A stretch of DNA of 64,000 nt from positions 41,974,001 to 42,038,000 of the forward strand of contig OX597823.1 in NCBI GenBank assembly GCA_951406725.2, in the 5' to 3' direction. The position numbers and the translations under genes were made by a program. A model generated the notes under the pieces. The model saw nothing but the letters and a program-made list of their open reading frames with translations, ran no database searches and was not told the DNA's origin. Shown here piece after piece: positions 1 through 64,000 of this stretch. The DNA comes from Octopus vulgaris (lineage: Eukaryota). How positions within the stretch are numbered: position 1 is the stretch's first letter; the number at the start of each line of letters is the position of its first letter.

Positions 1-639
1 CCAAATGAATATCGAAGAAGTTCTACAAACCATTTTTATCATTATTGCCATCATCGTTGTCATTGTCGTCGTCATCATCACCACCACCATCATTACCACA
101 TCATCACCACCGCCACCACCACCATCATCATTATCATCATATGTTCATTTTCCATGCTGGTATGGGTTAGATAATCAGACAGGAGCTGGCAAGCCAAAGA
201 GCTGTGCTGTTCTTCAGTGTCCACTTTGGTTGGATCCCCTTTCCTAGCTCTAGCATCAATGACTGTACTGGGTGCTCGGTTTTCATGCTACTGACACTTA
301 TGAAGTTGCTATGTAACTTGCTAGACAGGATAAGAACATGGAAAAAGGAAACAAAAGAAGCCCCTACTACTAAATGAGGGAGTATATGAAAGGACAAGGT
401 AGCTTTATGCCTGGTGTTGAGAAGCTAATGTATGATAAAGGGGCAAGCACAGGTGTCTTGCAATAGAGGAAATAAAATTGCCACCACATATTATGTAAGA
501 GTTGCTAGGGGTAGCTGGAAAGGATATAAAGTGATGGGGTACCAGAGCAAATTTCAAGCTACAAGAAAATTAGCACAGGGGAAAATCTGGGCAAGGTTGT
601 TTATAGAAGACCAGCAATCGTCCAAGAATACCGGCCTCT

Positions 640-855
640 CTTCTCCATGCCGCCAATGTTATCCAAGGAAATGGCAAAGACCAATACAGCTTGGCACCAG
701 TGATGTTGCAATTCATTTCTACTGCTGAGTGAATTGGAGCAATGTGAAGTAAAGTGTCTTGCTCAAGAACACAACACACAGCCCAGTCCGGGAATCAAAT
801 TCACTATCACATGAATGTGAGCCTGACCCTCTAACCACTGAGCCATGCATCTTCA
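640..855 (-). mobile_element. tRNA-headed SINE family D, partial degraded copy
   Basis: Reverse complement shows a tRNA-like head (ctcagtggttagagggtc...gtttgattcccgg) followed by tgtgttcttgagcaagacactt, shared with the copies at 25318 and 34080. Confidence 0.65.
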
Positions 856-880
856 CTATATCTGTACTAAAGTTGCTAGT

Positions 881-1084
881 CTTTCTTTTACTTTTCTTTT
901 ACTTGTTTCAGTCATTTGATTGCGGCCATGCTTGGACACTACTTTGAAGGCTTCTAGATGAAGAAATTGACCCTTGGGACTTATATTTTATCAGTCTCTT
1001 TTGCCAGACTGCTGATTTATGGGGATATAAACACACCAACACGGGTTGTCAAGCAGTCATAAGGGACAATCACAGACAGAAAGT

Positions 1085-1132
<48 letters not shown>

Positions 1133-1154
1133 TAAACACATATCTATATGTCTG

Positions 1155-1188
<34 letters not shown>

Positions 1189-1336
1189 CGACAGGCTTCT
1201 TAACAGTTTCTATCTACCAAATTTACTCATGAGGCTTTTGTTGGCCCGAGGCTATAGTATAAGATACTTGCACAAGGTACCATACAGTGGGACTGAACCT
1301 AGAACCATGTGGTTGGGAAGCCAGCTTCTTACTACA
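881..1336 (-). mobile_element. tRNA-derived SINE family A
   Basis: Matches the reverse complement of the intact copy at 12722-13130: cttttacttgtttcagtcattt tail, internal (CA)n/(TA)n, and gggactgaacc B-box region. Confidence 0.85.
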
Positions 1337-1789
1337 TTCCTTAAAAATGTTAACATTACTCTTATTCCAATACAGGAGATTTAGAAAGAAGAAGGTTTAA
1401 TTTGATTATTAACTTATGAAGTGACCTAAACTGAGGGTTAGGATTTTTGGCTCCTGATTTTAAAGTCACAGGTTCACATCATGGCCTGAGTGGGGCATTG
1501 TATCTTTAAGCTAGGCTATTCATTTCATGTTATTCATCACACCAACCAACTATTACATTCCTCATGTTTTGCTGGTTCAAATGGGTTTTGCCAGTTGAAG
1601 GTTAGAAGAGCAAAGCAGATGTATATGTCTATTTTGGACTGCTGAGGCAAATGTAACAATTAGTGAAAGCTTAGTACATGTAACCAAACCATACTAACTT
1701 CTGCACCATTGCTATACAGTACATTGCACTGAGTCTTGTCAATAGAAACAAAAGTCCATTGCCGGTGATGGAAGCTGAAATCAAATGAA

Positions 1790-2008
1790 AATATTCAATT
1801 CAAATTTTGGTACTAGGCCAGTAAGTTTGGGTGAGAGGGCAAATCAATTACATCTACCCCAGTGTTCAACTGGTACTTACATTATTGACCTCAAAAGAAT
1901 GGAAGGCAAAGTGGACCTCAGCAGAATTTGAACTCAGAATGTAAAGACAGAAGAAATGTCATGAAACATTGTGCTCAACAAGCTAACAATTCTGTCAGCC
2001 CACCACCT
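1790..2008 (-). mobile_element. tRNA-derived SINE family C
   Basis: ggtactta...aaggcaaagtggacctcagcagaatttgaactcagaatgta matches the intact family C copy at 48389-48598. Confidence 0.75.
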
Positions 2009-2355
2009 TATAAATCAAGTGAAAATATATACAACATTGTTATAGAGGTTTCCATTATATATTATTCAAACTGCATATCAAATACAGAACAACAAAAGAA
2101 CTTAAGGTGCCACTGTATGGTCTAGAAGAAAATTACTTTCATGATAATATAAATTAAAGTAACTTTAAACTAGACAAATACATTTAACAGTTGATATTTT
2201 CTACATATCTTTAAGGTATATATGATTTTCTACTAAGATTATTTATCTTAGAAAATAGATTAATGAAACCAATTGAAATGAAGTTAAATAATCTAGATAA
2301 AGCATCATAACAATATATAACTCTGTGTGTGTTTGTAGATATTTGTGTATGTCTG

Positions 2356-2388
<33 letters not shown>

Positions 2389-2672
2389 TTCAACAATTGA
2401 GGGTAAAATTAATTAATTATTAATCAATTTCACCAAGTGTTCAGTATGCAAAGGGACCATTTAAGGCGAATTCAAATTATTACATTATATAAAAGGGCTT
2501 AGTAAAATAAATTACTTTGCCGCATACTGAACTCATTAGAAATAGCAGCTAAAAAACTTTTTTAAAACTATTTCTAATACTTAAAGAAAACCTCTCTCAT
2601 ATAGTGTTTGCTCAATTCAACTCACAAAAGTATGGGGGTAAAGACATCAAAAAATCAAATGCAAAGGTTATT

Positions 2673-2724
2673 TGAGAACGTACGTTTCAAGATTAGTCAA
2701 CACGACACTTCTATCATCAGCTCA
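2673..2724 (-). ncRNA. Minimal type-I hammerhead ribozyme motif inside a ~450 bp element (about 2390-2848) embedded in (TA)n
   Basis: Minus strand reads UGAG-CUGAUGA-U-AGA-AGU-GUC-GUGUU-GAC-UAA-UCU-U-GAAA-CGUACG-UU-CUCA. Stem I is UGAG/CUCA, both cores are intact, stem II is imperfect, and stem III is the palindrome ACGUACGU. Confidence 0.6.
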
Positions 2725-2849
2725 GAAACTCCTTGGTTTGGATTTGAAAACACTGAAAGTAGAAGCATGCCCTTTCGGCTTCCTATCGCTTCTGAAGACC
2801 TGCCCGCAACTAACAGTGCCAACAAACTCAAATATGCAAGCGAAGAATT

Positions 2850-2896
<47 letters not shown>

Positions 2897-3045
2897 TATG
2901 CACAGTTATAGACATATACACATATATTAATATACATGCGTGTGTGTGTATATATATACTTGTGTGTGAGTGTGTATGTTTGTATATGTGTATCTATATG
3001 TATTATGCAGTTATATATATAACTGCATCATACTATATAATACAA

Positions 3046-3823
3046 GTGTCTTGGGCGGTGTGGGGAGTTAACGAGATATAAGATGCATGACTTCTGATAA
3101 AAAGGGGAAATAGCAGATAGAAAAAATATAAGGTTAGTTTTGGCCTGTTTGTTGATATAAATCTAATTTTTTATAATTGTTTGGAAGGGGAGGTGGAGGA
3201 GATCATGCTAGCCCACATAATTACTCTCTTACTCTCTCTCTCTTTTTACTCTTTTACTTGTTTCAGTCATTTGACTGTGGCCATGCTGGAGCACCGCCTT
3301 TAGTCGAGCAAATTGAACCCAGGACTTATTCTTTGTAAACCTAGTACTTATTCTAACAGTCTCTTTTGCTGAACCGCTAAGTTACAGGAATGTAAACACA
3401 CTAGCATCGGTTGTCAACTAATGTTGTGGGACAAGCACAGACACACAAATGTACACACACATATATATATATACATATATACGACGGGCTTCTTTCAGTT
3501 TCCGTCTGCAAATCCACTCAGAAGGCTTTGGTCAACCTGAGGCTATAGTAAAAGACACTTGCCCAAGGTGCCACGCAGTGGGACTGAACCTGGAACCATG
3601 TGGTTGGTAAGCAAGCTACTTACCACACAGCCACTCCTATACCTACATATAAACAAACAAAAAGCATGATCTCCCCATCTCCCCTCCCAAACCATTATAA
3701 AAAATTACATCTCTATCAACAAACATTCCAGAACTAACCTTATATTTTTTCTATCTGCTATTATCCCCTTTTTATCAAAAGTCATACATCTTAAAATCTC
3801 ATTAACACCACCACCCCAGACAC
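3046..3823. repeat. Inverted repeat, arms 3046-3209 and 3663-3823, with a SINE in the spacer
   Basis: The arms are diverged reverse complements over ~160 bp (e.g. atagcagatagaaaaaatataaggttag vs ctaaccttatattttttctatctgctat). Confidence 0.85.
3241..3643 (-). mobile_element. tRNA-derived SINE family A, near full length
   Basis: Reverse complement of ggagtggctgtgtggtaag (A box)...ggttcagtccc (B box)...gaaacaagtaaaagagtaaaa tail. Confidence 0.9.
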
Positions 3824-3974
3824 ACATCTAAATTCATCTTTAACATTGAAAATTACTGAAGCTTTTCTTTATGAGATTAAAATTGTTGATTCAGCCATAA
3901 GAGAATTTGAAAAACATCTGACCATCATATTTTTCCCCTAAGGTCAACTATTCAAATGGGAGCAGTAGGAGGGC

Positions 3975-4580
3975 CTTTTCACTATTTTTTCATCTATTTC
4001 TCCAACCCTACTCAATAAGGCCCTTCTCCTTGCATGCAAATTCATAAAAATCCTTAACAATGAAATTAGTATTATCCTTACAGCTACACATAGTCTTATC
4101 AATTAAGGTGAATTACGGTCCCACACTGCTCAGGACAACAAATTTGTGATCACTATGGGCTCATCTGACTCTGCCTAAGTTGCAGACTTCATAAGTTCTT
4201 TCCATATATTGTGTGAGCTCTGTATCAAGAAATACTCTCCTTACTGTGGTTAATAAACCCACTTTTTTCCTACGAAAGGAACTACACAAATTTTTCCAAA
4301 ATTTTCACCTAATTATCTCCTTTGAAAAGGTTACTGCAACAGTAAACTTTCTTGCCCTAACTCTTGACATAAGTTCAAAACGTTCTGCACCTGCCACAAA
4401 GCCGAATGAAAATTTACATTATATCCATATATCTTCTGATCATCTATATTCAGCTGGGATTGTTAGTTATAACATTCTTAACATCTATTTGAGTCTCTAA
4501 CTTTTCTGCAAATGAAACCATCTTCCAAAATCATGCTACATATTAAAACCAATTCCTTAAAAGTAGTGGTTATGATGCAA
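3975..4580 (+). pseudogene. Penelope-like retroelement reverse transcriptase remnant (possibly Naiad clade)
   Basis: Translation across stops and frameshifts: SISPTLLNKALLLACKFIKILNNEISIILTATHSLI...FVITMGSSDSA*VAD...RKELHKFFQNFHLIISFEKVTATVNFLALTLDISSKRSAPATKPNENLHYIHISSDH...SNFSANETIFQNHATY*NQFLKSSGY. This matches the PLE RT/thumb motifs FYPSI, TMGSxDGAE, VNFLDxTL, KPN..YI...SNHP and SGY. Confidence 0.8.
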
Positions 4581-5644
4581 ATATAACACCAAATGTAAAT
4601 AGATCTTGTGCACTAAGATCAGCCCACTTACACACCTTCCAAAACAACAATCTTAAAGCTAATGCTTCACTAGCCAAACATATTCATTTCTTAAATTCCA
4701 GAACATCAAGACATGATTAAATGATCCACCCTGGCTAAAGCTCAGCTCTATAAGAGTAATGAGAGTATTTATAAGCTGTGCCTCTGCAAAAATCTGGAAA
4801 TCATTTTTGCAGATAGGAAAAAAAAATGGTCATTAACGAAGTCTGCTCCTTGTAATTTATATACATAAACTAAAATGTATTTTTAAGAACTTCATGAGAG
4901 AAAAGGAGTTGCCCTACAACGCATCCTTTGTTTTATCAAGTGGTTTAATTGTCACTTATTTTCACCACTTCCTCTATGTATTTGCACTATATGTTTGTCC
5001 ACATGGTCAGGTAATGTATTGTGGGAGGAGAGCTTACCTAGAGCTGATTGGTTAAGAATGAAATTCTAGAAGTTACAAAGTCATGCAACTGTTTGGAAGG
5101 ATTCTAGATTAATGCATGAGCTTATAAGGAAGGTCTAGTCTATAATAGACTCTGTCCACATATAACTCATTTAATTCCTTTTCATCTTTATCATTCTTGA
5201 AATTCTAAGCTTTGCTTCATATCATCTCATACCACCTTTTTCTCATCTTGTTTTACATTATTGTACTGTTCTGCCTCTTTGATGCATCTGGTTAATTTAT
5301 CCTATGCATTTGTCCCACGGACATTCTCCTCATACATTTTGAGTTGCTTGGTTATGTATAAATATATACATATATATATGTGTGTGTGTGCATGTGTGTG
5401 TGTTTGTTTGTCTGTATATATGTGTGTGTGTGTGTGTATAGCTGTGTATGTATATACGTGTGTTCATGTATTGTGTTGGTGTTTGTTACCTTCACTGCTT
5501 GAAAAACAGTGTTGGGCTGCTTACATCTCTGTAACTTAGCAATTTGGCAAATGTGGCCAATAGAATATGTACCTGGCTTTAAAAAAATCAAATAAGGACT
5601 GGGGTTGTCCCAACATGACCACAGTCTAATGACAAATGGATGAA

Positions 5645-5692
<48 letters not shown>

Positions 5693-5701
5693 TTATATAT
5701 A

Positions 5702-6044
5702 TATTGTAAGATTCAAATAAGATGACAATTTATTTTTGAACACAAAAATGCTATTAGAACAGCAGAATTATTGGGTAACAAAGTGGAAAAATTTGTCAAC
5801 AAACAGCTATAATTGTGCATTTAGCTTTATAGCATCTAAAATTGCAGATTAATTTGTCAGTGGGAAGTTTAGCTTAATGGTAAAGCACTTGACCAGAGTC
5901 CTCAAGCGATGTGCATTCAAGTCTCATGGCTGTTTGTTCACAAATTTTTCAGCTTTGTAAGCGTAATTTACCCAATATTTCTGCTGTTCTAACACCATTT
6001 CTGTGGTCAAAAATGAATTATCATCTTATTAGTATCTTACAATA
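5702..6044. mobile_element. Fold-back (MITE-like) element, arms 5702-5807 and 5929-6044, with a tRNA-like loop
   Basis: Arms are diverged reverse complements. The spacer has tagcttaatggtaaagcac (A-box-like) and gcattcaagtc (B-box-like). It sits next to (TA)n. Confidence 0.65.
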
Positions 6045-6108
6045 CACATTTCATTGTTTATAAAAAACAAATATTAGTTTGTTTATTGTTTATATTTATG
6101 TACACATA

Positions 6109-6154
<46 letters not shown>

Positions 6155-6419
6155 TTTACCAGCTTAAACTCTATGGTTTCAATTAACTCACTTGCATGAG
6201 CGGAGCATTGCAATTTATTTATAATACACCTTAACTAAAGTACAAGACATACATCTACATGATTAATATATAGTTACATTGAAGAAAACATTTTTTGACA
6301 CGATATAACAAATCAATTCATCAATAAAAACACACCTGAAACAGCTGTAGTGAGTGAACCACTATCCATCTATTGTTATTTGTTTGTCTGTGTGTGTGTG
6401 TGTGTGTATACTGTATATA

Positions 6420-6935
6420 TATTCAAACAGTTATCTGGAGCTGTTGGAAACTGTGGTCAAGCCCTGGCTAGGGTGGTCGTTGCTGTCATCTTTGTGGCAG
6501 CAGCATTTGGCTCCTTGCCATGTCTCTAAAAAGAGACAGTAGTGGTGTTTGGAGAATTTCTATTGCTTTACCAGCCCCAATTTCTAGTTCCTTTGATTCT
6601 AAATCTCATGGATTACTATGTATTGGGCACAGTTTTGGGAGACAGCAAATGCTCTGCCTGCCACACCAAGGCTGAGCTGGTGTCCAAGGAGATATTCAAA
6701 CTTCTCCCCACGACACAGTGAGAAATACATGTACCATGTCCTAGAGCTGTTTTGAGGCTATGTTGGAAGCTGAGGGTGGCTACACTGAGGTGGCTACTTT
6801 GAGTAAATCAAATCATAATGTAATATCATAATGTAATCAACATTTTATTTTTTAAAATACTTTTATTTTTGTATGGCATATTGTGTTTTCTTTTATGTTT
6901 ATGCAAACTGTTCTATTTAGCCCAAATATACTGCG
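6420..6935 (+). pseudogene. Tc1/mariner-superfamily (DD37D/maT-like) transposase C-terminal remnant
   Basis: Translates as YLELLETVVKPWL...WQQHLAPCHVSKKRQ*WCLENFYCFTSPNF...MDYYVLG...TKAELV...CFEAMLEAEGGY, matching WQQDSAPCH / SPDxNPMDYYVWG / EAEGGYIE of this family. Confidence 0.8.
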
Positions 6936-8604
6936 TGTATGTAAATGAGATCCATATAGTTTCTAGCTAGCAGTCCTGGTCACGTAACATCAGTTATCCC
7001 TAAGCTAGAATAATAAACAACTTGACCAAGGCATTGCATAGAACACCAAACCCACAAAGTTGCAAAACAAACTGCATTTATACCAAAATGGCTCCAACAG
7101 CAAAATTTAGCAGCAGGAAGACTGTAGATCATCCTAACTCAGCCAACTTGCCCAGAGAAGAAGTCATGCACAGCTAGGTGTCTTCAAAGCCAATGTCTCA
7201 TGGAATGTTGTTCTTTGTTACTTAATTTCACACTGACTGACTTCTGCTGCTTACTACTTGGAGACTTGACCCTCCTTATAAGCTCATGCATTAATCTAGA
7301 ATCATTCTAAAGAGTTGCATGACTTGGTAACTTCTAGAACTTCATTCTTAACGAATCAGCTCTAGGTATGCTCCCCTCCCACAATATATTACCTGACCAT
7401 ATGAGACATCTCATTTATCATTTAACATAATTCTGGAATTTTTCTATGGCATTCTAACATGAAGCAATATTGCCAAGTGATTACACAGAAAACTAAACAA
7501 CTTCACAAATTTACCATAGAAAATCAAAGTTAACACAAATATAACTTATTCGCTCCTTCATAACAATACATATAGACACACATTGACAGACATTTATTTG
7601 AACTTCTAGAAAACAATGATACTGTTACATTCTGGACATTTAAAAACAAATTGTCTTGCTTCAGTGAAATTTACCAAATTCTGTTGTTAGTCTTAATATC
7701 CTGTATATTGATATATCCTCTCCCCGTATGGTATATTGTTCTTCCTTACCCTCTCCTATGTAACAGCTTTCATTAATACTTCACCTTCTTCCTTTCCTCC
7801 ATTCCAATGTTGTATGTTGATTAACTGGTCTTTAATTGCTTATAACTTGATGAACATTACTAAATTATCTTCTGATTGAATACATATGGTGGCATTTTGT
7901 TTTTGTTTGTTTTCCTTTTGTTCTTTCTAATGTCAGATTTCAATTTTTTTCTTCACTTTTATGAAATAACTTTTTTCTATTTCATTTATTTTTTACTTTT
8001 TATTATTTAATGATAAATGCTAGGAGGAAGCCATGAGCTGTAACTAAAATGTTTTACTTTGTTGCATTATTTTAGTTTTATATATTTTTCAAGGGTTAAA
8101 TATTTTTCTCCAGCCTTTTAAATATGTCCAACCAATGAAATCAACTTGAATTACTTAACAAATATTCGACCAATGAAGATAAAACTATTATTTAATTGAC
8201 TAGGAGGAGGAAAAAATTACGAAAACAATAGCAAACAAACAAGAGAAAAAGTCCAAAAAAATATACATCATTCACCAAAAAAGATCAATAATTATATGCT
8301 ACCGAATTAAAAAATAAAACAGAAAATAGTGTTTGCTTGAGTTATTTTCTAACAATAAATGGATATCATAAATCATCTTAAAAATGTCATCGTTATCTAT
8401 TAATTTACTTGTGAAAGGTTCACACTAAAATATTCAATAATATATAATGGTTTACTTTTTGTATTACTATTGTTTTTCCATCCATACATTGTTATTACTT
8501 AGTATAATTTTAATTATGTGTGTGTACATATATGTATATATATATTTATCTGTCTATCTATCTGTCTATTTAGCTGTCTATCTGTCTGTCTATCCATCTA
8601 TCTA

Positions 8605-8681
<77 letters not shown>

Positions 8682-9171
8682 TCTATCTATCTATCTATCT
8701 GTCTGTCTATTGATATATGTGTATGTGTGTGTGTGTGTAATTTCAGGTGTAGTAGTGTGGTTGTGAAGTTAGCTTACTATTCATGTGGTCTCATTCAGTC
8801 CTGTAATCATATGACTGGAGATAATCTTCACTTCTTGGCACCTTGGGCAAGTATTTTCTACTATAACCTTATACCAACCAAAGCCTTATGAATGAATTTA
8901 GTAGATAAAAATTGAAAGAAGCCAGCCTATCATGTGTGTGCACGTATGCCTATTCTTGACTTCACATCATGTTAGTAGTAAATAAGCGTCACCCTCATAG
9001 AATTAATGTTTGTTTCTAATCTTCCATGAAAAACATGTGTAAACAAGGGGAAATATTACTTTGAAATATTACTTTGCGTGAGAACAGGAAAAGCATCCAC
9101 CCTTTCTATAGGAAAATCTTCTTCAAAAGCCTATCTTACACATGCAAGCAGGAAAAAGAGTTGATGTTATA

Positions 9172-9218
<47 letters not shown>

Positions 9219-9289
9219 GTATGGATGTATGGATGTATGTATGTATGGATGTATGTATGTATGTATAAAATAATGACAATGATAATAAT

Positions 9290-9562
9290 GAAATTATTGT
9301 ATACAGTGCTCAGGTGCACCACAACTTGTCAGAAGTGTGTATAAAGCATATTCAGTAATGTACAAATGTCTGGGAAGTGAACAGTGTATGAGTCAGATAC
9401 ATGCTTGCGTGTGTATTGAGAGGAGAAAATCAGGTGTAGTGTTGGCGAATCTCAGGAAGCATGGAGGTTTTGAAGGATACAGTGCTCCGACAACTAACAA
9501 CTGATGGTGGCAGTTTGTTCCATACTTCAGCAACTCTTAGCGTGAAAAAATGTTTCTGGAAA
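9290..9562 (-). mobile_element. CR1-clade LINE 3' end
   Basis: Minus strand gives FQKHFFTLRVAEVWNKLPPSVVSCRSTVSFKTS (CR1 ORF2 C-terminal FFxxRVxxxWNxLP), followed by a 3' UTR and simple-repeat tail. Confidence 0.8.
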
Positions 9563-10069
9563 AGTGTACTATTGTAAGTGTACTATTTATAGGAAAGTTC
9601 CAGGGGAATAATTACAAGGTAGCTAAATGTTGCTTAAGTTTACTAGAAAATAATGATCACACTTGTGTGTGATTTGATCCTGGGAAAGTAAGTTGTATTT
9701 AGGAGAAAATAGGAAAAGTTGAATAAGGAGACAAATGCTCAGGATGTTATTAAATCATTTATATCTTCATATCTTCTACATATGTTTCGGTGGATGCATT
9801 CAAAATACATCCAACAGGATGAATTATGGTCAACTATGCATCAATCTTATCGGGAAGGATATAAACAACAGCACTCATCAAATAGATTTTATTACAGATA
9901 TAGAAAGCCCTAGAAAATGTGACGTATTTATATGCATAGGCATGCAGATGTACACATGCATATATGCAACATGCATACATAAACATATATATATATATAT
10001 ACACATATATATATATATATTTACCAACATGAACATATATATACATATATACACATACATGTCTATCTG

Positions 10070-10112
<43 letters not shown>

Positions 10113-10209
10113 ATATATATATATATATATATATGTGTATGTACATGTATTGTCATAAATTATAGATCCAAAAGAGAAGCACACTCTAAGTTAAAGAGCA
10201 GTAGATTAT

Positions 10210-10422
10210 TTAGATAAAGATAGTTATGGCTGGTTTATAGTGTTACCCAGGGTTTTGCGTCCATAGAGTACTTCGCTTTACAACATCTCATCACACCCTA
10301 ATGCCAGTGGCCTATAACCTCTCTAGACCACCAGCCATTAGGGTCTGATGAGACACTGTAAAGCTAAGCACTTTATGGACATGAAATCCTTGGTAACCCT
10401 TTAAATAATTATCTTTATCTAA
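10210..10422. repeat. ~210 bp hairpin whose two arms each carry a decayed minimal hammerhead ribozyme
   Basis: Plus arm 10340-10400: AGGGU-CUGAUGA-gacacuGUAAAG-loop-CUUUAUggacau-GAAA-UCCUUGG-UA-ACCCU. The minus arm 10239-10299 is the inverted homologue with stem III CCC-U-GGG. Confidence 0.7.
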
Positions 10423-10481
10423 TTATCTAATCATCATAATTATCTTTATCTCTCTCTCTCTCTCTCTCCATATACATATTT

Positions 10482-10533
<52 letters not shown>

Positions 10534-11192
10534 ATGTGTGTGTATGTATGTATGTATGTATGTATGTATGTATGTATGTATATGACTGAAGCCATGCCTT
10601 AGATTTGTTGCCAAGAGATAATTAGGATTATAGTATTTATTGCATTTGGTAAAGGGTTTCATAGAATAGAAACTGAAGTTGATTCACAGAGTTTTCTCTA
10701 AATTGCTTCATACATGCACAAATAAGAACACAGTGAAAGAGACATCATAAATTGAATCACCTCATCCCCAACAAGTACTAGCATGATATTTATTTCATCA
10801 GCCCTGGAAGGATGAAAGACAAAGTGCAGTTTGAAATCAAAACCCAAAGGGACATTATCAGATATAGCCCATGCTGTTTTCTCTCATTCTATGGGGTTTT
10901 GTTACCCAACCATACTAACACATATATATACACACACCGGCAATAATAATAGTTGTTTCTGATTTAGACCCCAAATCAGCACTTTTGAGAGAATGAGTAA
11001 TTCAGTTACATCAAACCCAGTACTTGAATGATACTATATTTTATTGACTCATTCCACTCAGAAAAAAAAAAACAAAGGGTTGAAAAGACAATTTTGTCCT
11101 CAGCAGGATATGAAATCAGAATACAAAGAGCAAAAAGAAATACCCCCAAGCATTTTGTCCAACGTGCCAATGATTCTGCCAACTTGCTGTTC

Positions 11193-11234
<42 letters not shown>

Positions 11235-11800
11235 GACTAGCAAGTTATGAAGGGCGCATTAGATTCTTCAAGGACAGCATGTTCAAAAGTAGCCCCCCAA
11301 ATTTTTTCAGTAAGATAGGGAAAATACTAGTTTCAGTAAAATCTATCCCATCAAAAGAAGTGCAGGAATTTTGGGAGTAAAATTTGGGCGGAAGAAAAAA
11401 ACACACAATAGAAAGGCCCCTTGGATTGATATAATATCTGCTGACTTAGACTCTTTAGAAGAGCAAAAGTGGGAGAGAATCAAGGTAGAGGATGTAAGAT
11501 CTGCTCTCGGGATGTCAAGCAAATCGAAATCTCCAGGAAAGGATAAAATTCCAAACTTCTGGTTGAGTGGCTTCCCAGAGAGTCATGAACTGCTAATAAA
11601 ACTTTACAATAATGTTTTGCAACATCTTAGTATGATTACCTCTTAATAGTGTTACATTCCTACTTCCAAAAAATGAAGAAACAAATGAACCAAAAATATT
11701 ATAGACCCATAACCTGCTTAACACCAATGTATAAAATACTAACATCTGTCTTGACTGAATATGCCTACAGTTTTTAAGTAATAATAATTTAAAAAATCGT
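11235..11800 (+). pseudogene. R4/Dong-like (REL-type) non-LTR retrotransposon RT remnant
   Basis: HNRKAPWI...IKVEDVRSAL...KSPGKDKIPNFWL...TFLLPKNEETNEPK..RPITCLTPMYKILTSVL. It begins directly after an (AAT)n array. Confidence 0.85.
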
Positions 11801-12015
11801 ATTAACTGGAACTGCTCATGTGCTGAGAAGAGCATTATCGCTGTGAAAACAACATCCATCCATGAATTTATCTATTTATTAATTTTTAAATACATATTTT
11901 ATCTGTGAATATGCATGTGTAATCTGGGAATGCATACAATGAGCTTCTCTGCCCTAGGTGTATGGAAAACACTCGGCAAGAAACGGAAGAAAATTTGAAG
12001 AAAGAAGGAAAAAAC

Positions 12016-12059
<44 letters not shown>

Positions 12060-12089
12060 TACAACAACTACATAACAATAATGATGGTT

Positions 12090-12720
12090 TCTTCTTTAAC
12101 CAAAAATTTTCAGGGTAGATGGACATGTCAGTCAGCACCAATGGCCTTAGCAGTTTACTAGTGCTTTATTTTATCAGTCAAAGAAGATTAAAAGGCAAAA
12201 TCAGCCTTGGCTCAGTATGTAATGATCCAAAATAAATATGACAAGGTGTCTTATCCCATGCTTAAGTCATTCTGCCAGTGCTGTGCCCTAACACATAAAC
12301 ATACATTTACTCACTTATACATATATATACACACACAAATACACTCCGTCAACAATAGTGATTATTTCTAATTTAGGCACAAGGTCAGCTATTTGTGATA
12401 GGGATATGGGGTTAGTCAATTACCAGTATTAGACTGGTACCTTATTTTATCAACATGAAATGGTGAAAAGTAAAATTAGCCTCACTAGCCTCTGGACTCA
12501 GAGCATAAAGAGCTGAGAAAAATACTGTAATGCCTTATGTTTGATTCATTCACTATTCTGCCAATCCACTGCCCTTATTTTAATAATTTCTAATATAAGC
12601 ACAAGGCTAGGAATTTTAGGGGCAGAATGGGGCCATAGGTTAGTCAATACTGTTGACCCTAGTATTTGACTGGTATTTTATTTCATCACTCCCAAAGGGA
12701 TAAATGAAAAAGTTGATCTC
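12090..12720 (-). mobile_element. Cluster of three degraded family C SINE copies
   Basis: Repeated ctggtac/tggtattttatt...aaaggcaaa/aaaagtaaa...actcag motifs at about 12150, 12430 and 12670. The last copy is cut by the family A copy at 12722. Confidence 0.6.
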
Positions 12721-12721
12721 C

Positions 12722-13130
12722 GAGTGGCTGTGTGGTAAGTAGCTTGCTTACCAACCACATGGTTCCGGGTTCAGTCCCACTGCGTGGCATCTTGGGCAAG
12801 TGTCTTCTGCTATAGCCTCGGGCCGACCAATGCCTTGTGAGTGGATTTGGTAGATGGAAACTGAAAGAAGCCTGTCGTCTATATGTATATATATATGTAT
12901 GTGTGTGTATATGTTTGTGTGTCTGTGTTTGTCCCCTTAGCATTGCTTGACAACCGATGCTGGCGTGTTTACGTCCCCGTCACTTAGCGGTTCGGCAAAA
13001 GAGACCGATAGAATGAGTACTGGGCTTACAAAGAATAAGTCCCGGGGTCGATTTGCTCGACTAAAGGCGGTGCTCCAGCATGGCCGCAGTCAAATGACTG
13101 AAACAAGTAAAAGAGTAAAAGAGTAAAAGA
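12722..13130 (+). mobile_element. tRNA-derived SINE family A, young intact copy
   Basis: A box tggctgtgtggtaag, B box ggttcagtccc, CORE-like cttgggcaagt, internal microsatellite and (GTAAAAGA)n tail. CpGs are retained. It may correspond to a published octopus tRNA-SINE (not verified). Confidence 0.92.
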
Positions 13131-13759
13131 ACCAGAAGCAGTATAAAACATCAATAAACAAACCTTATTGTGTTGTAAGTTCACTCAGCCAAGAGGTATA
13201 GAAAGCACAGCTGATGCCTGACTCAGTTGTTTCCATAGCAATTAATTAGCCCTAACTAACACAAATAATGCCAAAACATCTTTTATAATTTCAAGTATAT
13301 ATTGATATTATGTTTAAGTATGTGTATAAAGTTATAAATGACAGAGAAACAGTACAATAAAAATATATTTAACTGTAAGAAAATTTAAATATCGTGGCAA
13401 ATTGTTTCATAACTTAAAGCATGTAATGATAATTTATATTATATTTAATAATAAATAAATTGCTTACATGTCTGCATTAATGCAAAATGCAAAAAAATCT
13501 TTGAAAATAATACTGTAATTAAGCTATGTCCTCAGGTGAAAGAAAATCTTTGTTAAATACTAGTCTCAACATGATATTAGAATTTTCTTATAGTTAGATA
13601 AATTTTCATCATAGTATATCTCTGTCATTTATAACTTTATACACTCCATATTGTTTTCTCTTGAATCATATGATATATTCTATATGCTTTGTAGAATGAT
13701 ACATTAAGGAGATTTTTTTATGAGTACTACCAGATTACTTGGATCCATATGTTGTGACT

Positions 13760-13831
<72 letters not shown>

Positions 13832-13948
13832 TGCAAATAAACAAATAAAACACTTCGGGCTAAATATATAAGATACACAAATATAAACATGTAAATAGAG
13901 AAAAACAAAGATTTTCAGTTCTATATTTAAGAAATGAGGAATTACGTA

Positions 13949-14057
13949 CATTATTTACATTTGACAGATATTTGTCCTCATCTTGTTTATTGTTAACAGC
14001 TGAAACATGTTAACAACAAACAAAATAAGGACAAATATTCGTCAAATGTAAATAATG
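13949..14057. repeat. ~110 bp palindrome
   Basis: cattatttacatttgacagatatttgtcct...ttgttaaca pairs with tgttaacaa...aggacaaatattcgtcaaatgtaaataatg. Confidence 0.85.
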
Positions 14058-14347
14058 AACAAACACTTTGTCTCGCTATTTATATGTATGTATGTATGTA
14101 CGTATATTTTCTATACCTAGCCCAAGTGGGTTTATTTGTTTATTTGCATTATTATCTGTACATCTACTCACCTAGATTCCTCTTATAGCTATGCTTTCCC
14201 CTATGGACTTTGTCCTCAATAAAGATTTAGGAGTATGCTCAAACCATTTGGCCACTACTAAGGGTTTTCTATATTGAGCGTCTCTGGATCTCATCTGTTG
14301 ACTCTCTCTCTCTCTCTTTATATATATATATATATATATATATATCC

Positions 14348-14695
14348 TCATCATCATCGTCATCGTCGTTTAGCGTCCGCTTTCCATGCTAGCATGTTTG
14401 GACGGTTCAGCTGGGGACTGGGAAGCCAGAAGGCTGCACCAGGCCCAGTCTGATCTGGCAATGTTTCTATGGCTGGATGCCCTTCCTTATGCCAACCACT
14501 CCGTGAGTATAGTGGGTGCTTTTTACGTGCCACCGACACAGGTGCCAGGGGAGGCTGGCAGCAACCACGATCGATTGGTGCTTTTTACGTGCCACCGGCA
14601 TGGAGGCCAGTTGGGGTCGCGCTGGCAACGGCCACTTTCAGATGGTTCTCATACATGCCCCCGGCACTGGTATCACAGCTACAATTTCCATTGTA
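14348..14695 (-). mobile_element. Non-autonomous retroposon family B with (GAT)n tail (possibly RTE-mobilised)
   Basis: Reverse complement of the copy at 23632-23915, with internal repeats of gtggcacgtaaaaagcacc. Confidence 0.8.
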
Positions 14696-14719
14696 TAGAT
14701 GTATATATGTATATATGTA

Positions 14720-14767
<48 letters not shown>

Positions 14768-14779
14768 TCTACTATAGCT

Positions 14780-15119
14780 TGCAACCATGCTGGAGCACCA
14801 CTTTTAGTCAAACAATTTGATCCCAGGACTTATTCTTTGTAAACTTAGTACTATTCTATCGATCACTTTTGCCAAGCCGATAAGTTACTGGGATGTAAAA
14901 CTACCATCGGTTGTCAAGCGAAGTTGGGGAGACAAATACACAAGTACACACACATATGTAATACGATGGGCTTCTTTCAGTTTCTGTCTACCAAATCCAC
15001 TCACAAGGCTTTGGTTGACCCGAGGCTATAGTAGAAGACACTTACCCATGGTGCCATGCAGTGGGACTGAACCCGGAACCATGTGGTTGGTATGCAAGCT
15101 ACTTACCACACAGCCACTC
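14780..15119 (-). mobile_element. SINE family A
   Basis: Matches the 12722 copy in reverse orientation. Confidence 0.85.
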
Positions 15120-15834
15120 TTATATAGAATAATGGTACAACAATGCACCAATATTTACTGGAAATAGCAGTTGAGTTGTAATAATGAAGTGAAATCAATT
15201 AATGATCTTTTGAAAGCATTTAATATGCGCATTTCAGATCTGTGAATTTTCTGTGTTTCCTATTATATAGATTACACAGATTTGGAACATATATATTCAA
15301 TGTTTCCAAAATATCATTATTTGCTTTGACTTCAGTATTACAACTGATACAAGCACAAACCAACCTCTCCTGATTCCACTTCCGCAGATACTCTGACAAG
15401 GATTTGGAGTAGTTTGCTGTATTTGACTTGTCCAAAATTCTGGTAGCATTCATTGCTTCTTAGCAAAACACTAAAATCTACCTATCTATCATTCATCCAT
15501 CCATATATTATATGCATAAACACACACACACACACACATATATCTTTTATCTTTTACTTCAGTCATTTAACTGTGGCCATGCTGGGGCATCACCTTGAAG
15601 GGTTTTAGTTGAACAAATGAACCCTAGGACTTATTTTTTGAAGCCTAGTACTTATTCTATTGTTGTCTTTTCCTGAACCACTAAGTTACCCACTAAGTTA
15701 CAGGGACATAAACACACCAGTGCTAGTTGTCAAGCAGTGGTGATGGTCTTTAATGTGTTTTGTTGAATGGGGGCCTATTTATTAGGCAACAACAGTATTA
15801 ATTATAATGATATGATAATAATAATAATAATAAT

Positions 15835-16050
15835 CCTCTCTTCTCTGGGCACAAGACCTGAGACTTGGAGGTGAGGGAGCTATTTGATTACATTGACCCA
15901 AATATTCAACCTGATACTTGCTTCATTGACCCTGAAGGGTGAAAAGTGAAGTTGACGTTGGTGAAATTTGAACTCAGAAACTTAACTAGCTGTAAGAAAT
16001 GCTGCTACGCATTTTGTCCGATACATTAACAATTCTACCAGCTCACTGCC
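15835..16050 (-). mobile_element. SINE family C
   Basis: gaccctgaagggtgaaaagtgaagttgac...aatttgaactcagaa...ctaccagctcactgcc, flanked by (AAT)n. Confidence 0.75.
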
Positions 16051-16355
16051 CTAATAATTACAACAACAGCAATAATAATGATGACAACAATTATGATAAT
16101 AGCAATAATAACAATGATGATAATGATGATGATTATGATGATGGTGACAATGGTTGTGGTAGTGATGACTTTGTTAAATTTGATTATATTCTATCACATC
16201 CATCATTAATTGTTTTTTTTCTGATTGGGTTTTGGGTTGTAATTTTTTTTTTAGTTGTGTTTTTCCATCTTTTGTTTTTGTCTTTGACTGATTGCTTCAT
16301 TGAGTTGAAATTTAATTAAAGATAGCGGGTCACACATCAAACCATTTCATGCACG

Positions 16356-16386
<31 letters not shown>

Positions 16387-16510
16387 TCCTACACCATGTG
16401 TTTGTCAATGTGTATAAGAGAGAGGGGAGGGAGAGTGAGGGTAAGAAAGAAAGAGAGTGTAACTTCAAGATTAAAATAGAATTTCTTTACTTCTCACATT
16501 ATTTAATAAC

Positions 16511-16595
<85 letters not shown>

Positions 16596-17168
16596 AGAAA
16601 GAGAGACAATAAAGGAATAAATGGTTATCTAATGTGCTTCATTAGCTCACAGTTGTTTCTGCTATAAGATGCAGTGGACTCATAGTTGAGTGCCTGAATA
16701 ACACCTTATGGCTTCATTGGAGCCTCGAATATGAAGTGCAAACATATGTATATTGAGTTCTACAACAGGTTATTAGTTTTGCAATGCCTAAGCAAAATAT
16801 ACATATATACTAGTATGTAGATACTTACATATATTCATATATATATATACACACACACACAAAAAAGAATTACATATATGTTATATATATACTACAAATA
16901 GAGAATAAAATTTTTTTCAGAAAACAATTTCATCAAAAGCGGCATATTAAAATACCATTAAAGGTTAAAATTATAAACAACTTATAAACAAGGGCAAAAT
17001 AATTTTTCTGTTGCCCTTGTTTATAAGTTGTATATATAATAATAATATACGTTGTATATATAATAAAAATGTGAAGTACCTGCTGTAAAGTGGTTGGCAC
17101 GGGGAAGCGCATCCAGTTGTAGGAAACCTGCCAAAACAGACACTGGTGCATAATGCATTCGCTGGACC

Positions 17169-17202
<34 letters not shown>

Positions 17203-17218
17203 CATTATTATCATTATT

Positions 17219-17385
17219 ATTCAGTAGTCTTATTTTTATCATGTGCTTTCACTGCTCTACCAAGTGCAGCTCTGTGTGCCTTGGGTATGTGCTGTGGTTT
17301 GTTGTGATGCTCTTATTGTTACTGTATAGAAAGTGTTTTACGTAGGATGCATATGGTACCTAGTAGTGCTATTTTCTGTATATTG
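17219..17385 (-). mobile_element. R4/Dong-like LINE 3' end within (TAT)n
   Basis: Minus strand gives NIQKIALLGTICILRKTLSIQ* plus a 3' UTR shared with the copies near 28620, 35960 and 62126. Confidence 0.8.
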
Positions 17386-17436
17386 TTGTTGTTGTTATTA
17401 TTATTATTATTATTATTATATCATCCCAGAACTACT

Positions 17437-17745
17437 TTGTGAGGATGCATAGCTTAGTGTTTAGATTGTTGCATTTACGATCACGACATCATGGTTTCAA
17501 TTCTCAAACTAGGAGGTACATTGTGTTCTTGAGCACAAACACTTTTTCTCACATTGCTCTGCTATCACTTCAACACCTGATGTGTGGTACACTGTGCATA
17601 TGTTCAGGCGACATCGATCTGATCAAGGGAAGGAGCTAGTGCATGGAACATACATTTGATCACTATAAACAAATCATCTGTGAAGGTTGTTCAGCAAAAG
17701 CTGAACACTCATACGTCATTGTCAATGGGAGAGTTCATCATTATT
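17437..17745 (+). mobile_element. tRNA-headed SINE (family D-like) with an 11 bp target-site duplication
   Basis: Head tagcttagtgtttag...gtttcaattc...tgtgttcttgagca. Flanking direct repeat ccagaactact at 17426-17436 and 17746-17756. Confidence 0.75.
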
Positions 17746-18799
17746 CCAGAACTACTATAAATCTTATTCAATACCATGAAACATTGTTATATTATTGTTC
17801 TCTTATCAAGCATAATTCATGTATTTTGATGTGTTTTTAAGATTTGTAATATTATAATATTTATGTTTTATTTAACAAATGAAATTTCATATATTTTACA
17901 GTATTACAGAATTTATTTTTCCATTTTGTTTTCTAATTTCAGTTAAAAACAGAAATAAAGATTCATGTAAGTCAAAAATCTTTTATTTATTTAAAAATTT
18001 TTTATGTTTGTATAAGATTTGGTCAAAAGCAACTGATTCTATATATATAAAAAAAATCAAAAGATTTGTTATTGGTTTCATTAAGTATATTACCTCTTTT
18101 TTAAAAAAGTTATTTTCCCCCCAAATAATGTTTTAAACTTTTGTGAAAAAATGTTCTGATTGTAATCAAAGTGAATTTACTTGTTGTGAACATTCAAACT
18201 GGTAACATGTTTATAAAATTACAAATAATGTAATTTTCCTGAATTACATATATATACATATACACTCACACATACATACATACATACATAAATACATACA
18301 TACATACTTACATACATACATACATAGATACATACATACATTCATACATTCATACATACATACATACATATATATCTATGGACAATTGATGAGGAGTTTG
18401 CCCATCCAGTACCCAAGATACACTTTCAGCTTCATACTTAATATTTTTGGAGTAACAGGATATGTACCAACCAAGCAGGAGGAAAGGAATGGCTGAACTT
18501 GGGTTCTTGGGGAAGGATGCAACTCCTTAATTCACATGTTGCATATGATCACAATACCTGGTACAATAAAATTTTGCAAGACATTTTTGACATTGAAAGA
18601 TTGATAAACAAAACAAGATGCTTTCCTTCACAACCTCACTACCGAGTGGGTAGTCAGCCAAAATTAACTTTAAATTAAGAAGAGAAAGAAGCATGTAATC
18701 ATGTGTGCATACATACACACACATACGTACATACATACATACATACATACATACATACATACATACATACATACATACATACATACATACATACATACA

Positions 18800-19990
18800 A
18801 GTTGATGGGAAAAGGAAAGAAGATAATTATGGTCAACTGTTTTGAAACTTCAGTTTTTACAAGGTGCATTCAAAAAAGATCTGGCTTAATTTTTTACTAT
18901 CAAAACTAATGTCACATGGGCAAAATCCTTTGAGTGGGAGGTGCCACCACCCTTCCACCTTGTGCATGAAAATATTTGTGTGCGAAAATTTTTGTCCCAA
19001 TAGGCCATGTCAGTTCCCAGCTATTATGCCTAGAGTACGAATGTATAGCGTATGCTTGTGAGATTTTCACTTTCATGAAACATGTCTAGTAGAGATATTG
19101 CATCAAGTTATGCTAAAAGGTTGGTTATACTCAAGCTCAAACCATTCATAACATTCAACAGGCCTTTGGCAATGTTGCCACGGGCAAAACTCACAGCAAG
19201 GAGTGGTACAACCACTTCAAACATAGCTGCATCTCATTGGAGAGTGAGACACAGTCAAGCAGGCCATCCTCAAGCCAAAATGAGGAGTCAATTGAGAAGG
19301 CTTAGCAAATTGTCATAGAAGACTGTTGAGTAACAATCCAGAAAATTGCCTACAAATTGCAAATAATCACAGGATCAGTTCATCCTATTTTAGTAGAGAA
19401 TTTGTAAATGCAGAGAATGTTGGCATAGGACATGCTAGATTGTGCAAAACACAACCCAGACTTCACTGGTGATGCGACATAAGTTCGATGCATTCAATTA
19501 TCTTGTACAAAAGCGAACATCCAACAAGCATGCAATACACACCTGTACTCTAGCCATAATAGCCAGGAACTGATACATTTTCTGGTATGAAAATTTTCAT
19601 ACATATGCAGGAAGGGTGGCACTACCTCTCACTCAAAGGATTTTGCCCAAACAGCAACAGTTTTTATGGGAAGGATACTTTTTGAACACACCTCGTGTAT
19701 CCAGAATATATACTCTCATTGATACCAATAATAATTGGTGCACTAGGTTTTATTAGTAAATACCTAAACAACAGCCCGGGTAAGCTGGGATTTTTAGAAA
19801 AAGAAAATAAACCAGCTGACTTGTACATTACAAATACAAATTGTGAGCAGAACAGTAAAAAACATGCCAGACTTTTCTCAAATTCAAAATGTGATATTGT
19901 TTTTGTTATCTACATTCCAATGCTGGAGCTTTGTATCTTTATCAGAAAACCACATTATTCCTTACAATAAGACTTGGAATAATTGAAAAT
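18800..19990 (+). mobile_element. REL-type LINE C-terminal remnant, interrupted by the mariner
   Basis: Joining 18800-18859 to 19698 onward restores DNYGQL...LYPEYILSLIPIIIGALGFISKYL. A related fragment lies at about 18378-18480 (YGQLMRSLPIQYPRYTFSF). Confidence 0.6.
18860..19695 (+). mobile_element. Mariner element, internally deleted, with ~115 bp TIRs
   Basis: TIRs caaggtgcattcaaaaa...gggcaaaatcctttgagtg and cactcaaaggattttgccc...tttttgaacacacctcg, with TA/TG flanks. Internal translation RYCIKLC*KVGYTQAQTIHNIQQAFG...KEWYNHFK...SSRPSSSQNEESIEK...GSVHPILVENL is the mariner N-terminal HTH region. Confidence 0.9.
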
Positions 19991-20925
19991 AGGAGTGAAG
20001 ACACATGCATGCATGCACACACTCACGTACACGCACACACACACATTTGTGATTGTAACAGACATTAAAGGATACTGTGGGTAAAATTCTTCATCAGGAG
20101 AAACAAATTTACTTGAGGCAATAAATACCATTTGGCCTGAGACACATAAAGCAAAACAAAAATTTGATCATAACAAATTATGTTGAACATTTCCCCATAA
20201 AAATTGAGTCTAAATGTCTATATTGAATGCTATTTTAGCCATCATACTTCATATGAAATATGAGAAAGTACAGTTTTATGAATGCTTAGAACAGGAATCC
20301 ATTTCTTCAATAAGTGTATATATGTCTTACAAGTTCTACTGGTCAGTCATCTTTATTTAAATATATTAAATTCTCTCCCCATGCACTACACCTACCATTC
20401 TCCCTAACACTCATGCAACCTACACAATCACTCATATCTTTCTCTATCTGTCTTCTTCTCTCTCTTATTCTGTCTAACGTTTTGTCTGACCCTCTCTCTC
20501 CATTGCCCTGTCTATTTTATCATCTTTACTGTACTTCTGCTGTCTACTCCAATCATCAGTGATCATTTCTTCCCCCCACTACTTATCCACCATTTACTAA
20601 TCCACCCCTAAGGCAAAAGTGGGGCGAAATCTACTCTCTAAAAGAGATAAATATGTTGAAGTAGTGACATTAATCACTAATATGTTTATTTAAAAAATAA
20701 ATCAAGAAATTTCTTATTGCTTTCATCTCTCTCTAAATAAAATCCTTTGTCTCTCTCTGTCTATCTATTGCCTATACATTCTCAAACAGCTCCACCAAAT
20801 CAAATCAAATCAAATTTCATAAGGTAATAGTATTAGACCCCGCAAGTGTCAACATGTAAATTTTATTTCTATTTGGATTAAAACAATATAACATTTTGTC
20901 AAAAATAATCTTTCTGTAGTCAACT

Positions 20926-21325
20926 ATAGTAAAGAACATTTTATACTACCACGACGATGGCATCACATTTTGTACATGGGTGTATATGTGTCTGTGACTG
21001 TGTGTGTGTGTGTGTGTTTGTGCATTCATTATGTATGACATAGTAAAGGACATTTTATGCCATGATGACAACGACAACACATTTTGCATATGAATGTGCA
21101 TGTGTCTGTCAGTGAGTGTGTTTGTGAGTTCATTACATACGAAATTTTATGCCACAACAACGACACGTTTTGTTTATGTATCTGTGAGTGTTTGTATGTT
21201 TGCACATTCATTATGTACCACGTAGTAAAGGACATTTTATACTGCCACCACCACCATGACACATTTTGTAAATGAGTGTATGTGTCTGTGAGTGTGTGTG
21301 TGTGTGTTTGCACGTTCATTACATA
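20926..21325. repeat. Imperfect minisatellite of about 4 units of ~85-115 bp, upstream of the Helitron helicase
   Basis: Recurrent tagtaaaggacattttat...acacattttg...gtgtctgtgagtgtgtg...ttcatta. Confidence 0.7.
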
Positions 21326-21499
21326 AATGTTTGTCTGTGTCTCTGTCTTAGTATATGTATGTGAGTGTATGTGTGTGTCAGTGTACGTGAGAGTGTATGT
21401 GGGTGTCAGTGTATGTGTGATTGTCAATTACACTGATGTAAACAGACTTGTAAAGGAACTATACTGGCTCCAACTAGTGAAATGGTTAGAAATTACTTT

Positions 21500-22009
21500 T
21501 CCATCAATTCACACAATAGCCGATCAAGATCAAGCTGTTCAATACCCTGTTGAATTTCTGAACACACTTAAACCCACTGAGCTGCCACCACATAACTTGG
21601 CACTAAAGCTGGATGCTCCCATTATGTTGCTTAGGAATCTTGACCCACCTTGCCTGTGTAATGGAACTCATATTATTGTTACTTCCATGTCCTACAGGCA
21701 ACAATCATGACTGGTAGTCACAAAGAAGAAAATATCTTTATTCCAAAATTTCCTCTCATTCCTACAGATGTTCTATTTGAATTTAAGAGGCTTCAATTTC
21801 CAGTCAAACTAAGTTTTGGAATTTCAATTAACAAATCTCAGGGTCAATCCCTCAAGGTAGTCGGACTTCATCACTGTACTACATGCTTCTCCCACAGCCA
21901 ACTCTATGTTGGTTGCTCACAAGCTGGAAGCAGCAACAATTTATTCAATTGGACACAAACAAAAAATTACACAATGAATATCATTTACCTTGAGGTGCTT
22001 CAAGTTTGA
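21500..22009 (+). pseudogene. Helitron RepHel PIF1-family helicase C-terminal remnant (frameshifted/deleted)
   Basis: YPVEFLNTLKPTELPPHNLALKLDAPIMLLRNLDPPCLCNGT, then IFIPKFPLIPTDVLFEFKRLQFPVKLSFGISINKSQGQSL...CFSHSQLYVGCSQ. These are canonical PIF1/Helitron C-terminal motifs, with decayed conserved residues. Confidence 0.92.
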
Positions 22010-23113
22010 CAGATTTTCATTTCTAAATTCTTTTATATTAATCTGAATAATTTTTTAATAAAATATAGACTGGTCTATGGATTGAACCTAAGTTGGTTTG
22101 CTAAAGTCTTATGCTTAACACTTACTCAATGTTTACATTCACTATCCCACTGTCCTGTAGGAACTTCAGTGAGTGGTAACTTAGAAACTGGGAACCTAAA
22201 ACTAAACTTTATATTTTATGCTGGGTTTCAATAACCTCTGTTGGCCCAGCATAGAAAGGAACAACAAATGGAAGTCTTTGATTAGGAAAGAACATTAAAC
22301 ATTTAAAATAATAGCAATGATGACAACAACAACAATAAAAATAAAAAGAGAAGTTAAAGGAGGAAGTAATTAGTTAATTCATTAGTATTTAGCTGTCGGT
22401 GTCTAAATAAACAGACAGGACTGTAAAATGTGTTGTATTTGTGAAGATAAATTATAGACACTATTTAATCTCACTGGTACTTGCATCCATCTAACTCCAT
22501 TGCTCATTAGCAACTACACCACAATTTTGGTTTTATTTTAATAAATGAGAACCAGAGAGAAATATCAATTTCAATCAAAGACGTACTATAGTAATGTTCA
22601 TCAATATCTTTAAATATATGTTAGAGTTGGCCGTTATTATCTGGTAGTTAATCTAATTAGCTCTGACCATCCTCTCCAACATCGAACTAAAGAGAACTTG
22701 TAAGTTATATCAATGTAAATCAACTGACTTGCTGGTTTAGAAGTTAGTGATTTGCTCAGACATTTTCTCTAGTTTAGAGTCTCACAGTTTTACAGGTAAA
22801 ATCATAATAATTCATTTTTGTATTTATACTTTTGTCTGATGATTAATAAAAAGACAACTAACTATGTTGGGTTGTAGTCACTTTAAGCCGTGCTTCTTCT
22901 TTTCTTCCTTCCAAAAAAAAAAAAGAGTTTTTATAAGCTAAAATTAAGCAGAACTGCTGCATATGATGGTCCAGGGGTGGGCTGGAAATTTTGAAGAAGA
23001 TATGTGTATGTAGTGCATCTGTTCTTTTGTCTTGACAACATCAATGTCATACACAGTCGACTTGATGGGTCTTCTTCTCAAGCATGACATAATACCAAAG
23101 ATTTCATTCATTA

Positions 23114-23197
23114 CCTCCATGAGGCACAACACTCAAAAGGAACTCGGCCACTTTGCCTCCATGAGATCCAGCACTCAAAAGGAACCCAGCCACTTTG
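23114..23197. repeat. 42 bp tandem repeat, 2 copies
   Basis: cctccatgag...cactcaaaaggaac..(a/g)gccactttg occurs twice in tandem. Confidence 0.85.
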
Positions 23198-23199
23198 CA

Positions 23200-23475
23200 C
23201 ACCAACACCGGCTGTCAAGTGGTAGTTGGGGAACAAACACATGTACAAAGACACACACACACACACACAGACATAGATACACACACGCAAACATGCATAT
23301 ATATATACAACTGGTTTCTTTCCGTTTCCATCTACAAAATCCACTCACAAGGCTTTGGTTGTCCTAAAGCTGTGTTAGAAGATACTTGCCAAGGTGCCAT
23401 GCAATGGGAGATTGAATTCTGAACCATGTGATTTGGAAGCAAGCTACTTACTACAGAGCCATACAGCAGCACCTG
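23200..23475 (-). mobile_element. SINE family A, degraded
   Basis: aaatccactcacaaggctttgg...aaggtgccatgc...gcaagctacttac. Confidence 0.8.
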
Positions 23476-23485
23476 CACACACGTG

Positions 23486-23519
<34 letters not shown>

Positions 23520-23631
23520 CATACATAGAAGTAGGTGTTTCAACACCCTAGTCAGATTTAGTGACAATTATCTTTTTCATTTTTGGTAAAACATTGCACA
23601 ATGCTGTCTATATTAATTATATATATATAAA

Positions 23632-23915
23632 AGCACCGCCTCAACTGGCTTCCGTGCCGGTGGCACATAAAATACACCAATCCGACCGTGGCCGTTGCCA
23701 GCCTCGCCTGGCACCTGTGCAGGTGGCACGTAAAAAGCACCCACTACACTCACGGAGTGGTTGGCGTTAGGAAGGGCATCCAGATGTAGAAACATTGCCA
23801 GATAAGACTGGAGCCTGGTGCAGCCTTCTGGCTTCCCAGATCCCCGGTCGAACCGTCCAACCCATGCTAGCATGGAGAACGGACGTTAAACGATGATGAT
23901 GATGATGATGATGAT
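23632..23915 (+). mobile_element. Retroposon family B, well preserved
   Basis: gagtggttggcgttaggaagggcatccag...aacccatgctagcatgg...ggacgttaaacgatgatgatg. Other copies lie at about 130, 14348, 17075, 25740, 37870, 45370, 54030 and 62681. Confidence 0.85.
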
Positions 23916-24617
23916 ATAAAATCATCATCATCATCGTATAACATCTGCCTTTCATGCTGGCATGGGTGAGCATATATATATGTCTGTATGTAAATAAAAT
24001 ATGGAAGATACTGAATTTGAATGATGTATCTCTGTAAACCATAAAGCCTGGCAAAACATTACACTAAAGTGCTAGCACAACTCTTGACTACTCATTATTT
24101 AAATACAAAAATACATATATACATGCGTCCGTATAGAGAGAGTGTATATGGTTGCTTATGCCAGAATAAACGGGCTCCAAGTTGTCTTCTGAAGATAATG
24201 TACAGTATATAGTTGCATGAAGGTACTTATGTATTGTGGTTAATGTATATTGATGTTATGTTTCTTTATATGGTTTTATGGGATATTGTCTTTTTATATT
24301 TCATTTTCAATTTGGTTTGCAAAATTCTTGATGCAAAATCAGGCATTGCAACATCAGTGACATGCCCTTTTTAGATAGAACTGGAGTAGCAAGGAATGGC
24401 ATTAAGGAGGTTAAGAATGATGGTGAAATGACTCCACTGGACCTAGCTTATTGATTGATTAACTGAATGATAAATCAAATGATCAAACAGTTAATTGGTT
24501 AAATGGTTAATGAGTTGTAGAGCAAGATAATATTACAAACAGAGGATATTGCTTGTATAATGGTGATATTTACAAGTAGAGTAGACAAGGAAATAGGCAC
24601 ACACATATTCATACACT

Positions 24618-24649
<32 letters not shown>

Positions 24650-25317
24650 AACACATTACTGGATAACCTAATTTGCATATACCTGTTTTTCACAGCTCAT
24701 CATAAATTAAATTAATTTAAGCACTGCATAAATCAAAAGAAGTGAAGTAAATTTAAATATTTTAAAATTTTACCTGCAGGTGAAATAAGTATGTTGGCAC
24801 ATTCCTTCAATAATTTGTGGAAAAATTATGGGAGTTTCTTGAAAATCTGTTTCACAACTTGTTAACCATTCCTCAGAGAAGATGTACCTATTTATATACA
24901 CGTTGTCTATAAATGCTTATCAATATAGGATTTCATTATAGGGACAACTCTTCTGTGAAACGATCATAAGATGCTTTAAATAATTAATTCAAAACTTTTA
25001 AACTGTCATATACATTACATATTTATACTTATACATATTTACATATATTTTTATACATATTTATATATTTTTAATACAACAATTATTTTTCACACGTGTA
25101 TATCTTTCTGAGGAGTTTTGATATTGATTTCCTAATATTAATAATAATACATTATCAATATATATATATATATAATCACTCGTATTAAATATATAAATAC
25201 TTTAAAAGTATTAATACTTTGATATAATAGAGCACTCAAAATAAATTCAGAATATAATATTCTCATTTAATATATTTAACTAAAGATTTATATACTCAGT
25301 TATTGTAGATTTTAATG

Positions 25318-25632
25318 AAGGCATGTAGCTTAGTGGTGAGGGATACTTGGCTCATGATTGTAAATTCATGAGTTCGATTCCCAATTGTGTGTTGTGTCTT
25401 AACACTTTATTTCATGTTGCTCCAGACCAATCAGCTGGCAAAAATTAGTTGTAGCTGTAATTCGAAAGGCCAGCCATGTCATATTCTGTGTCATACTGAA
25501 TCTTCTTGAGAACTACATTAATGATATATGCGTCTATGTATTGCTCTGCCACTTGCACATTAATTTCACAAGTAGGCTGTTCCAGTGATTAGATCAGCTG
25601 GAACACTTGTCATTGTAATTGATGGAGTGCGA
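25318..25632 (+). mobile_element. SINE family D, full length
   Basis: A box tagcttagtgg, B box gagttcgattccc. Probable TSD ttattgtagatt (25300-25311) and ttgttgtagatt (25636-25647). Confidence 0.85.
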
Positions 25633-27859
25633 ATTTTGTTGTAGATTCATCTTTAAAAGAAATCATGATGTGTAAATTTTAATATTTTTTATAGTTGTTT
25701 TAATGAATAAATTTATATAGCCATCAGTGACAGATAAAAACACCCAGTACATTCTATGAAGTGGTTGACATTAGGAAGGGCATCTAGCTCAAAACAGACT
25801 AAGTTTGGTGCAGCTCCCCAGCTTACCAGTTCTAGTCAAATCTTCTTACCCATGCCAGCATGGAAAACAGACACTAATTGTTGATGATGATGATGATAAT
25901 GATCTATGTAGCCTACTTAATATATATACCCCATTGAGAGGTATAATGCTTTAGAATTTCATTTGAGAGAATACTTCTTTGTAGACATACTGTCTTAAAA
26001 ACACAATATTCATTGAAGCAAGGTGAAAAAGTCATCCAATTGTCCTGGCAGTGATTTCCAAGAATGCCAAATGCATTTTGATTTTCTAAGGCTTTGTCAG
26101 TGATCTACACTCGCCAGTTACATTTCAAAACAAAATCTGTCTCTTCTGATAAATAGGAAACAAGTGGGAAATCCAGCTATAAGAAAATCTGCTTCAATAG
26201 ATCCTGTCAGATCCATGTAAGCATGGAAACGCAGATGTTAAACAATGATGATGATTATCACGATTCTGATGTCAGAGTATATAAATGACACATTTTAGGT
26301 TGTATTCTTTGGATGGCAATAATTAACTTTTTATTTAAATTTCTCTTTATGTTTTCATAAATATCATCTTGAAGTGTAATACATTTATATAAATAGAGCC
26401 ATAGACTAAGATTGATCTCACTATTGTTTATCTGTGAAGCTGTTCCAATACTCCTGTTTACAGTCCCATGATATTCAAACAAAAGCTGTTATTGCTGTTC
26501 CTCCTGCTATTACAAATGCTGTTACTGCTGGTGCTATTTTTCTTTCCCTTCACTTCTCTTTCTTCACCACCTTCATATCCACTTTCTTCTTCTTCTCCTT
26601 TTCTTACTTGCTCTCCCTTTCATCCTTTTTTCACATATTTTTCTTCTCCCTCCTCTTCAATTTTTTTTCTTCTTTTCAAATTTCTCCTTCTTATCCACTA
26701 CCTCTTCCTCCACTTACCTCTCTCCTTCTTGTTCATCCTTTTTCTTCTCCTCCTCTTGCTATCCCAACTACTGTTACTACAACTATTGTTTTTGTTTATT
26801 CCCATATGAAATCTAATTCAGCTGATCTATGATCAAAGGCATTCAAGCCAGAAATACCGAACCTTTTTCTTTTTTCCCCACATACTTTCCTCCAAATATA
26901 ATATAACTAAGACTACATTATCTAATATATCCTTATAATTTTTATTGAGTTTTACTTGCTATTTCTAGCAAGGTGATCCACCCTGTTTATTTTAACAGAT
27001 AACTTCCTAAATTCGAATCACAAAAATTCCCCAAACCCTGTCTTTGTATTCTATTCATTAATTTACATTAATTTATAAATACCACGGCATTATATTAATT
27101 CATAAATACAACCACATTAATTCTCTAGGTTGTTGCTCTAAATATTCCATACAACATTGCTATATCTAAATTGTTAAGTATCTCCTTTTTAGATTTCCGT
27201 ATCTAAATATATAAAGTTGAATAGCAAAAGTGATAAATTCTAAAATTTAAATGCAATAACAGTAACAACAGCAACAACAATGATAACAAAAATCCCAAGC
27301 TACATAGCTTCATCTAAATCTTGTATTAATTGCTACTTTAACAACAAAAACAACAGTATGAAGGCACAGCGTTGTTTGATGAAAATACATAACGAAAATA
27401 TACTAAAAAACAGTGGACTGGAAGAAAAGAGGCCACAGAGTTAACTGCGATATGATGTTGAGTGTCTTTCCATTGGATATATATGTGGTCAAAGTTAAAT
27501 GTTAAAGTCCACAAATAGAATACGGTTAGTTAAGGGAATGGGGGCGTTTTAAACATGAAAACAGCTTCTTCATGTTATTCAGCAATAAAATTCCTAAGAG
27601 ATACATGCATGTGAAGTCTATCAGCTTAAGCATGTGCACAAGTGTGCTCATAATTTCATAGATGCTGATCAGTACAATTTTATAAGCAGGTGTATATATG
27701 CATTCACGCAACATACTCCAAAAGCATGGATGCCTGTATTTCCTTATAAGTTAATGTCATGTATTGATTTTTTTTTTTTTTGCTACATATACCAACATAG
27801 AAACACATAACATGTATGTGTGTGTGGTACATATGCACACACATATCTGTGTGCATGTA

Positions 27860-27946
<87 letters not shown>

Positions 27947-28619
27947 GAGTGTGTATGTCATTGCATGTGTGTATAATATATATATATACACGCATTATTT
28001 ATTCAGCTCAAGTGTGTGTAAATTGTTTGTATATACATATGTGTGTATGTATGTATATATTTACATGCATATGTAAATTGTGTTTATACATATATGTGTG
28101 TATATATATATATACATACACACACATCAGCATTCATACATCATGTGTGTCTTTTGTCTTTCCACTATCTCTAGGAATTTGCAACAAAAATACATATAGA
28201 CACATCTGGAACCTATATCAAAGAGTTGATGTAAATATTATTTTATCTTTAAATCTTTAAGGAGCAATTTACACAATATAATTGTTTTTTTATATATTTG
28301 TTGAGGGTTACTTTCCTTTTCTTTTTTTTTTTTTGGCAGCATTCTGTAGGTTGGCATATCTGTGATCACAAGTATGTCTATGTATACGTGAATATTATCA
28401 TACTGTTTTTTTGAAGTAACACCGTTGTCTACTAAGACTGAGCATATTATATTCCCCCTTGTTATGCTATTTCACAGTTGGTATTGCATAGAATATCCTT
28501 TGGAAAAATATAAACATTGTAACTTCTTCCTGAGTTTTCCCTTCCCCTACAACCTTACAAATACAAAGGCTCACACCTGCAGAATAAATTATCATCATCA
28601 TCATCATCATCATCGTTAT

Positions 28620-28935
28620 TATTATTTTTTAGTATTCTTATTTTTATTGCGTGCTTTCACTGCACTACTGAGCAACAGCTCTGTGGGCATTGGGCATGTG
28701 TTGTGGTTTATTTCGGTATCGTTGTTTCTACTTTATAGAAAATGCTTTACATAAAATGTGTGATGAGCCTAGTAATGCTATTTTCAGTATGTTGTATTTG
28801 TAAGTCATCAGGTTTTGGTTATATACTCTTCTGCATGGTTTTCAACCATACGTAAAGCAACTGTCATTATAAGGATTTGTTTCTGTTTTCGGATTTTTCA
28901 TTCAAATTATTTCTTTTTTCCAGATCTTCGTATTT
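28620..28935 (-). mobile_element. R4/Dong-like LINE 3' end
   Basis: Same 3' UTR as the 17219 copy. Minus-strand remnants of KYEDLE...ILIMTVAL...ILKIALLGSSHILCKAFSI. Confidence 0.7.
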
Positions 28936-28954
28936 ATTATTATCATTATTATTA

Positions 28955-30320
28955 AGTTGATGAACTGGCAGAATCATTAGCATGCCATACAAAATACTTA
29001 GTGGCGTTTTACCTGACTTTACATTCTGAGTTCAAATGTTGCTGGAGCTGACTTTTCCTTTCGTCCTTTCAGATGAAAGCACCAGTTGAGCACTAGGGTT
29101 GCTGTAATTGGCTGTTCCCTTCTCATGAAATTTCAGGCCTTGTGCCTATTGTAGAAAGGGCTATTATCATTATTATTATGATGAGTAAGGTAGCAAGCTG
29201 GCAGAATCATTAGCATGCTGGGAAAAATGCTTAGCGGCATTCATCCATCTTTTTGTTCTGGGTTCAAATTTGTTTGCGGTCAGTTTCACCTTTGATCCTT
29301 TTGAGATTGATGAAATAGTTCCAGTTGAGCACTGGGATTGATGTAATTAACATACTCCTTTCCTCAAATTCACTGGCCTTGTGCCAAAATGTGAAATCAC
29401 TATTATTATGTTGATTATTATTACTATTGTTATTATTAATAAGGTGAGCTGGCAGAATTGTAGTGCATTAGTTGAATGCTTAATAACATTTCTTCCAGTT
29501 CTTCTGAGTTCAAATACCAACAACGTGAACTTTGCCTTTCATTCTTCTGGAATTGTTAAAACACAGTTTCAGTTGAGCACTGAGTTCAATGTAATTGACA
29601 AAACCCCTTCCCTTAAAATTGCTTATAATTTGAACTTATTATTATTGCTATTATTATGAAGGCAGCACAAGTTAGTGAGCTGACAGAATCACCAGCACAA
29701 GGAGCAAAATGCTTAACAGCATTTTGTTCTTTTTTATGTTCTGAGTTCAAATTCAGCCAAAGTCAACTTTAGCTTTCATCTTTTTGGGGTTGATGAAATA
29801 AGTACCAGCTGAGCATAGGGATCAATGTTAATCAACTAGCCCTCTCTCTTAAAATTTCATGCCTTGTACCTATAATAGAAAAGACTTTTAAAACAGCAAC
29901 AGGCAAAATCATAAGCATCAAACAAAATGCTGAGTGGCTTTTCTTCCAGTTTCTTAAATCTTGCCAAGGTCAACTTTACCTTTCATCCTTTCAGGGGTCA
30001 ATAAAATAAAGTGCCAGTCATATATTGGGGCCCATGTAAATGACTAACCCTTGCAGGCCTCATACCTAAATTAAAAACAATTGCTTTTATTATTATTATC
30101 AGTAGTAGTAAGGTGGTGAGCTGGCAGAACTATTAGGACATAGGGCAAAATTCTTAGCAGTATTTCTTCTGGCTATTTTCAAATTCTGCTGCACTCAACT
30201 TTGCCTTTCATCCTTTCAAGATCAATAAAACAAGTACCAGTTGAGCACTGGGGTCAATGTAATTGATATACCTGCTCCCCTGAAATTGCTAGCCTTGTGA
30301 CAAAAGTTGAAACCATTACT
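28955..30320 (+). mobile_element. Head-to-tail array of six diverged family C SINEs separated by (TAT)n/(TAG)n
   Basis: Heads (gagctggcagaa and variants) at about 28960, 29190, 29445, 29675, 29900 and 30115, each followed by ttcaaat...ctttcatc...accag...gagcact or close variants. Confidence 0.85.
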
Positions 30321-30509
30321 AGTAGTAGTAGTATGTCGTTTTATTTTATACAAGATATTCCTAATCTCACCCACAAACCACAAAAATCAGTTAGACATTT
30401 CTTATGTGTAACAATGATATATATTTCAGAGAAAGGAGACCAAATACTAAAAATTAAGATTTTGTTTAAAATTTATTTTAATATTTATGATTTGAAAGAT
30501 TTGAAAGAT

Positions 30510-31040
30510 TTGAAATGATACAAATATTTTCAGGTAAATTGTATTTTGGTGGGATGTGGGTTGTGCCCAGGGGAACAATTTTTTCTGATACTTTCGGGTT
30601 TCTTGATGTATCAAAGAATGCCATTTGGTATTGTCCCCAAAGTGTCAATGTTCACAGGTACGGTTGCTGTTTTCAGACGCCACATCATCAAGACCTCTAT
30701 TTCAAGGTTCTTCAAATGTTTTCGCAGTCATGTTAGCACCAGTAGGGATTTACATATCTATGAGCGAACATACTTTGTTAATGTAATTTTTTTTCCACCA
30801 CAATATCTGGTCTGTTGGCTTGAATAGCTTGATCAAGTGGAATACAAAAGTCCCAAAGATGGTTTAGGCATTTATTTTCTACTTCTTTGGCAAGTTTATA
30901 CCCCCTCTATTTTTTCTCATATGGGAGTCCAAGCTGATGGCGTATTAACCAATTCAAATACTGACCAAGTTCATCATGGTAATTACCATACTTATATGAA
31001 GCTAACATAGAGCAGCCAGAGATGAGCAGAGGCGATCATA
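30510..31040 (-). pseudogene. R4/Dong-like LINE zinc-knuckle and REL endonuclease remnant
   Basis: Minus strand gives LISGCSMLASYKYGNYHDELGQYLNWLI...LWDFCIPLDQAIQANRPDIV...KNLEIEVLMMWRLKTATVPVNIDTLGTIP. Confidence 0.85.
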
Positions 31041-31504
31041 TTGTTTTCTGGTTGTACCACAAAAACAATAGGACAAATCAGCATCGTTTTTAAGAATGTT
31101 GGCTTGATAATATCTAGTGGGCAGACACTGATCCAGGGCAGCTATGATGCTATAATAAAGCCCTCTGTTTCCAATTTTCACTCAACCAGAAAATTTTGTG
31201 GGATTTATATAAATCTATCTGACATTTACATTGGAAGAAAGTAAACATGCATATGATGATATGATTACAATATATGTTAGAAAATACTAAAATAGAAGTT
31301 TGCATATAAATCATAAAAGATGGATCGAAAATGAGTTGAGAATGGGAAAAGTTGTGTTAAAGAGTTGTACATGGCAGAAATGCAACAAATATCAGCAGAT
31401 GGTTGATGATATAGTAATGGACTGTATGAAAGGAGTTAACTAGAAAAGGTAAAAATGCAATGGAGATAAATAAATATTGACAAGAACTCTTATCACCACC
31501 AGCC

Positions 31505-31636
31505 AAACTGATTTCATAGAATTAGAAATATAAGTGTAAATATATATATTTCTAATTCTATGAAATCAGTTTAAACACATTTACACTTATATTTCTGAGC
31601 ATATACATTTACACTTATATTTCTGAGTATATACAC
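31505..31636. repeat. Perfect 28 bp-arm hairpin (31505-31572) followed by a 28 bp tandem duplication
   Basis: aaactgatttcatagaattagaaatata pairs with tatatttctaattctatgaaatcagttt. It is followed by two copies of catttacacttatatttctgag.atata. Confidence 0.85.
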
Positions 31637-32399
31637 CTCATAGTCATTGTATTATATAATGAAGTTTATACAGCCTTCAAAGACTAAACTATGTGAACTT
31701 TGTAAATTTTGGAAAATTTTCCCATTAAATTTAGGAGCTTCAAAGATGCTATTTAATTATCAGGGGAAGTGGGTACAATTATAAAATTAATAATTAATAT
31801 TGAAGCTATCCTATATGGTTAAATGTTTAATAAACCATCAGCAATGTGTACAATGAAATCAATATTTAAGAAGTGCTGTGTTTTATGATAAACAATGGGT
31901 CTCAAGAAATTACAGACTGAGAAGAAAATAGCATTGGTCCTTATCCAATTCCAGTCTTTTAATAGCTGAAAGCTCTAATTACTAAGTTTTTCCTATTTCT
32001 GCCATTGTGAAATATTGTTTCATTGGTACACAAGTCACATGTTGCACAGAATCTCCATCATCATAGTTGTAGTTTGTCTGTAATTAGGAGAATGATGAAA
32101 CACTTGGGCACAGCTGTTTGAATGCTAATAATTTGGCATGCTCAACAGGACATTTGGCCTGTTTCTGTGACAGTATTTTTTGGTGCTTGAAGAAAACACA
32201 CACAAATGCACTAAAATATACACATACAAATAGAAATTGAGAGACAGTCATTACAATTTATTAATTTAAAATGATTGACACAAGCACTTTCCCTCAACAC
32301 ATACAGGGAAATATGCTCACACACATAGAGAGAGATGAAGGGAAGGAATGTGAGAATTCTTAGAATATTTGATGACAAATAAATCAGCTTCGAATCAGT

Positions 32400-33200
32400 G
32401 GTGGCAAGCAGAGAGTGTCAGATTGGCTGTACCATAATTTCTTATACATGTGATTGGGTATTGCACATCCATAACAAAATACATCTCATCAGCTATCAGA
32501 CCCCATTTGTAGTTTCCACATCAACAGTAAATATATGCTACAACTGCAGTCATCATCTTCCATACCATTTCTTCTATTTTCCATTTTTTTTTCTGCATAA
32601 TAGCGGGTTCTCTATTTGCATCCATAATAGTACAAATATTATGTGCTGAAATAAGTGTCTTATCAAGTACACGACTTGTGGAGTTTGCAGGCTGTAAACC
32701 ATCTGGCCTGGGGTTTTTCTTTTGTTTAAATCGACTTGAGCTTATTTTATTTCATTTATTTCTTCCATCTGCTACCACTGTATTCCTTCTTCATTCTTTT
32801 ATATTCCAGTTTGTTTCTTTTCTCCAAAAAATGTCTCATTAGTATTATTTTGTCGTACTTGCTACATATGGCATTTCATTATTTTGTTTCCTTGATATGT
32901 TTTGACACATTTTCTTTTATTATCCACAAATATTCTGTATTCTTTACAGCTGTTTTAGCTGAAAAAGTATTTATTTATTTACTTCCCTTGTCTCTGTCTC
33001 AATTCTATGCTTTACTTTATTTCTTTTATTATAACCTGTACACCTTTTCGACTTAATTTACATTTTCTTTATAGTAATACATAAATTTTGTTTTAGCTAT
33101 TCTTCATTCTAGAAATTGAGAAATGTTGGCGGCTAATTTTATTTTATATTTTTTTTTTTTAGTCTTTAACTTGTTCGTTCTGTTTATTTTACTATGTCAC
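32400..33200 (-). mobile_element. Highly decayed LINE fragment (RT N-terminal region)
   Basis: Minus strand near 32740-32690 gives LNRFKQKKNPRPDGLQP-like residues, reminiscent of KSPGPDG. The rest is too decayed to confirm. Confidence 0.3.
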
Positions 33201-33590
33201 TTCTCTTCTGTTTGTTTTCTGTTATTTTTCAGGATTTTATTTCAACACTTAGAATTTCTGAAACACATGTAGCTACATAGCTTTCTCTATAGTAAAACAT
33301 TTCCCAGGACATCATTACTGTATCATATTGAGATATATAAGCCATACTTTTTCATTCCTCTTAATGATCCTAATTTTGTTTAGCAATTCTTCTCAAGCTC
33401 TCTACAATTTGTGTTCTATATTCAGATGTGGCTGTGTTGTAAGATGCTTGCTTCCCAACCACATGGTTCTGAGTTCAGTTCTATTGTGTGTGTCACCTTG
33501 ATAAAGTGCCTTCTGCTACAGCTCAAAACCAACATAAATCTAATACTAACAATTGTTTGTTAAGCAAATGTGTTTATGCATTTGGTTTAA

Positions 33591-34043
33591 CTCTTTAGCA
33601 TTCAGATTACTCCGTCAAATGAAATATAATTATTTATATTCTTTTTAATTAATTATGCCTTATCTCATAACTTTAACCCTTCAGCATTCAGATTTTTTTT
33701 TTGTCAAAAGTAATATTTATTCACATTGATTTAAATTAATCATCCATTACCTTGTAGCTTTGAGATTTTGATAATGTGATTGTTTATTTTTAGAAAGACA
33801 ATTTTTAGAAAGACATTGTATGGGAGGTGTCAAAGACCAGAGCATAAAACAAGAAAAATATTTAGGAATATTTGGGTACAATATGGTCTGGTTTAAATAC
33901 TAATGGGTTAAGCATTCAGTCACATGGTTGCATATTTTCAGAATGATATTGTAGAGTAGGTGTGAGAGGCTAGAGCTGGCCTGTTTGAACATGAAACTGT
34001 TAGAATGTTTGGGCTGGATATGGTTAGTCTGGATGCTAAAGTG
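33591..34043. mobile_element. piggyBac-type MITE with a second copy of the same family nested at 33677-33907
   Basis: Outer: TTAA-ctctttagcattc...gatgctaaagtg-TTAA. Inner: TTAA-cccttcagcattc...aatactaatggg-TTAA. Confidence 0.8.
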
Positions 34044-34079
34044 TTAAACAAATATCTACCTTTGTTTGTATTTGTACCA

Positions 34080-34398
34080 GCACTCTGTCAGTTACAACAA
34101 TGAGGGTTGCAGTTGATCTGATCAATGGAACAACCAGCTCATGAAATCAATGTGCAAGAGGCTGAGTACTCTACCGACAGGCATGTCTTTAACATAGTTC
34201 TCAAGGAGATTCAGCATGACACAGAATGTGACAAGACAGACCCTTTGAATTACAGGTACCACTCACTTTTGCTAACTGAGTGGACTGGAGCAACATGAAA
34301 TAAAGTGTCTTACTCAAGGACACAATTTGCTATATGCTTTCGAACTCATGACCTTATGTTTGTGAGCCAAATACCCTAACCACCAAGCCACTCACCTA
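34080..34398 (-). mobile_element. SINE family D
   Basis: Reverse complement of the 25318 copy over its full length. Confidence 0.85.
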
Positions 34399-34599
34399 TA
34401 TCTGTGGCCTGATCTTAATGTTAGAAATTCTCAACAATGATTAGAAAGTATTGCCCTTGTTCTTCGTTATTCTGATGTTACAATCTTGATGTTTGTTTCC
34501 TCATTTAATGTGAAACAAACTGCTGTAACATTTGGATAAGAATACTTGTATACAAACACAAAAATATATATATAAACACACACACATACATCATCCTGT

Positions 34600-34885
34600 G
34601 ATTTACCTGGATACATCATTGATGTTTCCTGGGGTAATTGAGTGCTTCAGGTTTTTAAACAATCCACCTGGCAGTCCAACCAAGATTGATTACACCCACT
34701 TAGTGTCCAGTTAACACTATCTCTGGTAGCATTTCCTGATCTGCTGGCACCTGAAGGCAACCTCTGCAGTCTCCACACCCAACTTGATAGCCTTCGATTT
34801 ATTGACCTCTGTAATAGCCAACCTGTTATAAACTCTGCAGTGAGAGAAACCTGCAAACCCTCAGCATTCCATCTCAATGAGATCA
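34600..34885 (-). mobile_element. HERO-like REL LINE 3' remnant
   Basis: Minus strand gives IEMEC*GFAGFSHCRVYNRLAITEVNKSKAIKLGVETAEVAFR, resembling the PxEVGCRGF...AExASRW C-terminus of HERO-type elements. Confidence 0.55.
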
Positions 34886-35904
34886 TGCCTTACTTACTAT
34901 CCATATACTTTTTGTTGCTTATACAAAGTGCTTAGCAGCATTTCTTCTGGCTCCTTACATTCTCTGTTCAATTCTGCTAGGTTAACTTTGCCATTCATCT
35001 CTTTTGGGGTTGATAATTCCACCAATCTCAGTTGAACAATTTGGATTGATGGAATTGACTTAGCTCTCTCCACCCAAATTTCAGGCCTTGTGCCTATAGC
35101 AGAAAATAGTTTGATAATAAGATTTCACTCCAGTTCTTGTAACAGTTGGTTTTTAGAGCAACCTTAACTGTAATATCTTCCACCTCCACATTATCCCCCT
35201 GAGCCACACTTACATTTAACTTAATATGCTTGTCATATTAATTACTTTTCTAAAATGAGTAGTGGTAGGGGAAACATGCCATGCTTAATGCTTTTTATAT
35301 GCATTAAGTATTCATTTTCTATTGCTTCTCTTTGATGGTTCACTGCTGTAAAACGATTCCATCCCTTTCATGTTGTCAAACTGAGACCATTTCTTAGAGA
35401 CTCATAATGCAATGCATTTATTGCTTTGCACTTTCCGAGGTTTGCTGGTCTTAGGTGTTTTTCTATTCTGAAATAATTCTATAGAGACCATTATTCACTG
35501 ACCTTATTTCTATTAAAAAAAAACCCATCTCACTTTTCCCAGTCTTCTGGAACTAAGTTTCCAAGATAGTAGGCCATAACTCACACTCACTTGTTTTAGC
35601 ATAACAAATTGGTTTTAGCATAAAGAATTCTTTTGAAGGTTTTAAAAGGCTGTAACATTTGTTAATTAGGGTGGCAAATTGCCAGAATCTTTTACACGTA
35701 AGACTAAATGCTTTGCAACATTTCTTCTAGTTCTAACCTTCTGAGTTCAAATCTTGCCAAGATTGACTTTGCCTTTCATATTTTCAGAGTTGTTAAAATT
35801 AGGGACAGTTGAGCACTAGTGGACAATGTAATTGAATTTCTCCTCCCCTGAAATTGCTGGCCTTGTGCCAGCAGTTGTCATCATCACCATAATTATTATT
35901 ATTA

Positions 35905-35945
<41 letters not shown>

Positions 35946-35959
35946 GTTATTATTATTAT

Positions 35960-36169
35960 TCAGTAGTTTTATTTTTATAGCGTGCTTTCACTTCACTACT
36001 GAGCGCAGCTCTGTGTACCTTGGGTATGTGCTGTGATTTGTTGTGATACTCTGATGGTTATTGTATGGAAAGTGTTCTGCGTAGGATGTGTGCAGTGCCA
36101 AGTAGTGCAATTTTCTGTATGTTATCTGTGTTTGTAAGTCCTGGTGTTTTTGTTATGTATTTGTCTGAA

Positions 36170-36170
<1 letters not shown>
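35960..36170 (-). mobile_element. R4/Dong-like LINE 3' end within (TAT)n
   Basis: Minus strand gives YITKTPGLTNTDNIQKIALLGTAHILRRTLSIQ* plus the 3' UTR. Confidence 0.85.
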
Positions 36171-36209
<39 letters not shown>

Positions 36210-36338
36210 GTTTAAATTCTGCCTATGTTGACTTTGCCTTACATTCTTTTGGGTCCTATGAAATAAGTATAGTTGAGCACTGGGGTTCAACTAGTCCCTT
36301 CTCCAAAAATTTCTGGTCATGTGCTTATATTAGAAAGG

Positions 36339-36398
<60 letters not shown>

Positions 36399-36960
36399 GA
36401 GTGAGAGAGCAGTACATGCCATCAAAGTGACACTGGGGTAAAATATACGAAGCACAGTATACCCATCATGAATGACTATCCGTCTGATTAGGGTACACTA
36501 GGCACATGCATCACAACCATATGTGCACAACATGGTGATCTCATATAAAGATAAACAGTGCATGACCTTGCAGGTGGGGCCCAGTTAGAATTTTCTTCTG
36601 GTTGAGTAGCCCATCCTGCTCAAAAGGTCCCTGAATAAGGATTAAGGCTGTTGAACGAACCACCTATGTTTCCAAAGGTGAATTATTCAAACCCCTAAGA
36701 ATTCCTTTCAACACACCGCTATGATGCTCCCCCACTACTTCTGCTCATGGTCAGAGATGCACATATCGTTAGCCACTAAGGGACATGGTCAACTGGTTAA
36801 GGTCAAACAACTGACAAGCAAATCTGTGGTATTGAGCAGAATATTTGTTGTAGCCCATCTTTTATACCAAAGCAAAACAATGTACATGAAAACACTTCCA
36901 ATCAGTTAAGATCAGCAGCCATGAGAGCCACTTCCTGGTACTGCATCAGGGCATTTTATT
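36399..36960. mobile_element. ~560 bp non-coding element inserted in a (TAT)n array
   Basis: A GC-richer block bounded on both sides by long (TAT)n tracts, with no convincing ORF. It is probably a non-autonomous retroposon that targets TAA repeats (inference). Confidence 0.5.
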
Positions 36961-37025
<65 letters not shown>

Positions 37026-37101
37026 CATCATTATTACTACCCTCAACAGATTAAACTGTTGGAAAAGGAAAGAATCCTCACATCGGACTACAACAAATAG
37101 G

Positions 37102-37442
37102 CTTAGATGCTAAGAACCCTCTGAAGTATCCTAGCTGTCCCTAATAACACTGTTTTCTGCAGCTGTACTAAACTGGGTTTTATGCCTATGTCCTCTATTT
37201 TATCTGTTCATGTCTTTAGGGATTGTTTCCAATGCACCTATAACTACTGGGATACATTTTACCCGCACTTTCCATAGTCGCTGTTATTCAATAACTAGGT
37301 CCTGGTACTTTGCTATTTTTTCTATACCTCTCATACTAATTCTTTTATCATTTGTGACTTTAAAGTCAATTATCTAGCACTTTTTATTCTCTTTATCTAC
37401 TACTACCAAATACATGCACACACATACACATATATACATACA

Positions 37443-37486
<44 letters not shown>

Positions 37487-37541
37487 TATATGCATCTATA
37501 TACACAATGTGTGTATATACATACATATGTATATGTGTATG

Positions 37542-37588
<47 letters not shown>

Positions 37589-37850
37589 ATTTATGGATGT
37601 ATATATGTTTATGTATAAGTATTTAATGGAGAGCAGGAATTAAATTGAGTCTGTACCATGCAGCTCACCTCCTAAATTTGAGTCCCAGAGGATTTTTGTC
37701 TTCCCCTTTTCATCCATTACATTTTTTAGTGTATGTCGGTACCAAGCATCCATTAGCTCATATCCATACTTCTGGCATAGTAGCCAGTGAAGGTTTTGGG
37801 CTGCCTTGTGTCTGCGCTTGTACTCTTTCTGCACAAGACTTACAACATCA
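37102..37850 (-). pseudogene. R4/Dong-like LINE C-terminal remnant, split by an insertion at ~37409-37680
   Basis: QKEYKRRHKAAQNLHWLLCQKYG...KILWDS | insert | [14 protein letters not shown]...EKIAKYQDLVIE*QRLWKVRVKCIPVVIGALETIP...QLQKTVLLGTARILQRVLSI*. Confidence 0.85.
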
Positions 37851-38655
37851 CGTGATGGTTGTGAATTTGTAAATGAGTCTTACTGTGATGAAAGTGGTGT
37901 CATTTTTTTCCAATCTCCTGTGAAAACATGTCTGGCCATGGGGAAAATATAGCCTTACATGGAAACAGGTGAAGGTTGGAGCAGGAAAAGCATCCAGTCT
38001 TAGAAAATCCACTTCTACAAACTCTGTCCCAAGTATGGAAAAGTGGATATCTACTGACGATGATGATACCACTGCCACGGCTGCCTCTGACGATGGTGTT
38101 GGCAAAGGAACAGAGTAGAGACAATGTAGAAAGGAGTGGAGATTCTTGTCTTCCTGAGAACGTGGGAATCTCTTCAGTGCTGGTGTCACAGTTACATGCA
38201 CTCAGTACACTTTGTAAAGTATTTGCTGCCAAGAAGAACATCCAAATATTTACAACACAATGAAAATGAAAGGAATGAGTGAGATGTGTTCCTTGATCCA
38301 TCCAAGAGAGCTGCAATTTCAAAGTAGAATAAAGTTGAAAATTAACAACCCATCCTACCCATACTGACATAGATAGAAAAATAAATGATGATGATGACAA
38401 GGGCAACAGTGATGTTGGTGGTGATTCATTGTCACCATTACCTTGGAGGTAGATGCTCCTGACCCATACCCTATTATAGAGGCAGTGCATTTATGTAATT
38501 GATGCCATAACATGGAAATCTGTAAAACAACATATTATACATTGATTTCCATGTACTTTGACTTCTCTCATGTAACAAGATGTAGGTTTATCGAAAACAG
38601 GTTTGGCTTTACAGAATTATGTAAAGATTTTCAGGAATGTGATACAGGGTATGCT

Positions 38656-38719
<64 letters not shown>

Positions 38720-38753
38720 CACACTCATACACACATATGTATATATATATATC

Positions 38754-38784
<31 letters not shown>

Positions 38785-38902
38785 TTGTATATATAAAAGC
38801 ATACTCACATGAATAAACATCTATATATATATATCTATTCACACATAAACATATATTTATATATAAACTGACATACATACACACACATACATATATACAT
38901 AC

Positions 38903-38933
<31 letters not shown>

Positions 38934-38961
38934 CAGACAAACATATATGCTTATATATATG

Positions 38962-39000
<39 letters not shown>

Positions 39001-39107
39001 GTATATACACACACACACACACACATGTTTATGTACTCTTACTTATATAATGGCATATATATATAAATGAGATATATTTAGACACATACATGCTCACACA
39101 CACACAC

Positions 39108-39154
<47 letters not shown>

Positions 39155-39836
39155 TTTGTGTGTGGGCTTGCATATGTGGTCAATAAAGTATGACACTTTA
39201 TTACCTCTTTTTGGAGATTTAACAACATCGTTGAATGGAATTTATTTCCACAGAGTTGCTTTAGTGATGAAAACAGTGACATTTCAATCAATTCTGGTGT
39301 GTGTGTATGTGCCTATGTGCATGACCGTGTACGTGTGCACTTGTGATTAAACCCGTCAGAGCTAATGCATATGCATGTTAATGCATGCGTGCATGTCTTT
39401 GCGCATATGCACACAGGATTTGTTTCGTTATTTTTTTATATTATGAATAGGCTTAATGCGTGTACTTAGGTGATTTTGATTTGGTGTGTGTGTGTGTGTG
39501 TGTGTGTGTATGGTTTGTGTGTTGCTTTGCTCTGTTTGTGTATACTTAGGAAGGCATTTATGACGAAGGAAAAAAAGAGAGGAATGAAATTTAAACTCAC
39601 CTTTCTTTTTCAGTTAGTATTTGGTAGTTTTTCTTCTTTTGTAGTTTGATATATTTAGATGCATCTGCGTATGTATGTGTGTGAGTGCATGTATGTATAT
39701 GTGTGTATGTATATATATATATATATACACACACATATACATACATTCATATATATATATACATACGCATGCATACACACATACACACACATATATATAT
39801 ATATGCAATGTGTATATACATACATATGTATGTGTT

Positions 39837-39883
<47 letters not shown>

Positions 39884-40589
39884 ATGTGTATTTATGGATG
39901 TATATATGTTTATGTATAAGTATTTAATGGAGAGCAGGAATTAAATTGAGTCTGTACCATGCAGCTCACCTCCTAAATTTGTACGTATAGATCTAAGTTC
40001 ATTTCTGCACATAAATGTGTCCATGTGTGTATCTTAATGTGTTTACATAACTATGTTTAATGACATCTTAAGTGTACAAGTGTAACCCTTAACAGGTTTG
40101 TATATAGATATATATTTCTCTTTAAAATCTGAAAATCTTACTACCAGCCTCTTGTAATTTCCATTTCCTCAGTCCTTGTTATCCTTACTAGATTCCTGAT
40201 ACCGACTGTGTTCTATCTTCCTGTCTTTTTATGCTCATGTCATGCACCTATGTATATATGTGTAAATGCATACCTACATACATATGAATAATATACACAC
40301 ACACACATATATATATATGTATATATATGTATGTATATATATATACACATATATATGTATATATATATGTATGTATATGTATATATATATATATGTATGT
40401 ATATATACATATATATATGTATGTATATATACATATATATATATATATAGATGTATGTATACATATGCACACACATATGTACATACATTTACATACGCAT
40501 ATATGTATTGTTCATATGTTTGCCTGTATCTGTACATTATGTGTGCCTGTGGATGTTGCGTGTGTAAGGGTGCATGTGTGTGTGTGTGC

Positions 40590-40636
<47 letters not shown>

Positions 40637-41684
40637 CATACATATACTCATTTCTGTAAAAATAAATGCAGCAAGGAGTAAGGCAAAGATGTCAGAGCAG
40701 CTTACGTTAAAGTAATATTTAGTTCCTTCGTTTTGCATTCACTCTTCAAGTCCCAGCAGTGTCAACTCATTCCTTTCATCCTTGCCACATAAACAGAAGC
40801 AGAACAGCTGAACATAATCCAAAATTTAATATAGACCCTAATACAAAATAATACTGAAGTTTCAAAACATGCTCAGAATGCTTTTATCATTTTGAAATAC
40901 ACAATATCTCAGATTCAATTATTATGTTTAGAATAAAGCTGCAAAGGTTTACAAATGGACCTTCAAAATCTATGGAGCTGAAAACATAGGAATGTATTTC
41001 TTAAGGTTTCATAAAATAGAAATAAAAATGAATCTGGGTCCAGTAATGGTTGTAATTAGATCTGTGTATCACAGAATGCCTTATGAGCAACTGTCACATT
41101 TCATATATGTGTGTATGTGTGGAAGGGTCTGTGTTTAAGAAGTTTGCACAAGAACCATGTAGTTAGACGTTCAGTCTTTACTGTAGGAATGCTGTTCACA
41201 CAGTTTTCTATTACTGTAACTTCAGAATAATTGATACTTTCTGAATGAGATTGGGAGACAGAAACTGAAGAAACAATCATGAACTCACTCTCACCTTTCT
41301 TAACTAATTAAATAATGGCTTCCTAGTGCAAAAGACACACTTCTTATTGGTATTTTCTTATCATCTATGTATGTATGTATATATATATATATGTAATTGA
41401 ACCTTGGGAGAGACATTATGCTGGTAATAATAAACACATGCACTGTTTCAGTCCTCTACTGTTATTGTTTGTTAATGGGTTAGTTATTTAGTTATTCCTC
41501 TGACAAATTTATCAATCAGACATTTTCTTTTACTAGTTGCTTTGTATGTATATATATATATATATATATACACATATATACAGAGTAAGAGAGAGAGAGA
41601 TTTGGTGATGTAATCAGAAAAATAGAACTCAGACAATAAGTATATATTAGTATATATTATTGTTATTGTTATTAGTATTATTGA

Positions 41685-41900
41685 AAGGTGGTAGGCTGCC
41701 GGAATTGTTAGCATGCTGAACAAAATGCTTAGCATTATTTCACCTGTCACTACGTTCTGAATTCAAATTTTGCCGAGGTCAGCTTTGCCTTTCCTCCTTA
41801 TGGGGTCGATTAATTAAGTACCAGTGGGATGCTTGAATCAATGTAATTGACTAGTCCCCACCACTGCTTATTTTAGGCCTTGTACCTTTAGTAGGAAGGA

Positions 41901-41949
<49 letters not shown>

Positions 41950-42095
41950 TTTTACGAATTCAAGTTCAGCCAAGTTTGAGTTTGCTTTCATCCTTTTGAT
42001 GTCAATAAAATAAGTACTAATCAAGTACAAGGGCCAATGTAAGCAACTAGTCTCTTCCCCTTAAATTTCAGGCCTTGTGCCTGTAGTTGAAAGGA
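41685..42095 (+). mobile_element. Two tandem family C SINEs separated by (TAT)n
   Basis: ttcaaattttgccgaggtcagctttgcctttcctccttatggggtcgat...; the second, 5'-truncated copy starts at about 41950. Confidence 0.8.
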
Positions 42096-42920
42096 TTATT
42101 ATCTTTATTATTATTATTATTATTAATCAGCAGAAATTCCACAATCTTTAGTAAATGTAACACACGCATGCACATACACACGACATACATAATCATGTAT
42201 ACATGTTTTTATGTATTTGTATTTTATTATCTCAAGTTTTGTCACTGGTTAAAAGTTATAAAACGAACAAGACATACATGTTCTCAGGGATCAGAATTCT
42301 CTGTATTGCAGTTAATGTTCCCTATTGTTAGATTATCTAAATCCATACAGAATAAAGTAATCTTTTCAGACACTTAACGGCATGCTAGCAGAATATTGAG
42401 CTCAAATCCTATGAAATTGACATCAATCTCATTATCTGGTGAACCATTTTTCTTTAATACATATTCATAGTTACACAAACGTATTTATATTTGTGTGTAT
42501 GCATGTGTGTGTGTATTTGTGTGTGTGTGATTTTTACATGGAAAAATTTGGTACTTTCTTCAAATTTTCAGCTATATAGCATTCATCAAACTGTAAATTA
42601 CTTTACCTTGCCAAGTCATATATAGATATTTGTGGTTCATCTCATGGGAGGAGCAATGTAGCTGCTAAGTAGATGTGGTGTAATAGTGTTGTTTTGTGAT
42701 GTAGAAGAAAAATGTCTTTATGGATGGCTTAAATAGCAGGACTGAAAAAATAGTTTGTAGGGAGAAAGAAATAGAATAAAGAGGGAAAGAAAGAAAGTAA
42801 GCATTTATAAGGTGAAAGTAAAAGAGGAAGGATTGTAAAGACATTTATTTTCTGGTTTGTAAGCAAAAGCTATGTAGAAACTATTTGGGTGACTAAGGGA
42901 TTATTGATTTTTAGTGTATG

Positions 42921-43519
42921 ATTGTTCAGGCTCTTTCATGCATATATATAAATACAGGTGATGGAATTCAGGTACAAATATCCAGCTTTGAATGGGAAAA
43001 TAAACTCTGTATCTGCAAGCTATGTTAACTCAATACTCCTGGAGTTTATGCACATCTTGGATGCCCCAAGATCATTCAGGCTCTTTCATACATATATATA
43101 AATACAGGTGGTGGAATTCAGGTACAAATATCCAGCCTTGAATGGGAAAATAAACTCTGTATCTGCAAGCTATATTAAGTCAATATTCCTGAAGTTTATG
43201 CACATCTTGGATGCCCCAAGATTGTTCAGGCTTTTTCATACATATATATAAATACAGGTGGTGGAATTCAGGTACAAATATCCAGCCTTGAATGGGAAAA
43301 TAAACTCTGTATCTGCAAGCTATGTTATCTCAATATTCCTGAAGTTTATGCACATCTTGGATGCCCCAAGATTGTTCAGGCTCTTTCATGCATATATATA
43401 AATACAGGTGGTGGAATTCAGGTACAAATATCCAGCTTTGAATGGGAAAATAAACTCTGTATCTGCAAGCTCATGTTAACTCAATACTTCTGAAGTTTAT
43501 GCACATCTTGGATGCCCCA
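42921..43519. repeat. Tandem repeat, 4 x 150 bp, high identity
   Basis: Units start at 42921, 43071, 43221 and 43371 (att(g/c)ttcaggctctttcat...gcacatcttggatgcccca). Only a few substitutions and a 1 bp insertion in unit 4. Confidence 0.95.
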
Positions 43520-44661
43520 TAATGATACTGTTATGACAGTTCATTGCATTTTATCTCCCAGCTTTGCTTGGACCCTTGTAAAATCCAAGATATCTGATTT
43601 TCTACCTTTCAGAATAGGTTTTACTTCCAGAACCATCTTTTCCATGCACACACTACTTATACCTTTAAACCTCTACTTCATTCCTAATCCACATCACAGC
43701 TCCAACTTTCAGAAACAATATGCCAAATGGCCAGCTTATTCCCTTGATTGACATTATAAGTTTATTGCAAAAAATCATAAGAACCTTCTTACCTCCACTC
43801 GTTAATCTTGAGATGCTCATCCTTCCACTCATGTTATGAAACAACAAGTTTGACTTTACCAAACAGCACCAAGTTCATGCTGCAATGTTCACCCTCATCA
43901 CCATTATTGTTATCAATATCATCATCATCACCACCTCTAGCACAGCCACTGATATTAATGTCTAAACTACCACCACAACCACCACCTTCATCATCATCAT
44001 CTTCAGCAGTAGAAGCTGCAGAAACTGCCTATTATCTCTCTTGGCATGGCATTCATTATTATTCCCACCAAATCAGAAAGACTTACCTCTACTTCTTTAT
44101 CTCTCTCTCTCTCTCTCTCTCTCATCTATACACACACTTTTACTTAGATTCTTGTTTACTTTCCTTTCTTTTTCTAACATTTTTATCCTTGTTCTCTCTC
44201 TCTCTTTCTCTCACTCCCTCTCTCTTTCTCTCTCTCCACTACTCTCACATTTTTGTTGCTTCTCCCATTATGCTCATTTACCAAAATCTCTCTCTCTCTC
44301 TCTCTAAACATATAGGACTTTTTTTTTTACTCACCCCACCAAAACCACCACATTTTATCTGTCTTTCTTCTCAGCTTAAATGGAATCAGATCAATGCACA
44401 CTTCATTTCTATGATTATATTATTAATTGTGATTAAAATGGTCATGTTAATGATAATAATAAGCTGATCTTAATAAGCTTGTCATCTATTTCCTGTAGAC
44501 TTTTGCTCCAGACATTATAATCAACACTTCATTACATATAGGTATGTTAGAATATACATACACACACATACACATATACATATATATATATATATATACA
44601 TACACAAATAATAATAAACACATAATATATAATATATATATATATAGATAGATAGATATAT

Positions 44662-44717
<56 letters not shown>

Positions 44718-45371
44718 GTAGATAGTTAGATAGACAGATAAGTAGATAGATAAATAGATAGATGGACGGATGGCCAGATATATAATCACATATGTTTATA
44801 TTCATGCATATTAAATTTAGATTGACTTCAGAAGAGATTTGACTTCAAAATAAGTTCAAGCAATGCTATGTTCTCACTCATTAACACATTGTTGATTGGC
44901 TCTTCATGTTATTATCATTGATGCTTGGTCTCGATCAGCTGTGATTTAGCAGACCTATAATAATGGCTAGACAATTTGTGCAACCCGCATAATTAGCACA
45001 CTAGAAATAGCTTGTATATTGACTACTCATTCATCATCATCATCATCGTCGTCGTCATTGTTGTCATTTTAATATTCACTTTTCTATGCGTGCATAGACC
45101 ATATGCAAATTGCTTTGGTAGATGCTTTTTTTTTTTCCTTCTTTTACTGCCAGATGCCCTTCCTGTGGCCAACCTTCATCTGTTTCTGAGCCAAGTAATA
45201 TTTTTCCATGGAAGATTGGAAACCCACACCCCCACTTGTATGAGGGTAGTACTTGTTTACAACACTTTGGTAATATCACAAGGTGACACAAACTCACTCA
45301 CGCCCACACTCACCCAGATATACACATATGTACATGGATTTGGTAGACAAACTGAAAGAAGTCTGTCATGT

Positions 45372-45404
<33 letters not shown>

Positions 45405-45526
45405 GTTTAACGTCCGTTTTCCATGCTAGCATGGGTTGGATGTGTATATATATTTATGTATGTGTGTCTTTGAGCGTGGCTGCAGTCAAATGACTGAAAC
45501 ATGAAATAGTGTATATATATATGTAT

Positions 45527-45726
45527 ATATAATATTAATTAGAGACAAAACCACTATTATGCAAATCAAACAAAGAAAGACTTAATCCAATACATAAAAA
45601 ATTTTATATATAAATTGGTGGATATCTTAATTATATTTAATTTATATAAAATTTTTTATGTATTGGATTAAGTCTTTCTTTGTTTGATTTGCATAATAGT
45701 GGTTTTGTCTCTAATTAATATTATAT
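45527..45726. repeat. Near-perfect palindrome with ~88 bp arms and a ~22 bp spacer
   Basis: aatattaattagagacaaaaccactattatgcaaatcaaacaaagaaagacttaatccaatacataaaaaattttatata is followed by its exact reverse complement, apart from one TA indel near the loop. Confidence 0.95.
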
Positions 45727-46287
45727 TATATTTTACTATACAATTGGATTCAATCCTAAATCTGATTTTTCCCTGTAAATTTGGATTTATTCCCTAATAT
45801 TTATTAATATATATGTATATATATATATTTACATATATGCCAGCACAGACAGCAGACATTGAATGATGAGATGTGTGTGTGTCTTGTTTGTTTACATTTG
45901 CACTTTTCCCCCAATCATTGAAGTCCATAGTGGTGGTGATGTTGTTGTTATTCTTCTATAAGCAAATTTTCTACTGGTTTTGCACCTTAGAAGATAAGTG
46001 AAAGAAGAGATCCTTTACCTGTAATATAGATCGTCCAGCAGCTCTGAAACACTGCCTTGACAGTGCAGTCATCTCCAGGCTAGCATAGAAATCCCACACA
46101 TGCTTGCACACACACACACACACACATACACACACACACACATTTAATCATCACTAAATGTGACAGAGTGCTGATGCACCTACATTGCTACAAAACAGTT
46201 AAAATCTTTTAATGCCGTAAGAAGTGCACAATATATATACACTGACAAGGGAGGTAACTGCCCCATAACTGTCTTTAGAATTGCTTG

Positions 46288-46328
46288 ACTAGACTAGTTT
46301 CACTTATTTTGTTGGCATCATCAGTAGT
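46288..46328 (-). ncRNA. Minimal type-I hammerhead ribozyme motif
   Basis: Minus strand reads ACUA-CUGAUGA-U-GCC-AACAAAAUA-AGU-GAAA-CUAG-UC-UAGU. Stem I is ACUA/UAGU, cores are intact, stem III is the palindrome ACUAGU, the cleavage triplet is GUC, and stem II is decayed. Confidence 0.6.
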
Positions 46329-47479
46329 GGCTGTGATGGTTTGACTAATTCCATCTGCCAATATACATATTTTTACCATAAGAATTTATGGCTGATTTAG
46401 CAAAATGCTAATGTATCTGCTTAAAATTGATATAAACAGCTAATTTTCCTTTATGGTATTACGTTGCACCTAGCTGTTCATAGTAATTGATATGTGTGTG
46501 TGTGTCTATCCATAGCTGTATCTATATGTGTGTGTGTGTATCTATATCTGTATCTATCTATCTATCCATCTATCTATCTATACATACACACACACACACA
46601 CACATAATGGGCTTCTTTCAGTTTTTCTCCAGCAAATTCACTTTTGGTTAGTTTGGTACTGTAGTACAAGACACTGGCTGGAAGTGCGACTGAATCACAA
46701 TTTTTATAGTTTAGGAGCAAATTTCTAAAACCTCACAGCCAACCCTCTACTTTTAAATATACAGAATTGAAATGTCTACACCCAGAAATTGGGAATGGTT
46801 TATGAATTTGGCTTCACAGAAGTTCGCCTCTAAACCAGGGATTTCAAACTTTTCTTTCCTTTGAATCTCTCATGCCCAACATTGTGAAGAGTATATTTTT
46901 AAATGATTGGGTTCTATGAAAAATTTTATAATTTCTTAATAATTATTATATTTTTTATTAATTATAATCATAATAATGAGCTTACTGTATAATTGTTGAT
47001 GCTTATATAATTTTTGCAGTTATTGTGTGTATATTTAAGAGGGCTCAGATTTCCTTTAGAGGTTGATTGTCAGCTGCTATAACAGCTCTAATCCTTGCAT
47101 CTGCTTTAATGAGTTCATCTACTTCAGTTACAACTGGTGTTTTGTTTTTATTAATTTGGTTTTATTATTATTTGAATTACAGTACTTTTGTAGTTTTATA
47201 ATTTCTATTTTGAGTGCTGTTATATCAGGAATTTGTGCTGTTTATGAGTATGATATAAAGAAGATTATCGTGTAATCCATCTTAAGTCAGTTGAGGTTGA
47301 TACAACACATTGGTAAATGTTAAAAGAGGACAGAGAGCAGAAATATAAGACATATAAAGAAAGACGGTGATGGAAGTTAGAAGTACATATACAATACATG
47401 GAATTAAACATGAAAAGACAGAAAAGTGAACAGTAAAAGAACCTTGAAGAGGAAAGGCTACCTATGCATTTCAGAAGCA

Positions 47480-48070
47480 GTCTTGGTAACTAAATTTCAA
47501 GAAGCATAGAATTTTATGACCGAAGTAGTGTTCTGACAGCTAGCAACTGACATAGGTAATTTATTCCATGCTTCAACAATACTGAGTGTGAAAGAATGTT
47601 TTTGAAAGTCATGGGTGCTGTACTGTTTTGTTTCTTATTTTTTTTTATTTTATAAGCATGTCCATAAGTGGTAGAAGTAATGCATTCAAAAAGGTGGCTA
47701 AAGTCCTTGGAAAGGCAGCTGGTTTTTATGGGTTTTTACCAATTCAGTAACTAGACATCAAAGTTTTAGTATGTTAATACCCAGAGCAGCAATGCATTCA
47801 AGATATGGTAAGTGACTAACAGACAGTATCTGTCTGGGTGTACATCTCTGAATAGCTTCCAACGGATTGACATTCTGGACAAGACAGGTATCTCAGACAG
47901 GAGATACAAATTATATGTGTGAATGTACCATAGCCATATATAGCTTTAAAAAGAGAGCTGGTAAGCAGCTGACAAATAGTATGTGAGGAAATCTTGACTT
48001 CCAAACGTCTTTGATGTATTTTTTCCTCTTGTTTTTGCATTTATAAATACTATTTTTAAAATCTGTAGTT
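47480..48070 (-). pseudogene. CR1-clade LINE ORF2 3' remnant
   Basis: Minus strand gives decayed KLYMAMVHSHI...ASPVxxxYLVQNVNPLEAIQR-like residues, then FQKHSFTLSIVEAWNKLPMSVASCQN. Confidence 0.7.
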
Positions 48071-48388
48071 AGTTGTGTGAAAGTGCATGACCTATTGGTG
48101 AGGACATTACACTCATGATTGCAAGGTTGTGGTTTCATTTCCCAGACTGGGTAGTTGACTATACTCCAGTCCACACAGTAGTGAATAAGTAACCTTGCAA
48201 TGAACCAGTGTCCTGTTCATTGGAAATATTATCACCTTGATCACTTACACACCATAGAAACAAGATAAGCAACCTCATGATGCCTAAGATGTGAGACAGT
48301 AATGTCCAGATAGTTGGTTGTGCTTACTTTAAAAGCAGAATTTTTATGAATCTTATCTACCCCAATAATTTCTCTTGCTGATATACCT

Positions 48389-48598
48389 ATTTCTTTTACT
48401 ACCCACATGGGGCTAAACACAGAGAAGATAAACAAGGACAGACAAACAGATTAAGTAACTGGTACTTTTTTAATCGACCCTGAAAGGATAAAAGGCAAAG
48501 TCGACCTCGGCGGAATTTGAACTCAGAACGTAGCGGCAGACAAAATACCGCTAAGCATTTCGCCTAGCGTGCTAACGTTTCTACCAGCTCACCGCCTT
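48389..48598 (-). mobile_element. SINE family C, young copy with a 16 bp TSD
   Basis: Head ggcggtgagctggtagaaacgttagcacg...gagttcaaattccgccgaggtcgactttgcc. TSD tcttgctgatatacct at 48373-48388 and 48599-48614. Confidence 0.92.
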
Positions 48599-49414
48599 TC
48601 TTGCTGATATACCTCTGAGAACTCAAATACCTTGCTTCAAGAACCCTTCTTGCTTTACACAGTAGCAAACAATATCTTGTTTGATAAAATGATAAAAATA
48701 AATTAGGTAAATTATATAGTTGCTGTAGCATGGTCTTAAATAAGTTGGCTGCAACAAACTTAAGAATTGAAGAACTAAAGAAGATGTACTTGTGTGTGTG
48801 TATGTGTGTGTGTTTGTTTGTTTATATCAGTGTGTCTGTGTATGTGTGTCTGTATGTGATATAATGATCATTTGCGATTATATCGATTTCTTTCATTTTA
48901 AAAATATAAAGAGCATGCAAATAAATAAAGTAGTAAATACACAATTGTTGCTTCTGCTGGTGATTTGGCTGTTATCAAACAAGTCATGCAGGAATGTGAT
49001 ATTAGCCGATCACGTATAATGGAAAAATAACCTCAAACTAACCTCGAACCAAAATGGAACAGCTTATTTGAAATATAATGATAAAATTTACAATAACTGG
49101 CAAAGAAATGGAGCTGATGAAGTGCAGCACACACATACACACACAGCCTATGTTTTGCTGTGTATATGTGTGTAATATCTGCGCATATATACACTGCTGC
49201 ACACACACACAAACATACATAGAGGTAGGAAATCCTGAAATAAATACACATACTCATATAAGCATTCAAATTCTCATATAAACATAATTGTGCATACCCA
49301 CACATATACACATGCAGTTATATGTATATTATTATCGTATCATTATGATAAATATATATCCATACATATATATACATAAATGTGCATATTTAAACATAAA
49401 TACAAATATAAATG

Positions 49415-49507
<93 letters not shown>

Positions 49508-49526
49508 GCATATATATATGTATATA

Positions 49527-49585
<59 letters not shown>
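49415..49585. repeat. Long (TA)n microsatellite
   Basis: About 170 bp of nearly pure TA; one of dozens of TA, CA, TAGA and TACA tracts in the window. Confidence 0.95.
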
Positions 49586-49587
<2 letters not shown>

Positions 49588-49699
49588 TGAGAGAGAAAAT
49601 GCGGTTTACATAAAGATATATACACATATAGATATATAGAGATTTGTATATGTAAATGTATGTGTGTGTGCGTGTGTGTGTGCATGCCTAAATCCTAAT

Positions 49700-49830
49700 C
49701 TCAGCCAATCAGCTGAAGACATCCTCTACAGTGTTGTCCAATCAGTTGATTACAGGCCTTTCTATCTCCGGCAATCAACTTTTATTATATACTGCAAGGC
49801 TGCACCAATCAGTGCAAAGGGGTTTAAACG
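49700..49830 (+). promoter_or_regulatory. Candidate NF-Y (CCAAT-box) promoter with a TTTAAA (TATA/CHR-like) element
   Basis: CCAATCAG at 49705, 49738 and 49805, and GCAATCA at 49771 (spacings 33, 33, 34 bp). TTTAAA at 49823. Local CpG retention, and no match to the repeat families seen elsewhere in the window. Confidence 0.6.
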
Positions 49831-49974
49831 AACTCTTAATATCCGTCTTGTGTGTCACACAATCTGAATTATAGCATCTGCGTTGAGTCTTTTTGTGTTC
49901 GCTCTCGCAAAGCAAAGATAAAAGACTGCTATGTACACATATAATAATAGTGCACTCATATATGTACACACACA

Positions 49975-50017
<43 letters not shown>

Positions 50018-50426
50018 CATCATGTGCATACACACACAAAAAGTTGGTATAGACAGATCAGTTTAATAATTATGAAGGCAGTACATAGAGATTTACCAGG
50101 AAACATTACTTCGTTAAATAGTTGATTGATTAGAGTTACCGTGTATATTATTAATATTTATTCTCGATTGTCTTATGTTTATTATTTTTTTTTTTGGTTA
50201 TGTATGTGTGTATCTATGTGCATGTGGTTCTGTGTATGTGCATGTGTGTATGTCATAGATATATATATTTTATGCATGTACCGACACACTTAAGTGCACA
50301 TGTATGAATATGTATGCACAGATATATATATATATATATACATGTATGTGTATATACATATGTATATGTATGTATGTATGTATATATATATATATGTATT
50401 TATATATAAATATATATGTGTGTGTG

Positions 50427-50466
<40 letters not shown>

Positions 50467-51526
50467 CACACATGACTATATTTATTGACACATACACAAA
50501 TACAGATATTTTACAGCATTAAATTCCAAGGTTTCGCTCTCCAGATTTACCATGTGCCAACATTGGCCACTTCTGATTGCTTCATTCTTTTAATCAACAT
50601 TTTTGCCACATCCTTAACAAGAGAATCAGCCATTCTGTGCTACCATAGAATTACTGAGCAAATGATACGTGTTACTAGAAATTTCGGTTTATCCTTCTTA
50701 TGAAGTCAAGATTTCCATCTCTATGTAATATGAGCAATAAGGAAAAAATAACAGATGAAGAGATGTGTAACATTCCTCTAACTTTTATTTTCCTTTGGAT
50801 TTATTCATAAAATTATAAATGAGGCTTTCTAAAATAAATTCTCATTCAAAGGGATATGGTTTGTCAACCAGTTACTAATTTCTTTCGCTCAGCTTTCAAA
50901 TATACATTTGTGAAGAATTAACATGTAAGATTTTTATCATTAAATGCGACAAGTTATTCCTACTGTGATGAAAATCAGGATGATTGTACACCTCTTCTCT
51001 GCTACTGTTGCCTCCTCCTGTTTCATTTGAATATTAAAAGCAGTTTTCTTTTTCCTGCTTATAATGTTCAAATGTAACAACCTGATAAATGGTGTAAAAT
51101 CACAGTTCTAACTATCATTGACAATATGTAGTAACATTTGTACACATCACCTAATTTACTATAAAACTTGTGCTGCCTCTATACAAAGTGGTGCCAAATG
51201 AATCTTCACCTTAAGAATTGTAGATATTAATTTCAATAATTTTTAATATTTAGTTCCATATGTACCTATCACGGATAATGTCGTTCAGTGATGATTGGGT
51301 TGCTTGAGGGTGATTCTGTCTCTTAAACCTATCTATATATATGTATATAAAACAGTGAGTAATTCATTTTAGCACCACTAAATTGAACTTCTCTTCCCCA
51401 TGGACTCGGAAATAACTTCCGTAATATTAATACACACACACACACATATATATATACATGTACATATGTTTGTGTATGTATATATGTATATTTATACATA
51501 TATATATGTATATATACATATATGTA

Positions 51527-51608
<82 letters not shown>

Positions 51609-52375
51609 CACATACATGTATGTATGTATGTATGTATGTATGTATGTATATATATATATATATATATATAGTTAATCAAACATGAACAAAGAGAAAACAC
51701 AACAAAGCAAGGATGTGGAACAAGTATAGTGTTATTGGACATTCAGGAAAGGAAAGAAAGAAGGCGGATTTAACATTTCGAGCAGAGCACTTCGTTAGAA
51801 ACATAGAAAAAGGAAAGGTCCAAGGAAGGGAAGATGGAGAAAAAAAATTTTATTAACAAGCTAGATTCCTTAAATCCCTTTCTATTCACTTCAACAGAAT
51901 CAATTTTTAATAAAAGTACATTGTAAGTGTTGCCAGCACTGGCAGAAATAGTATTAATCATTGATTACTTTTTTGTCTCTCCCACTCCGAGCCATATAAT
52001 TATAGCTAATAAATCTTTTAATATACCCCTGCATGATTCTTTCACAAGTATTGGTCCCTTCGTTGCTGGGATATTGCTTTGAAAAGTTTTATTCAATGAT
52101 ATTGACCCTATTTTCAAGTATGTAATAACACTTTAGTAAATTAACTTTGTAATTGTGCTTATATTAAAAGATGGATAAGTGTAGGCATGGTTATATCACA
52201 TGATCTTGGATTCGGTCCCACTGTAAGCATTTCAGACATGTGTATTCATATGGGATTTGTCCATGACTTTCAGGTGTTTCAACACCCAGCATCACTCAGA
52301 GAGAGTTTTCTCTATTATGTCAAATTTCAGCCTACAAGCAAATACACAAAGCTTATATGTTAAGTATGTGTGGTT

Positions 52376-52437
<62 letters not shown>

Positions 52438-52438
<1 letters not shown>

Positions 52439-52831
52439 GGAGTGGCTGTGTGGTAAGTAGCATGTTTACCAACCACATGGTTCCGGGTTCAGTGCCACTG
52501 CATGGCAACTTGGGAAAGTGTCTTCTACTATAGCCTTGGGTCGACCAAAGCCTTGCGAGTGGATTTGGTAGACGGAAACTGAAAGAAACCTGCTGTATAT
52601 ATGTATATATGTGTGTGTATATGTTTGTGTGTCTGTGATTGTCCCCCCAACATCGCTTGACAACAGATACTGGTGTGTTTACGTCACCATAACTTAGCAG
52701 TTCGGCAAAAGAGACCAATAGAATAAGTACTAGGCTTACAAAGAATAAGTCCTGGAGTCAATTTGCTTGACTAAAGGTGGTGCTCCAGCATGGCCACAGC
52801 CAAATGACTGAAACAAGTAAAAGAGTAAAAG

Positions 52832-52832
<1 letters not shown>
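52438..52832 (+). mobile_element. SINE family A, full length
   Basis: Same structure as the 12722 copy. An inverted partial copy follows at about 52890-53045. Confidence 0.92.
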
Positions 52833-52880
<48 letters not shown>

Positions 52881-53727
52881 GTATGAAAAGTTTCTTCAGT
52901 TTCCATCAGGTAAATCTGCTGTCAAGACTTTGATTGGCTTGGGGCAATTGTAGAAGACACCTACCCATGGCATCACAAGGTGGAACTGAACTCAAAACCA
53001 TGTGGTCAGAAAGTAATCTTCATAACCACACAGCTACACCTGCTTTTATAGTTTAGAAAAGTATCCCATTAATAGATGTTTGTCAAGATCTACCAATCTT
53101 CACACTGCAGTGTAACAAAATGTCTATGTAACATTGTATCGACTATGACATAAACCACAAAAGACGGTAATATCTAGAATAAAAGACATGGACCCCTCAG
53201 AGAATTGGACTGTTATTGAAGATATTCTATTGGAAAGATGACATGAAAATAGGTTGTCAGACATATTTTATTGTCTTCTCTAGAAGAACGGTAAGATGAA
53301 TCTCCAGAAGCCATGTTTCATTCCCCCATCCTTGCCATATTTAATAAGCAAGCATAATATGTAATATCATATTTTGCAATGTATCGCAGTTTTATGGTAG
53401 TTTATAGTTTCTATGACTAAAATATTTTAGGAGTGCCAATATTTTCTGGTACTGAAATTTCTGTGAAGTTGGCATTATTCATGGGTGCAAGGAAACCTAT
53501 GTGGTTAGCACATTCACGTCACAAACAATTCATTCCAGGTTCAATTCCATTGAGTATTTCCTTAGGCAAATGTCTTAGATCATAGATGTATGTCAATGAA
53601 TGCTTTGTGAATGAATAATATTTGGTGATTAGATTAGTAGTGTGTGCATGTGTGTGTGTGTTTTTGTATAAGCATGTGCATTAAAAGGATCAACGGTCCT
53701 TCCTGACCCAGATTCTGTAGTGTATAC

Positions 53728-53769
<42 letters not shown>

Positions 53770-53774
<5 letters not shown>

Positions 53775-53950
53775 CCACTGGACGGGAAGTCAGGTTATCA
53801 TAGAATTGCTCACATTTGCCAGCTGAGTAAAATGGAGTAATGTGAAATGAAGTGTTTTGCTCAAGAGCACAAAATATTGGCTGGACCAGGATTCAAAACC
53901 ACAATCTTATATTTGTGAGTGTAACACCCTGACCACTAAGCCACGCACTT
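53770..53950 (-). mobile_element. SINE family D-like, degraded
   Basis: aagtgttttgctcaagagcacaa...ggattcaaaaccac...gaccactaagccacgc. Confidence 0.6.
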
Positions 53951-54517
53951 CCATAAGCATATACATACATGAGAGAGAGAAAGAGAGAGAAATAGAGAGA
54001 AAGAGAGAGAGGACTGCCAGAGAAGACAGTGGAGCCTGTGGCGGTCTTCAACCCCATCAGATACTGTCAAGCCATCCAACCCATATCAGCATAAAACACG
54101 AACATTAAATGAGGATTATGATGATGATAATGAATATACTTTTATAATATTTTCTTGGCGAAGTATATTACTTTTACTGAGTTAGAGATGACTCACCATT
54201 TGATGAATAAAATCAATGCTACAGAGACCATGTCTCCAGTATGTCTTCAGTATTTTCATAGTTTAAACAAAATATATAATTAACTTCTCGGGAAAATATT
54301 ACAAAAATCTATGAAATTAGAAATGTAAATGAAATATACTGAAATTCATGAGACTTAGCGAGTGCATAAAGTATTTATGCAATTATTATATAACTCATTT
54401 GGTTTGACATCTTGTATTTAAAAAAATATTTAATAAAATGCTTTCTTTTAGTCAGGATATCAATAGATACTAGTCAGCAGTATTTGCACTTAAATATTTT
54501 TGTTCTAGGAACTAAAT

Positions 54518-54561
<44 letters not shown>

Positions 54562-54786
54562 ACACGCATCCACATACATAGACAGACAGACAGACAGGCA
54601 GTCAGATAGATATGGATAAGTAATGAGTGACGAATGGATTAGTTCCCGTTACATATATTGCATGATCTACAACTGTTTCAACAACAAGCAGATGACAAAT
54701 CTTACATTTTGTATATAAACACGGATGAGGAAAATGATTTTGTCATTCCTGTTATGTAATGTATATTATATAAATATCTTCTGCAG

Positions 54787-54821
<35 letters not shown>

Positions 54822-54931
54822 CATCTGTGGACACTGCTCATGGACCTGCCTTTGCCATATCGGACTTGTCAGTCATGAGCGTGCATGCACGCGATGTGGA
54901 CAGCCTTCCTGATCTTAGCCGAGCCATGATG

Positions 54932-54983
<52 letters not shown>

Positions 54984-55472
54984 ACTCACATACACAATAT
55001 ATATTTTATCTTTTACTTGTTTAAGCCATTAGACTGCAGCTATGCTGAGGCACCATCTTGAAGAAGCTTTAGCCAAATGAATTAACCCCCATTACTTATT
55101 TTCTTTTTTTAAGCCTGGCACTTATTCTGTCGGTCTCATTTGCTGAACTGCTAGGTTACAGGGTCGTGAACACACACCAGCGCCAATTGTCAAGTTATGA
55201 TCGAAGACAAACACAGGCATAAAAACTTACACACACACATACATATTTTCGTGTGTTGATACTTATCAAACTTTTCATAAGTGCCAATGCATGAAATTCT
55301 TGAACTTTGGGTTACTCTGTTGGTTTGGCTAAATATTAATGAAAATATATATATATTAATATTTTGAGTTTGATTTTTCCTGTTTGCACCAACATGCCTA
55401 TATATATATAAATATTATGGAGATGTACTTGCATAGCAAGTGATTTGATCTGAGATTGTGGGCTGAAACGAA

Positions 55473-55703
55473 AACAATTGCTGCGTGGAAGGTGTTTGTA
55501 AGCCATTTAAGAAACACACAAAAGCCGTTCGATTCACTTCAACATTTAAGTTTAATTTGTCAAAATATTTTTGTCGCTAAAATCCGCGACCTGTTCACTG
55601 ACAAAAATTCGTGCTGAGATGCAGCACGGATTTTTGTCAGTGAACAGGTTGTGGATTTTGTGTTTTTTAAATGGCTTACAAACACCTTCCACACTGCAAT
55701 TGT

Positions 55704-55704
<1 letters not shown>
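55473..55704. repeat. Fold-back element containing a hammerhead-topology motif (55556-55605, minus strand)
   Basis: Outer arms acaattgc...gtaagccatttaa / ttaaatggcttac...gcaattgt. Inner arms aaaatccgcgacctgttcactgacaaaaattcgtgctg / cagcacggatttttgtcagtgaacaggttgtggatttt. Confidence 0.85.
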
Positions 55705-55737
<33 letters not shown>

Positions 55738-56099
55738 TATATGTGTGTATATATATATATGTATATAAATATATATATATAATGGGTTTCTTTCAGTTTT
55801 CATCCACCAAATCTACTCACAAGGCTTTGGTTGATCCGAGGCGAGGCTATAGTAGAAGTCACTTACTGAATGAAGGTGGATTTGGTTGCCTTGTGAGTGG
55901 ATTTGGTAGACGGAAACTGAAAGAAACCCGGGTTTGATCAGCCCAGGATTATAGTAGGAGACACATGCGCAAGGTGCCACACAGTGGGACTGAACCCAAA
56001 GTAGTATAGCTGGAAAGCAAGCTTCTTACCATTTGCAGTGATCATGATCATGTCTTTAGAGAAAGTCTGATCTCACACACCATTCTTTCTGAAATATTA

Positions 56100-56520
56100 A
56101 TTATTTTGTTTCTATATTTCTTTTGAAATGCACTACCTTTGTTTCAATTAATTTCAAACTAAATGAAGAATTAAAATAACTTTATCATTATTAATTTGGT
56201 TTTGGAACATAAATTAACATGATATTTTAATGGAAGCTTTTAATTCACGTCACTTTAAAACAAGAAGATTGTAACATCGAACTAGGGCAGTCTCAAGTGA
56301 CTTGGTATCAACCTTTCTGTTACCATATTTCTGTTGAAATAAAACTGCCTTTCTTTCAATTGATTTTGAAAATATGAAGAATTTAGTAAAATAATTTTGT
56401 CATTAAGTCGGTATTTCGGACATAAATTAATACCTAAAAGTTTTAAGTGAGGTCACGTTGAAGTATGAAGTTTCTGTCATGAAACTGAAGGCAGTTTCAG
56501 ACAGCTTAATATCAAAAGGG
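56100..56520. mobile_element. Two tandem copies of a ~210 bp piggyBac-type MITE
   Basis: Shared atatttct.ttgaaat...aatgaagaatt...acataaattaa...tatcaa. The second copy ends tatcaaaaggg followed by ttac (decayed TTAA). Confidence 0.6.
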
Positions 56521-57338
56521 TTACGCAAGCTCCTTTATTGAAACAAAAATATAATTTAGTCCAGTCAGCCTAAATCTGGTCCAGTATGTGTGTGTGTGTG
56601 TATGTGTGTGTATTTCTGTGTATGGGTGCTTATTATATCAAGAAGTGACCGTGAACTCAGAGTTTCACTCCAAGCTTGCTGTTCACAACTCTGATGCCAT
56701 CAAAAATTTCCTAGTCCTGAGTAAAACTCTGAGTAGACTGTTAACATTTGTTATAACAAACACATCTACCCATTCTACCTAGCTTACTGAGTTTCTGCAT
56801 CAGAAAAATCATTGGAGCTTTGGACAAAATACTAACTTCTTCCAGCACTTTACCTTCTGAGTTCAAGTTCCACCAAGGTTCACTTTGTCTGACATTTTTT
56901 GGGGGGTTGATAAAATAAATATAATTTGAACAGTGGGGTTGATGTAATTACTTAATCTCCTTCAACTAACATTGCTGGCATTGAGCCTAATTTTGAAACC
57001 ATTATTATTATCACTATCATTATCATTATTGCTGCCATAGTACCTTAAAAACACAACTTCTAATTCAGTCACTAAGTTTAGCCAAGTTTAGCTTAGATGG
57101 ATTAGATGGATGATCACATGGAAACCTAGGTGCCATAAGCAAAAACCTTTAAAAAGCAGCAATAATGTTAACTTATTGATACGTCTTCTAGCTTTGCTTT
57201 CTGAATTCAAATTCCACCAAAGTTGACTTTGCCTTTTAGGGATGATAAAATAAATACCAGTTGAGCACTTTGGCTGATATATTCAACTAACTACCTTGCC
57301 CCAAAATTTCAAGCCTTATGCCTACAGTAGAAAGAAAG

Positions 57339-57755
57339 GCTTGGCTGTCTGGTACAAAGTTTGTTTTCAAACTGCATGGTTCCAGCTTCAGTCCCATAGC
57401 ATGGCACCTTTGACAAATATTTTCTTCTACAGCCTTGGCTCAATCAAATCCTTGTGAGTGGATGGAAACTGAAAGAAGCCTGATATATATATGTATATGT
57501 GTGTGGGTGCACATGTGTATGTGTCTGTGTATGTGCATGTGTGTATATGTCTTTGTGCTCGTCCCCCATCAATGCTTGGCAACCAGTGCTGGTTCATTTA
57601 GATACCAGTAACTTAATGGTTTGGCATAAGAGACTGACGGAATACATGGCAGGCTTTAAAAACTAATTACTGGGGTTGATTTGTTCACCTGAAACCCTTG
57701 AAGGTGGTGGCCCAGCATGACCAAAGTCCAACGACTGAGATTAGTATAAGATAAA
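57339..57755 (+). mobile_element. SINE family A, older copy, preceded by family C copies at 56820 and 57190
   Basis: ttggctgtctggt...gcttcagtccc...ggaaactgaaagaagcc...ccagcatgacc. Confidence 0.8.
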
Positions 57756-58221
57756 ATATTTAATTTTTGATTCTATAATGTTTATTCTGTTTTCTTGCGC
57801 AACAACTGCTGAAGAAGACTTATACCAATCGGAATGAAAAAATTTTTAAACAAAATCTTTCGCATGTTCATTTGTATTTCCTCTGGATAATTATTTGCTC
57901 AAAAGTTGGAAAGACAACAAAAACAAACAAAAATACAGTTGACTAAAATCAAATTTTAAAATAAAATGTATGAAAACATGAGCAAAAAATAAAACAAAAC
58001 AAAACGGCAGCATGTGTTTCGTGGTTGAAAATTTATAAAGAGACAAGCATTATTTTACTTAGATGTGAATGATTTCAATTTTAGAGATTCTCCGTATTTC
58101 ATATCATCATGTTATCTGTACCCAGTTTCCTGTTCTTCTTTTGATATCTCGCTGTCTCACATGAAATCTGCTTTCAAATGCTAATTCACACTTTCAAGTC
58201 CAAAGCTGCTCTGACAGCTCG

Positions 58222-58820
58222 ATATAATGGCTACTGTATAGCTTCATATAACTTATTCGGTCTGCAAATCTAGTTGACAATGTGTTAACCCTTTCATCTT
58301 CCCAATTACTGGCAGCACTGTATCGTCATATAATGGTCGCTACATATAACTCTTCGAACGCTAACTTTCTCTTGCCAGTATTTTAATGCTTTCACAGTTA
58401 CAATTACTATTAACACTGTGACTATTACTCATATCTTCAGCCAACATTTCTAATTGCACATGTGGGTTGTTGGTCTGTTATTTCTCTCAAACCCACAACT
58501 ATTGGTAGCACTACACAATTTAATGGCTAATAAATTCCATTCTAACTGTAAATCCTAAACCAAATTCCATAATCCTTTCACGTCTTCTGCATAAATTAAT
58601 AACCTTACCTAATGGTCACTACATATAACTGTTCTAAGCTGTTGATCCTATTGTCAGTTAGTTAACTTTTTCCATGATCACAGCAGCTGGCAGCCCTATA
58701 TAATTGCTACTACATATAACTAACCTAACTATGAATTCTATTATCAAAGTGCTAACCCTTTTCAGAACCATGTCTGATAGGAAAACTCATAATGGCTACT
58801 GGACATAACCATTCCAGCTG
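58222..58820. repeat. Highly diverged ~90 bp-period tandem array, about 7 units
   Basis: A taatggy..ctacatataac-like motif recurs at 58225, 58331, ~58418, 58521, 58610, 58701 and 58790. Most units are followed by a ttaaccctttca-like motif. Confidence 0.6.
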
Positions 58821-60172
58821 TAAAAAAAAAAAAAAAAAAAAAAATTGTTTTGCTGGATTAAAGTGAAGTGGGTAGATATAAACATTTATCAAAAGCAAAG
58901 AGATCTATGCTCTAGCTATTTTCACATGATTTTACTACAGGAGATGATGACGACTTTTTGGGTGTTACCAGCTGCTCTGTCCACATGAAAATAACTGATG
59001 TATAAACATTGTTACGTCCACGCACTTTAGTTTGGAAAATGGCTTCACTTAATGCTGCATTGATTCGTAAATTGATTTGTGTCAGCTTGTTCTCTCATTA
59101 TAGTTGTAGCTGTTGTTGTTTGTATTTGTAATGTTGTTGTTCTTGCTGCTGCAGTTTTATGCTTTTCTTTCTTTCTTATGTCCTGTCATTGATGTTTTTT
59201 TTTTCTTTCTTTTTAAAGATTTTATTGTTGTCCTGATTGATTTTATTGTTTTTTTATGTTAATTGTTTGTTTGTCTATTTATGTTTGCATGTGAATGTGC
59301 TTGAGACTCTGTGTGTACACTTGTGCATGTGTGTGTGTGTGTGCACTTGTTCATGTGTGTGTTTGCTTCTGCGTGTGTGATCCTTTGCTGTCCATGTTTG
59401 ATGTTTGGGATATGAATTGCTGTGATTATTCTCACTAAAGTTTCTATTTCTGCCAGTGTTATTGATGTAAACGATGTTGTTGCAGTTGATGTTGTTTGTG
59501 CAGCCTGTGTGTAACCGTTGTTTCTTGTCTACTCCTTTCTTCTCTAATGTTTATAGAAACTTATTGCTCTATTTTTTATTGATGTTTCTCGCATCGTTGT
59601 TGTTATTGTTACCCTTGATGTTGCTGCTGTTATTCTTGTTGTCGTGAAATGTAACATGTTGATAAAAATGGTAAAGCACCATTCTCAATGACTTACCCTG
59701 TTTATTTCTGTCTGTCTCCATTTTCACTTGGAATTCTCTTTCTGTGAGAATTCCTACAGTTTCATTTCACTAGCGTTAAAGCCACACAACAGCTAATGAT
59801 AAACATCGTAGAACCAAAACTTTGAATCTTGGTATTGTGTGCAGAGAAGACAGAAAGCCTTACGGTTATTGCTAACAGTCATCTTTGTGGTTGATACAAT
59901 AGCCATGTCAACTGTTGTTGTTGTCATCGTTATCACTGACGTCATCATCATCATCATTGACGTCATCATCATCGATGTCATCATCATCATCGACGTTATC
60001 GTCATCATCAGTGATGTCATCGTCATCACTACCATCACCTCCGCTGCTTAGCCCCTGCTTGAGCAAACCCATGATCAGAGCCAATATAACCATGACCATC
60101 CATTCTTTTCAGCTTTAGATTATCTCAAACTAAATTATTCAGTATTCCCTTTTTTATATAAAAAAAAATATA

Positions 60173-60607
60173 GGCACAGGAGTGGCTGTGTGGTAAGTAG
60201 CTTGCTTACGAACCACATTGTTCTGGGTTCATTCCCACTGCACGGCACCTTGGGCAAGTGTCTTCTATTATAGCCTCGGGCCGACCAATGCCTTGTGAGT
60301 GGATTTGGTAGATGGAAACTGAAAGAAGCCCGTCTTATATAGGTGTGTGTATATATATATGTATGTGTGTGTGTGTGTGTATGTGTGTGTATATTTGTGT
60401 GTCTGTTTGTCCCAGTAACATCGCTTGACAACTGATGGTGGTGATACTTCCCTGTAAATTAGCGGTTCAGCAAAAGAGACCGATGAAATAAGTACTAGGC
60501 TTCCAAAGAATAAGTCCTGGGGTCGATTTGCTCGACTAAAGGTGGTGCTCCAGCATGACCACAGTCAAATGACTGAAACAAGTAAAAGGGTAAAAAGAGA
60601 GAGTAAA
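60173..60607 (+). mobile_element. SINE family A, full length
   Basis: ggcacaggagtggctgtgtggtaag head through to the gaaacaagtaaaa tail. Confidence 0.92.
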
Positions 60608-61264
60608 GATTTGAAAGAGATTTAGCTACTATTTCTAGTGGTCTGGTCAAGCACATATATATCATTGTTCCTCCTTCATTGTCAAAGATGACCAATCTAT
60701 AATAATTAACCTACTCATGCAGCTAAACACCTCCACGACCTTCCACAAGACCATCCCTGCTAACTGTATTGAAAGTCTTCATCAAGTTGACATTATTTCA
60801 CACTCCTACTCTTAGTCTTTTTCCTGGAGTTGTGTCTAGCATTTTGTATACATAAATGATAATGTCCTTCTGTGTATTTAATAGTTCTACAGCCTTCTAT
60901 GTGATCTCAATGGTTTATATATGTTTATATAAATACCTTAATGTCTTCACAAGAGTTACCTTCCTTTGTGTTAAACTGCAGCATTTAATGCGAGGCGTTA
61001 AGTTAACTTTATCATGATTAGGATTATGTATCATCATTGTCATCATCACTATCATCATCAGCATTGTCTGTCATCACCACCATCAGCAGTAGCAGCAGCA
61101 GCAGTATTGCCTATCATTATCTCTATGATCTGCCATAATCACACACCCAATCATCGTCATCGGTAGCAGCAGCATCTACCATCATTATCATTATCATCAT
61201 TTATCTGCAGTATCGTTCACCTTTTCGTCCTAAGCATAAATATTATCATTATTATCAAAGCAGC

Positions 61265-61859
61265 AGCAGCTTGGCAGAATCGTTTGAATGCCAGGCAAAA
61301 TGCTTAGTGGGATTTAACACATCCCTCTGTTCTAAGTTCAAATTCTACAGAGGGCAACTTTACTTTCATCCTTTCAGGACCAATAAATTAAGTACCAGTT
61401 GAATACTGGGGTGTATGTGATCGACTTATCTCCTCCCCTAAAATTTCAGAATTTATGCCAAGACTTGGAACCATTATTATTAGGCACAGGGGTGGCTATG
61501 TGGTAAGAAGCTTGTTTCCCAACCACATGGTTCCAGGTTCAGTCCTACGGCATGGCATCTTAGGTAAGTGTCTTCTGCTATAGCCTCGGGCTCACCAAAG
61601 CCTTGTGACTGGATTTGGTAGGTGGAAACTGAAAGAAGCCCGTCATATATGTGTGTGGGGGGGGAGTGGTTAGCACACTGGATGAAATGCTTAGCGGTAT
61701 TTCACCTGTTGCTACATTCTGAGTTTAAATTCTGCCAAGTTGACTTAGCTTTTCATTTTTTCGGCGTCAATAAATTAAGTACCAGTGGCACACTGGGGTC
61801 GATGTAATCAACTAGTCTCCTCCCCCCAAATTTCAGGCCTTGTACCTATAGTAGAAAGG

Positions 61860-61860
<1 letters not shown>
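61265..61860 (+). mobile_element. SINE cluster: family C (61265-61480), family A 5' half (61483-61655), family C (61665-61860)
   Basis: Family-diagnostic motifs as listed above, with the copies directly abutting. Confidence 0.8.
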
Positions 61861-61945
<85 letters not shown>

Positions 61946-61982
61946 CATTATTATTATTATTATAATTATCATCATTATTATA

Positions 61983-62033
<51 letters not shown>

Positions 62034-62051
62034 ATTATCATCATTATTATA

Positions 62052-62096
<45 letters not shown>

Positions 62097-62125
62097 ATTA
62101 TTATTATTATTATTATTATTATCAT
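61861..62125. repeat. (TTA)n microsatellite, ~265 bp
   Basis: Near-pure trinucleotide tract; it produces the poly-I and poly-N ORFs in the track. Confidence 0.97.
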
Positions 62126-62500
62126 TCAGTAGTCTTATTTTTATCATGTGCTTTTACTGTACTGTCCAGCACAGAACTGTGTGTTTTGGGTATGTGCTAT
62201 AGTTTGTTGTGGTGCTCTTATCTTCATTGTATTGAAAGTGCTTTATGTAGGATGTGTGTGGTGCCTAGTAGTGCAATTTTCTATATGCTATATACATTCA
62301 TAAGTTCTGGCGTATTTGTCTGAATGTTTCTTAACCATACCTAATGCACCAATTATTATAGGGATTGTTTCTGCTTTTAAGCCACGCATTCGAGTTACCT
62401 CTATTTCCAGATCTTAGTATTTTGAGACTTTTTCCATTTCTTTTAGAGGTACATTGTCATCTGTTGGTATTGATACATTGATTAGAAGGCATTTTTTTGT
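62126..62500 (-). mobile_element. R4/Dong-like LINE 3' part
   Basis: Minus strand gives CLLINVSIPTDDNVPLKEMEKVSKY*DLEIEVTRMRGLKAETIPIIIGALGMVKK...IALLGTTHILHKALSIQ*. Confidence 0.88.
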
Positions 62501-62629
62501 TGGTGATTATTTGTTATATTGCACGTTCGGATGATCTCTGCTCAACTCTCTCTGTCTAGATTTCTCCCTCTATATCTATGTATTGGGCGAGCCTACTTCA
62601 TTGTTTTGGGGCACCGACACAACATTATT

Positions 62630-62661
<32 letters not shown>

Positions 62662-62680
62662 TATTATTATTATTATTATT

Positions 62681-62851
62681 GGCCTCCGTGCCGGTGGCAC
62701 ATAAAAAGGCACCCACTACACTCTCGGAGTGGTTGGCGTTAGGAAGGGCATCCAACCGTAGAAACATTGCCAAATCAGACTGGGCCTGGTGCAGTTGAAC
62801 CGTCCAACCCATACTAGCATGGAAAGCAGATACTAAACGATGATGATGATG

Positions 62852-62852
<1 letters not shown>
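62681..62852 (+). mobile_element. Retroposon family B, internally deleted
   Basis: gtgccggtggcacataaaaaggcaccc...gagtggttggcgttaggaagggcatcc...aaacgatgatgatg. Confidence 0.85.
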
Positions 62853-62898
<46 letters not shown>

Positions 62899-63213
62899 TT
62901 AACCAGTATTATCATACCTTTCCTCTTCCTTCACTGTCTACTTGGCCACACCAGCATGCACATAGTCACTGTGACCATTATTATATCATTTCTTCAATTT
63001 TCACTTTTCTCTAAGATTTATTGCTGCTTCTTTTAGCAATTTACGAGTGACCACCATTTATAAATGTGTCGCTGTGATTATCTTATCCAGAAACCATTTT
63101 CCCTGCTCCATTGTCATTTATATTCACAAAGTGCTTGATTGTAATGTATGGAACCTTTGTCATTTACTGATGCCAATTGTGTCTGCGGCTGAAATGTGAG
63201 AATTCAGATGGTC

Positions 63214-63540
63214 GAATGTTGGGTAATGACTGAAAGAATACGGTTGTGGATAGAAAGAGCTGAAATGGGGGTTCCTCCAAAGGAACTCTGCTGTAACATT
63301 ATTTGACTGGGTGCATGAAGTAGGAATCAGGGGGGGGTCTCCAAAGGTTGAACTACTACTTCTCCACATTGAGGAGTCACCGCTCCAGTACTACAAACAT
63401 GTGATTAAAATGCCACAGGAAATAATCACAAGAGGGATTCTTTAAATGGTGCCAATGAGCAGGAGATCTAGAGGTAGACCAAGAACAAAATGGTTAGATA
63501 ATATTCATAGTCTCAGTTGCTAACACTTAGGAATCCAACC
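63214..63540 (+). pseudogene. RTE-clade LINE ORF C-terminal remnant
   Basis: ECWVMTERIRLWIERAEMG/FLQRNSAVTLFDWV...LLLHIEESPLQYYKHVIKMPQE...RRSRGRPRTKWLDNI, matching the RTE-type ExW...EM...RGRPxxxW motifs. Confidence 0.85.
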
Positions 63541-63567
63541 ACATAGACTAATGATGGTTATGCGGAA

Positions 63568-63818
63568 CCATGTGGTTTAGTGGTTAGGGTGCTGCATGCA
63601 TGATTGTAAGATTGTGGTTCCGATTCCTAGACCAGATGACACATCGTGTTCTTGACCAAAATACTTTCATGCTGCTCCAGTCCATTAAGCTGGCAGAAAT
63701 AAGTAATCCTGCGATGGACTGGTGTCCTGTTCAGGTGGGGAATACATACGCCATGAAACTAGGAAACTGGCCTTTATGAGTTGATATGACTTGAGAATGT
63801 AACCTTATCTTTACTTTA
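63568..63818 (+). mobile_element. tRNA-headed SINE, family D-like
   Basis: tggtttagtggttagg A box, ggttccgattcc B box, gtgttcttgaccaaaatact, gctccagtcca. A related copy lies at about 48078-48300. Confidence 0.7.
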
Positions 63819-64000
63819 ATGATGGATGCTTCTGGTAGGACCATATGATAGAGGTTCCTGTGGACTCTATCCTTATGTCATTGAATAGTTGAATTCCTGG
63901 AAATCATGCTGCAATGTGGAGTATTGACACATGAGACCTCCTTTACAATTGACTTTCATAGAAGTCAAAGAGAAAAGTCAGTGGAAAGATCAGAATGGCC

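Follow-up and report, generated by a model that had tools for sequence, protein, structure and literature searches.

Does a fold-back element of the octopus genome carry a natural hammerhead ribozyme in which the two bases of a tertiary core pair have changed places? The element lies in a window of 64,000 nt of Octopus vulgaris DNA (assembly GCA_951406725.2, contig OX597823.1, positions 41,974,001 to 42,038,000, forward strand), and its minus strand reads as a hammerhead with G3-C8 instead of C3-G8. Window coordinates are given below as plain numbers, and statements about published systems refer to excerpts of the cited papers.

The hammerhead motif of the window copy

From its sequence, its folding and the state of its family, the motif at positions 55605-55556 (minus strand) is read as a minimal type I hammerhead with a G3-C8 core and, in this copy, a G12A change; the parse in the initial annotation was correct letter for letter. 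Along the minus strand, the 5' strand of stem I (55605-55599) is followed by the core GUGAACA (hammerhead positions 3 to 9; 55598-55592, with G3 at 55598 and C8 at 55593), an extra G ahead of G10.1 (55591), the two strands of stem II (55590-55586 paired with 55577-55573), AAAA at the position of GAAA (55572-55569), the stem III palindrome AAUAUU (55569-55564), U17 (55563), and the 3' strand of stem I (55562-55556). Topology and hammerhead numbering predict that cleavage would occur 3' of U17, in a UUU triplet (55562..55563, minus strand). The UUU triplet is a weak hammerhead cleavage site.

When the isolated 50 nt were folded, stems I and II formed (z of -4.3, with 0 of 200 shuffles as good) and stem III was absent from the monomer; when two natural copies were co-folded, the AAUAUU helix was not the minimum-energy form, an outcome that favors neither the presence nor the absence of the dimer. 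The palindromic stem III of the initial annotation is thus present as a palindrome but does not form as a helix in the monomer fold. A search of positions 53000-58000, which covered the window copy with its G12A, returned 39 Rfam matches (E of 5 or less), with no hammerhead family among them. Position 12 is where this copy fails the hammerhead core letters, and G12A makes a full-length hammerhead about a millionfold slower (PMC2553840). In the fold of the whole element (-129.4 kcal/mol; z of -17.9), the core is buried by a long hairpin that includes the opposite arm. Because of G12A, compounded by this burial, the window copy is probably dead, and we predict it to be inactive. The reading of AAAA as CpG-type decay of GAAA is upheld, but this decay is not unique to the window copy, since AAAA recurs in about a dozen of some 60 arms.

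By its sequence, the window element is a short head-to-head copy of a pseudo-LTR (pLTR) of a Penelope-like element (PLE), inserted in a TA run. Its long arm (55414..55616, minus strand) contains, from the centre outward, the hammerhead, a spacer, the ORF start, and a tail, and it matches the pLTRs of parent copies L402, L404, and L405 at 93 to 95% (with copy L051 as the query). The first 31 codons of the parent ORF (55414..55506, minus strand; start codon at 55506-55504) were recognized by translation and by the same peptide opening the L405 ORF. The inverted short arm (55617..55704, plus strand) runs from the usual 5' end to the short 3' end; both this end and the long one of the copies, which form two clusters, correspond to stopping points within the start of the parent ORF. 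The core had been described as repeated in the opposite arm, and it is indeed kept there (55640-55646; 2 matches versus 0.03 expected), but the 3' half of the motif (i.e., the 3' strand of stem II, GAAA, and the 3' strand of stem I) was lost by internal deletion. The target flanks, to which no strand is assigned, are TA rich on the left (55400..55413) and (TA)n on the right (55705..55781). Inverted copies of this kind oppose the motif to its own complement, so that a dimer in cis is impossible.

The motif resides in the pLTRs of an endonuclease-bearing PLE

The 3' part of the short copies translates without a stop, and the resulting peptide is common to related families. A profile of this peptide matched 8 proteins at an E value of 0.001 or less, the best being an octopus gene model that runs on into a longer frame; the continuation of this model had 98 matches in the genome, and 16 stretches were fetched. 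L402 and L405 have a pLTR-ORF-pLTR structure in which the repeat is the 208-nt unit and the ORF opens with the peptide. In L402, two identical motifs stand 4,261 nt apart, and the repeats differ at 4 of 326 nt. In another copy, L401, an open frame of 1,025 residues encodes a YVDD motif, a CxxxCxxC linker, and a GIY-YIG domain (25.4 bits against a Pfam cut-off of 22.6); Pfam RVT_1 had no match in this ORF, and the RT assignment comes from the YVDD motif and from homologues named as RT-domain proteins. Judged by these domains and repeats, the parent is an endonuclease-bearing (EN+) Penelope-like retroelement, and the proposed pLTR location is confirmed by the position of the motif within the direct repeats flanking the RT/GIY-YIG ORF in L402 and L405. 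A wholly unbroken ORF was absent among the fetched parent copies of this family (family A). Identity reaches at least 94% for about 40 of the 150 RT segments that were scored, which, together with the few differences between the L402 repeats, suggests that the family was recently active.

Copies are single or head-to-head, often within TA runs, and both an optional 3' tail and inverted 5'-shortened copies are present. Among 196 arms, a sample biased toward arms with the core, 127 5' ends fell in the first 10 nt and 1 at the predicted cut site, and the 3' ends included 79 short and 103 long ones, the long end being also the end of the query. These copies would most likely originate from transcription of the parent through both pLTRs. 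The two motifs of such a tandem transcript, spaced as in L402, may pair via AAUAUU and cut slowly as a dimer. As suggested by the copy ends and by analogy with the Anolis Poseidon element PAc, the RT would start at two points in the ORF start and extend back to a constant 5' end that lies a short way upstream of the motif; the copies would be inserted into TA runs, often with the addition of an inverted 5'-shortened second arm.

Directly before the usual 5' end, the parent shows a word resembling a branch point, then a pyrimidine run and AG (L402:2195-2222 and 6456-6483). Ahead of this AG, the parent base is T or C in 47 cases, in 40 of which the short copy carries G instead; either splicing or a G derived from the cap could be the source, and a splice donor matching the 5' letters of the copies was not found. 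Two other leads toward a parent were rejected. A search by the GIY-YIG family yielded no member among the 30 fetched loci (of 150 scored), one of which held a nested fragment, and in 8 old copies a shared stretch continuing for more than 1 kb past the tail lacked any PLE ORF match; this stretch more plausibly represents a host element into which the copy had inserted. Family A copies are also nested in larger noncoding elements (L330-L337; L124:935-1372), one of which was amplified after the insertion and one of which has 13-bp terminal inverted repeats. An old head-to-head relative (L022:2400-2645) has both arms starting near the predicted cut site; it is a single case, and when the L022 fragment was used for DNA and pattern searches, nothing but the fragment itself was recovered. 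At L040:1458-1600, contigs of two runs that we guess to be RNA (X8 and X17) have many A>G and T>C differences, as expected from A-to-I editing of a fold-back RNA; contigs of a third run do not.

G3-C8 is the state of family A

A 22-mer spanning stem II through stem I occurs at 6,531 places in the 2.8-Gb genome (control, 0). CUGANGA is found upstream of this block at only 3 places, 1 of them in register, so that a CUGANGA search misses the family, as had been anticipated. Exact 19-mers with G3-C8 occur at 5,888 places, compared with 223 for G8, 144 for A8 or U8, and 182 for a base other than G at position 3. C3 was absent among 100 listed G8 copies, and canonical C3-G8 was absent among 100 listed non-G3 copies. 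In an unbiased sample of 30 arms picked regardless of their core, 26 were readable in register: 22 have GUGAACA, 24 have both G3 and C8, and 2 have G3/G8. The oldest recognized subfamily is likewise mostly G3-C8, the youngest copies have C8, and in contigs of three runs labelled as three organisms, neither G3 nor C8 varies at a level of 3% or higher. GAAA predominates, and AAAA is the minority form. The genome counts and the unbiased arms thus confirm GUGAACA and GCGAC-GAAA as the consensus.

The family state retains the other core letters of a hammerhead (U4, G5, A6, A9, G10.1-C11.1, G12, A13, A14, A15.1-U16.1, and H17) and the type I order of stems I and II around the core. Literal C3 and G8 are replaced, and a Watson-Crick pair between G3 and C8 is still possible. 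Inspection indicates that loop II was altered several times within family A while the stems and core were not.

The minority with a mismatched pair deserves separate attention. G3/G8 occurs at 223 places versus about 16 for a comparable G3-to-C change, which is more than 10-fold above mutation noise, and it is scattered across middle-aged subfamilies, requiring at least five changes on a tree of 61 arms. It is also present in the RT-bearing older copies L403, L417, and L420. Unlike G3/G8, C3/C8 has no spread lineage.

Homologous families carry four types of 3:8 pair

A pattern excluding family A matched 139 places (16 in the control). Hand sorting of 79 motif matches gave families B (13), C (19), and D (38), with 9 dropped (3 belonging to family A and 6 without a convincing stem II). 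The commonest 3:8 state is G3-C8 in family B (9/13), C3-G8 in family C (11/19), and U3-G8 in family D (24/38). This pattern left stem II, positions 3 and 8, and the extra G unconstrained and prescribed U4, G5, A6, A9, and GAAA, so that constancy at the latter is not evidence. Family E, found via the peptide alone, has U3-A8 in 17 of the 21 arms counted (28 found), and the canonical CUGAUGA core is also present in family C copies found via the 3' region alone.

The 3' regions of these families align without the motif, with 0 of 500 shuffles as good for A-B (z of 21.8), A-C (6.6), B-C (5.7), E-A (10.6), and E-C (10.5) and 1 of 500 for C-D; the A-D (4/500) and B-D (35/500) alignments are weak and unconvincing alone. 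Per-copy profile searches between A and C or D are also weak, so that homology rests on the family-level alignments and the shared peptide. In a tree of the 3' block (27 rows), A and B are set apart from C, D, and E with support of 98/98, and one long-branch D row falls with A and B. If C-G was the ancestral state, this split implies a single origin of G3-C8.

In a hand-picked alignment of 40 distinct rows, the 3:8 pair is possible in 39, with four pair types, and two pairs of stem II change on both sides. The alignment tool misaligned stem I in the 8 family E rows; by eye, this family has a different, 3-bp stem I. The 3:8 base pair has thus been kept in evolution as four types in five homologous families, with the minority G3/G8 lineage as the exception. 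Taken with the two-sided changes in stem II, these states favor a compensated swap with a single origin. Stem covariation, on which the initial annotation had staked its interpretation, is therefore found between families for stem II and for 3:8, and was not seen within family A. Between-family changes, family state, and pLTR location all support its proposal, at the level of sequence, of a natural G3-C8 hammerhead variant.

Comparison with known hammerheads and PLEs

The octopus motif shares with the hammerheads of the pLTRs in metazoan PLEs (Cervera and de la Pena 2014, PMC4209133) the type I order, the place in the pLTR, an extra base between 9 and 10.1 (typical of PLE hammerheads), G10.1-C11.1, a short palindromic stem III, and the presence of many solo and opposite-strand copies. 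It differs in its G3-C8, the parts of that paper covered here describing C3-G8 and U3-A8 only, and in its extra base, which is G in the octopus family and H in the published consensus. The Schistosoma Cercyon PLEs, with U3-A8, show a comparable two-sided change at the 3:8 tertiary pair (PMC4209133; PMC3088659), and U3-A8 is the only natural 3:8 covariant named in the excerpt of PMC3088659. The Cercyon state also occurs in octopus family E and in a separate Neptune-like family. C-G can change to U-A via a U-G wobble, whereas reaching G-C from C-G takes two transversions and passes through a mismatch.

PAc (PMC11167929) resembles the octopus family in having a hammerhead near the ORF start and two 3' ends within the ORF start (the tail), and the two 3' ends of the octopus copies match the two RT start sites shown for PAc. 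The tail is about 60 nt long in the octopus family and 30 to 40 nt long in PAc, and the start of the ORF lies some 55 nt past the motif in the former and within stem II in the latter. G3-C8, the natural family state in octopus, is in PAc a laboratory mutant: a single C3G or G8C change abolishes cutting, and the C3G/G8C double mutant partly restores it (PMC11167929). The parent shares with the Neptune/Nematis EN+ PLEs (PMC8557442) the RT, the CxxxCxxC linker, the C-terminal GIY-YIG, insertion into microsatellites, and inverted 5'-shortened copies; the cysteine linker makes it a candidate for this clade. Animal non-LTR retrozymes (PMC7229834; bioRxiv 10.64898/2026.07.22.740005) are likewise short noncoding hammerhead copies related to pLTRs, but the octopus copies consist of pLTR pieces, single or inverted, whose coding parent resides in the same genome, rather than of tandem arrays.

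A metagenome pattern scan gave 54 matches, none with the stems and the triplet together, which we read as chance. The literature searched contained G3-C8 as a laboratory variant only and no natural example; Lunse et al. 2016, reportedly a survey of small PLE hammerhead variants, as well as supplements and repeat libraries, could already report one.

Is cutting retained?

We consider descent of the motif from a hammerhead close to certain. The best explanation, to which we assign a probability of roughly 60%, is that a minimal type I hammerhead with G3-C8 extends across the two related families A and B through a compensated change that kept the 3:8 pair and that the family may still cut slowly. 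In this explanation, the flip probably preserved tertiary pairing at 3:8, which would leave the family motif able to cut slowly, probably as a dimer of both repeats in one tandem transcript. That selection acted on the pair, that some cleavage persists, and that dimers are used are inferences; taken singly, retention of the pair by selection is quite probable, and present-day cutting by the family A motif is predicted at somewhat less than even odds. That the swap is a single evolutionary event counts against this explanation, as does the weakness of the UUU site.

According to a rather unlikely alternative, the motif is a relic that needs no cutting; the fold may have been retained for its part in RT binding, splicing, or RNA stability, with positions 3 and 8 fixed by drift or for the fold alone. 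Both the mismatched G3/G8 lineage and a young sister PLE have spread. Of 23 copies of this sister element, whose stem I has also changed, 21 have the core CUGAUGC (i.e., A9C); these elements can thus spread with a damaged core. Its copies (L410, L412, and L433-L436; e.g., G000:C9:33144500-33154499) have open frames of 1,311 to 1,312 residues. G6 in some E and A copies and copy 5' ends that do not mark the cut site point in the same direction, as do published data: cleavage is dispensable for PAc insertion in vitro, and PAc RNA-seq has no ends at the cleavage site (PMC11167929), and Naiads have spread while lacking canonical hammerheads (PMC8557442). Cleavage by minimal PLE hammerheads is poor even in the dimer (PMC4209133). 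However, the states of all five families at 3:8 can pair (G-C twice, C-G, U-G, and U-A), and this pair is important for the active hammerhead conformation (PMC3088659). The C8 of the youngest family A copies and the repeated changes in loop II, with stems and core spared, also argue against a relic.

It is far less probable that G3 was favored first for a role at the DNA or promoter level and that C8 then repaired the pair. G3 creates TCAGT, presumably an initiator-like word; the G3/G8 lineage spread and C3/C8 did not, and a few copies (L052 and L033) begin at or near TCAGT. Most copies start about 20 nt further upstream, however, as is evident from the 127 of 196 arms counted above. Moreover, G8 copies fall within groups of C8 copies, and G3-C8 is already present in family B, which makes G3/G8 look more like a reversion than an intermediate. 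A fold-back DNA transposon (MITE) with a hammerhead shape by chance, as the long inverted arms, the TA flanks, and the lack of an Rfam hammerhead match might suggest, is refuted by L402 and L405, parent structures in which the unit is a direct repeat around an RT/GIY-YIG ORF, and is further contradicted by single-arm copies, unequal ends, variable centres, and the canonical CUGAUGA core in homologous families, including copies found via the 3' region alone.

The family exposes a blind spot in searches with CUGANGA-based descriptors. The natural G3-C8 family stands beside homologous C-G, U-G, U-A, G/G, and A9C families, a ready panel for the question of whether Penelope-like elements need hammerheads to cut. 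More tentatively, and at somewhat less than even odds, one PLE clade in one genome may represent a natural experiment on 3:8, comprising C-G, U-G, U-A, and, in thousands of copies, an active G-C reached via a mismatched step. Hammerheads with G3-C8 would then form a functional natural class missed by CUGANGA searches, and some PLE families scored as hammerhead-less would in fact carry one.

Other hammerhead-bearing elements

Family E is a very abundant short element, with 26,962 first-look candidates (L338-L375). Its parent was not found; long open frames at family E copies were considered as a coding parent and proved to be microsatellite read-through. Unrelated Neptune-like PLEs (L103, L105, L106, L120, L127:5383, and L135:1367) carry U3-A8 motifs downstream of the endonuclease, and one of them has two ORFs, the second of 781 residues. 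The window itself also contains decayed pieces of family D at 24370-24523 (plus strand) and 41371-41490 (minus strand), the first with a worn hammerhead relic.
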